Below, piece by piece: positions 1 through 64,000 of a stretch of 64,000 nucleotides of DNA. This DNA comes from Xylographa opegraphella (lineage: Eukaryota). A model generated the notes under the pieces. The model was not told the DNA's origin and did not search any database. It worked only from the letters and a program-made list of their open reading frames with translations. Where the stretch lies: assembly GCA_022813865.1 (NCBI GenBank), contig JALDZX010000006.1:310001-374000 (forward strand), written 5' to 3'. Each line of letters begins with the position of its first letter. The first letter of the stretch is position 1. Position numbers and translations under genes: made by a program.

Positions 1-3000
1 AGGAGGCAGAGCACCACACCTCTCACGAACTAATTGAAGCATTGTAACAGCGAGGCCTCGACGATCGAGGCCGCTAGAACTATGCTAAGTCTTACTGTGC
101 GGTGTTTAGCGCTCTACTAAGACTATGTTGGTTTTGAAGAATGAGGATGATGGTGTGACGAAGATATCGTGAGAATGCCGAAGGAGGGTTGTGTCGACGT
201 GTGAGAGGAGGAGATTCTGTGCCACGACGGTGCGTGAATCAGCTGCAAGGAATCGGCTAAAATCCATTGTTCGACCATGATATGCGCTAGGCTCCGAATG
301 CTCTCTTGTGTCCGCCGCGCCGCATGGCATCCATGCCGGCTTTAACCTTAAAAGCTAATCCGCGGAGCGATGGGAGCCGAGCGTACTATACAGCTAGTCT
401 AGTGCCCGGTACTGCGCTATATGTCCCGTTCCTTACCGTACCTTACTCAGCCACCTCGGACCTTGGCTTACCTTAGGGTGCTGTGTGGTGAGACCGATGG
501 CATTATCAAGACATATCCAAGAATTCAGCTTCCAGAGGTCGATCGACGCCGCAGTCGTACAGTATCTTCACCAGCTGATCACATGCATGTTGAGCCCGTG
601 GGTGTGGATCTCTGACACCGTCTTGATCAGCGCCATCCGAAGAATCCGATTCGACCACTAAATCTCTAAAATGTGGTAAATGCGTAGTCCCCTGATACTT
701 CCCCAAAGAATCATATGGTATATCTGGGAGTACCTTCTCTCTCTCTCCATATCCTCATCTGTCATCCTGTTATCATGACTAACTCAACTATCATTACTTT
801 CTATCTACCGGACGCGGTACCTATCCAGTACCAATGGCTTTCTGAGTACCATATATTGTCATTCGCAAGACTGCTCGTCGCCTGTTTCGTCTTCGGCCTC
901 CCTTTTCTGCTGTCCTCTGTCTACAGTTTCTTCGCCATTCCTAAGGGCTACGAGGGTATCAGCAACGAGGAACTTGAGAGATATGATGAGAAGGGCATGT
1001 CACTCTGCTTTCCAGACTCGCCAGGCTCCGAGGTCAGGCAACGTACCTTCTCCAGCCTGTCTGTAACTTCAGACACTTGGCACGGAAACACTCTATATCA
1101 GCAGTCCTGGACTACAGAGGTTCTATTGAGCGGTTGTCTATAGAAAGCGCTGTGGAACTCGGTTTCTTCTCCGGGACAGTTTACCACCTACGCGTCTTAC
1201 GCTTTCACACGCGAGTTGCGGTCCACTTTCAACGACCGCCATACCCCAAAGTTCTCCGACCCAAATCAAGCACAATCAATTGATCAAGGTGCCGAGTTCC
1301 AACATGGCCAAGAAAGGACGGGCGAATACAGTTCGCGTTCATTAATGATATCTTGACGAGTAGGGGTATTTGGGTTGACACATGGGTTGAAGTTTGATGT
1401 AGCTCTAGAAAAGCGCACCTTTCGAACATTCCAAAGCGGAGCTTTGGTGAGGGAGACAGCCTGCAGCTCTTCATGCTCAGCATAGTGCAGAGTATAGAGA
1501 GGGTCACGGGGAGGGTACTGGGACTATGCAGCCGAATCGCATCAATTACCGCATTTCGTAACGATATCGCTGAGATGAGCAAATCATACCTGCCTTTATA
1601 ATCATCACGACATTAAGGGGTGTTTATTTTCTGACATTACTGATCTTTGCTGGCTCTTTGCCATGTGATTTGTGAAGCTTACGTCGGCTTATCAACCTTC
1701 CAACATTCAGTCTCCACTAGTAAACCGCCGTATGGTCGCCGCAAAAAGATGCATGGACAGCCTTGGCCTTCGTTGACGACTTCGGCAATACGTCTGTACA
1801 AAATGTAGACCTCAAACAGAGCGGCGCCAGGCATCTTCGGATTGCAAGAATTATGCCACGCCGAACCATGTCCACTTGCAGCTCGCGAAGGAGGACAACG
1901 CCGCCGTCAAAGCCATGAGGCCAAGCACCTGGGTCACTGCTTGAAATCCTGGCAAAAAGCTGGACGGGGTGAATGCCAAATCGAGTTTAGGTAAGAATCT
2001 CTCCGGACTTTACAACAATCATCGAAACGCAATATATTGAATGGATTGCTGGGCTCCACTGCGGCGGTTACACAGGAGACAAAAAAGGAAGCTCTTCAAT
2101 TGCTGGAGTGGATGCATCAGTGTAAGGATGAGGCATGACAATCCAAGTAGTGTTCAGCTCGGAGGACTAAGACCCAACTGTTGTCATATCATTGGATCCA
2201 CAGTGAGCGTCCAGAGCGGCGGCACAGTTTTCAAGGTGTGTAACTCGAATGAGGCTGAGGCCGCCGGGACGCCTGAAGGTTGGTGAAACAAGTGGTTGAT
2301 TTAAGTTTTGGATAGGACCTAGCGCTAGAGTCGACGCTAAGCTGATCTTCACGGTAAATGCACAGCTAGCCTCCGTTAGCTGTAATATTGCTCGGGGTTG
2401 GACTGCAGGCCCAGAATGAGCCATTGGCAGTCACGAAGCCACAATCTTCGACCGATCGGCGAGTTTGACCGCTGCGTAAACCTGATCGATTGCGGTATAC
2501 GGATGGAGAGGGGAAAACTACCTTAATGTCATAGGTATACGGGCCACAAAGCGGCAGTCTGGCCGCGGATACACAAACAGCGAGCTATGGACACACTATC
2601 GCAGCCTCCAGTATAGTCTACCACGGGAATCATCATCGGCACCTTGCTGCAATGCTACAGTGGAACGGCCCGTCCGAGCTTGACCGACCCAAACCGCAAT
2701 ACCAGTAAGGTAGTCTCTCCTTCCCTCGGGACAGCTAGTATCGTATCAATTAAGCAACAACGGCGAATACGAATGTCAGAATCCTTACCGCCGTATTCTC
2801 AGGACCTTCTGTTTTCTGGCCGGGCTTGCGAGTCACGTCCCGTCTGATAATGGGATCTCTTTGCTTCATACGGTGCTACTCCAAGGATAATAACAATCCA
2901 GTGGGGGCGGCGCTGTAGGGATGCGGGAGGGAAAGAGTGTGAGCTACTAGTACTAGGCTTGGTTCAAGCCTCCGCCGGGGGCGGTTGAACTCATTGTGTA

Positions 3001-3614
3001 CATTGGGATCATGCTGAGGTAGCCTGTCAAACCATAAGGATTGCGTGCACCTGTTCGTACTGATGATGCCACTACTAGTCGCTACAGGTTACGGGTGATA
3101 AGCACAGGGATGACAAAATGCTAACAAAGGCTCTTACACCGTTAGCTCGAAGCCAAGAATGGCGTAAGACACTGAAGAAAGGACCAAAATTTGTTCTTGC
3201 CGCACGCCGGCATCTCGAGGGACTTTCTATGGTCCTCCGGCAATAATGCCATCTGGACCTGGGAACATCAGCACAGTACTGCGCCTCTTTGATTGATTCA
3301 AGGTCTAACGCCCGGGGCAATGCCGACAACAGATTGGTCGGATCGAGTTCTGGCTCTGCCGGGACCGCGCTGTAGTTCCTGTAAGACTCGTCTGGAAAGC
3401 TGATGGCAATCCACTCATGTGGCCACCTGAGATCAAGAGACCGAGGTCGCGACACAGCCTATCTCTATATGGAATGCCTAGTGAAGAAGAGGGCGCGAAG
3501 TGGAGCAATCCGCTCCGTCGAATTGTTCTCGAGGTAATATAATGCTGTCCGGTACGTCGACCGTCTTTTCCTTGAGCATCTGAACAGGAGACGTCTGTGC
3601 CCTAGCCTTGTCCA

Positions 3615-5607
3615 ATGTCTTTCCCTATCGAACCTCAAGTGTCCAACGCTTCAGAACTATTCATTCCTCAATACACAAGCATATACTCGCTTCAAGCTCT
3701 GCCAACACCAGACGTGTCCTTGGTATCAATTTTCCTGACAAGCTCCAAGTCGATTCAGCTTCCGTCACTGGTGCTCCCTGTGGTCGGAGCAAACAGGGGT
3801 CACGCAGCGGCCATATACACCATCTGTCTTGTTATTCCCTTCCTTCTCTTCTACGTTGCAAGATGGGCGGTATATCTAGCTCAGCTATCAAGCCGAGAGG
3901 ACAGCAGAGTGCCTCCAACTGTTCCTTATATGATTCCATTTCTTGGCGCTGTCGTTAGCTTTGTGCTTAACCCTGCGCAGTGCCTCGAGGCTACCGTGTC
4001 AGTATATTTTTCCCAGTCATTTTCTAGGTTGGATAGGACTTCTGCTGATCGCTGTCTCACGACGCAGACGAGTTGTCGGACCACAAGCAACCTACGGCCT
4101 TAAAGTTCTGAATAATACTCTCTACTTTCTCAACGGTCCTGAGAACGTTGCAAGAATATGGAAATACAAATCCGTCATCACAACTCCAAATGTCCAGACC
4201 TTCGTGCTCATCAACGTATTTGGGATGGCCCGGAAAGCCGTCAAAATGTACAGCTTAGACAACTCCGGTATACAACCGGACCCAATCCATGGTACTAACG
4301 TCGCACCCCATAATCGCATCGACTATCTTACACATGCTGGGTTTCACAAACTTCTCAATGGCGTCCATCTGCCAAACTTTTACAGGCGATGGTCCTCAAG
4401 CTTTGTGCGTCGCTTGGAGTCCTTGTGCATTGGAAGTGAATGGAGGGAAGTGCCAGACATTATGCAGTTTTGGGAAAGCCCCTTGACCGCTTCGCTAAAT
4501 GAAGCTTTCGCTGGGCCGGTCCTTGAGAAGCTGAATCCGAATTTCACGGACAATTTCAACAAGTTCCTGCCCTATGTCCATGGCATGATGATGGGTCTTC
4601 CAAGATGGTGTATGCCCAAAGCTCATAAGCTTCGAGATGGCCTCAATGAAGACGTCAAACAGTGGCATGCTTTGGCTAGAGCACAATTCAAGGAATCCGA
4701 TATCGCAGAAGACGGTGACACGGACCCATGGTGGGGCTCTACTGCCATAAGAGAACGCCAGAAGATATTGGGTAACGTGGAGAACTGGGATTTGGATTCG
4801 ATAGCCGCTTCTGATTTCGGTCTTCTGTGGGGGTAAGCAGACGCCCTCTCATTCGCAAGCTTGTGAGAGTCCGTTTGGACTAATTGACCTTCCAGCGCAA
4901 ACATCAATGTTCACACCGCCGCCATTTGGACCATTGTTGAGGTCTTCCGCGACCCTTCTCTTCTATCCCGCGTACGTGCGGAGCTTGCCGCTGCCAATGT
5001 GACCGACATCACCTCTCCCGAAGATATCGAGAAGATCCTTGCTCTTCCCCTTATCCAATCAGTACACTCCGAGGTTCTTCGGTTACGTGTTGAAGTTCAA
5101 TCTGTTTTCACAAGTGAGAAAGAAGAAATACGCATCAACGAGTGGCGCTTTCCCAGGAAGAGTCTCGTCCTTGTACCGACCGGCCCAGCTCACAGAGACC
5201 CCAACTTCTGGAACACGCGTGACGGCCAATTCCCCCTCGACACTTTCTGGGCTGACCGCTTTCTCGCGTATCCCAACGACCCCCGCAGTGGTCCGATCCG
5301 CAAGAGCGAGGCAGCGATTGCAAAGGCGTCGCGGAAGCAGACACAAGACAACACGCCCAAATACATCAGCGCCGGGATGAACGACTCCTTTATGCCTTAT
5401 GGCGTTGGGGAGCGGACTTGCCCGGGACGGTTCTTCGCCAGGCGCGAGATCGTGGCGTTTTGCGCAAAGGTCGTCAACGAGCTCGATATCGAGATCACGT
5501 CGACGGAGAAGGAGTTCGCCATCAGCCCCGCCTTCTACGGGCTCGGTACCCAGCGGCCGTTGAAGAAGATTCCGTTCAGAATCAGACGTAGGAAGGTTGT
5601 GTCCTAG
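3615..5607 (+). CDS. Cytochrome P450, CYP7/CYP8-like fungal type (3 exons)
   Basis: Introns 3998-4067 and 4833-4895 (GT..branch..CAG) join three ORFs in frame. N-terminal TM segment followed by PPTVPYMIPFLG, ExxR (EVLR), ADRF and the heme motif PYGVGERTCPG. Confidence 0.93.
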
Positions 5608-6878
5608 ACGCGGGGGGATGTGCGTCGTGTACGATGGAGGACTTTGCTTGATCAGCTCTAGGATGGAGGATCGGGGCAGGAACCCGTCGGGAGATGCGGG
5701 ATGCATATGCGTGGACGAGGTGAATGCGAGGAGTACTTTTGATTTCTTCTGTACATAGACCTTTTCGTCCTGGTCATCACAATTCCTTTACAACTGTCCC
5801 GCCACACCGTAGCATCGCGTCTCCGAACGAGGTTTCTCCTGCAACGTAGGATAATCCCCACATTCCACTCAAACCGGGCCTCCTCCATCTCCCGTGGAAT
5901 CCATCGGCCCAAGAATCACCCCAATCTACAACTCAGCGACCATTCACCCAGCCTCCTCCAAAACCCTAAACCCCACAACCCCCATCACCAGGCCCTCTGC
6001 ACCACCCCAACCCGGCCCCAAGCGGCACAGCTGCAGCTCTGGAGCTCTGCAGCTACCTTACCTTATCCTCCAGTTCCAGCACCCAGCCCCACCGCCCCGC
6101 CCCTCTCGGCCCAAAGCTCCACGGACCACACACCACTGTTCAAGGTAAGTACCGTCTAGCACGCAACCGCGCCCGGCGAAGCCAGGGCTCGGCGCGAGTT
6201 TGATGTGCATGTGGACGGTAGTAGGCGGGTTGGGTAAAGTACTTTAGGATAAGGTAGACTACTGTACATACTTGGGCAGGGATGGGGAAACGGCTGCGCC
6301 GCGCCTAGCCGGTCGGTCGGGGCGTCATTCGTGCTGGGGGGGACTTGGTCTTGCTGTGGGTAAGGTACTCCGTACCGGCACCGGCGATGGCCGATTGCGT
6401 GCGCCCGGACCGGAGCTGCACGGCATGGCATGGCGCGTGCGGCGCGGGGGGGGNGGCCGTTGTTTCGGGTGCGGAGGGGTGGAGGGGCTTTGTTTTAGTG
6501 TGTACCTTAGTGTGTCTGTCGTAGGGGGGAGGGGGGGATGGTTTGAGGAGCCTGGGGTTCGGCGGGGGGAGGGACCGGGTATTGGGGTTGATGGCGTGAT
6601 GTGGTGCTGGGGTGGCCTTGAGGGGGGAGGTCCGAGGGATGAGGAGCGGGTGGGCTGGTTGGGATGTTGTTTTTCCTGGATACTAGGGTTTGCTGGTGGG
6701 AGGGCTTGTGTATCTGGTATTGGGAAACGAGGGATGGGGTGAAGAATGAGAGCTTGGAAGAGGAGTCTCCTCGGTTGGAAACGGCTTTTGTTAATGGAGA
6801 GGCATACATGAGCAGATGGCATGTCATTACGCATATACAAAACATCTTCAGATGGGAGATACCTCGATCTGATTACTA

Positions 6879-8630
6879 TCAGCTCTTCCCCTTCGCTGCT
6901 ACTTTCACTTTGCAAGGATAAAAGTCCGCGGGATGCCCTCCTCCACGAATGATCATGTATGCGCGCTCCCCGTTCACGTTCATTCCCTTTGGATTCCCCT
7001 TTTGCGAATCCCATTCGTCGTATGCATCCACTATGTCAAACTCCCGTATCGTCAAGGCCAGCATCACCTTGATCTCCACGAGAGCCAGCTCTTGCCCGAC
7101 ACAATTCCGCGGCCCTCGTTCGAAAGGGCGCCAGGCATTCTTGGTAGGATACAAGGGGTCACCCTCGGGTACGAGCCAGCGTTCCGGAAGGAATTCTTCT
7201 ACACGCGGCCAGTGGCGTGGATTGTGGTGGACACCGAAATGATTGCCCCATACTAGGCAGTGCTCGGTAGGATATTGACGACCCTCGGCGTCAGATAAGA
7301 AGAAGTCTGGCTGCCCGGCTCTGGGCGCCGATACAGCGGGGAACAGACGGAGGGCTTCCTTGATAACGGCCAGGGTATAATGAAGTTGATTGAGCAGATA
7401 GGGGTCCGAGGAGAGACGGGAAGCAGTGATGCCAAGATCGGTCCCGAAGACGGAATCGTGCTCGGCACGAAGGCAAGTGAGAGCGGAAGGATGTTTGGAC
7501 AGGAGATGGTAAACAAAGACTGCTCCTGCGGATGTGGTGTCGTGGCCGGCGAAGATGAACAGCTTGACTTGACTGAGAGCAAAATCCTTGAAGGTGGCAT
7601 CCATAGTGGTGGTAGACTTGTTCGCGGTGTCTTCGGCTTGGTAGGCTTTCAGAGCAAGGTCGATGACCGACTTGCTCTTGGCTTTCTCCTGAATGGAGTT
7701 ATATCGGCTATCGAGCTCGCGAGAGATATAGCGATTCATCCGCCGTGTGTTGTTCCAATGCACGATTGGGCGGATGATATTGATATACTCCAAAGGATTG
7801 ATCTCGATTCCATACGTACACCAGCTGAGCTGATTGCGGAGCGCCGAGGTCATGTCGTTGTATGTAGTCTGACTGTTGAATTTATGATCCCTGGAATGGT
7901 GGTTAGTGTAGCGGTACTATGCAAAATATGCCTTACGTACATGACTACTTTGCCAATTATATCTATGGTCAAATTGAGCGAAGCTTCTTCTAAACAAAAC
8001 ATGTCGCCTTGCTCTGCATGACCCCGAAGAATGTCTCTAAAGACTGTGACATCCTCTACCATACCGGGTACCAAAGTCATTATATGGTTCGCACTGAATC
8101 CAGGGTTAAAGGTCGCCCTCCATCGTTTCCATATTGGACCTTCCAGCGTCACTAAGTCCTGCTCACCGGTCAACGGCCTTAGGAAGTGACGCATGCCCTT
8201 ATCCTTAGGTAGGTTCCGGTCCTGCGTAAATTGGTACATCATATCTGGCGAAACAACTGCCAGAACCGGAGGACCGAAGGGCCACGTATCCAGGTAGAAT
8301 GCAGAGTCAAGATGAGGGTATCGCTGCCGGATCTGATCTGGAAGGTAGTTTCCATGTGCGTATGGAGGAAAGCTTCCGATGATGTTGGCACTGAGAGGTA
8401 TGTGTCCAAACAAAGGATGATGTGGTGGCATAGGCTACTTGACGGTCAGAAATACTCTCACCCGGCTAGAGTAAGATCTGTGTTCATACGAGACCTTGCT
8501 TTTGTAGACGCCTGAAAAATGTACGGACTCGATAGAGCTTGACAAGAAAAACCCCAACCGCAATAAGGACTACAGATGTGACGGAGGACAGCAGAGGCCT
8601 CTGGCCGAACATGATATCAAAGGCTGTCAT
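6879..8630 (-). CDS. Cytochrome P450 resembling the VerA/StcS-type family (3 exons)
   Basis: ATG at 8630 (MTAFDIMFG..TM), introns 8489-8435 and 7940-7891. Motifs AGHDTTS, EALR, PERW and PFERGPRNCVG. Family assignment from recalled similarity only. Confidence 0.93.
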
Positions 8631-9381
8631 AGTCGTGAAAACCACAAACGTGAGGCACCAACAGGAGAGATGTGAAGCTTCAATGTATCGAGTACCAGAA
8701 GCTCAATCGCTTATACGGAGATATGATAGCATGCGCTCAGCACGAATTGGTGGAAGTTGTATCACAATCTGCTCCCTGGAATGAAAACATAGGCTCTATC
8801 ATCGTCAGGCACAGCAGATGCCGGGTGTGGAAGGCGGAGTGGAAACAGCTGAAGCTGCGATTGAGCCGGGACCTCCCTTCCAATCGATACCTTAGTGTAA
8901 GATTCAATGCAGCAGGGGTGAGGCTGGAACGGCTGTTAGCGGCAAGCGGCGGTGCTAGACCCTTGCAATACCGCTAATATAGGTCATCCGAATATTTCAT
9001 CTCCGTGCCGATCCACGAATCCTGGATACTTTAGAGTTTGTTCTATCCGTACACACAGCCTCATTTTGTCCTACATCTTTCATCAAGCTTCGAAAGCTCC
9101 TCAAGCCTAGACTCCATGGCGGTTTCACATCGATACCCCACCCAGCCAGCAATGTTAGACCGCTTCCATTGCGGCAACCGGTGCATAGCAGTTATGGTCG
9201 CAGTAGCTCCGCTCCTCCGTCCGTGGCATTATCGCCGACCATGATGGTTCGCACTTTCGCAGCGGAGCCTGAGCAAACGAACATTCGAAACTACGTCTCT
9301 TTGTCGACAGTATACACGGGAGCAAAACAATCGCAGTAATATCACATCTGAATCCATTGCGAACACTCGTTGGTGAATTCC

Positions 9382-10581
9382 ATGATGAGTGAGACTCTGG
9401 GCACCTTCATCGTAACTGGTGCAACAGGCGGTCTTGGTAAGCTATGCCCCACCAAGAGTCCAATGAATGAGACTAAATTCTCACAAGGACGGGCAATCGC
9501 CCAGCAATTTGTACAATCGTACCATCCATACACCGGTATCTTCACTGTTCGAGACCCCCAAAATCCCAATGTGGAACCTCTCCTCGAAGTCCTACGTTCT
9601 AGTGCAAAGCAGTACTCTACAAGAGCGCTTGAGCTACGCAGTCTCTTCAGTGTTCGCCGTTTTGCTGCCGAAATAAATACCCAAGTTGCCTCTGGTGCAC
9701 TCAAACCTATAAGAGCTTTGGTACTCAACGCGGGATACCAATCGCAACTTGGCCAAAGGTTTACCAAGGATGGGTATGAAGTCACTTTTCAGGTCAATTA
9801 TCTCGCCAATTTCCTCCTCGTACTTCTCTTACTAGAAAGTATGGACAAGGAGAACGGAAGAATTATCTTCATCTCAAGTTGGACTCATGACCCCGCCAAT
9901 ACCTATAATAGAGGCCTGAAACTCAAGAAAACTATGTGGAGACCTTTTTCGGACCTCGCCAGACCAGCCCAGGCTGACGGAAAAGGGCTTGCCAACCAAG
10001 CTGGCATGAGACGCTACGCCGAGTCCAAACTCTGGTTGATGATGTTCATGTACGAGCTTCAGCATCGCATTGATGCTAACCAAGATTTGAGTGGCATATC
10101 AGCGCTCTCCGTTGATCCTGGTGGTATCTTTACCACGGATATAATGCGCAATAACCTATGGGTTTTTCGCGTTCCATTGAGAAAGATGTTCCAGGTCCTG
10201 ACCCCTTGCGCCCAGTGTGTGTCGCCAAATGGATACCTTCGCACTGCCAACAAATCCGCACGCGACGTCCTGAATGCATGTTTTGCGAACGACGAATCAA
10301 TGTTGGCGAAGTCCCCCAAGGCTCTGTACATCAACGGCTCAGCGGTAAAGCAGAGCAGTATGGAGTCAAGAGACCAGCAGAAGCAGCATTTGTTATGGGA
10401 AGGCAGCCTCAAGTTGGTTGATCTCGATCTGTCAGAAACCGCATTAATACAAGATCCGTATACCGGTCCTTTTACTTCTTCCATGGTGAAAGAAACTCGC
10501 ATCCCCAGATGTATGCTCAGCGACATCAAAAGAATCGCGAACACCAAGCGTGCCAGTAGAAGTCCCAAGATACAGTCGTGA
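9382..10581 (+). CDS. Short-chain dehydrogenase/reductase (SDR)
   Basis: An in-frame 51-nt intron at 9437-9487 restores TGATGGLGRAIA. Also LNAG, VNYLAN, catalytic YAESK and VDPG. Confidence 0.92.
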   Translation: MMSETLGTFIVTGATGGLGKLCPTKSPMNETKFSQGRAIAQQFVQSYHPYTGIFTVRDPQNPNVEPLLEVLRSSAKQYSTRALELRSLFSVRRFAAEINTQVASGALKPIRALVLNAGYQSQLGQRFTKDGYEVTFQVNYLANFLLVLLLLESMDKENGRIIFISSWTHDPANTYNRGLKLKKTMWRPFSDLARPAQADGKGLANQAGMRRYAESKLWLMMFMYELQHRIDANQDLSGISALSVDPGGIFTTDIMRNNLWVFRVPLRKMFQVLTPCAQCVSPNGYLRTANKSARDVLNACFANDESMLAKSPKALYINGSAVKQSSMESRDQQKQHLLWEGSLKLVDLDLSETALIQDPYTGPFTSSMVKETRIPRCMLSDIKRIANTKRASRSPKIQS

Positions 10582-11086
10582 TGTTGCAGTGGTTTCTGAG
10601 TGGGCTGGTTATTTCCTGATCCGATTAACCTTGTAACGTCTATGACCTGCTTCCCTACACGAAGACCGATTCCAAAGCAGCCTTGCATCACACCTTGTTG
10701 CAATTCTCTTCAATGAGACCATTGACTGGTCGCTGGTTTCTATTCCAAGCTCGCAAGTCATCCAAGACTTTGGGCATACAGACGCACCGCTGGAAGGAAA
10801 GGCTACCGAATCATCAGAAAGAGTCTTGTGCCTTATCTCGGGCTTAGAAGAACTGAGGCAGAAATTTTTTCTTTGAGCACAACAGGATCCCACGGAACTG
10901 CCAGTGCATAGCCGGAGATAAGATAATCTCAGGATTTACCGAGATCCACCGCAGTTGATATGACGTCGGAAATTGCGGAGAGTCTGAGCATTACGAGGAT
11001 TCTCTCACTACACACAACATTTCATTCTATTAAACGTGCACGATTTTGTACATTGGATACAATTCTTCTACGAATTTGCACTAACA

Positions 11087-12385
11087 ATGGCCGCCCAATC
11101 CTTACCTGATACCATGCTTGCCGCCCAAGTCATTGAATGTACCTCATTGCCTTTCACACTCCAAACCGCTCTCCATACTAATTAATGCGCACAACCAGTC
11201 AACAAGCCCTACCATATCCACTCCATCCCCACTCCCTCTCCTTCCTCACTACATCCTTCCGACCTCCTTGTGAAAATCGCCGTCGCTTCCCTCTGCCACA
11301 CCGACAGCATGGTCGTCCGGGGCTCCTTCCACTCCCCCTTGCCCATCACCGGCTCCCACGAGGGGGCTGGCACCGTCGTCGCCCTCGGCTCTGCAGTCAC
11401 TAACTTCGCCATCGGTGACCGCGTCATGTGCGGTCTGAAAACCCACCGCTGCGTGCAGTGCCGCACGTGTCGCGGCCCCGAGGAGTATCGCAATTACTGC
11501 CCGAACAACGATGGGGACTTGGGCATTCGGAGGGACGGAGCCTTTGCAGAGTATGCGGTTTGCGATGCGCGGGAGTCCAATCGCTTGCCGGACGGGGTGG
11601 ACTTTGAGCTGGCGGCGCCGTTGGCGTGAGTCTCCGCCGAGCGGTTTTTTTTTCCCTTTCAAAGAATCAAAGGGCGTGCCCGCTGATATGTCGTAGGTGT
11701 GCGGGGAGGACCATCTTCCGAGGCGTGAAGCAGGCTAGGTTGGAGAAGGGCCAGTGGCTCGGGCTGGTGGGATCTGGAGGGGGCTTGGGGCATCTGGGCA
11801 TACAGTTCGCGAAGGCGCTGGGCCTGAAGGTGATGGGCATCGATGCGCGGGACGAGGGCTTGGCGCTGAGCTACGAGTACGAAGCCGACGTGGTGGTGGA
11901 TGTGCGGAAGGGGAAGGAGGCGGTGGTGAAGGAGGTGATGAGGGCGACGGACGGGCTGGGCTGCCACGCGACGGTCAATATCAGCGACGCGGCCTCCGCC
12001 GCGGAGGTGGCGTGTGCGGTCACGATGATGCATGGCCGGATGATCCAGATCGCGCAGGTGAGTGGCTTGGGGCGGGGTGGTGGCGCTGGTTCGAGCAGGT
12101 TTGTGACTGACGCCGTGGTAGCCTGATATGGTGTCGGTGCCGATGCAGGAGTTGATCTTCCGGGATATACATGTCGAGGGCTCGCTGCTGTGCACGGTGC
12201 AGCAGGGGCAGGAGATGTTGGAGGTGGTGGCGAAGAACGGCATCACGGTGAAGACGAATCTGTTCTATGGGCTGGAGCAGCTTCCGGACTTGGTGCGGTG
12301 GGCGCATAGTGGTAGGATGCAGGGGAAAGGGTTGATTATAATGGATGAAGAGGCGGTGAAGAAAGAACATGAGAAGGCAGCGTAG
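11087..12385 (+). CDS. Zinc-dependent alcohol dehydrogenase (MDR family, 4 exons)
   Basis: Introns 11139-11198, ~11626-11696 and ~12058-12121. Motifs LCHTD, SHEGAG, CxxCxxC..C structural Zn site and GSGGGLG NAD-binding loop. Confidence 0.93.
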
Positions 12386-12391
12386 GTTTAA

Positions 12392-12420
12392 GTATGTATG
12401 TGTGTGTGTGTGTATGTATA
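12392..12420. repeat. Short (TG)n/TATG microsatellite
   Basis: gtatgtatgtgtgtgtgtgtgtatgtata lies between the convergent ADH and STK19-like 3' ends. Confidence 0.7.
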
Positions 12421-12463
12421 TCTGTGGGATTTCTAACCCCGGTTATTGGAAACATGAGAATGG

Positions 12464-13764
12464 TCATAAAGCTCTCACGCCTCGGCCCACGCTGCCTGTC
12501 TCGAATACCTCAACTAGCCCGGCACCCGCACATTCTTCTAGCACCCAGTCGAATCTGAGACCATAAAAGTGTTTCCATTTGCGAGTCCGGCCAGGTAGAA
12601 CCCCCGCAAAGCTCCTGCCGTAGTTGCTGGATCTGGCCGCTTGCTCCGCCGTTTCCACTCCGCCATCCCAGCGCTCTCGGAGGAGATACAAAGGTGCTTC
12701 TCTGAACTTTGACTTGCCGAGAATGGAAAGGAGGTGTGTTCGTGCCTCGTGGAGTAGTTTGAGGAAGGCTCCTGTGCTAGGTAGTGCCAGTTGGAGGTCT
12801 CCGACGTTTCTGGTAGATCCCGCACTGGGAATAGTAGGGAAATGGGGCTCTTGCGGCCTACTTGCCCCTGAGCTCGCAGAGCCACTATTTCTAGCTTCGC
12901 GGCCTGGGCCTTGGCTACTGCTGGCAGCTAGTGAAGCCGAGTTGGCTCTTGCGATACTAACAATGGAAGTCAAAGTCCCGGAAGAGCCATCCATCGGTCT
13001 CGAGAACACATTCGGGGAGTTCAGGGCCTGAGAAGGCGCACTGAGGAAACCTGCGCGCATGAGCTGCGAAACTTCAGTGGCGTCGAAAACCCCGCGTGTG
13101 ACAGTCGGACTCAAAGAAGCAGTCCGTAACTGCTGTACATATTTATCTTCAACGATCAATCAGCGATAAAGCGAACAGCTACGTAGAAGAGATACGTACC
13201 TATCAAGTCCGTCCCAAGCACTGCCGCCGTTCTCACCAGTTGGTCCCAGTCCTCCACCAGCACGAGGGCATCGCTGATACTGGACCTCCCCACCCCCCGT
13301 CCGGGCACCACGATCTTCCTCACCAGTCCTGCAGAAGTAAGCTCCCCGATCTCCCGCTCGACCAGCGTCGGCGACTTGATCAAAGCATGCACATGCGCAT
13401 TCGTCACTATCGGCGGAAGCAATCTCCGAAAATTCAAGACCTCTGCGGTACGAGTACTGTTCATGCCACTCCTTTCAGGTATGTCGTCAAACATGTGAGA
13501 ACGTATGTACTTCATCACCGGGACGACATCGCGCAACGAAAGGTCGGTCGCCAAACAGGCGACGAGGCCGACGTCGTCGAGGTGATCGTGGAAGAGATCA
13601 TCAGCGTCAACCTCCAGAAGCTCCGGTTTGGACGCTGAGCGCTGAATCGGCTTTCGCTGGTTAAGTTTGGGGAAAGGGGTGGATGCCGCTCGTTTGAGGG
13701 ATATCTTCTTCGCTCTCGGCTTGGTTATTCGAGAGGAGTGCGCTGCCGTGAAAGTGAATGGCAT
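12464..13764 (-). CDS. STK19-like protein (fungal Stk19 family)
   Basis: Two exons joined by intron 13199-13147. The C-terminal LLRERWDGG...FYGLRFDWVLEECAGAGLVEVFETGSVG matches the recalled fungal Stk19 family. Confidence 0.78.
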
Positions 13765-14541
13765 CAAACCAACGGTTTAAGAATCCAAGTATAGATTACG
13801 AATGACCAGATCTCAAGATTTATGGTTATAAAGGGATATGCATGAGCATTTACGGTGATTATATTCACGAATAGCAAGCAGCCTCAGTGGCAAATCCGAC
13901 AGAATTGTTGCTAGTGGCTTGGCGTTTTCGACTTTGGCTGTGGGGCAAATCACACTATGTCTCCGAGTCGTTCGACAGCGACCTGTGTGTGCCAATTTAA
14001 GAGAATCATAATGAATTGCAAATGTATCATTTATAGATTGTCTTCTTCAAATGTTTTCTTTCAATACATAAAAACATTAACATCATTACATTAATTCATC
14101 GCCAAAAGGCTGCCTAATACCGCGCTGTGGAGGCGAAGAATGAATCGCGCAAGCTTAACTTAGAGTAGCTAAGCATTTGCTAGTAGAGTATCAGCTAATC
14201 AAGTTTGGCAGACGATGATCGGGTCGCCAGTGCCGACATTGCTGCCTGGACATGAAAAGTAGATACCTTGTCCCGGAAAATACATTAACATAGCTTTGGT
14301 AGCCAGGGCTTACCAACACAGGGAAGAAACAGCACTGAACAAGGTGGAGATACTGTTCGGCGCCGTGGAGAGGCTGACCCTAGATCGACTAACCGTTGTT
14401 GAAGAACAGTACTATCCACGGAGCACCATACCATTCTGACGCCCAAGTGTTCTATCGAATCAACGCCGGTTGGTAAGCTTTGGTGCAGCCAGAGCCCGTC
14501 CTGCTTGCTGATGCGAAGTTTCAGACACCCATCGATCAGCT

Positions 14542-14886
14542 ATGACTATTACTGGAAACAAGACACCGGCACGTGGAGATGAATCCTTTAATACATCACC
14601 TAACCTCACCGTTCGTAACGCTGACGCCCTTCCTGCACGGTACGAACGCCATTTCGACAAAAAGGGACTCGCATATTACAGCGATCATAATACCAGGACA
14701 ACCTCCAGACTCAATCCTTTAACTGCCAAGGAACTCCAGCAAGAGGGGAAGGAAGATCGAGAGCTAATCATGCCAGAGAACATGGAGAATGGTGAAGTGT
14801 ATTTCGTTCACTACGGGCGTGATTTGCCCGCGGGAAAAATTGTGGGAGCTCCTTCGTCGCAAGAGCAGGTCCGAAGTTGCTTGTGA
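14542..14886 (+). pseudogene. Degenerate WW-domain-like small ORF (pseudogene or diverged gene)
   Basis: LPARYERHFDKKGLAYYSDHNTRTTSRLNP follows the WW consensus but lacks both Trp residues. A second partial repeat, NGEVYFVHY, follows. Confidence 0.5.
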
Positions 14887-16866
14887 AGCTAGAAATATGC
14901 AGTAACTGCTGTGTATTTACAATGGCGCAAAGCAGGACGAGTGCACGCGAGAACGAGCTCATCTTCTTGTCTGTCGTCAGATATTGTCGTACTGGTTTAT
15001 CGCTGCGAAATTGATGGCTCGGTTCTGCAATAATCGATTTCTATACTTCTGGACACTTGATCTGAATGCACAGTCGTAACCCAGAAATGAAAGATACAGC
15101 CCGAAAAGTGAAGCCGCATATTGTGATGGACCCAGAGGAATAAAAAGATATGAGCGGGCCGAACACAACACGAACGTTGGCCATTGGCATTCAAACGACA
15201 GGAAGACCAAAATAGAAGGAACAAAGACGGTGGATTGGCAAGAGGACAGAAGCATATCTCAACTAAGAATTATACCATTGGAAGCACCTAATGAAGCAAG
15301 TTTTGGCCACCACCAAAAAGATAAGGATAGCAGTATCCTCGTTGCTGAAGGGATCGTCTTCGCATCGAACAGTTTCCACATTCCACACTCTATGGAGACC
15401 TACAGGCATCGGCAGTAGTAGACGTAGCGCCAGAAGGAGGATGAAGGAAGCGTTGAGTCTGCCTCACATGCAACAATCATGCCTGAGAAGCTTTGGATGA
15501 TTACTCAAAAGGTAGCAAGAGTCGCAATGGCAGCTAAGGTACTCAAGGCTTCCGAAGTCAACAGCGCGTATCACAAATACTGTAGCGACAATGGTACGAT
15601 TAGTTCCAGTTCTTCACGGAACAGAGGGACGCGGTAGAGTACACGAGGCGACTTGACATCGTGGTAGTTGAAGGAGATGAGATGCTGTATTCGGACTAGA
15701 CTACCAAGGTACGCCAAGGCCTCACTAGTATCATGTCGCCTCTTATCCTACCTTATTACTTCGTAGGTCCTACCATACGTGAGTGATCATCGATTCCGTC
15801 ATCCATTGTCCATCGTCCATTGATAGGAAATTGGAGTTTCCATATCTCAATTTCCGGTATGGCCCCTTTTGGACTCGATCACTTGTCTTTAGACTCCAAG
15901 TCATAACGGAACCTAAGAACACCTCGGTCCGATTGGTCGGCTAGCGTATCTCCTAAGTATCCTTTCAACACGGAACGGGGGGATAGACAACAATGCTATC
16001 GACGGCAGTGTGGACAGATTTACAACACATCTTTGAGCGCATAACTATTGTGGATGCTAGATAGGTTTGGAAAGCCAGCGTCGGTATCTCTGGCTGTCTA
16101 GCATGGCAATCCCGCTCCGCTCCGCTTCAAATCTGAGATCGTGAGGGCGGCTGGCCTGTTTCCTGCATCACCTCACTAGCCTCGAGCGCAGATCACAACA
16201 GTATCTAGAGCGAAAGAAGTAAAATTGAAAGGGGGACCATGTGGGACGGATACAGCCGCGACTTTGTGATCTGCCAATGACAGTTGGATGGACTCATCGA
16301 TTGGCTGGAGACTGAATATCCTGGAGTCGCTTCTCCTCCACGTAATTCGACGATAACATGAGCATACAATAAGGATTAACGTATTCTCAATAACGGGATA
16401 TCCGTCGGTTAAAAACCCACTCCGGGATAGTACTTATTTCCGATTCCTGAGCGATTGTCCTTGCGTGCAACAGCTGGAGGTCGGTGGGATCTTTGCTAAA
16501 TGCCGAACCTATAGTGGCAGCGGAACTACGCGTTGCCAATTTGCGGCCGTAGTATCTCAAACCCTGCTGCTACGATCGTGTGAGTTAAAGGCGTTTCCCA
16601 AGTTCCAATACTGTCCACTCCTTCTTTAACATCTCTCAGCTCACCGGCAGTCACCTTGTGCGGGGTTGCAGTATGCCTCGTCACGGTGCATGGCTCCGAT
16701 GAATTGAATGCAAGTCTGTCCTGCAGCGTTCAGCTCGACTTCCGACGTCTGTTTTTAAGTTCTGCATATTTTTCGCATTCTTGGCTCATTAGCATCACTA
16801 TTTCATATGCTTTTGGCTTCCTTTTCTCGCGCTCTTTTTCCATCTTTACTTGTGTCCGTGTCCAGA

Positions 16867-17921
16867 ATGGACAAAGTTCCACTTGATGCATTTGTTCCGC
16901 CGCAACATTGGCGCTTCTTACCTCCCCTTCCCTACTCGCCCGCCGATCACAAAGCTGGAATCGCCATCGCCTGGACTATCATTGTCCTGAACTCCAGTGC
17001 TCTGCCCATTGCGCTCTTTTACGGCCTCTGGTACGGGACTTCTTTGAGCAAGCGCCTCGTTCTTGCCATCGTGACTGCCACTGCGGGCGTCGCAAGCCTG
17101 GCACAGGCGTGCAGACGGTTGTGGAAGCTGCTACGGAAGGACGGGGAGTATAGACCACTGGGAAGTCGACGAGGGTGGGTATGTAGTCTTCGTCAACTTT
17201 ATCCCTGTTTTCGAACGTCCCAGGACCAGGCCCCAGATGGAGAGGCGAGAAGTATGTATGAGTACTGACCGCTGTGGTTGCCAGCTTGATTTCTACCAAA
17301 TCCAGACCATGATCTCCATCGCTGTCGTCGCTGTAAGTGGTCCCATTCGATTCTGTGCTATCCCATATCACCAATGCACTGACTCTGCTATGCTTCTATC
17401 ACCAGACCATCCTCTCCGTTTCTACGTCCCTCACTCCCCCATCCATCACCCTCCTCTCAATTCCCATTTCCACCATCGTCCTTATGGCCTCGTTTCAACT
17501 GATCATCTCCCACCTCTCTCCCCGGTCCCCGGTCCGTATTTCCTCCGTCCCCGCCGGATCACCTACCCGCCCTGGCGTTTACTGCATTATGGAGGACGTC
17601 ATCGCAGTGGATGCCTCGGGCGGTGTAGCTTACCGCGAGGCGCTAGACAAGCGGTACCAAGCGAGCGCAAGGTTTCGGCGGATGCTCTGGCGGTTGAACT
17701 GGTGGTGGGGGTGCGGTGGGATGGTTGTGGGGGCAGTGCTCATGGGGGTGACTGTGGGATTGAGGGGTGACGGGGATGGGACGTGGCGGATCGGGGTCGG
17801 GTGGGGAGTGCCATGGGGAATGGCAGCTCTGGGTGCTTGGGCAACGGTGCGGTGGGTGAAGAAGGAATTACTGAGGGAGAGAGATGAGTGGACAGGGGGT
17901 ATGGAGGAGAGGACTGGGTGA
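16867..17921 (+). CDS. Uncharacterised multi-pass membrane protein (3 exons)
   Basis: Introns 17179-17284 and 17333-17405 join the frames. Several hydrophobic segments; RPGVYCIMEDVIAVD...RYQASARFRRML looks like a conserved fungal family. Confidence 0.8.
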
Positions 17922-18221
17922 AATGGCGCGTCATCCCATTCTAGGATAATAGTGCCGAAAAGTATTAGTACGATGTATGTTTCGATTTGATCACTGCTTA
18001 CGCACAGAGAATTGTATGTGACTCCTCTGCGACATGAAGAAGAAAGATTCATGGGCACGTTTCGACCAACTTTTGAGACCCTTTAGTACCGAGAATGAAT
18101 GACAAATTTCAAAGCAAACCCAATATCTTCCAGCCAAGGAGGTTCCAAGCGCAGAACATATTGAAGAAAATCCCTCTCGCCCTATCGCTCTCATTCCCCT
18201 CTCCTGGATATCATCATCGCC

Positions 18222-18731
18222 CTACATGAACATCTTCGCAATCTTCATCACGCCCTCCAACCCACCCACTCCTTCCATCGCGCCGCCAATCCCCCCTCCT
18301 GCCCCCCTCCCACCACCCATCCCCGCCAAGGCCGCCGGCAACCTGATCCCCATCGTCCCCAGCACCTTCGTCAGCGCCCCCCCGGTGATCAGCGGCATGA
18401 CCACCAGCATGAACATCTTCATCGGATTGTTCCTCGCATACTCGATCAGGTTCCGAAGCAGCCTTCTGATCTGCGAGACCAAGCGCGCGATATAGCCCTC
18501 GCGCGGGCTGCGCTTGTAGCTCGAGGTGGAGGCTCGGTGCGGGCGCGAGAAGAAGCCGCGGCTGGTGGTCGAGGCCGCGGAGGGGGAGTGATGGCGGACG
18601 AAGGCCCCACGCGGGGACTCGGAGCGGTGGGAGTGCGAGCGGTCCGGCGAGGAGCGGCGGTGGGAGTGTGAGTGCGAGTGCGAGTGTGACTTTGGAGGCG
18701 GGCCGCCGAACCAGGAGGAGATGTCGGGCAT
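18222..18731 (-). CDS. Small uncharacterised fungal protein (Ser/His-rich N-terminus, hydrophobic Gly-rich C-terminus)
   Basis: ATG at 18731 (MPDISSWFGG), 169 aa, strong GC3 bias, segment RNNPMKMFMLVVMPLITGGAL. Confidence 0.75.
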   Translation of the reverse strand: MPDISSWFGGPPPKSHSHSHSHSHRRSSPDRSHSHRSESPRGAFVRHHSPSAASTTSRGFFSRPHRASTSSYKRSPREGYIARLVSQIRRLLRNLIEYARNNPMKMFMLVVMPLITGGALTKVLGTMGIRLPAALAGMGGGRGAGGGIGGAMEGVGGLEGVMKIAKMFM

Positions 18732-19269
18732 GCTTGGGGGTGTGTTGGAGTTGTTTGGGATGAGGACGGATTGTTGCAGCTCAAAGCGGCTTACGGGACA
18801 GCTAGAAGCATTGTTGATGGTGAGGAGGTGATATGGTTGTGGATGTTGCACGGTAAAGAGGCTGGGGCTGAGAACTGCGGGCTTGGCATGCAGGGGTCCT
18901 TCGTGCACATCGAACTGCTTTGATAGCTTACATTACCTTACCTATTCTGGGGCATCGTGAGCTATGTATCATTATGACCTGGTATAAGTATACTCTGCTT
19001 TTGTGAATATCTCCAGCCTCGAACACCCTGCTTACTTGGATTCGATCCACGAAAGAGTATATCGATATTGTAGTAATTAGCTCTAGGATACAGACCTCGA
19101 GCGGAAATGCTCTCGCTTAATGCATACATCCCTGTAGAATAGGGCTGAAGTGCGGGATGGTCGATAAGATAAGGTAAGTGACTTTACACCGAGTTCACTT
19201 ACTTTTATATTGCATCGACACTACATTCTTTGGGTCAGGCACTGCAGGAAGTACTGAAAGGTTTCTGCC

Positions 19270-22200
19270 ATGCCTCCGAGGCCAAACAGTTGCTCATCTA
19301 TACCCATACCCGGTAAGGCGATGGCGTCACCAAGGACGCTCAGAGATTTACTAATTCCGCCTCATAGAGCAAACACCCTTGACCATTTCCTCCTGTATAG
19401 ATGTGGCAACCTCTAAGTCAACCGAAACTGATAAACACGAGCCCCCAAGGAAGCGCCGAAAAGTCACTGCGAAGGATCGGGCAACGCAGTCGGACGAGGA
19501 ACGATGGGATGACCACCTTACTTTGTCCCGGGTTGAGGTGGAACTGGTAAGTGTATACTCGAGGGACTTTAAGATCTGAAAACTGAGTCGAACAGGTCTT
19601 TGCAAGCGATCGCGAGTCACCTACTGTAGGCCCTTGCAGCGGAACTGTCAGTGATTCCGCAGCTGTACAACTACGACAACCAGTGATATCCCACGATGGA
19701 GGATATCAGTGCGCGTTGTACAATGCAGATGGGCGCTCTCTTGGCAGCTATAAGCTTCAGTCTGGAATGCCGCCCGAAACACTTCGTGTACTGCAAGCAG
19801 CCGGTTCCCTGAAGCCTTACAACAAGCGCAGCTCTGCAAAGGCTGTATGTGAGGTTAGGAGACGGGGTCAGCTACGGGAAGGGGTAACATATACTCTTCA
19901 CGTCGAAGTGTTATGGAGGAATTCAAAGAGCTTCGATGATATGCGATCTGACGGGCAAAACGACATTATGGTATTGGTCGCACCTGGCGAAGGCCATTAC
20001 AAGCCCGAGCCATGGTCACCGCGAGTGTTCTATGACAGCATGCATGTACTTCCTCGCGACGGCAAGCCTGCAGATTTGGATATTAATGGTCTGGCATGTC
20101 AGCTATACCCCTTCCAGAAGAGAGCAATCAGCTGGTTACGTTTTCGGGAAGGCTTAGGGACACAAGGCGATGGAGTGAATAATAATGATACTATCTCAGC
20201 TGGAGATGGACTGCCGCACGGGTTCTTTCGTACGGCTGATGCGGATGGAAGGGAGTGTTTTGTCAGTCACTGGCTTGGAATTGCCACGACTCATAAGTCA
20301 TTGCTCAAAACGGTCAAATCTCAGCTGCAAGGTGGAATTTTGGCCGAAGAGATGGGTCTTGGAAAAACTGTGGAATTAATAGCATTGATATCCTCACACA
20401 GGCGTCCATCATCTCTCGAGCGTTGCCAAGGAGCTGATCAGAACCTGGCACCATCATCAGCGACGCTTATCATATCACCTCCGTCTATTCTGCAACAATG
20501 GATATCCGAGATAAAAGACCATGCCCCATATCTTAGGGTTATGGTTTACGACGGCATACGTGCTACAGATAGAGATGCGAGCGATGAAGAGATGCTGACC
20601 CGGCTACTGGACCACGATATTGTATTGACAACATATGGCACCCTCGCAAGTGAGATACATTATTCTTCAGCAACTCCTCAAAGGAACCTGCGACATGAGA
20701 AGAAATATGAGCGAAGAAAGTCTCCTCTCGTACGAATCGATTGGTGGCGTGTCGTGCTTGATGAATGTCAGATGGTCGAAAGCGGCGTTAGTCATGCTGC
20801 TAAAGTCGCTCAGCTTATACCGAGACGAAACGCCTGGGCAGTGTCCGGTACGCCACTGAAAAGAGATGCCGCAGATCTCCTAGGTCTCCTCATATTTCTA
20901 CGCCTTGAACCATATTGCCTATCGACAACCAGCTGGTCACGAATGGTCTTGAACTATCAGCCAATCTTTAGAATATTGTTTGGTACCATAGCATTGCGAC
21001 ATACTAAGGAGCTAGTAAGAGGCGAAATTCAATTACCACCGCAGAAACGGGTAGTGCTCAGCATTCCTTTCACTCAGATAGAAGAGCAACACTACTCTAC
21101 ACTTTATCAGCAGATGTGCGAAGAGTGCGGCTTTGACAAAGAAGGTCAACCTCTTAATGATTCTTGGAATGCAGACTCGGCGGGTGTGGTAGAGAAGATG
21201 AGAACTTGGCTGACCCGGCTTCGTCAGACATGCCTACATCCAGAAGTGGGTGATCGAAATCGGCGTGCGTTGGGCCACAACCATGGGCCCCTTCGAACAG
21301 TTGGCGAGGTCCTCCAGGTGATGATTGAGCAGAATGACATGGCCAGTCGTACTGAAGAGCGCACTTTTCTTCTCTCCAAGCTTCGCCGAGGCCAGTTGCT
21401 CGAGCACGCAAATCGAAGCGAAGACGCACTAGCGATATGGCGCGAAGTCCTCGAACATGTGAAAGTTACAGTGAATGATTCTAGGCAAGACCTTCGCTCT
21501 GGCGAGTTACTGTCGAAGGCGTCTAACTCAGATAATCACCTTGAAGCTGACGGAGCGACTGGCCGACAGCTCATACGGCTACGGCTCCGATCTGCACTAG
21601 AACTCGAGCACATTGCAACCTTCTTCATTGCCAATGCATACTTTCAAATCAAATCTGACAGCAAGATGACGCCAGTCGATTCCGAAAGTTTTAAAGAACT
21701 CGAAAAACTGGAAAATGAAACTTACGAGAAAGCCAAAGAACTCAGGAAAGAGATGCTTGCAGAAACACAAGGGAGGGCAGACAGCTTTATGGATGTGGTC
21801 AGTATGAAAGCTTCCAAGCAGGAATTCGTTAAAATTCCAAACATAAAACTCGAGTTCTCACCAGGAGGCATCGAATCGCGCAACATAATGGAGAGGCTTG
21901 ATGAACTATGTGAATCAATCAACAGACAGGCGGAAATTTTGGATGAATGGCGTGAGAAAATGGTCGAGTTGCTGCTCCTACCGCTTGTGGATCAGGAAGA
22001 GACAGAATTACAAGGAGATGAGTACGAAAATTCGACCAAACAGCAGGACGAGGTTTATGTATATATGGAAGCTCTCCGTGCGGCTGTTGCGGATCGTCAC
22101 GACGCTCTCACAGGACAGACTAACATTCTCATTCGGGGAGAAATGACGACTGCTTTACAGCAAGCCATTCGTGGAGAAGGACACTCTCCGGAATTAATGC

Positions 22201-23782
22201 AACGGTTGCTCAAACTTAGGACCAGAGTCAAGCCTGGAGAGAAACTAGGTTCTATCCGGAGCATTATAACAGAGCTTCGTGCTATTAAAACCACTTTACG
22301 GGGCCAGGAAGAGCGAGGCAATTCTCGAGCTATTGCCGAGATTGGGATCCTCAACAAAGCACTAGAAAGTTTACAGCTTGATATCACAGCACAGTCAAAA
22401 GCAGTGGTAGGTTTAGAGAGAGAGGTTGAGATGTTTCGGGACACGATGAATGCCCGCCTCGAATACTATCGTCAACTGCAGACTATCTCCGACGCAGTTG
22501 CTCCTTACGAAGAAGAGTCAAACGAGGATGCTCTAACGGCAGCGATCGTCAAGTTAAAGGAGACCGAGGTTAGGCTGCAAGAAAAGACAGCAACACTCAA
22601 AGCACGTGGCCGATATCTTATACACCTTCGAGCAGAGTCAACTACCGAAGATGTGCAACGAAAGTGTATCATATGTCAAGATCATTTTGAGATTGGTGCT
22701 CTGACATCCTGTGGGCATTCTTACTGTAAAGAGTGTTTGAGATTGTGGTGGAATGTACACCGGAACTGTCCTACATGCAAGAAACATCTTTCGCGGAATG
22801 ACCTGTTTCAAATCACGTAAGTCTTTTTTGATGACCGCGGCTAGGTACGGACTGGGCTAACGGCTCACCAGATACAAACCGCAAGAGATGACTGTGCATG
22901 AGGAAGCGCAGTCGATCACTTCCGACTCCGACTCTGACTCTGCAACAAGCTCAATTTACTCCGGAATAAATAGCCTTACGTTGAACCAAATCAAGAACAT
23001 CGATGTCGAAGGTTCGTTCGGCAGTAAAATCGATACGCTTGCCCGCCATATACTATGGATCCGAGAGAATGATCCCGGAGCAAAGTCGGTCATCTTCTCG
23101 CAATACAAGGATTTCCTGGATGTACTGTCGAGGGCATTCTCTACATTTAAGATCGGCTTCGCTAGCATTGAGAAGAAAAACGGGGTTGAAAAGTTTAAGA
23201 AAGATCCAAGTGTCAGTCCTCCATTTGACCTTAGTGCCCAACTTGCTCTATCGACTTACCAGACTTCAGATCGAGTGCTTCTTTCTGCACGCAAAAGCCC
23301 AATCTTCTGGTCTCAACCTCGTCAACGCTACGCACGTCTTCCTTTGCGAGCCGCTAATCAACACGGCTCTGGAACTACAAGCCATCGCCCGAGTCCACCG
23401 CATCGGGCAATACCAGCCCACCACGGTATGGATGTACTTGGTCGAGGATACGGTGGAGAAGGCCATCTACGACATCTCGGTGACGAGGAGGCTCGCCCAC
23501 ATCGGCCGGTCCGCTGACAGTGGTGGCACGGTGAACCTGGACGAGGATGAGATCGAAGCGGCAAATTCGCTGGCGCTGCAGGATGCTCCGCTCTCGAAGC
23601 TCCTGACAAAAGGCTCGGGGGGAGGCGAGATGGTCGACAAGAAGGACCTGTGGAATTGCTTGTTCCGGCAGAGGGTCGCTTCCCGAGGCCCCGTTGTCCC
23701 TGAGGAGGCGGAGCGAGAGGCTACTAAGTTCTTGGGGGCTACTGCCGCAGAGGAAAGGCGGGGTTTGGCTAAGGAGCGGTAG
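19270..23782 (+). CDS. IRC20: SNF2-family helicase with RING finger (Irc20/SHPRH-like E3 ligase)
   Basis: Introns 19313-19367, 19547-19595, ~22817-22871 and ~23212-23269 give one continuous frame. Motifs GGILAEEMGLGKT, LDECQ, SGTP, RING (CIIC..CGH..CKEC..CPTC) and QAIARVHRIGQ. Confidence 0.9.
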
Positions 23783-24097
23783 CTGGGATTGGGAATCTTA
23801 TGTGGTGTGGGGTTTGGGGGGAACTTCAATGTCGATGCGAACGAGTCGCTTATCGACTGCGTGTCAGATACGATTGGATGGAAAGTGCCCCATCAATGAA
23901 TGATATGAGAATGTGTCGATAACTGTGAAGATGTTAAGATGACGGCGTCTACCGGGCAGGTTTCCTAGCGAATAGCAGCTTCCTAACCCCGGTGGCCATC
24001 ACAACAATTGAATACATATGACTGAAGTAGTTCTATGATTCTAAATGTTGATGGACGATAATGTACAAAGCTCGACGCTTGCAGACGCTTTTCCTCA

Positions 24098-25413
24098 TCA
24101 CCTGGCCCTGCCATTCCTTTTCCTAGTTTTCCGTGATGCTCCGCCGAGTGCAGAGGCGGCTTTCGAATGCGTTTCGTCGTCTTCGTCTGCGCTCACCGCT
24201 TCATCCTCACCTGCCCACCCGGCGTTAATGTCTTCTTGAGTGTGTCCAACAACGCGGACCTTTAAAGTGTGATATATCCAGGCCGGCAAGCGGTAAAGCA
24301 CGGTTTGCTTGAAGGTTGGCTTGACGATCTCATTCGGATCGAGCAGAAATTGTTGTTTTTTGCCGTTGGCATCTTCCTCCTCCAGGTATACGTTGCCGAC
24401 GGAGTCGACGAGGAGTGTCTTGCCATTTTCTGCCTCCACGCGCTTCTTCTGGCCCTGAGGGACCTGAGGGTCTGCGTCGAGCGGTGTGTTAGTGCCACTC
24501 CGCTGCGCTGACTTTGATCGCTTGTTGTCTTTGCCTTTCTTCGCTTCCCTCTCCTGCAAGCGCTTCTGTCTACGGTTCAGAGCCATGCCTCCGTCCTCCT
24601 GTCCAGTCGCAGTGGCTGGTACATCCACTCCTCCCGTCGCGTCAACGCCAGGTATGCCCATGATCCCAGTCTCGTCGCCCCATGCTGTTTTTCTCGCTTG
24701 TCGAATATACCGCTCCACGAACTCACGCTGCCGCTTCCAACTCAGCAATAATACTCCATAATGAGCCAAGCCGCCTCCAAAAACAAAAAGTCCGCTTATC
24801 GTCGAGAGCAGACCAGGCCGGAAGCGCGCATAGTAGTATCCCGTACCTCGCCATTTGGGGAAGCCGTTGGCCAGAAAGTGATCGTATCTTTCACGCCCCT
24901 CGCCCCTCAGTATGTTCGCGATAATGCCAAGACGTGCGAAGCGGTCGCTGGCATCTTTCACGGCTTTCTGAATCTCGCGCTCTGAGGGTGGTTTGCTGAC
25001 ATGCACACCTGGCTTCTTACCAGGTTTCGCTTTCGACGTTGGCTTGGCTCTTGAGGCAATGAAGGACTGCTTGGCTTTATCAGGATGGATGACCCTTGAC
25101 TTCTTTCGGTACGCTTTGTTGATCTCGTCCTGCGATGCGCTCGGCTTCACGCCCACGAAGTCTGACACGGGATTAGATTTTCTCCTGGACTGGGATTAGG
25201 CCTTTCTCCGATACGGACGCACCATAGAACGTGACATCTTGTCCCTCGTGAGCTTCTATCTCATCTTTCAATCGGAAGATCTCATAATCTGAGATGCATC
25301 AGCTCCTGCGTGACATGCTGTCCGGTTCTCCAAGCCATACCATCCTTGTCCCAGCCGGCGACCAGCACCAGCACTCCGCAGAATACGACGATGGACAGTA
25401 GCGACAGTCTCAT
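24098..25413 (-). CDS. ERJ5: ER membrane J-domain co-chaperone (Erj5/DNAJC1-like)
   Basis: Signal peptide from ATG 25413 (MRLSLLSIVVFCGVLVLVAGWDKD), two short 5' introns, YEIFRLKDE, HPDK, FPKWRGTGYYY and a TM segment. Confidence 0.88.
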
Positions 25414-25979
25414 GGCGAGGGGTGGCTATCAAGGAGTGTGATGCACGTGTGCTTGACTACGGAGCTCAGAGTATGTGGACACTCAGCAAGAATAATACTC
25501 AGAGATCTGCCACGCTATGTATGTACCTAGATTGGTTGGCAGCATGGGGGCCAATTGACACCCAACAGGACCGTGCCCAGCCCCGCTTACCGTACTCCAC
25601 CCTACGAAGTACCTTAGCCCGCACCGACCGTACAAAGAACAAGGCAAACAACCTTTTCGCTCTCTCGATGTTGGTCTCTGCTCGTGCGTGAAGGTTGAGG
25701 GGGTGTCCACGCTCACGGTATCGTCCAGCAATGTGTGGATAAAAACTCCGAGATGTGCTGAAGTCCACCTTCCCAAATCCAGCTTGGCGGAACGCCTGCC
25801 CCTGCAGTGGCTAAGCAGCAGGGGGCTCAGAACTTTGGTAGCCTTTTCTTCCAATACGAAGTATTAAAACATTGGCGACGAGTTACACAACATCTGTCCT
25901 TCGGATTCGCTCATACGCAACCTCAACTTCTACACTTCGCAGTCTCTCTATTCCGTAAACCGCACCACTCCCCGAACCT

Positions 25980-26071
25980 GTGCGTACTCATACGTTCCCA
26001 GCGTGAAAGACCACAACGCCAAACAAAGCTCCATGTTATTCAGTGAAGCTGACGCGAGAAGCAAACTTTAG
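25980..26071 (+). other. Probable 5'-UTR intron of YIP3
   Basis: GTGCGT donor, GCTGAC branch site and TTTAG acceptor upstream of ATG 26161. Confidence 0.55.
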
Positions 26072-26160
26072 TACTTCACGGTCACCCACCAGCCAGCCTT
26101 CTACTTGTACCTATCCACCTCGTCACTTCTGTTCTCCATTTCTTCTGATCTCCCACAATC

Positions 26161-26691
26161 ATGTCTTACATCAACATCCCACTGGACGCGCTGACGTCCC
26201 GGCTCAACATTGCCGGGGTCTCAGAACAAGTACGTTCGCAGTCCTTTGGACAAAGGTTCGCAAACTTGAAGCCTATCTCGGAGTTCCTAGACTTGAAACG
26301 TTTGTCAAAGCCTGCCAACTTTACCGAGGTTCAGAGCAGGATCAACTACAATATCGGATACTTCTCCACCAACTATGCCGGTGTCGCCCTTATGCTTGGA
26401 GTCTACAGCTTGCTTACCAATTTGACACTTCTTTTCGACATCATCTTCGTCGGCGTTGGACTTTTCGGTATCAAGAAGCTCAACGGCCGTGATCTGGACG
26501 TGGGCTTTGCTCGTGCAACAACATCTCAACTGTATACTGGTTTACTGATCATCGGTGTTCCACTTTTCTTCTGGGCGAGTCCCATAGGCACAGCTCTTTG
26601 GCTTGTTGGCGCTACCGGTGTGACGATCTTGGGCCATGCCTCATTCATGGACAAGCCGATCGATACAGCTTTTTCCGAGGAGGCCGTCTGA
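26161..26691 (+). CDS. YIP3: PRA1/Yip3 prenylated Rab acceptor (short form, 176 aa)
   Basis: LKPISEFLD..RLSKP..VQSRINYNIGYFSTNY, two long hydrophobic hairpins, C-terminal LGHASF..FSEEAV. Confidence 0.93.
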   Translation: MSYINIPLDALTSRLNIAGVSEQVRSQSFGQRFANLKPISEFLDLKRLSKPANFTEVQSRINYNIGYFSTNYAGVALMLGVYSLLTNLTLLFDIIFVGVGLFGIKKLNGRDLDVGFARATTSQLYTGLLIIGVPLFFWASPIGTALWLVGATGVTILGHASFMDKPIDTAFSEEAV

Positions 26692-26710
26692 GTGGTCGGC
26701 GGCGAACTCC
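26670..26710 (+). promoter_or_regulatory. Putative -1 programmed ribosomal frameshift signal (slippery heptamer plus stem-loop)
   Basis: T TTT TCC at 26670-26676 in the YIP3 frame, followed by GGAG-GCCGTC(T)GA-GTGG-TCGGCGGC-GAA-CTCC, which can fold as a stem-loop. The -1 frame stays open to 27980. Confidence 0.8.
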
Positions 26711-27980
26711 ATACGATATGCCCCCATGGGGAAGACCATTAGGGGCTCAGGAAGGGAAGGGGAGGAAGGAAAGGGAACGAGAGCGGCGAGAACGGGAGCA
26801 AGAACGACGTGTTGAGGAATTAGACAGCGATTCTGACGATGGCCAAGGTGTTTACTTTGGTCGTTCATTTGCAGGAGATGATTTGCATTTTACGGGCGCA
26901 GATTTGGGACGTGGTCTTCGCCACAGGGGAAGACAAGGGTCTTCAGATGATTCCGAACATTCAGAGGATGTTGTCGATTACGACTTGGGTAATGGTTCCG
27001 CAATGCAAGTAGCTTTACGAGATAAAGAGGAGGTTTTGGTCCAGAGAGCAAAAGAACGAATTCGGCGCGCGCAGGCTATGGGAGAAATAAGTGTCAAACT
27101 ACCTTCATCTGAGTTGGATGCTCTTGAGCGACAGTTGGCAAGCGAGCAGGCAAAGGGAAAGAGGCCAACCTTGAAAGCAAAAGCAAGTGGTGAGAGGCGT
27201 ACTAGTGATCGTGGGTCAAGGTCTCAGAATGTAGTTACATCGACAGCTACGAGAAGGAAAAGCAGATCCTCACTCGTCATCGCTAACGACAGACATGGAA
27301 GTGATCCAGCACAAACAGCACCACCTGGCTTCCTTGTTGCTGGCCCGGATGGTCGTCCTATCTATACACCTTTCGGTTATTATCCGCCTTCTCCTGTTTC
27401 ACCATATGGCCCGTCGTCACATCCCAACTCACGTACTGGCTCTACACACAGCTTACAGCACACTCCTCCATTGCCTCAACCCCAGAGTCGCAGCCAACAG
27501 AAGCGTTACTTTTCGGTGCCGGAACAACACCATCAAGCGTCATCAGGAAGACGAGGAACCTCTTCACCGAGACCTTTACCTGATGATCCTGATTGGCAAC
27601 CTCGTGCTCGATCGACATCCAACCTCCCATATCCTTCCGACCTTTACCAGTACCCCGCATACTCACCGCCATTGCCGCAAATGCCTATACAATACTCCCC
27701 AGGACGACGCAATGTTTCCGGTCCTGAAGTTGGGTACCCAAGTCCTCGAGGTGTACAAGCCGGCCGTCCCTCCGCTGCTACTTCAGACCCATCCTTACTT
27801 AGGAGAGAGTATTCTGGAGGTGGTGTACAATACGAACAAGATAACAGCGAGGACGACGTGGATGAAAGTGACCAAGACGAAGGCGTTCAGGTTGATGTCG
27901 TGCCATACGGCCAAAGCTATGGCGTGAATGTTGCCAGGGGGCCGCCAGGGAGTGGTAGGCAACGGAAAAATCGCCGCTGA
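26670..27980 (+). CDS. -1 frame extension of YIP3 (long form about 606 aa), low-complexity Pro/Ser/Arg-rich tail
   Basis: ORF 26598-27980 overlaps the YIP3 end in the -1 frame. Its first ATG (26718) is only 26 nt after the YIP3 stop. Contains a conserved-looking MQVALRDKEEVLVQRAKERIRRAQ block. Confidence 0.78.
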   Translation, partial: FFRGGRLSGRRRTPYDMPPWGRPLGAQEGKGRKERERERREREQERRVEELDSDSDDGQGVYFGRSFAGDDLHFTGADLGRGLRHRGRQGSSDDSEHSEDVVDYDLGNGSAMQVALRDKEEVLVQRAKERIRRAQAMGEISVKLPSSELDALERQLASEQAKGKRPTLKAKASGERRTSDRGSRSQNVVTSTATRRKSRSSLVIANDRHGSDPAQTAPPGFLVAGPDGRPIYTPFGYYPPSPVSPYGPSSHPNSRTGSTHSLQHTPPLPQPQSRSQQKRYFSVPEQHHQASSGRRGTSSPRPLPDDPDWQPRARSTSNLPYPSDLYQYPAYSPPLPQMPIQYSPGRRNVSGPEVGYPSPRGVQAGRPSAATSDPSLLRREYSGGGVQYEQDNSEDDVDESDQDEGVQVDVVPYGQSYGVNVARGPPGSGRQRKNRR

Positions 27981-30290
27981 TTGGCGTGTACATGATAGGA
28001 AAAATTCACATACCTAGGTATCACAAAACGTCTCATTGCACACAAAGATGCTATGATATACGTGTTGTCGGCAGCCCTCCGTTGCCAATCATTATATTAA
28101 TGTCTGGGTGAGCAGTTGATGCAACATATTCCTCTCTCGATTATTATGCCCTTTTTTCGTCTCGAGAAGTGACCTCCAGTAATATATATGGTTACAACTC
28201 AATTTTGATTTGTACAGGATCACGATACATGATTTTCTTTCTTTCCCTTGTCTGGAAGTCGAAACATGAATGCTGGCGACGGCCACTCGATGTCTTTTCT
28301 TGTTGTTTCGTTCTGCTTGATCACATTCACGACTTATAAATGACTACTGCCTATTTACCAACGCTATCAATCCGATCCCTATCTCTCTCCCAAACTTTCA
28401 TGCTGAAGGCTGTTTTACGCCTTAATCAATCTGCTGAGACAGGTGACTAACATCGAGGAATCTGAGCACGGCGACGAGGAGTTGGATCAAGCCTTGTGTC
28501 TAGGCAAGGAGGTTTGTTCGAGAGAGCTGATGGTTATATAAAACGACTACAATACCGCACAGCGATGTTACTACGAACGACCGACCGGGGGGGTCTCATG
28601 TATGTGACAGGCTAAAGGCTTTGCGGCAGACCGCGTCAACCCACATCTTAGTAGCGAAGCCCAGCGGCATTCGTGTGGCATGGATTATCCCGTTGCTATC
28701 GAAGATAAGTCTGACCCACGGCAGCTCCGGCATTCGTTTCGAAGATAAGCCCGACGCCTTCAAAGTCGGCAGTTAAGAATAAAAGCTCACTCGAGACGAA
28801 AGTTGTCAAGGATAGAATGAAGCGTCCTGGGCCTGGAATTTGCAAATACATAACGGATAAATACCAACTATACGACCACAACAATCCAAACCCATCCCCA
28901 GCGTATTCTACAAAGTTCGTAACATTTGCTAATTACAACGACTATTCTTTATATTGCAATCCTACCTTAACAGATTTGTTAAAAATTTCTACGTTCGGAG
29001 TCCGAATCGACGATCTAATCATCTTCTTGACCAGCGGATCTAGACATCAACGGCATGGTCCACGTCACACGAATGCCGCTGGGCTTCGCTGCTAAGATGT
29101 GGGTTGACGCGACTACCGGGACAAACTAGTAGCGAATGATGTGTCTGCTGCGGCCGGTACCGTTTCGAAGCTGGGCTACCCCTTGATTCGATACGAAGTG
29201 TGGTGGAACGACAATGATTGAAAAGCAAAGCATCCAGGTACTGCGTCCCTGGAAGAGAACTCCTGGCTCTCCTCGAGTCTGTCCCAGCACATCACTCAGC
29301 CCGATATTCGTCTCCGAGCCGCCCTGCTCAGGCTCTTTCTCCGCCTGCACGCAGTGCGGTGGAGTTGATCCAGCTTACTGGAGCAAACTTGAGACTTTAT
29401 TCTCGGGGCACTACGAAGGTCTTGTTGACGAGGATGACAAGCTGTACCTGAACACGGTAGTTGGAGGATAGAATGAGCGAGATGAATATGTTCGTCAAAC
29501 GCGAGCTGAGCCACGGAAACGTTTATATGGCTCGCGTTATCTCCTCATATAGTCACGGTTGTATGTTACAACCTACAACTCATGTTATGGTATTGCGATC
29601 AAGTAGGCCTTTCAGCATGTCGGAAGGCCACTGAAGACGGCTGCATAGGCCTTTATACCCTTCCTACAGCGATACGTAATATTCTGGCTCGCAGAGAAAT
29701 TGCTCAAACAATGGAATACAAGTGGAGCAAATCGCGGTACGCAATCCTGGGTAGCTTTCTGCTCTTACGAGAGTGACAAAGTACCAACGAGTACACATCG
29801 GCTTCGACCCCTGAGTCCGAGCGGGACAAACAAAACAACTCATACGTTACTGAACGCGAATTGACCAGCAGAGTATGATCAACAGGATATGCCACGGGCA
29901 ATGCGGGTCCCCCTTGGCAACGCCTTCAAGAAATTCGTTGATATAGGGTGAAAAAGATGTTGATGGCAACCTGTACAGCCAACGCAGGAAGGCTACTACT
30001 ACAGATAGTAGCGCTGTTTTTACAACATTTAATAGCCAAAAAGGCGTCGACGCGAAAATATACAAACGCCGCCCCACTTTTGAGAAATCGAAATACCAGG
30101 CTTCGAATTTGGAATCGAGTACAAGACCGCCTATCAAGCCTGTGTCGGACACATAAACGGTCCAAAGCTCATAAGCAAAGAATCTGCCAAATCTTAACAC
30201 TGCGGACCCATCTTCTACCGAAGTGTTTTCAATTTGGCGATCGGATCTGAATGTAGAGGGATCGGCCTATGTGGCCCTTTTGTTATAACC

Positions 30291-30480
30291 TGTTGAAAAT
30301 CCAGGGGGTTAGCAGCCTGTGTTGTCGGCTTGTACTATAGCCAATTAGGACTAGCTTAGTACAGGACTCGAAGAGTCTTCTGAAGCTTCCGCTTCAGGAG
30401 AACTCTTCACCTACTTAGTGATTAAGCAATGCACTGCTATCTGCTGCCAAAACCCCTGTGCCTAGTGATTAAATTCAATA
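30291..30480 (-). mobile_element. LTR-like remnant, copy 1 (~190 bp)
   Basis: Termini TGTTGAA...TTCAATA. The reverse complement aligns by eye over its full length to 34243-34431. No matching TSD (TAACC / GAAAG). Confidence 0.75.
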
Positions 30481-30500
30481 GAAAGCTCCCTTATATACTG

Positions 30501-30770
30501 CTACGCTAGTCTAGCGGCTATGTTAAATTAACAGTTATGTTAGTCTAACAGTTACGTTAGTCTAACAGTTACGTTAGTCTAACAGTTACGTTAGTCTAAC
30601 AGTTACGTTAGTCTAACAGTTACGTTAGTCTAACAGTTACGTTAGTCTAACAGTTACGTTAGTCTAACAGTTACGTTAGTCTAACAGTTACGTTAGTCTA
30701 ACAGTTACGTTAGTCTAACAGTTACGTTAGTCTAACAGTTACGTTAGTCTAACAGTTATATTAGTTTAAT
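30501..30770. repeat. 17-bp tandem repeat (TAACAGTTACGTTAGTC), about 14 copies plus degenerate flanks
   Basis: 12 perfect copies at 30546-30749, variant copies at 30529-30545 and 30750-30766, and degenerate units at 30501-30528. Confidence 0.97.
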
Positions 30771-31049
30771 AGCGGGTAGCGCTTATGCTGCCTTCAGGCA
30801 ACACAAAGGGCATTCTGCCAGGCGGCGCTATTTCCAACATATATTATTATTTACCTTAGATTTGCGTTACCTTTACGTTTAATTATCTATTAACTTTTCA
30901 CTACTCTTGCATCCTTTCATATTAGCGTACGTTAGATACTTACTTCCCGCATTTCACGCATAGCTTTTTTTATGATTGGACGTTGAGCTACTAGGGCTCG
31001 TGCTGGAAGGGCAGCCTCCAGAGGTGGGTCCGCGCGAAGCCGTGGCAAG

Positions 31050-31409
31050 ATGCCTGCTTCTGGTGCTGGTCCATCAACGCCTCGGCGCCCCCGACCCGTA
31101 TTAAATGCTTTGGTCGGTCGTATTCGCTGGACTAACCCGATTGTTAATAAGAACCTAAAAGTACTACTGGGCTCAGGTTATAAGGCCCGAGCCGCATATA
31201 TTCAGGCTTGGGAGGAAAAGGCTGCTCAAGAAATTCTAAGGGCCATGAAAGAGGTCCGGGGCTTTGAGCAGGAGACATTTGGGGCTAATTGCACTGCTCT
31301 TGGTTTTCTACCGTGGTACAGTAATCCGGATCCCAATGTTGACTTGTTTGAAGTTACGGGCAAATGGGTCGAAGGCCTTCAATATAAACTACATTCTCCT
31401 CGCCTATGA
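31050..31409 (+). other. Unassigned 119-aa ORF in the decayed region
   Basis: ATG-started ORF with protein-like composition but no recognised motif; flanks are TpA-rich. Confidence 0.25.
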
Positions 31410-32429
31410 ACTAGCTTAAACACGTCTCGTTATGTACGATTTGTTTTACCTATCAATAATTACCAACGTTTGAGTACTAAGGCAAAAATTTAGCTCTGTA
31501 GGAATTGTGGTTATGCAAGGGATCAACGTGGTCAGACTAGCGACCTGTATATATCTAGTAGGGTAGCTCCGTAGTAGAATTGAACCTCAGCTTGGACTAC
31601 CTACAGCTTCAGGGTAGACGTTACCAATACAATATTTTTGACCCCAACACTCGAGGACTCCCGATGCTCGAATCTGAGGCTTACATTGGAAGAACTGAAA
31701 GCTAAGGACAAAATCTTGATCTCTTCGGCATTTGCAAGGCTTACAAGGAATGGAGTGGTGGGTAAGAAAAGGAGCCACTAAAACGAGGGTGGAGTTGCAG
31801 CGGTAAAGATCTTATTCGTTGAGAAGTGCTTCAAATAGACAGCATTGTTAGTGCTTGAGGATTTTCAAAGAGTATGATCGTCCGAGAGTCATGGTTGTGC
31901 CGAAGATTACCTCATGGAGCCTGTTGGATTCGTACTGTTTCACTATTGTGCATTGAATCTGGATGGAGCCAGTCTTTTTACGTCCAAGAGCAAATATTGA
32001 AACAACAGCCCAAGTATCTAGAGATCGTTGGTGCGGCAAACACAGGGTCAGTCATCTGTACATTCTATCAATCGTATGATACCCAAATATACTCACGGAA
32101 TAGATACAGGCAGGGACTGCCCTTCATCCTGCCTGACGATGGAACTTCAGTACTGTTCCATGAACCTTGCTTGTCAAACCGTTGAGCCTCGTGGACAAGC
32201 AAAGAGCGTTCTAAGTCTGGCCCAGGGAACCGAGGATCAGAAGAAGCGTAAGAAATCATCTTTGATATTGGTTCGAACAAGTGCAGGATCTACAGTGATT
32301 GAAACTTGTTACATTATTCCGTGTTCAAATCTTACCCATATGGCAACTGTTCTACGTAGCTTCTAGCGTTCGAACATTACATATACTCCATAGTCAAAGT
32401 GTCACGTCCCAATCATACCCTCGGCCGCC

Positions 32430-33300
32430 ATGGGAGCAACTTGATCTCAGTATTTTTTACCACGATGATGGTAAAGTTTACATTGCCGGCTGCTCCGAAA
32501 GTGATGCTCGACGAGCAATCCAGCTGATTCAATTCGCATCACTCTTCCGTCCGCCAAGTTGAACGTCTTCCACTTGGTCTCGGTGATCTCAGCACAGTTT
32601 GAGCCTCAGCCGATGCCGTCAAAAGCAAAGAACCCAGGCTCGATATTCTAAGGAATAATGCTGGTGTATCATTTACCACACTGGGAAGCTAGCCTAAACA
32701 AGGCCAAGAGCTGGACCTTGCCACAGATTGTTTCAGGCCGTATCTTTTCACCATACTACTTCTTCCGTGTCTTCACGAGGCCACTATAGCCTCATCAGCC
32801 GACGCTGTACGTGTCGTTTGGACCAGCTCGCAAACAACGGACCGCTCAATCCTCTTGGAGGATTCACTATGGACTATATCAATTTCCCACTTGCGGACCA
32901 GAAGGCCAGCTACTTCACCTCGAAACTGGCAATTGGTTTTGAGTTGAAGAGTTGGCATCAACAGTTGAGGCACAAGGAAACGCAGGGTGGTGCAAAACGC
33001 AGGCAATCTGGAAACCCAAGTACATACTGCGGCACGTAACGCGCATCATGACGATTATGGCAGCGCTATTGTTGCACAACCCGCGTGGGTACCTATCCGG
33101 GGAAGTGGCCTGGATTGACTTCCGACCTTTCAAAGGAACGAGACAGGGTGAGGGCCGGTGCCAGATATGTGGTCTCTTGAGGCATCTACAGCCCTGCGCC
33201 GCGCTGGCACTTCCTATGTGCACTCCAGGGAAGGAAGAGGGAGGCCACGGTTTAGCGGTGGCATTCCGCGAGCGGCGCGCGGCGAATGCCAAAGACTATA
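32430..33300 (+). pseudogene. SDR (retinol-dehydrogenase-like) pseudogene
   Basis: Ordered fragments in shifting frames: KVYIAGCSE, LGDLSTV*ASADAVKSKEPRLDILRNNAGV (TGA at 32600), VRVVWTSS, YFTSK, AGNLET and KEEGGHG. Confidence 0.82.
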
Positions 33301-34242
33301 CTTGGAGAGACCATACTTGGAGCCTATTTTCGTCATCTTCATCCTGAAGCAATCAGCACATCGTCACGACTCAGGAGAGATCTAATTTCTTTCCATGGAA
33401 CTGTGCAGCGTCAGGCACTCGCTCCGACTACCGCATCCTTGATATAAGAGGCGGTACCCAACTTTAGATCACCAATTGCTGAAGAGGCGTCGGAAGCTTG
33501 ATTGGAGAGTAACGAGCGGGCTCCGATCAAAGTTTTAGCTGTGGTGGATAAGATAAATGAATATTATATACAACTCGAGCCTTACAGTTGCCTCTTTTCT
33601 ATCACTGGGGAACGGATCCACAGCCAGATACTTCTAGGCTTCATACCTGGCTGTATGTGAATGCGAGAAGCTTCAATACAGTTGAAGAACCTGCTCGTTT
33701 GCTTCACAGCGCCTCTCTACCATCTGGGAATACTCTTCGTCCCGTAACCCTGCAACAGCGGCTGGGGCAGTAGTAAGAGCAGCAACGCTAGTGGTTATCA
33801 TGACCGTACGCCGAGGCAAATTATCACGTCTGAAGCTCGCTCGTTCATTGCGAGAGTTTGTGCTGAGGACCACCACCTCGCCTGTAGTGCAGAACTGCAC
33901 TCCCACCCAGCGAGTGACTCGACGGCTTCTGCACAACAGCACAGAAGGGAGAAGCCGCTGTCACTTTGGTCTCTTCGGAACAATCACATATTCCAAAAGC
34001 AGGGCAAGCCCGTCCGGAGCCAAAGACAAAGATTGCAGAGAAGTCATACCAGACTCCGCACGCTCAGGGCAATACCGGTTCTCGTCATCAGTGACGAAGG
34101 TGCTGCACTCGATGCCCGAAGAAGAAGCGGTCAATCAGATTCGCGGCATTGCTCACGGAAGGTTCTCCTTCCTGGCTGACAAGCGACTGGGTAAAAGCAC
34201 TCCTGCGGCGGTTCGTGCTTCTTTTGTGGAAATATCAAGGCA

Positions 34243-34431
34243 TATTGAAACTAATCACTAGGCACAGGTAATGGCAGCAGGTAACAGTGCATTGCTTAAT
34301 CACTAAGAAGGTGAAGAGTTCTTCTGGAGACGGGGCTCCANNNNNNNNNNNNNNNNNNNNNACTAAGCTAGGCCTAATCGGCTATAGTAAAGGACCAACA
34401 ACACAGACTGCTAACGCCCTGATTTTCAACA
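34243..34431 (+). mobile_element. Solo LTR, copy 2 (~189 bp) with 5-bp TSD
   Basis: Termini TATTGAA...TTCAACA, flanked by AGGCA at 34238-34242 and 34432-34436. Homologous to 30291-30480. Confidence 0.82.
34341..34361. other. Assembly gap (21 N)
   Basis: Run of N inside LTR copy 2. Confidence 1.
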
Positions 34432-35022
34432 AGGCACTCGATTCATTTCCTAGCCGGGTGGCAGTGCCGGAGACTGGTCATACTGGATAGTAGAGGCTCA
34501 TATGGTGGGTCTCTAGCGGTTCGGAAGAAGATGGAGCGGATAGGGAGGATATGGTGGATGGCGCAGACATTGGCTCCGTGTATATACCAGAAACAAGACT
34601 TATTATGGGATAAAAACATTCGGCGAATGGCTTTGCAACTTCGTAGGGCCATTGTGTTGGTCGTCTACAGCTGACCTACACTCTTAGGTAATGAACTTCA
34701 AGCAGCGTCCCGGCCCTTTGAGAAAAAGTCTATAGATCCCAATTCGTACCATGCCATGAGATTGTATGCAATATTTGGCGTGATAAAATTTCCCAAGACA
34801 ATTCTGAGTGTCAAACTCCATTAGAGATGCCAGGCCATCTCAGGCCATCTCGAGCCGGACCCTTAAAGAAAGTATCCCAAGGTGCTTTATTTACAATGCA
34901 GCAGTTCCCTCCACACTGCCGTCTGCGAAAGTGCCTGCGGCTGACGCCGTCCGCTATCGCCCTTTAGAATCTCTACCCTCCGAAAATTATATACATAAAA
35001 AGGGAAGCGCTGGGCACAATGA

Positions 35023-38000
35023 TCACTGTGATCCTGCCACCTGCGCTTGCGGCGGTCGGGGACTGTGACTTGTCCCCCCTTGTGTACCACCGTTTCTCAT
35101 CTGCGAAGCATTATCCCTGCTAGGTGGCCGTACACCATTCATACTACCCACCCTGTTGTGGTTCTGCTGCGCTTGCTGCTGGAAATGCATTGACTGAGTG
35201 TACATTTGCGGATTCAGCATGGTGTTTCCAAAGTTCGATACCTGCTGTGTGCCCGATCCATTGAGGCCAAGACCACTACCAGCCGCAGCTTGCATTGCTG
35301 CTTGAGAATTCTGCGCGCGGTATTGCTGATTCAGATGGTCTGTTGCCAATTGTTTGATCTGCTCGGGACTGGCATTAGGATGGCGAGCTTTCATCTGGCT
35401 GGCTATCTGGTTTAATATAGGCGTGACACCATTCGATAGTTGTTGAGCCTGAACAACGTTTGCCAAGCGGGGAGAAGCTGAAGTCCTTGGATGGGCTGGA
35501 ATACCGTTCGGTGCCGGACTTATTTTTCCGTTCGTAGCTTGCAGATTAGTAAGCATCGCTGCATTCGCCTGAGGAGTATTTATACTGATAGGTTGAGGAG
35601 AGGATGATGTACCATTAATGCCGTTCGTTCCAGGATACCTTTGTTGTCGCTGTGCGGCCAGATACTGCTGTTCTTGTTGGACACGAGTGGCTTCTAGAAT
35701 CACACGCATGTCGTGAGGCATTCGTTGTTGTCCAAGCATATGTGACTGCATAGGGGCTTGTGGGATACCTCCGCCCCGCATGTTTGTTGGTCCGCTGGAT
35801 GACTGGCCATTGGGGAGAATCCCGTTTGGTAACGGAATCGTTCGATTCTGGCCAGCACCGGAAGGGATTACACCGTGTGGCAGGGATGTCGCAAGATGTG
35901 GACTTGTTGACATAGATGTAGATATGCCATTGCGAGCTTGGATTGGTATATTAGGATTGGGCTGCGACTGGCCGGATTGCTGGCTCGCTTTCTGCATGAA
36001 AGCGGCCTCGATAGAGTCAGTAGTGTCTGGAAACAGTGCCGTCTGTGTAGAGCTTACCCTTTGTTGGGCAAGCATCTGCTGCCGGTACAAGTCCTGCTTT
36101 TCCTGCATCCGACACTCGCGTTCGTGTTTGAAGCGACTAAACTCTTGAGGAGTCTGCATGCGTTGTCTAGGTTGCGTAGCCTCTGTAGCTTTTCTCATGG
36201 CAGCCAAAGAAGCAACTACATCAGGAACTGGTCAGTATCGCAGAAACATCAAAGTAAACATTCTGGGACTAAGCTAGGACACAAAGGGTCGGAATAACGG
36301 ATGATCAAGACATACCATGCAGTTGCTTCTGCAGAGTGGTCTCCTTCTTTTTCGCCACCTTCTGCATAGCGTGAATGAGAGCCAAATGCTTGTTGTTTCT
36401 TCTACGTTCAACCCGGGTCGGTTCAGCAGTGCGGCGCCGTACTTGCGCCTGTGACGAATTACCAGCTTGTTGTTGTTGCTGAGCCGCGATCTGCTGATTC
36501 AATAAGGTTCTCGCCGCGTCACGTCTAGAGTACCATGTCCGGAAGTATTGTGTCCTGTTCATGTCTCCTGGCAAGCCCTCAAAACTGACCCATCTCTCAA
36601 AACATTCCCACGGGGTGCGCCTCTCGGCTCCGGACGAAAACAACGAGGGAGATGTCAAAGAACTGGAGATAAGTGACCAATTGTATGCATATTCGCGCAC
36701 TAACTTTCTCAGCTCGTCATCCTCAGCCCATGTCCATTGCGAACATGTCCGGGACTCGAAGAAGCTCTGAGACGGCATGCTAAACTCCGACGGAGGTCGG
36801 AATGCATGAGCTGCGTGCAAACGATCGATGATGTGTTTGTTTTCAGAGTTGAAAAGAGCCACATCGTTGATTTCCGGAGGCACTGGTTCGTTTGCACTCG
36901 AGAAAGTGCTACGAGGCCGCTTCGCCGGTTCATAAAAGTGCTCATCTTCATCATCGTTATCATCGTCGAACTCATACCTACTTTTTTTCCGTGAAGGTAC
37001 AGGACTTCGGATAATCATCTTTCCTGTTGCAAATTTGGAAATAGGCAACAAAGGTGTCTTCCAACTCTTGTCGGCTGACTGATTGTCTGCGATGGCCTCA
37101 ACTTCAGATATGTTATTCCAAGGTTCGTAAAGAGGCAATTCAGCGAGAAGTTTTTCCGAAACAGGAGTCTTGTCCAGTTGGAATATGACATCTTCTGGTG
37201 CCAATGAAAAGATAGCCGCTGGTGCGGGGGTTTTGATGGCACCGAGGATGGGTGTATTCGCTCCTAAGGCATCGCTCAGATCATCTTCACCAGCAGGAAC
37301 AAGCTCTGGTGTAGTGTCCGAGCGAGAACTCTCAACATTATTGGCCAATGACACCGGAGTAACATGACCATCCGAATCTCTGATTTTACCACCATTTGAA
37401 ATTGGACGCACTTGCAAAGCCATGCGTCTCGCCGAAGAACTCGCAATCCACTCGGCACACCAGTCAGCAAGGTTCTTTGCGACCACAAGTTTCCATTTCC
37501 TCTCCTCCCTGAAATCCGTCTGCATCCATTTCATATGGGCAAGAAGAACATCCCACTGTGATGTAGGTCTCTGTGGTTCTTGAGAACGAGAAAGTTGACG
37601 AAGAGACCACCGGTTAGAATTTTGCAAATGGTATATCCGCTTCAGTATTCGACAATCTTGTTGCTCATGGAAATCTAGATAATGATTAGAAGTAGTCAAG
37701 GCCTTATGGGCAGATCCGAGTAAAGCATTCAGTGATGGCTGCTGTGCAGAAGCTTGGGCTGTAAACAAGGTCAAGAGGTAATCCTTGTCGCGCTCCGCAA
37801 CTCGCTCTGAACCCGATACTCTTTGAACGGACGATTCGCTATTATTTGAATAATCTAGAGGTTGCTGGCGCGCAAAAACCACGGTTGACAGCTTGCTGCG
37901 CTCCTTTTCCCTTTCCTTTAGCTCGCTAAGACGGGATCTGAAGCTTACTGACTCTGGGGATGTGACGAGCTGTCCATATTTAGGAGTCTGTTGCCCTGAG

Positions 38001-39692
38001 ACATCTTGGAGCGAGTCATTTGTTCCCCTGTCAACAGGTGTTTTGTCTCCTTGATGTGTTCCAGACCTAGGCGTTGCTCCAAGAATTTCAGAAACGGACT
38101 TGTGCCGCAGAGCGCCCGAGGAAACTCGCGTGGTCATACGTTCTGGTGGCGAAGGATGTGCCGTCGCGGGTGTTGCCTTCAAAGGAGTTGAAGAACTCGA
38201 AGGAGTCTGAGAGTCAAGTGACCCTTGCAGACGCGACTTCTCCAAGGACTCCGTGGTCCCTCTTTGCGAAGATACTCCGGTATCGATACGCATCGGCGGT
38301 CTTTGACTGAACATAAGATCTTTCGAAATTTCTCTTGTCGTGCCTGGCATCATTCTTTCCTGGAAAGGCTGGGAACGCCTCTCAAGGAGACGCGAGTCTC
38401 CAACGAGGCTGCAAGATCTGTCAAGTTGGTCTACTTTTTGCACATTGTTGATCGTGTCTCCCTCCGTACTAGAGAGTGTCTCGTTCTCTGCCCGTGGTTT
38501 TAGATTATGGGTCGGCTTTAAGAATTGTGGCTCTCGGAGGTGTAATTGCGACTCGGTAACAGGCCGTCCATCTTGAATGATTTCTGCATCTGTGATCTTA
38601 TTCTCGGAGGCGTCATTAATATCTTCCGCAGAATGGGACCCCTTAGTTGCGGGCGCTTGCGATATCCGTTTGGACACACCATTAGTTTTAAAAGGATCAT
38701 GTGCCGATCCAGATTTGCCATCATAATCCGGCTTCAAATTGAAGTTCTCTAGAGAATCGTCTGCTAACCGCAGTATGTTGTCTGGTTGTTCTTGACTCGC
38801 CACATCTGAAGGCTGCGTTCCTGTCAGGCTTGAGCCTCGAAGATCCTCAACAGTACCCAGAGTAATTGACCCTTCCAAAGAATTGAGATCATCATCGACA
38901 AGTGCCTGAGCTTTGGAATGGCTACCAGTGTCAAGACCTTGCGGATCTGAAGGCCATGAGAATGGTTTCTTTGTCCTAATCAATCCTGCTTCCGGTGAAT
39001 GCACCCTCGCAGCCACAACCGGGTCTCGAACACCGTTCTCTCGTTCGACATATAAGTCCGTTCTTACTGAAGCTCGATCATCGTGTGCTTCTTGTGATGT
39101 ACTATTTGAGGCGGGAAGGTATTCGTTTTCGTTCTGCTCGCGACCGGATTTTGACGATACACTATGCCCTCCTGCTAACCTTCCTTGTAACACAATTGTG
39201 TCGGAGTCATCAGAAGCGGGAACGGTCTCGTGATCCGGTAATTCAGGGCGCTGTTGGGGTTTGGTTGATGGTGTCACTGGGCTGTTGTAGTTGATGAGTT
39301 CCGCCCCGGGAACCCCTCGCAATGTGGAAGGATCGAAAAATTTGCCTCTGTCGAGAAATCAGCCTCATTCTTTTGGCGTGCGTCGATAAGATCTACGCGT
39401 GGAACATTACTTACTCAAGAACGTTGTTTGCGTCCAGGAATTCAGCCTCACCATAGGTTTGGAGATCGTTGGCATCGGGTTTGTGTTTTTGAGGTAGCGG
39501 CCTAGCATAGCTCACGGTCGCATGGTACAGCTCCTGGAGTTTGCGTTTACGGCTTGTTATACAATTTCTGTGACGTTTATGAGCGATTTGTTTCTTTCGC
39601 ATAGTATCGAGGAACGATTTGCAGTCATTCAAGATAGTTTTTACGTACCCAAGCTCATCGCGTTTGGACTTCAGTATTGCGTCGCGGATCAT
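35023..39692 (-). CDS. EAF1: NuA4 scaffold subunit Eaf1/Vid21 (HSA and Myb-like domains, Q-rich tail)
   Basis: Starts MIRDAILKSKRDELG with short 5' introns. HSA motif WDVLLAHMKWMQTDFREERKWK; SANT/Myb motif WTWAEDDELRKLVREYAYNWSLIS..RTPWECFERW. Confidence 0.92.
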
Positions 39693-39964
39693 TGAAATGA
39701 TCTCGACAACGCGACATCCGTAATATTCGCAACAAGCGACCTATTCGCGAGCCAGAGGTTCATGAGGGTGAATTATGGGCATAGATATGATGAAAAGCGA
39801 TAGCGTTGTGCCTTTTGATGGTCGTGTTGTCATCAATGGTGTTGGCTTCTATCGGACGTGACAATCCAAAATCGAAAGTCGTCCCTATCTCGCTTAAAAT
39901 GCGACGGTATCTCTAAAAAATTCAGCCAACTTGCTGCATACCAGCTATCGACCTCTCAGCAGTC

Positions 39965-41593
39965 ATGGGCAAGCGGAAGAGGGATACAGCGGAGAAGGAG
40001 AGGCTGCCTCCGCTCACTCTCAAGCACGTCGTGAAAGACCCCAACGCAAGCATGCTAGACTCAAAGCGTTTGCAGCAGGGTGGCTCAACGACTATCCAAA
40101 TTATCGTCGGGTCCTATGACAGAGTTCTGCACGGCATAACGGCTACCATTCCTGAAGCTACGGAGAATGGCGGCGGCTTTTCACCAGAGGTTCACTTTGC
40201 CGATACCTTTCTTTTTAATGCGCATACTTCAGCAATTCGATGTCTTGCAATTTCTCCGCTTCCTTCTTTGGAAGATCCTAGTCAATCACATAAACTGACT
40301 CTCGCAAGTGGCGGCACTGATGAGAGGATCAATCTTTATCATATTTCAGCTATGGCTCCAAGTGTTGATGTTAAGAAGGCAGTATCCCGGCCAACATTGG
40401 GGAACACTCTAGTCACGGAGAATCCCAAAAACAGAGAACTTGGTTCTCTTCTCCATCATTCCTCTAGTATAACCGCATTGTACTTCCCTACACGGTCAAA
40501 ACTTTTGTCAGCAGCGGAGGATAATACCGTAGCTATTTCGCGGACACGGGATTGGACTGTACTCTCCACGATTAAGGCGCCGATACCCAAGGCAATAGGT
40601 CGACCAAGTGGCGACACTGCTCCGCTTGGCGGTACACCTGCTGGCGTTAATGATTTTGCCGTTCACCCTAGCATGAAATTGATGATCAGTGTGGGTAAAG
40701 GTGAGAAGTGTATGCGGCTATGGAACCTTGTAACAGGGAAGAAAGCAGGTGTATTAACCTTCGAAAGGGAGATCTTGCAAGGGGTTGGAGAGGGTAGATG
40801 GGCCAGTGGTGAAGGCAGGAAGGTCGAATGGAACAGTAATGGTGATGGATTCGTCGTCGGTTTTGAAAAGGGTGCAGTCGTTTTCGGCATGGTACATTGA
40901 TATGTTGCTACAAGCTGTTCTAGTGGAGACTAACAAGAGTAGGATTCCAAACCAAAATGCCGGGTTATGCCCGTTCCAGTGACAAAGATTCACCAGATAC
41001 ATTACATCCCCAACCAACAGTATGACGCCCACTTGGCGGATCTTCTCGCTGTATCGACAGAAGATGGCAGGGTAGTCTTCTACTCCACAGGTGTTGTCCA
41101 GGATGCAGACGACAAAATAATGGTCCCGACCTCACCAATTCCCACTTGTGTTCCCCTAGGTCAGCTGGGTGGAAAAGATACCGACATATCAATACGTGTT
41201 AAAGACTTTGAATATCTTGCACCAGGCACCGCCCAGAGAAATCAAACCAGCGGAACAATTATCACTGCCAGTAGTGACGGCTCAATTCGCATCTGGAGTG
41301 TTCGAGCGTCGGAGCTTGTTGAGAAGCGTAAGACTACGAATGGTACATCTGACCATCCACAGTTAGAAGAGAGGACCATGAACGGCGAGCAAACTCATGT
41401 TGAAGACCTATCTAAAGCACCAATACGCCAGTGCGGCACTTTGCTCGGGACCCATGAGACTGGAAATAGGATCACTTGTCTTAAAGCTTTCACAATGCTC
41501 AGTCTATCCACACCACAGGTAGATGTAGCGGATAATAAAGATAGCGATGTGTTCGAGGGCATATCTGATAGCGACAAAGAAAACAATATCTAG
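39965..41593 (+). CDS. MAK11: WD40 60S ribosome biogenesis factor Mak11
   Basis: IQIIVGSYDRVLHG, LASGGTDERI and AVHPSMKLMISVGKGEKCMRLWNLVTGKKA. Intron 40892-40942. Confidence 0.9.
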
Positions 41594-42067
41594 ACAAATG
41601 GCAATTATTGTATACAACTTAGAGATCCTTAACTACGTGTTCTAGGACATTTCATCCCTTTCCTACTGCCTCTCCGCTAATACCGGCCTCAGGCTGGACG
41701 GCATGCGTAAACATCAGAATGCCTAGTAGCTTCGAGACGGGGGTGCTCAGACTACAGGAGCCTCATTCCCGCTCTCATCCCGCTAGACTAGTGTTTGTGC
41801 TACGGAATTTCCTTCAGACTCATATATCCCCAAAACTTATGACTCAAACAGTCAAGGCTATTCAAGAGCTCTTTGAATATAGCTAGCTGGACCCCGGAAG
41901 ATTTCCTTGGCCCATAAAGTATTTGTCACCCAAGGACTCTTTCATTCGTGAACCTATAAGTAAAAATACGACCTAGTGGAGATCGCACCGGTAACATTTA
42001 AGATTCGTTGTCTCCGCAAGTAACAGGTATATAATTGCTTACAAGTGGGAATAATCAGGTCGCCATC

Positions 42068-43724
42068 ATGGATACAAACGGAGACTTGCCCTCAGATGAA
42101 GATTCTATTCCTGGGACGCCACCTTTTGAAGCGACCAATGGACACGATGACGAAATTGAAGATGATGAGTCTCTTCAGAAGCCCAAGTCGGCATTGAAGA
42201 AGACATCAAAGCTGGAACCACCGCTGCCAATATCTCGACCGGAATTACCTGAACAGCCGGATCCAGAAAATCTCGTTGTCTCCGAGCTCACGCCGCTTTC
42301 TCCAGAAATCATCTCGAGACAGGCTACTATCAATATCGGAACGATCGGTCATGTGGCCCATGGGAAATCAACGGTGGTAAAGGCAATATCGGGTGTGCAA
42401 ACTGTCAGATTCAAAAACGAGCTGGAAAGAAACATCACAATCAAGCTTGGATATGCCAATGCGAAGATATATAAGTGCGACAATGAAGAGTGCCCACGTC
42501 CAACCTGTTACAGAAGCTACAAGAGTGAAAAGGAGGTAGATCCACCATGCGAGCGGGATGGCTGTTCTGGGCGGTATCGTTTGCTGAGACACGTCTCGTA
42601 CGTTACGAGCTTAATCATACTGAGAACAACAGGAGACTAACAGAGTGAACTTCAGATTCGTAGATTGCCCGGGCCACGACATTCTCATGAGTACTATGTT
42701 GTCTGGAGCCGCTGTCATGGATGCTGCACTACTGCTGATTGCAGGGAACGAGACATGCCCTCAACCTCAGACGTCAGAGCATCTCGCCGCGATCGAGATC
42801 ATGAAACTCAACCACATTATCATTCTACAGAACAAAGTCGACTTAATGCGCGAAGAAGGAGCGGAACAGCATTATCAGTCCATTTTGAAATTCATACGCG
42901 GGACAGTCGCAGACGGCTCACCAATCATACCAATCTCCGCTCAATTGAAATACAACATCGACGCCATCAATGAATATCTGGTCACAAAGATTCCTATCCC
43001 AATTCGAGATTTTAGCGCTGCTCCTCATATGATTGTCATTCGTTCCTTCGACGTCAACAAGCCTGGGGCCGAAATTGAAGAACTAAAGGGTGGTGTTGCC
43101 GGTGGGAGTATCCTGACAGGAGTTCTGAAGCTGGGCGACGAAATTGAGATCCGACCAGGTCTTGTGACTAAAGATGAAACGGGTCAAATCCGATGTAGGC
43201 CAATCTTCAGTCGAGTTATCTCACTCTTTGCGGAACACAACGACCTTAAGTTTGCAGTACCTGGTGGGCTCATTGGTGTCGGCACACGAGTGGATCCCAC
43301 ACTCTGTCGTGCTGATCGTCTCGTCGGCTTTGTACTCGGTCTCAAAGGTAGACTACCAGCCATCTACACCGAGCTCGAAGTCAACTATTTCCTTCTCCGA
43401 CGACTGCTTGGGGTTAAGACCGCCGATGGCAAGCAAGCAAAGGTCGCCAAATTAGCCAAGAACGAGGTCCTGATGGTGAATATTGGCTCGACCGCTACTG
43501 GCGCAAAAGTCATGGGAGTGAAAGCAGACGCCGCAAAACTCAGCCTGACGAGTCCTGCATGCACAGAGATTGGCGAGAAGATTGCACTGAGCAGGAGAAT
43601 CGACAAGCATTGGCGGCTGATCGGTTGGGCGAACATCGTGGCGTAAGTGCTCCTCGTGGTGCTGGTGCCTGATTATCCTAACCGTTATTCTAGGGGCAAT
43701 ACATTGGAGCCGATCGTCGATTGA
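42068..43724 (+). CDS. GCD11: Translation initiation factor eIF2 gamma
   Basis: [23 protein letters not shown] and [12 protein letters not shown]. Introns 42598-42655 and 43643-43693; probable 5'-UTR intron ~41991-42058. Confidence 0.97.
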
Positions 43725-44233
43725 AAGGACATCTAGAAGAACAGGTTCGTGTTCTGAAAGGATAACGATTAGGGTCATGTCTTGAATGATTACGAGCATG
43801 AGCATACACATGACCTGACACAAGTGTGCATTGGCAGGCCCGTCGGGGTTTGAGCATCAGCAAAAGTGGCATTTATCAATGATGTTGACTGTACAGTGCT
43901 GACAAAGTTGGTGATAAGTCTTCCACTACAGTAGGAAACCTTAAATCCAATGCTACAAGCAAGACTCGATAAAGCATATGGAGCTCATCAGTGTGATTCG
44001 AAATCATAAACTTTCTGAGCGAATGAAACAAGTTCCACAGCGAAGTTCAGAATCTATCAAAAGCGTATTCCAACATCTTGACAAAAATGCACGCTCGTTA
44101 CTGAACGCTCACATGATCTACATAACCAAATCCAACCGCAGTGGCACCACCATAAAGAGAGAACCCAACGTCCCTCACATTCTAAAGATCTGCTGCCACA
44201 CACCAACATCCTATCACCTTGCAGTCCGCTTTC

Positions 44234-47200
44234 TTACCGCCCATACTCCAAGCTCGGGATAATCACAGGCCCGTACTTACTAACGCCGCCGTAGCTCCCA
44301 TCGCCCTGGACCATGAAATCCGCCGCCAGACTCAACTTGCCCTCCCCCTTACCCATGTCTGTGCGCCCGTAGCTGCCCTGCACGACCTCCGGGTCATACG
44401 CCACCATGGCGACATAATTGCGGCGGCCCATCAGCTTCTTCTGCTCGCGGGGCCTGCCGTCGGGCTCGGCCTGGAAGATCTCCATCATGTCCTCTTTGGT
44501 GTCGGAGGGGCTGTTGGAGTTGCGGTGCCCGTTCTGCGGCACGTAGAGGGGCTTGTTGTTGTGCAGCAGCTTCAGCACGTAGGAGGGCGGGCCGGTGTTG
44601 ACGACGGAGGACGAGATGAGCTGGTACATGGTCTTGTGGTCGGAGGGCTTGGAGGGGTCGTGCACGAGGCCGGCGCCGCAGCAGTCGACGGCGCCTGAGA
44701 GGAAGGTCATGCGGATGGATTTCTGGTGCGAGATGCCTTGGAGGGTACGGATGAGGTAGGTGCGCTCGAGGTCCTGTGATAGGGGGTTAGTGAGCCGAAC
44801 AGAGGTGGGACAGTAGAGTTCGGAGGATGCTACCTTTGATTCATGAGTCCATTGGTCTTTTAGCTCGTCAAGCATGTCGATGTCGCCAAAGGGGCTGAGA
44901 ATCCCTCCCATCAGCCCAGATTTGCCGACCGCACGCTTCACCGAGTCGAAACCGCTACCGACAACGGCCTTCGCGCCCACGACGCCAGCCACGGAGCTGG
45001 TCACCTTGCCAAGGACGTTGTAGGCGCCGGTGACGGCTTTCTTGCCGGTGGCGACGGTGTGGGCGATCTGCTCGGCGGCCTCTAGGCGGGGGTAGATGAC
45101 GGGGACGGTGATCATCCAGATGCAATGCTGGACGCTCGGGGGCAGCATGGCAACTTTGGGGAAAAGGCCTTGGTAGGTCGGACCGGCCATGACCTGGTGC
45201 GGGTTCCGTTCAGAGCGGCAATCAGGCCCGACAACGACGACGGCGGGTCCAAGGTACTTGACGAAGTGCCAACCGGTGCCGGTGATGGTGAAGATGTCGG
45301 TGTCATTGCTGACGTTGCGCAGTAGCTCGAGGGTCGTGTGGTGCTGGAAGAGCAGGTACATTTCAATGCCGATGCGGCCGATGTTCTTGAACATGTTGGA
45401 GAACTGCATGTATTCAGGATATGAGCCAAAGCCATCAAAGCTGGGAACGAAGTCAGTAGAATGCCTCTGTATATGAGCAAAAGGATGTCTGGCTCACATG
45501 TCGTGGTCGTCAATCTGCAAAACATGAGGGATTTGAGCGAATGCTTCTCTCAGGTACGGCTGATCGAAGTGACTCGTGTAGTAATGGAAATAGGCATGTG
45601 CAACGTCTTCTTCATGCCGTGCAGTCCACGGCTCATTCTTACGATTCTCTTTGCCGCTTATGGCAAGCCACTGCTTCAGGAGCGGAATCTCTCTCCATAA
45701 CCGGTCGGCATATATTTGGTCGCCCAGTCCAAGCTGTGTGTGGAAGCCACCGCACTCGACGTGCTTAGACATTATGTCTTTCCACATGTATCCAATGCCA
45801 CCTACTCGACTTCGTTCATTTGCACTGACGTTGAGCGAGAAATCATTTCCAGAGGTGGCAATGAATCGCCAGTTGGTTTCGTATCGACCAGCCACGAGGA
45901 ATTCGTACCTTGTGCAGCCGAGATGAGAAGTGATGGCATAGGTCCATTTAGCGCTTCCAGAATCTTCCATTTTGAGATCAACATCATATCGGTAGAACGT
46001 CCACCTTTGGTGTCGAGAGATCGGATTTGCCTTCAGCTGTCGTGGATTGGGGGACAGATCAACGCTTTGGTGAATATGGATGGTCGGTGGCTGCGGGGCG
46101 TCTGTAACCAAAAGTATGGATCCAAGCCACAGCCCTCTCTCGAGATCCATATTGGTGTATCTCAAATAAGGACCGAAATACACCCCATTTGTTGGTGCAA
46201 CCTTGTAAACGTCAACACCACTTGAGGGCGGTGGTCCCGTGAACCCAGTAACGGTTGGAGTCATAGACTGCATACTCATGACACTCTCTGCATAGCCAGG
46301 AGTTGATGGCTGAAGACCGGGTGAGGCTAGAGGCTTCCCACTAAACGCACCAAAACCAGGAGATTGAAGAGGATTTCCCCCATATACGCTCAGAGTCGGC
46401 GAAAGGGGTTCGTTAAGGTTCAATGGCGTTGGCCCTTTGGGGAACTCCCACTGAGTAGACTGAGTTGGTAGGTGGATGTAATAGTACTGTCCGGAATTTG
46501 GATCCAGATGAGCAATCCAACCTTCGGGTAGTGGAGGCGGCGATGCCGGTCCAGCACCAGATGGTGCAGGTGACGAGTTTACGTATTGAGATGTGCTACC
46601 AATGGAGCTGCTTCGCCCATCGGCTGTTGTAGGTAGCGGCTGTTGCCGTGAGTCGTTTGCAAAAGCTGGATGGCCTTGATTTCGCGCGTCAGCTGCCACA
46701 GCTGACCCTGCAGCGGCCACAGCTGCGGCTCCGGCGGTTACAGGTACCGCACCGTTGCTGTACTTCTCATTTGGATAACCCTGCGCTGTTGTCGGTCCCG
46801 ATGGTCGACCTTGAGAAACGCTCGAATATGCAGGTGGAGGGGACCCGGACACATGCATCCTTTGAATGTCGTGTTCTAGAGATGTGACAGACGATGCTCT
46901 GCCGGATTGCGCAATCGGAGAAGCTTGCCTGTCCGGTCGATTGTTACCGACTGGTGGTGAATATGAAGCTTGCCCGGGCCCCTGATACACTGTAGGCGGC
47001 CCGTGAGGTGTGCTTCCGGGCAGCTCGGTTGGAGTCCACGGTCTCCCAGGAAGATTCTGCGGAGGAGCTGTACTCTGACCCCGTGGGGGCTGGGACCCAT
47101 ACTGATTGGCTCTTTGCGCTGCAGCTGCACTTTGAGCCTGCAAGTTGGTCAGGGTAGAAGTCCCAGCTATACCGGCTGCCGCATATCGTGCCTCTATACC

Positions 47201-47998
47201 GCCACCGGCCACACTATCTGGCGGTACAATAGGGGTTTCTGGCGGAGGCGGAGAGCCCCTTTGCGCTCTTGTCGTCGAGACCGATGCTGTCGACGCCAAT
47301 CGATTGACTGATCCAGGGTTAGGTACGTATAGCCCGCCTCCGTCTCCTGGTCCACTCGAGGAAGACTCTCCAGGAGGCGGGAAATAATGTTGGTGGTAGT
47401 CATATGCAGCTGAGGCAGGGGGCGGGTATGCCTTTGCTGCGGTGCTTGATGCAGCTGGAGATGTAACATTGTCTCGTTGTGGTAGACGTTGAAATAGGCC
47501 CTCCTTGTCTGGTGTCTCTGGTCCTGGAGAGTCTGGGAGGGGCTTGGGTGCATTCCCTCTTCTTTCAGCCAATCTAGATGTTTGTACCTGAGGTTGTTCA
47601 CCGCGTCCATCTCTCGGCCGTATTGTCGAGGGGTATTCTGGTATGCCTGGAATGCTAGGTGGCACGGTGGATGTGTTGTACGCTGGTGAAGATCTTCCTT
47701 GCTCCGATGCATCGAATCTGTTGGCATTCGGTGTTCGGCCGTTGTTTGGACGCTGATCATGATCATCGTCGGGGTAGGGTAGTGGAGCGGGCGAACTCGA
47801 TGCGCCTGGCGGAAGCGTGAATGCGCTAGGCCTTCCCGGACCTGATCGTTGACTTGTTGCTGACGGTGCTCTTGGTTCGGGGGATAGCGATTCCCGCTTG
47901 TAAATCCTCAAAGGTTCAATGGTTGGCGAGTCTCCGGCCGATGGCTTGTCGAGAAACATCTCCTCTCCAGGACTCCCGCGCCTTGCCCGAGTACTCAT
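44234..47998 (-). CDS. WW-domain plus PhoD-like metallophosphatase-fold protein
   Basis: Pro-rich N-terminus, WW domain (LPEGWIAHLDPNSGQYYYIHLPTQSTQWEFP), GDQIYAD, and spliced DDHDIFDGFGSY across intron ~45498-45441. Second intron near 44776-44833. Confidence 0.87.
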
Positions 47999-48804
47999 GA
48001 TGGATCTCGTGCAGTCAACTTCTTTGTTTTTGGAGCTTGCTCGTTACGATCTGTGGTTCTGTTCGTCAAGCCCGGCAATATTGGAAAGGCTCGCAAGGTG
48101 AGGGAGCTGAGCTGAAGCCGATCCTGCATTCAAAGCTCCTTTCAGAGCCTGGCTTTCAATATGCGTCGTCGGGACGCCGAGAACTGCTTGTAGTTACGCA
48201 ACGACGCTTCATCCGCTTCGTGACCTGCAGTATCCTGTGGAAATGGATGTCATCAGCGAGGCCAGCGTCAAGGTCGACTTTATGGATTCGCAAGCACATG
48301 TAGCCGCCGCGGTAGAGGCAGGGGTAGCTGATTGGCTGAGTGGCATTTGCTGGCTGGCGCAGGCTGGTGCAGGCTGGTGCCCGTTTCTGCACTACTGCAC
48401 TACTGCACGTATCACATTCACTGGCCCTTTCCCCGGTCAATGCTCCGTGATTGCCTTGGTATTCGGTCCGTGGTCACTCCCATTGAGGAGCCATGTATCT
48501 GTGGAAGAACGCATAGACGTGGAAATGCCTGTATATGATAGGGTCGACAATACGATCACGTCCGTTTCGCCATCAGTCTATCTCAACACAGCCTTGAGTG
48601 GTTACGAAATCGATTCACACTGCTCGTCACTTCAGTTACTAAGCTACCCCCTATACTGCGGACTTCATTTTCGGCTGCTTTCGTAGGCACAAGAGGCTCT
48701 GGTTCCTGCTGCAGCGGATAGCCGGTGCTTACTCCAATACCCGGTCATTACATATCCTGACAGCAATGAATACCATACCTCAAGATCTCCGATATTGGAC
48801 CAAT

Positions 48805-50780
48805 CTACTCAGCTCCACACAGTATACCCCGCAGTAAATTACCTCCAGGTCCATCCAAACATCCTTCAAGTTCCATCTCGCTAACGCAGCTCACGATTGC
48901 CTTGTCCTCTGCTCGCAATATCTTCTTGCTTGGCGTCAGCCTCGCCAGTCCCAGCCTCATTGCCCCCCTTCCATTGCCCCCTTGAACGAGAGTCAGGGTC
49001 TCAAGATTCCCAATCACATCTGCAAATTCAGTCGTTGACAGTGGATGTAGTGCATTGTCCCGCCTGCACAATCCACAGTACATCTCGTAAATTTTGCGGA
49101 TGGTAGGTGCTGCATTTGCCGACTTTGATGGGGTGGCGGCGAGGTCCTGTTTGAGCTTCAGAGTTTTCTTTTCTAGCGCGACAAGCGAGCAGAGGGCCGC
49201 TTTCTGTTGAAGGTTGAGAGATTGTAATCGCTGTGGTGTGCCATGGTTGAACGCAGAAGCCGTTACGCGTGCAACGTGTGCAATGGAAGCGCGTGGGGCA
49301 TTCTCCGGTGTGATTTTGGATAGAGATTGAGCCAAAGTCATCTGTGGCTGCTTGGTAGAGCGCGATGGTGAACATGGCGACGACAAATTCATGTTTTCGA
49401 CAAGAGGAGCTTTTGAGGGACTGCTCCGCAGATTGTGCGACTCCAATGTTTCAAGATGCTTCTGTCTTGTCTCGTTCTCGACAAGATCGATTGCACGTCG
49501 GACTATATCGAACGCCTTTCGTAGGTCGCCCGTCTGAGAAGCTACTTTCTTCGAGCAGAATTGGATAGCGGCTGGATGAACGAAGGGAATGTAATCCGGT
49601 GAAGCAGCGTCGCGTGTAAGTAATGATTGGAGCTTTGCGGTAATTACAGATGCAATCTGAGGCACAGTGTACGGTAGAAAAGGTAGAAGCTGCGGCCTGA
49701 GGTTCTTGGCCTTCAGACGTGGCAGAAAGCGGTCCGTGAGATCAAGCGCGTTGGCAATTCCAATGAGTATGAGTCGTGATGAGCCTCCACCACGGAATGT
49801 ATTATCGAATACTCGAGGTCCGTCCGCCAAAGACCACTCGAATAAGTTGTAGAGGATCTCCAGATCCAGCGTTAGTAGATGATCGATCTCATCCAGAACG
49901 ACTATGTAAGTCTGACCAGAAGTCTTCTTCCTGGGAAGGAACAGGGTTTTCAAAGCCGCCGAGCTATCGATCCCGGATACTAATTTATCCCCAGCAAGAT
50001 CGTGTATGAGCTTTCCGAAAATATCCTCGGAACTCTTGACGCTCATACAGTTGATATAGGCCATCCGAACCTCTTTGGATAGGTCAAGACCTCCACAAAC
50101 TTCGCTGACTAGCGCACTTTTGCCCGTCCCTGGGGGGCCGCTTACATACATACAGCGACCCGACTTGGAAGCGATCCCTGCGCTTATAAAGGCATCCAGT
50201 TCTGCACGCTCCGTTTCTCGTCCAACAAGACGGCCTGGGTCAGCACTCCGGACGAAAAGCTGTCTTGCTGAAGCATATATAGTCGGCGCGTTGCTTGGAG
50301 TGATTGGGGTTCTTGGAGTTTGAGGTCTGCCGGCTGTAGTAATTCTGTGCCTGGGGGTGATGGGTATTTTTTTGGAAAGAGCATTCCGTTGCCTCGGAGT
50401 TTTGGGAGTGGAGGGCTGCACCTTCTCATCACATTCATCTGTATACTTTAGCAAGCGGCTGATTTGTCCAGTACGCTGAACTTACGCGTCACGGTCTTTG
50501 TACTTCGAAAGATCCCATTGATCTTAGCAGCACGTGAAGCACTTCCTCGAAGTTTAGAAGCATACTTTGAGAGGCCACTGGTCTGCTGGATCGAGCTGCT
50601 AGAGACGATGAACGGATTCGCGAGCTCATTCGATCCCCATCTGTTGTCCAGAGTCGCGTCATTCTCGTCATGTTGTTCAAAGGCTGGAACAACGTTCTCG
50701 TCGTTGTCTCGGTCGATAGCTTGACGTTTTGGAGAAGGTGCGCAGGTGGCATCGAAGTCGCTTTCTCTCTGTCTTTTCAT
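48805..50780 (-). CDS. CDC6: Replication licensing AAA+ ATPase Cdc6/Cdc18
   Basis: Walker A GPPGTGKS, Walker B LDEID, IANALDLTDRFL, GDLRKAFD and S/TP CDK sites. Intron 50485-50439; start inferred at ATG 50780. Confidence 0.93.
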
Positions 50781-51171
50781 TTTGGGTGTCTGTTCTGGAA
50801 GGTACGCTGTTGGAATCTGTTGAGGCAAGTGAAGCCGTCTGAGAACGCGAACCCTGGCAAAGTCCCGTGTTAGCGCGTGTACTCGGGCGCGCCACTTTCG
50901 ACGAAAAATACCGGCGAAACCTCGTTCGCAGTCCCGAATGTTTGCACTCTTCTATGTTTATCCGGCCGGTGTGGCTGAAGATTTTATGCAAATGCGCAGC
51001 ATCAGCTGTATCTTGGCTTGGCTGCTACCCAATTCCAGTATGTCATTTACGTAGGCACCATTCAGGACTCTGTCGGAAATAATTTCTCTGCTCTCGTACT
51101 GCTATCTCACATTTGAGGCTTCAATAATGGCGCATGCAACCTTGCGCACTCATATTCCGTTGCATGCGCTA

Positions 51172-54085
51172 TCAAAAGTCCATGGGCTTGTCACTCAACT
51201 CCACACCCTGCACTTTCTCTGACTCCGCGCTTGCCGTGGATTGCGCACCAAGACTAACAACACTGTCCCTCTTGACAGCATGCCTAGCGATCATACCCAA
51301 TCCGGCTCCTGAACCGGAACCAGAGCCATGAGCTTTCCTATTCAGTCGGTTTGTCGCAGCCGCAACCCGTCCGGATCTTCCCAATGAGTTCTGCTTTTCA
51401 ATTCCTTTATTGTTCTCCTGACTACGTGTCTCATCTGCAGGGGCTGAAGACGTGGGAATAGCATGCTCAGATGTTCCATTCGCTGAAATGTCCTCGGGAA
51501 GGGGCTTCGAAGGAAGTGTTTGCGTTGACGTTTGTAGCACATCGGGAGGGTATGCGTTGCTGGGGTTCTCATCAGGGACTTCTAAGCTGTGCCGCATCCC
51601 TCGTTTATTTGTATCCGATGTAGCTGATGGACTTGTCTGTATCGGAAACCTGGTCACAGCTCCTCCAGTAGACCTGTCTCGACGATGCCCGAGACCGTTG
51701 ACCGCCGCAGAAGGGGCAGGGCTGTGAGCACGTGATCTGTTCATGATAGCTTGATTCCTGGCTTCCATGTTCGCACGTCGATTGCTCTCATCTGTGCTGC
51801 TAGGAGCGCGAGGTCTGGGATTTCCTGAAGCGGATAGTGAGTGATTTTGAGAGCTAGCTCGTTTTAATTCGCCAAAGATTTCTTCTTTATGATCGAAAAG
51901 ATCTCTAATCAATCGATAGGAGTGGCGTTCGTGCACAGTCAGAGACGTATCAACTCGAGGACGGAGTATACATGGAGCGAGGGTTTGTGCGAGCGAGGTA
52001 ATGAAAGGCTCATCGGCAGATGTGAGCTCAATTAGCCGAGTGAAATGTGTAGTTATAGCGTCCAGAGTTGCAATATTGGCAAGGCGAAGCTGACCTAGAG
52101 TGTTCTGGAGCACAGAAATGCGGGTATGATCAGAAGAAGCGGAGTCCGGGCTTGAGTATATTGTCTTGATGATTTCATAGACCTGGGAAGATACAAGGGA
52201 GTCTAATCAATGATCAGCTTAACCAGTGGACCCTATTCAGAATCGACCGCTTATCTTACCAGGTAGCTCGAGAAGGTATAATTTTAAAACACTCGCAACA
52301 ATGGGTATCTCGTATCTCTCTAGTATTTCACGTGGAATTGCTTTACCAGTATTGATCAGGTGTCGAAGGTGATGTGTTGCCGCAAGAGGAACATCAACAA
52401 TCCAAATGCCTCGCCGTGCCTCATCACCTTCAAGATCGGGATAATCTGGGACATCTTGTTAGCTCGATACCTGACAATGCAGATTGATTACTGACGATTA
52501 TCAAGGAAAGTAAGAATTGTAGTCACAATCATGGGTACCCGTTTCCGATCATGCCGAGCACGGGCCTCTAAATCGACCCCAAAGGTTTGCTCTAAAGCTA
52601 CTTAGCATCATTATCCACAAAACAGTATACAGAAACCCACCATCAACATTGTTGTAGTAGTTATCATATACCTGAACTTTCGGTGCGAACGCTCCTGTGC
52701 GATAGTTCTCAAGCAGATAGCGCAAGTCACCAGGTGGCTGAACCGTTTCCTGATAAAGCATCATATTGTCTACGGTGCTTTGTAGACTTGGTATGACATT
52801 GCTTATTGACCCCGAGAAATCTAGCATTACTGCTTTAACAGCCTTGAGCCGATCCAGTTCGCAGCGTTCCATAAATCTCAGATGATCAATCATAGCTTCC
52901 TCCAGTGTACATCGTAGATGATCAAGTTTTCGCACTCCTGCTTTGTATCTTTCATCCGCGTCACGCGCCTCTCTCTGTAATTTCTCGATAGGGGTTTCAT
53001 TCGGAAAAGTATTATTGAGCGGGATCCAGCCAGATAGTATTTCGCCCATTGATCCAATGACTGGCGAATCCCCATTCTCTGCTATTGATCCACCGGAAGA
53101 GATGCGTTCAATCTTACGCTTCTCTGGAATGTTTGTGATTTGAAAAACCTTGGGGCGCCATTGGTAATTCAGCTTGGAGCTATTTGCAAATATATTACCG
53201 ACATTGCCGACCAGCCTGAGAAACCCGTGTTTAACAAGATCCTGGCCTATCCTTTCAGCGAAGCTAATGCTCGAAGCGCCCATCTCCTTTTGTATATATT
53301 CGACGATGTCTGCGCCTGTAGACACGTTTTGATAAGTACCTAGGAACGATACCTTTGTCTCACCAAGCTTAATGGAGTTCAACATGCTTGTCAGCATTTT
53401 CTTCACTTGATCTGGTGTGTGCATCTCATCGCCAATTTCAATGGGCTCGAGTTCCTCGGGGTCTTCTGTTTCGATCAATTTGATGGTGGGTGTTTTCGGT
53501 GGAGGACTGCTGGGTTCCTTCTCAGGATCCTGGAACGCCAGCTTGTTCTCCTCCTCCAGATCTTCAACCTGGCGGCATTTGTTAAAATATGAGCTTCTGA
53601 GCTTCCTCACGACCTCGGCTTGTCTGTCATGTGCCCTAATACGACTTTGGAGATCGTCTTGGGAATTACGGACACGGGACTCATGTGCGTCGCACCATCG
53701 TGAGAAGGGGAGAACCACGAGTTCGCTGATATTCGAGGCGATCTTTCTGTGATTTTTAGCCGCTTCTTGCATCTCGCCACGAACACCCTCGTAGGCCTGG
53801 AGAAGTTCAAAATGTTAGCTACTATCCTGCTTGATTACCAAAGTAGCTCAGACGAACTTTTCGTAAACTTGCACCCTCATCTCGGGCGAATCCCCCAGTC
53901 ATCTTGTCCGTAGTCGGCACTATATCCGCAAGTCGCTTCCCATATTGCTCTTCTGTATCAGCCCGCATCTTAGCAATAGTAAGGACTTGCTGGTTTTCCA
54001 CTATGCCCTGCTGAAGTTTGCCAAAGAGCACGCCAAGTCCTCCGGCATAGTCATGCGACCAGAATGAGTCCGCAAAGCCCGGCAT
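51172..54085 (-). CDS. RGD2: F-BAR/DEP/RhoGAP protein (Rgd2/Rga8-like)
   Basis: MPGFADSFWSHDYAGGLGVLFGKL, DEP-like AERIGQDLVKHGFLRLVG and C-terminal GAP-like LAPCILRP. Multi-exon. Confidence 0.85.
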
Positions 54086-54719
54086 CTTAACAGATGGTGA
54101 TCACCAAGGCAGTCTTGGCTTGAATCCCAGATAACAGCAATGTTTGTGGAAGATGCCACTCCAGTCGGGTCGCTAACCTTGTCGTCAATACAATGAGGAG
54201 TAATGGATAGACCTAAGCGGAGCTTCGGACTATATAGTTGGCAGACATTATAGATAGTTGAAGACAGACCGTTGCGCTCAAGATCGAGCCGCTCGTGATT
54301 GGATGCTCAGGTCTTCAAGAAGATGTCTCGATCGGGAACAAACAACTTCAAAGTATGCTCCCAGTACTGGTCAGAACTATTAGCGGTTGCTGAGCGATTG
54401 AAACATTGAGATAACTTGTTTCCTCGAAAGCTGCACAGTTGCTACCTACAGCGCATCGAAATGTGAAGATCTGGGCTCCTTTCCGTTCTATCACTACACC
54501 TGTTTGATATGGCCACGTCCTTGCTACCCCGGGTGCACTCCTGGCTAGTGCGTGCAGGGGGTTGAGTAAAATGCAAGGCCGTCTGGAGGGGTAGATAAAG
54601 ACCTCTGATTTGTCAAGCTCAAGTCGATGTCTCATGACACTGGAAGTTGAAGAAATCGCCACTATGCACACCTTCTAATATGAACATGAAACCTAAATAT
54701 TGTCATATAACAGAACAAA

Positions 54720-56424
54720 ATGGTTACTGAACAGGATCCTCTTCTGCCTCGCGACAAGCCTGCTCCAGGTGAGTTTTCTATCCTTGAATACCTACCAATT
54801 GTAGGCAAAATACTGACCTTGTCGCATCAACAGAAATAACTGGCTATGGCTATTCAAGAGAAACCAGTGACCAGTATGATTACTCTCGGCAAGATAGAGA
54901 GGACGAGGCGGAGACGGCTCCGTCAAGCATCGCTTCACCTCTTTTAACTATTTTTGGTCTATTCACAATCATTATAGGCTTCGCGCTCTTGATCGCCGTC
55001 CTTGTGCCAGGGGGCATTGACCTTCACTGGGGTGACACTAAAAATGAGACTCTATCTATCAAGGCTCGAGTAGATAAGATCCTATCTGAGAATCCTCTCA
55101 TAGGTACCTCTAAAGCTGGCGCTCAATACAGCATAATCAGCAATCTGACGAGATGTAGATGGCCATAATGACCTAGCCATAATGGTTCGATATATATACA
55201 ATAATAAAATATATGATGAAAGATTCACGGAGCCATTTGAAAAGGGAGGGCTGAAATTTCACGTTGATCTACCACGACTCAAAGAAGGAAGATCTGGAGG
55301 AGCGTTTTGGAGTGCTTATGTCGGATGTCCCAAGAATGGCACTGACTTCTCAGACGCAAACTACGCGGAAGGTTAGTCACAAACGCAGGTCGACCTTGAA
55401 AACCATCTCCACTCCTCTTCTTATAACAACTGTCCCTTCAAAATTCATATGTGGCTACATCATCGCTAAATTTCTCCTAGCTGTTGCCACTACTCTCTCC
55501 CAAATCGACCTCCTCCGCCGACTGACCAACTCGTACCCAGAAGTCTTTTCTTTTCCAACCGCTAACAGCACTGCGGCAGCGTCCGCTTTTGCCGCAAGTG
55601 GAAAATTAATCTCGCCAATTGGAATTGAAGGCCTCCATCAGATCGGAAATTCTTTTTCGAATCTTAGACTCTTCGAATCTCTTGGAGCACGTTACGCCAC
55701 ACTTACCCACAATTGCCATAACAAATATGCTGATGCTGCCCTCATAACAAACTCTTCAGGCGCTACAGTACTCGCGCCAGCGTATTGGGGAGGTGTGTCG
55801 AAGGAAGGGCAGAGACTTATTCAAGAAATGAATCGTATTGGTATGGTGGTCGACATTTCACATGTCAGTGCGAACACAATGTTGGATGTGCTTGGTGGAC
55901 GGCCAGAAAAGTGGAGTGGCAGTGCTTCACCCGTAATGTTCAGTCACAGCTCGGCATATGCTCTATGTCCACATCCTCGAAATGTCCCCGACGACATTTT
56001 GAGGCTTGTCAAGAGAACGAACTCGATCGTGATGGTAAATTTCTCGCCAGATTTTGTTTCTTGTGTGGCATCGGACGCGTCTTCCGGACTCCCAGCCCTT
56101 TACCCACCAAACTCAACGTTACTACAAGTAGCAAGACACATCACCTATATCGGCGACATGATTGGGTACGATCATGTAGGGATTGGGAGCGATTTCGACG
56201 GCATTTTCGACACCCCGGAGGGATTGGAAGACGTCAGCAAATTTCCGGACCTGGTAGCGAAACTGCTAGAACTAGGCGTCTCCGACGACGATGCCGGTAA
56301 AGTAGTTGGAAAAAACATCCTTAGGGTTTGGGCTGATGCGGAACGAACTTCTGCAAAAATGCAAGAGTCGGGCATTCTGCCTGCGGAAGATGAAGTCCAA
56401 ATGCATTTCCTCGAACATAGGTAG
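54720..56424 (+). CDS. Membrane-anchored M19 (renal-type) dipeptidase
   Basis: Introns ~54769-54833, 55104-55158 and 55372-55480. N-terminal TM segment, DGHNDL, GIEGLH, TLTHNC, DISH, FSHS and GSDFDG. Confidence 0.92.
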
Positions 56425-56621
56425 TGTCAAATATGACGCGACCAACTTCTCGTGCAAATAGTGTAGATAGTGTGAAGACAACTTTTTCAGGCCCCGACAG
56501 GCTTTTGAGCCAGTAATGCAATACTTGTGTGACCAACACGATCAAATCAGGTTGGCGAGTAACGCGTACTGGTGATCTTTCCTCGTGCAGGAATAAAATA
56601 GAGCTTGAGTCCGCATGTAGT

Positions 56622-57257
56622 TCATCGGGTTTTGGCCAAAGCCAAGGTCGTACCCTCTACAATCGTCTGCCATTCCACTACATGGATTCGTTGCTCCAAG
56701 TCTTCCAGACTCTCACCATGCCTTAGCTCGATTTCTTTTAGTATTATTGGTTCTCCCATGTCGACTGCAGAAATCACGTAGTGTATCATGACCCCAGTTT
56801 TTGTGATTTCCTGTCGGTGGAAAGCTCGGTAGGCTCTGCTTATAGCATCGACACCATTGAACTGTCCTGGAAGAGCAGGATGAAGGTTGATGATCGGCAC
56901 GCCCGCTTCTTGAAGCGGGCGCAGGAATTTATTCGTAAGTATGTGCATAAAGCCAGCACACACTACTAGATCAGGAGTATTCTTCAATACCATTTCCGCC
57001 AGGTCTGCGTCGTAGATCGCCCGAACATTCTCGACGCTCTGATCTCCGTATTGCTTCTTGTACTTCAGTAGATTATGGTACGAGGTCTTAATCCCTGCCT
57101 TTGCGGCTCTTTGGAGCCCATAAGCATCCTTACGATTGGAGATGACATGGACGATATGGGCATTAGAAATTTCAGAATTGGCGGCTGCATCAATAAGAGC
57201 TTGGAGATTGGTTCCATTCCCAGAGATCAGGACTAGAATCCGCTTATAGGCCGTCAT
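56622..57257 (-). CDS. ADE8: Phosphoribosylglycinamide formyltransferase
   Basis: VLISGNGTNLQALID, CAGFMHIL, INLHPALP and TGVMIHYV..VDMG. Intronless. Confidence 0.95.
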   Translation of the reverse strand: MTAYKRILVLISGNGTNLQALIDAAANSEISNAHIVHVISNRKDAYGLQRAAKAGIKTSYHNLLKYKKQYGDQSVENVRAIYDADLAEMVLKNTPDLVVCAGFMHILTNKFLRPLQEAGVPIINLHPALPGQFNGVDAISRAYRAFHRQEITKTGVMIHYVISAVDMGEPIILKEIELRHGESLEDLEQRIHVVEWQTIVEGTTLALAKTR

Positions 57258-57767
57258 CACCGTCGGTATTTGACGATCGATGCTGTTCAACTAGGACATT
57301 CCAAAGCATGAATGGAAAACGTCCACAATCGGCAGCACGGAGTGAATGCAACGATGGCAGTAAGGGCAGAATATATATTATGATAATACTCTGTGAGAAA
57401 TAATTGTGAGAATCGTTGTTGCGTTACTGCGCGATTGCAATTTTGGCTGGGTGATGTGCAAACTTGAGTGCCAAGATAATATACGGTTTGTGCATACCTA
57501 AAACATTATGCTCTCCTATCCTATCCTAAGCGAACTCCGGCTTGCCGCCCGTAGCGCTTGAGCTGTAAAATACACTAGGTAGACTATCGTCATTTATTGA
57601 TACGATGACTAAAGCACGATATCAGATCGACGTATGCACATTCTGCCTATTTTCAAACAGAAGTTAAGTGGTGTCTCGTCACAGATTTTCTACCTACTAT
57701 AACCTTGGGAATCAAGTCCACCACATAATGACAGGAAGAGTCGAGCAACCTACTCCGCTCATACAGA

Positions 57768-60700
57768 ATGTCTCGTTCAACGATAACAGAGACTCCAGAG
57801 GCGAAGGAGCTCGCTTTGGTGGGAAAAGTCGAGCTTCGGATCGCTTTGACGGACTCAGACTCAAAGCTTGAATCCATTTTGAACACATATCTTGCTCCTT
57901 TACTCCTCAAACTCGCTTCAGACCACGTCAGCGTCCGCAACAAAGTAAGTTAACGCAAAATAACGTCCTAGATCAAGCTGGCGGAGTATGCAATTTTCAG
58001 CGTATTGCTAGGTTGGTAGTCGGATATTGTGACTGACCTAGGATACCATCCAGGTCATCGCCGTATGTCAACATATCAATACTAGGATAAAACCACCGTA
58101 CGTCTGCTCTTCCTTTCTCTAAGCTGTAGACTATACATTTTAACGGTCTCCCTATTCTTGTAACATATATGTACTATTGTGTCTGAACGCAAATACTCCA
58201 CAGTCCTGCATATGAACCAAATTTTGCTGATCATATCTCAGCTCGGTTAAGCTCCCTGTTGCAGCTCTTGTGAGGCAGTACAAGGATTGTCATAACACAA
58301 TCGTACGTCACTTTGATCTTCTTTACATCCAGCAGGGAATCGAACGACTTCCAGTTCAGGTATGTGGTTTCAACACTGTCCTTATGTTATCCTGGTTTGG
58401 TAGTGCTTCACCGTGCTATCCACCCAAGCTACAATCGAGACAGCCAACTCCGCTTTATTTCAGTCCATGATGAACTCGAAATTAAAATATCTGGTGGTGG
58501 TCGCATATTGCTAACACGGTCGTCAAGGAGCGCTTAGATTTGCTTCCAGCCTTAATCCATGGACTTGCCGATAATTTTGAGGAGTCTCCGTCACACACAG
58601 CAAGTCTCTTCAACGTGATTTTAAAGCTGCTGCATCATTTAGTTCTACCACCACGCGGAAGTACTGAAGATGTCGATCTTAGACTTAGGCTTGGGCTTGA
58701 TGAAAGAGTCCTCGACGCAGAATTTGTGGCCTCATGGTTGGGAAAGATTATCTTATTCACACCATCCGCGTCTGGAACTAAGAGTTGTCCTGGACTCAGT
58801 GCCGGAGATTGTGATTTTTTGAAGCTCTATGGCAAGAGTGACATATGGACCTTGGGTGGTCCAGGGAATACCTCGAGCGGCATGAACCTGACCGAGACAA
58901 AAGTGATCTCGGCCAAGTTTCTCTCAAGCGGCGCTTTTACTGAGGTGGAGCGCTTCTTACCCGCGTTGTATGCTTCTGCCGATTCGAATTCCCGACTTTC
59001 GGACATTGGCGAAGATATGCTGAAACGCGCAACTCCTGTTGTATCTTTGGAAGATCAGAATCTTCTGACTAAACTTTTCAAAGTCTATCTTGGAACCCGC
59101 GGTGCAACAGGCTCCCTTCCAGCTCGTCGTTCTCTCCAGACAAAAATACTTGCGCTCTTTTCTAGATCGAGAGAAGCTACCTGTTTTGTGGCTGAAATAC
59201 TTCAAATTGTCAAGGAGGCTCTCGAGCCACAGAGTCAGAGTCATGACCCTGTAGTCTCTCAGCATCCTGGGACAGCTCCAAAGCAAGGTCTTGATCTCGC
59301 CAAGCTTCGTGCTCAAATTTTCGCATTCACGAACTGGGTCGCTCGGATGGGCTCTCAGGTGTCTCTCAGCGCTCTCGCACCAACTTTAGTCACTGATCTT
59401 CGGACATATATCGAAGCTCAAGGTTGGCCCCGAATTCATAGCGAAAGCCCCGGTTTAAATATGGGAGAATTGAGCTCTCGAAGCTATTGTTATGAAAGTA
59501 TAGGACTTTTGGCAAAGGCATGCCCAAGAGACCTCTTAGTGGAACCTCATCTCAACCTCCTCCGGTGGCTGTTCAGCTCACTAAGTGCGGACACGTCAGG
59601 GATAGATATATCTATCAGTATTGAACAAGCCTTAAGCAGCATGCTGAGTCCCTTCACTGAGAATACAGACAAAGATATAGAGAACGCACTGACTGATTTA
59701 TTGCTTCACAACATGAGTCAGAAAATCGGCGAAACAGGCGAGGATGGCAATATTATTGTCCGGTCAACTCGATACATTGCCGTCCGCTTCGCCAACCGAT
59801 GTTTGCCGTTCCACAGTGTGAAAGCTCGATTATTAGATGTGCTGGCTCAAACGGACGGACCACGCGAACGTGGAGAAGTGCTGGAAGAGGGTCAACGAGG
59901 CCTTAATCCATATTGGTACCGCAATTTGAATCCTTTCGGGGATTCGCCGGCTTCTAGAAGTGATGCCTCGGAGAGTTCTAGATATAAAATGCCTAACTTT
60001 GTTGATTTGTACCTGGAGTTTTTTGTGGACCAAGGCACGTCAGCAACCGTACGCCAACGGCTAGGCTTCGGCTATAGTCCTGCGATTACTTTCTGCCGCT
60101 GCGTTCTATTACATGAAGCCCTTAGTTCCAAAGACAAATCACCAATCATTGATGCCGAATGGAAAAGGAAAATAGATGCTATGATGACGAACGATGAAAC
60201 AGGGCGCATGGAAATCAAAAACTACTTGAAGAATATGTGCTCTACGGCCGATGAGCATAACTATTTATCAAAATTTCTTCACGCCGCTCTTGAGGGTTTC
60301 ATAGATCCCGGTCTGGGCGATTCAGACAACTGCGGTACTTGTCTTCTCGAAATTTGCTCCCTTGGGCCAGACCATGTCTTAGACGAGATGGCTTCTCAGG
60401 TTTCTAGACTTAAAGGTACTATTTTTGCAAATCGTCATTCTTCAAGAATGATAGCGAGTCACACCTTTGGAATTCTGGCTTCACGAGGAGCAAGCTCATC
60501 TGCAGACGTAGAATCTCTACTCCATCAATTCTCCAAGAAGATCGAGAAGTGGAATGATTCTGTCGGATCGGAGGTGCATGAGGTACACGGCTCGGTTCTC
60601 TCGACTGCCTACTTACTCTCTCGAAGAAAATATCTCAAAAATGACTATAGTTTTAAGGGCGTTGACGATTTAGCCTTCGTCAGGTTGATTCTTACTATTC

Positions 60701-63700
60701 TTAGTACCGGTCGCGATAAAGAGTTATTGGATGCTGCTACTCTGGCCATTGATCAATTATGTCTGTTTGGTACACTTACTCCTGACACGGTCCCGGCTCC
60801 CTATGATTTCCTTTCATTGGCTGATAAGCTGAAAGTACGTGCCGAAGGTGGAGACGAAAATTCTGTACTCACTTTGGGCCATCTAGCTATGCAATGTCAC
60901 GAGAGTAACGAGGTGAGTACCTCGGCGCTCAGCCGGATCATTGACTCTTTATATAATTTACATGAGAAAAGACAACCAGAGCTACAGTTTGCAGTTGGGG
61001 CCGCGCTTAGTTGTGCAGCAGCAGGCTGGCAGTCAAAATCTCTCGTTGGATTACAGGACGTCGACAGCGGTGCCACTCCCAGATGTGCTTTAAGAAGCAA
61101 GACCTTGAATATTGTACTTGAGAGGGTACTGTGTGACTGCAAAACCACAAAGCCTGCTCTGAGGCAAGGGTCGGTTATTTGGCTCTTGTGTATTGTTCAA
61201 TACTGTGGACACCTCGCCCAAGTGCAGAGCCGACTACGTCAATGCCAGACCGCTTTCAAGGGATTTCTTGCCGACAGGGAGTCTCTCAATCAGGAGACTG
61301 CTTCCAGAGGCTTGACCCTAGTTTATGAGAAAGGCGACCAAGATCTGAAAGATGATCTCATCAGAGACCTTGTTGGATCTTTTACCAGTACGAACGTTGG
61401 TCTGGCTGGAAATGTTTCCAGTGAAACTCAGCTATTTGAGCCTGGTGCTTTACCAACCGGAGATGGCTCCGTGACAACGTACAAAGATATCATGAGCTTA
61501 GCATCCGAGGTTGGCGACTCGAGTCTGGTGTATCGCTTCATGTCACTCGCGTCGAATAATGCCATTTGGTCAAGCCGTGCCGCGTTCGGCCGATTCGGAT
61601 TGAGTAACATCTTGTCGGATTCTAGTGTTGACGGTTACCTCGCACAGAATCCCAAGCTCTATCCGGCTCTCTTTCGATATCGATTCGACCCTAATACCAA
61701 TGTCAGAAGCGCGATGAACGATATCTGGTCTGCCTTGGTCAAGGACCCCCAGTCGACTATCAACGAATACTTCGACAGCATTCTAGAGGACCTTCTGAAG
61801 AACATACTCGGCAAAGAATGGCGTGTGCGACAAGCGAGTTGTGCTGCAATCGCAGATTTAGTGCAAGGGAGGCCTGTCGACAAATATGAAAAGCACCTGT
61901 CTCGTATTTGGGCTCTAACTTTTAAGGTAATATTGAGGCTGTAAATCATATGTTACGATACTGATTAGCAAATTAGGTCTGTGATGATATCAAAGATTCG
62001 GTGCGACAAGCTGCCATGGCTTTAGCTAGAGTCCTGACCGCCGTGCTAACACGAAGCTTAGAAGTGGGAGACTCTTCTCGTAACACAGCAGGTGTGATGC
62101 TCAAGGAAGTACTGCCATTCCTTTTGAGTCCATCAGGTCTAGAGTCCAGTGCTCAGGAAATTCAAGCCTTTTCACTAAAGACGCTTTTACAAATCATCAA
62201 GAGTAGCAATGCAAAATTCCTTCGGCCATTCATTCCAGATCTGGTCGGTCGTCTGCTTGCTCTGCTAAGTTCTTTGGAACCTCAAGAAATCAACTACCTT
62301 CACCTGAACGCGGATAAATATGGAATGACAGCACAGCAGATCGACGATGTACGCTTGAGCAGTGTTAGATCATCGCCGATGATGGAGGCAATTGAGAGAT
62401 GTCTGGATATGCTTGACGATTCCAGTATGAAAGAGTTACAAGCAAGCATGGAGCAAGCACTCAGGACAACTATCGGACTGCCTTCCAGGGTTGGCGTCAG
62501 CCGTGTGCTAGTCTCGCTATCTACACGGCATAACTTCGTCTTCAAGCCGTATGCGGATAATACTCTGAGAATCCTCCGAAAACAGGTTCTCGATCGAAAT
62601 GATACCATCTCTACCTCGTTCGCTACAGCTTCCGGATATGTCGCCAGACTGGCATCGAACGATGAAGTCCTCCGACTTTTCGACTACTGCAAAAAGCTAT
62701 ACTTCGACTCAGGAGAGGATGATCGGCATCGAATTGTGTCGGCTGAACTGGTCTCTGCTGTTGCGAAATATGGCGCAGATAGATTTGCCTCCCTAGCAAA
62801 TGATATCTTGCCATTTGTTTTCGTCGCTAAACACGACCCGAACGAGCGAACGAAGGAGCTTTTCAACAACACCTGGACGGAGAATGTCGGAGGTTCACGA
62901 GCAGTATTACTGTATCTGAAAGAGATAGTCGCAACGGCATCGCCGCATCTCGAGTCACCGCGATGGTCTATCAAGCATACCGCTGCGTTCGCGATTGCAC
63001 ATGCCGCGAATGCCATGGGTGACGAAATCACGAATCAGGATGCGGAAATCATTTGGCCTTCTCTGGAAAAAGCTCTGAGTGGAAAGACCTGGGACGGGAA
63101 AGAGTTGATCTTGGAGGCCTTTATCACATTCGCCAAGAACTCGAATCTCATGGTCGACAACAAACAGATCGGTGATCGCATACAGGTATGAGAGTCCCTC
63201 GCAGTTCTCTTCCACGAACGCAGCTTTTCAAATAGAGTAATCATCTAGTTTACTGACCGAGTACGCAGAGCATTGTACTACGCGAGAGCAAACGCAATAA
63301 CGCCCAGTATCGCCAACATGCCTTGGTCTGCCTAGGAGACTTTGTCGAGATCTGCAAAGGGGTAGAGTGGTACGAGGTGGTTTATGAGATCACGAATCCT
63401 TTGATATTAGAATTGCTTGACGACGGGAACAAGATGGACGTGGATTCTCGAACAGGAGGGCCGTCATCCAAGATCACGTGAGTCTAAAGATCCCACCAAG
63501 CTTGTTCCGGCACTCGTGCGTCGGCTGAAGAAATTGTTTAGTTCCGAAAGAACGCTAGCGAACGCCTTACGAACCTTGCTTAAATCGATCGATCCGGTCC
63601 TTTGGGAAGCACCACGTGGGCAGCACCGTCTTCCCGCCTGTGGCATGTCGCTAACCGGATGACAGGTCTTGCAGTCAGCCTCAGCCAGACATTCGATCTC

Positions 63701-64000
63701 ATAGGGAAGGCACTTTCCCGGAACGACAAGGTCGTCAAAGATGCCATTCTGGATGGCGAGACGGCTCTTTTCAAAAAGTTGGCCACCACCGAATTTGACG
63801 ACGGACTCGACTCGATCTTGACCGGATATAGCTCCACTCTCTTCAAAATAGATGATCAGGCCGAACTGAGTCGAGCCAAAGCGGCGGACGCGGCAACAAC
63901 ATTAGGACGCTGGGCACCCGAGAAGAGTCAAGTCCACACACGTCTTGCAAGCGGGGTCGAGTTCGCACTCACACACGAACGCTCATCGTCCGTCCGACAA
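57768..64000 (+). CDS. ECM29: Proteasome adaptor Ecm29 (HEAT repeats), running off the window
   Basis: ELALVGKVELRIAL..YLAPLLLKLAS, LYPALFRYRFDPN, EWRVRQASCAA and DDIKDSVR. Many short introns. Confidence 0.93.

Follow-up and report, generated by a model that had tools for sequence, protein, structure and literature searches.

Comparative evidence for a programmed -1 ribosomal frameshift in the YIP3/PRA1 gene of a lichen-forming fungus

Positions 26161-27980 of the 64,000-nucleotide stretch of DNA analyzed here (hereafter the window) make up, with a probability that we put at roughly 0.9, one gene, a Lecanoromycete (Xylographa-like) orthologue of YIP3/PRA1, from whose one mRNA two proteins are made by programmed -1 ribosomal frameshifting. 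Most ribosomes would terminate at the UGA at 26689 and yield a PRA1 protein of 176 aa. A minority would shift back by one base on U_UUU_UCC (26670-26676) and follow the -1 frame to 27980, yielding a protein of 606 aa, in which the PRA1 region would be joined to a mostly disordered Ser/Pro/Arg-rich tail with one conserved helical hairpin. The slip would be promoted by an RNA structure placed 2 nt past the heptamer, with a 10-bp G+C-rich stem, a 3-nt bulge and a candidate pseudoknot. For the fungus from which the window comes, both the production of the long form and the single unspliced mRNA are expected by homology; we likewise infer the occurrence of the slip, its frequency and the involvement of one tRNA or both.

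The recoding signal is real, and the recoding that it implies is of an already published kind; what is new is the lichen-forming lineage. A -1 programmed frameshift has been described for PaYIP3 (Pa_1_8470) of Podospora anserina (Malagnac et al., 2013; PMC3777964), whose authors called it the first cellular gene without a retroviral origin to lengthen its protein in this way, and the case was taken up in a 2016 recoding review (PMC5009743). There, the slippery sequence U UUU UCC lies at codon 170 and is followed 2 nt downstream by a stem-loop or pseudoknot, stem 1 of which has a conserved 3-nt bulge (PMC3777964). The arrangement is reported to be conserved across Pezizomycotina, with +1 variants in Capnodiales and Ophiostomatales (PMC3777964). 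The original prediction had cited both the P. anserina frameshift and its spread in Pezizomycotina, and had judged the present case probably not new to science; both statements agree with that publication. Its main text contains no mention of Lecanoromycetes or lichens, and our literature search on the YIP3 site found no later experimental work.

In the window, the YIP3 frame starts with the ATG at 26161 and runs for 176 codons to the TGA at 26689-26691, its last codons being GCT TTT TCC GAG GAG GCC GTC TGA (Table 1). The protein encoded by this 5' ORF belongs to the PRA1 family (Pfam PF03208, E = 1.3e-36, residues 32-172). The heptamer T_TTT_TCC lies 12 nt upstream of the stop codon. No stop interrupts the -1 frame between 26493 and the TGA at 27978-27980. 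Starting at the heptamer, this frame reads FFRGGRLSGRRRTPYDMPPW... and runs for 436 codons, about 435 of them post-slip, giving the long form a predicted length of 606 aa. The first ATG in this frame after the YIP3 stop is at 26718, 26 nt downstream. Thus, every feature named in the base-level description of the original prediction, namely the YIP3 ending, the heptamer and its distance from the stop, the -1 frame open for about 435 codons and the next ATG, matches the sequence; the ORF lengths also agree with its proposed products of 176 and about 606 aa. Its central reading of the locus, a frameshift that extends YIP3, draws support from the comparison of related loci and from the literature.

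Table 1. Coordinates of the ORFs, recoding signals and predicted structures at the YIP3/PRA1 locus of the window
Feature	Position	Strand	Basis
YIP3/PRA1 ORF of the short form (176 aa and TGA stop)	26161..26691	+	open frame, Pfam, tblastn
Slippery heptamer T_TTT_TCC (zero-frame GCT TTT TCC; F171, S172)	26670..26676	+	sequence, 48 junctions, published site
-1-frame extension ORF, about 435 codons post-slip	26673..27980	+	open frame, homologues
Spacer GA, 2 nt	26677..26678	+	sequence, alignment
Stem 1 (5' arm 26679-26688; 3' arm 26698-26703 and 26707-26710)	26679..26710	+	fold prediction, covariation
Stem-1 loop (YIP3 stop 26689-26691 and GUGGUC 26692-26697)	26689..26697	+	
Stem-1 bulge GAA, 3 nt	26704-26706	+	
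Candidate second stem (GUGGUC 26692-26697 with GACCAU 26734-26739)	26692..26739	+	covariation, frozen codons
Possible 4-bp mini-hairpin CCCC/GGGG, inside the second-stem span	26721-26724 with 26728-26731	+	
Helical hairpin, the only confident predicted fold (residues 93-147 of the extension, numbered from M at 26718)	26994..27158	+	AlphaFold2

Evidence for the frameshift comes from the comparison of related loci. We scanned metagenome contigs with an alignment of 48 extension sequences (A1) and obtained 79 loci; retrieval was by three peptide patterns, one of which spans MPxWGRP, so that the set is biased to that peptide and not to the codons encoding it. Searches by tblastn with both proteins of the window placed a YIP3 ORF directly upstream of the extension in 74 of the 79, the remaining five starting at or within the extension and having no upstream part; many of these loci are close kin, and the counts given here exceed the number of independent events. 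The upstream ORFs of the 74 share 60-84% identity with the YIP3 of the window. In every one of the 74, the extension lies in the -1 frame relative to YIP3, and none of them, nor the window, shows a +1-frame arrangement. Among 48 distinct 115-nt junctions (the window included), GCT TTT TCN is found in every one; the last base is C in 43 junctions, A in three and T in two. Across the same junctions, the YIP3 stop codon varies, being TAG in 42, TAA in 5 and TGA in the window alone. An alignment of orthologous loci, which had been proposed as a check on conservation, hence recovers the heptamer as TTTTTCN in 48/48 junctions and the -1 overlap in 74/74 loci. In 20 of 58 distinct loci, moreover, a stop codon in the -1 frame ends 3 nt upstream of the heptamer, which confines the frame change to the 22 nt around it. 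As for phyletic breadth, a homology search in which 8000 candidates were scored gave 346 extension homologues at E <= 0.001. Hypothetical proteins of Xylographa spp. take the first five places (81-86% identity), followed by those of other lichen-forming Lecanoromycetes, which points to a relative of Xylographa as the origin of the window. The extension of one metagenomic locus (L068), placed near Sordariales, shares 47-57% identity with its counterparts in species of Rhypophila and Podospora. The set thus spans Lecanoromycetes as well as the order for which frameshifting has been demonstrated, and the extension family is linked to the very genus of that experiment.

These loci also bear on the possibility that the downstream ORF is translated by itself from the ATG at 26718, via reinitiation, leaky scanning or a transcript of its own, to give a free protein of 420 aa. 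Such an ATG exists in the window 26 nt past the YIP3 stop, one occurs at the equivalent place in 30 of the 58 distinct loci, and many databases carry the extension as a separate hypothetical protein. However, the other 28 loci (the window being counted in the 58) lack an ATG in the first 20 codons behind the slip site, showing GTG, TCG, TTG or GCG instead, and their first ATG comes only after 25-188 codons, downstream of the invariant WGRP motif. Independent genes would also have no need of the fixed spacing and -1 relation seen in 74/74 loci, and in P. anserina a wild-type allele tagged with GFP yielded a band of the size of the fusion, as expected for the long form (PMC3777964). We accordingly regard separate translation of the extension as very improbable.

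If the ribosome is indeed the agent of the frame change, the heptamer admits two routes. It departs from the canonical X_XXY_YYZ, a point against the frameshift reading, and matches the published P. anserina site exactly (PMC3777964). A tandem slip (Phe UUU to UUU, Ser UCC to UUC) would give the junction ...TAFSRGG..., and a slip of the P-site tRNA-Phe alone ...TAFFRGG..., both routes leading to 606 residues. The junction peptide PIDTAFFR, offered earlier as a target for mass spectrometry, hence holds for the P-site tRNA slipping alone and fails for the tandem slip. Across the junctions the Ser codon ends in C, A or T, which is compatible with either route. The authors of the PaYIP3 study favoured single P-site slippage (PMC3777964).

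Downstream of the heptamer, the spacer is GA or GG in 45 of 45 aligned sequences, and the 44 nt after the heptamer are predicted to fold into a bulged hairpin (-16.2 kcal/mol, z = -2.1), with 6 of 200 shuffled sequences as stable. In an alignment of 45 sequences (A2), all ten pairs of stem 1 form in every sequence. At the pair 26685/26701, 43 of the 45 have G-C, one has A-U and the window has C-G, implying a compensatory double change in the window itself; at two more pairs just one partner varies and the pairing is retained (U-G to U-A in 5, C-G to U-G in 2). The covariation score of the stem was reached by none of 500 column shuffles, and sliding the partner columns by 1-3 positions lowered the pairing from 99% to 33-57%. 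The changes in the stem of the window alter the peptide in the -1 frame (GGRLSGRR vs GGGLGGRP), and the helix is kept. Compared by eye, the published P. anserina insert adds a further compensated pair, with U-A where all 45 aligned sequences have C-G; relative to that insert, two stem-1 pairs are swapped in the window (C-G for U-A and C-G for G-C), the pairing being preserved in both (PMC3777964). A search of Rfam returned just three matches with E-values of 4.5-5.5, far under the gathering scores, which places the element in no curated family.

The structure also weighs on a further alternative, in which RNA polymerase slippage on the T5 run adds one U to some transcripts and so creates the junction AFFRGG; one extra base in this run would lead to an identical long protein. 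Five T, however, is short for transcriptional slippage, and a conserved, covarying structure 2 nt downstream fits a ribosomal event. While the twelve P. anserina cDNAs are too few to show a sub-population of 1%, the signal of the yeast dual reporter carrying the PaYIP3 site was frame-dependent, at 1% vs 0.3% out of frame, which again fits a ribosomal event (PMC3777964). We hold transcriptional slippage to be highly improbable as the source of the long form.

A splicing-based origin, in which a short intron removing 3n+2 bases would join the two frames, starts from the observations that 266 GT..AG pairs of 40-500 nt in the window would restore the frame (e.g. 26686-26750, 65 nt) and that gene predictors routinely place such introns. 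Yet none of the 266 combines a GTRNGT donor with a CTRAY branch site, in keeping with the earlier remark that there is no intron signal, and each would remove coding sequence of the conserved PRA1 region or of the invariant WGRP. In P. anserina, neither splicing nor editing of the site was seen in the twelve cDNAs (PMC3777964). The database models that fuse the two ORFs also disagree on where to do so (the 10 plus 8 models whose junctions were read), as is expected of forced introns. With these points taken together, we see only a very remote chance that the long form arises by splicing. Finally, a homopolymer assembly error or a pseudogene lesion, which the location of the frame break at the T5 run might bring to mind, is refuted by the comparative data, the identical break being present in 74/74 related loci and both the YIP3 and extension ORFs being intact and conserved; its likelihood is negligible.

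Among the best 120 of the 346 extension homologues, the PRA1 domain is present in 10, and the other 110 are without it; the claim that gene predictors split this gene is thus borne out, with the others fused via introns. The locus should be annotated as a single CDS with ribosomal slippage. On a separate point concerning the gene model, conservation of an intron in the 5'-UTR was seen in 8 of 42 upstream regions vs 3 of 42 controls (reverse complements), a difference that we do not find convincing.

Constraint on synonymous sites outlines the RNA element and suggests that it may be larger than the one tested in the published reporter. Across 48 distinct ungapped sequences, the mean third-position entropy is 0.30 bits in YIP3 codons 169-176 as opposed to 1.42 bits in codons 1-165, and these eight codons show the least third-position variation of any run of that length in the YIP3 ORF. 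Past the YIP3 stop, where only the -1 frame is coding, the freezing of synonymous sites continues over some 48 nt, through GGGGAAGACCA (26728-26738). In 49 distinct complete extensions, the post-slip codons 18, 21, 22 and 23, which encode conserved residues with fourfold or sixfold degenerate codons, are CCC in 48, GGA in 49, AGA in 49 and CCA in 47, respectively. By contrast, all 16 conserved positions of such degeneracy from codon 72 on have a codon entropy of 1.56-2.38 bits, and over the same ORFs as a whole 24% of the Gly codons are GGA and 17% of the Arg codons are AGA.

The frozen block contains the far partner of a candidate second stem, in which the loop segment GUGGUC would pair with GACCAU and close a pseudoknot; the six pairs are 98.1% paired, and two of them have changed on both sides. 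The block could also contribute to the possible mini-hairpin of Table 1, for which there is room between the two arms. Two other pairings were considered. A nearer partner at 26716-26719, around the ATG, shows no double changes and has only three weak pairs in the window, and was rejected. A local hairpin proposed by RNAfold (26717-26746) has no covariation and an outer helix paired in 82%, and is kept just as a rival to the pseudoknot. Upon masking stem 1, the minimum-energy fold contained the far partner in 15 of the 45 sequences (17 with two extended versions) and the near partner in none, and it favoured the local hairpin in 25, the window among them. 

This frozen block falls beyond the 59-nt insert of the published yeast reporter, the end of which corresponds to about 26727; in that work, the PaYIP3 pseudoknot gave no stimulation of a canonical slippery site (PMC3777964). 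Its location outside the insert could account for both the 1% efficiency and the failure to drive frameshifting at a canonical site, two findings that count against the frameshift reading. We accordingly raise, as a possibility that we consider rather unlikely at present, that the frameshift stimulator exceeds the published reporter element. Of our results, this conserved RNA block alone goes beyond the published description, and constitutes a modest addition to it.

The tail that the frameshift would append has few recognizable features. Neither the extension of the window nor any of the 48 aligned members matches a Pfam family, and the extension has no sequence relative in the PDB at E <= 1. 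AlphaFold2, run with the alignment of 48 sequences, predicts it to be mostly disordered (mean pLDDT of the whole model 53.8), apart from the helical hairpin, whose blocks attain a pLDDT of 88-92, and a weak beta-hairpin at tail residues 204-218. The helical-hairpin region holds the invariant residues Q97, K103, L107, A111, R114, I115, A118 and G122. A wide structure search of the tail with VIA-align returned generic helical hairpins only (best Z 6.0). The nearest clusters in the ESM Atlas are of unnamed family, automatically labelled 'Prenylated Rab acceptor 1', and are probably the same tail. In P. anserina, the long form is reported to localize as the short form does and to be absent from the centrum of the fruiting body; alone, it neither complemented the deletion nor acted as a dominant negative, and no role was found for it in that study, which also counts against the frameshift reading; its authors suggested that the tail might be regulatory or destabilizing (PMC3777964).

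The likeness to PaYIP3 extends over the whole arrangement: in both, a PRA1/YIP3 5' ORF is followed by a -1-frame 3' ORF restricted to Pezizomycotina, a 2-nt spacer separates U_UUU_UCC, about six codons before the stop, from a G+C-rich stem that has a bulge of 3 nt and holds the stop codon in its loop, and the tail is without a known domain (PMC3777964). The differences are that the stop codon is TGA in the window as opposed to TAG in PaYIP3, and that the window comes from Lecanoromycetes, a fungal class other than that of P. anserina. The YIP3 genes of Capnodiales and Ophiostomatales share the two ORFs and the general location of the site, but their extension is in the +1 frame rather than in the -1 frame of the window (PMC3777964). 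Outside fungi, the mammalian Edr/PEG10 and Ma3 are also cellular genes extended by a -1 shift, and the Edr pseudoknot shares the 3-nt bulge; according to the text of the same paper, however, they are derived from retroelements and have canonical tandem-slip heptamers and longer spacers (PMC3777964). The pseudoknot of the coronavirus IBV likewise has a G+C-rich base of stem 1, but, unlike the YIP3 site, it stands behind a 6-nt spacer and the canonical U_UUA_AAC, and the PaYIP3 structure was unable to substitute for it in yeast (PMC3777964).

In terms of its significance, the YIP3 frameshift involves no new principle; the case now reaches a lichen-forming lineage, and current annotations are seen to split the YIP3 gene or to invent introns. 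If the extended stimulator is true, then the published reporter may have under-measured the frameshift signal.

The only length changes in the RNA element, across an alignment of 45 sequences (A2), are 3-nt insertions, carried by three of the related metagenome loci (see table). All of these fall in predicted loops: that of stem 1 (the hairpin predicted downstream of the proposed frameshift site), the stretch that follows this stem, and that of the possible mini-hairpin CCCC/GGGG; their placement, as read from the alignment, is consistent with the proposed helices. The window itself departs from the family in two respects: among the 48 distinct junctions it alone uses TGA as the YIP3 stop (positions 26690-26691 differ), and the C-G at the stem 1 pair 26685/26701 is likewise unique to it among the distinct junctions compared. 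Together, the changes at 26685, 26690-26691 and 26701 replace three residues of the -1-frame peptide GGGLGGRP, which is otherwise near-invariant, and from these replacements the RNA helix at stem 1 looks to be more constrained here than the peptide.

Coordinates of the features discussed
Feature	Position	Strand	Details
3-nt insertion	A2 columns 35-37		L075 and L076
3-nt insertions	A2 columns 61-63 and 76-78		L045
Candidate intron, consensus-like, 92 nt	window 25980-26071	+	GTGCGT ... CTGAC ... TTTAG
DnaJ-domain ORF, 365 codons stop to stop	window 24101-25195	-	PF00226, E 1.4e-08

Upstream of YIP3, the 3' end of a candidate intron lies 90 nt ahead of the ATG. A 173-bp 5' UTR intron is described for PaYIP3 of P. 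anserina (PMC3777964). Of 42 distinct upstream regions, 8 hold a comparable candidate, compared with 3 of the 42 controls made by reverse complementing, so this comparison does not establish conservation of the upstream intron. The upstream neighbor, in divergent orientation, is an ORF that encodes a DnaJ domain close to the N-terminus.

In the public databases, models of this gene from many Pezizomycotina either join the two ORFs through short invented introns, whose positions are inconsistent between models, or divide the gene in two, with a PRA1 protein annotated apart from a 'hypothetical protein' (proteins P0058-P0118 and P0123-P0240). These fused and split models look like a systematic annotation error across the YIP3-extension family.
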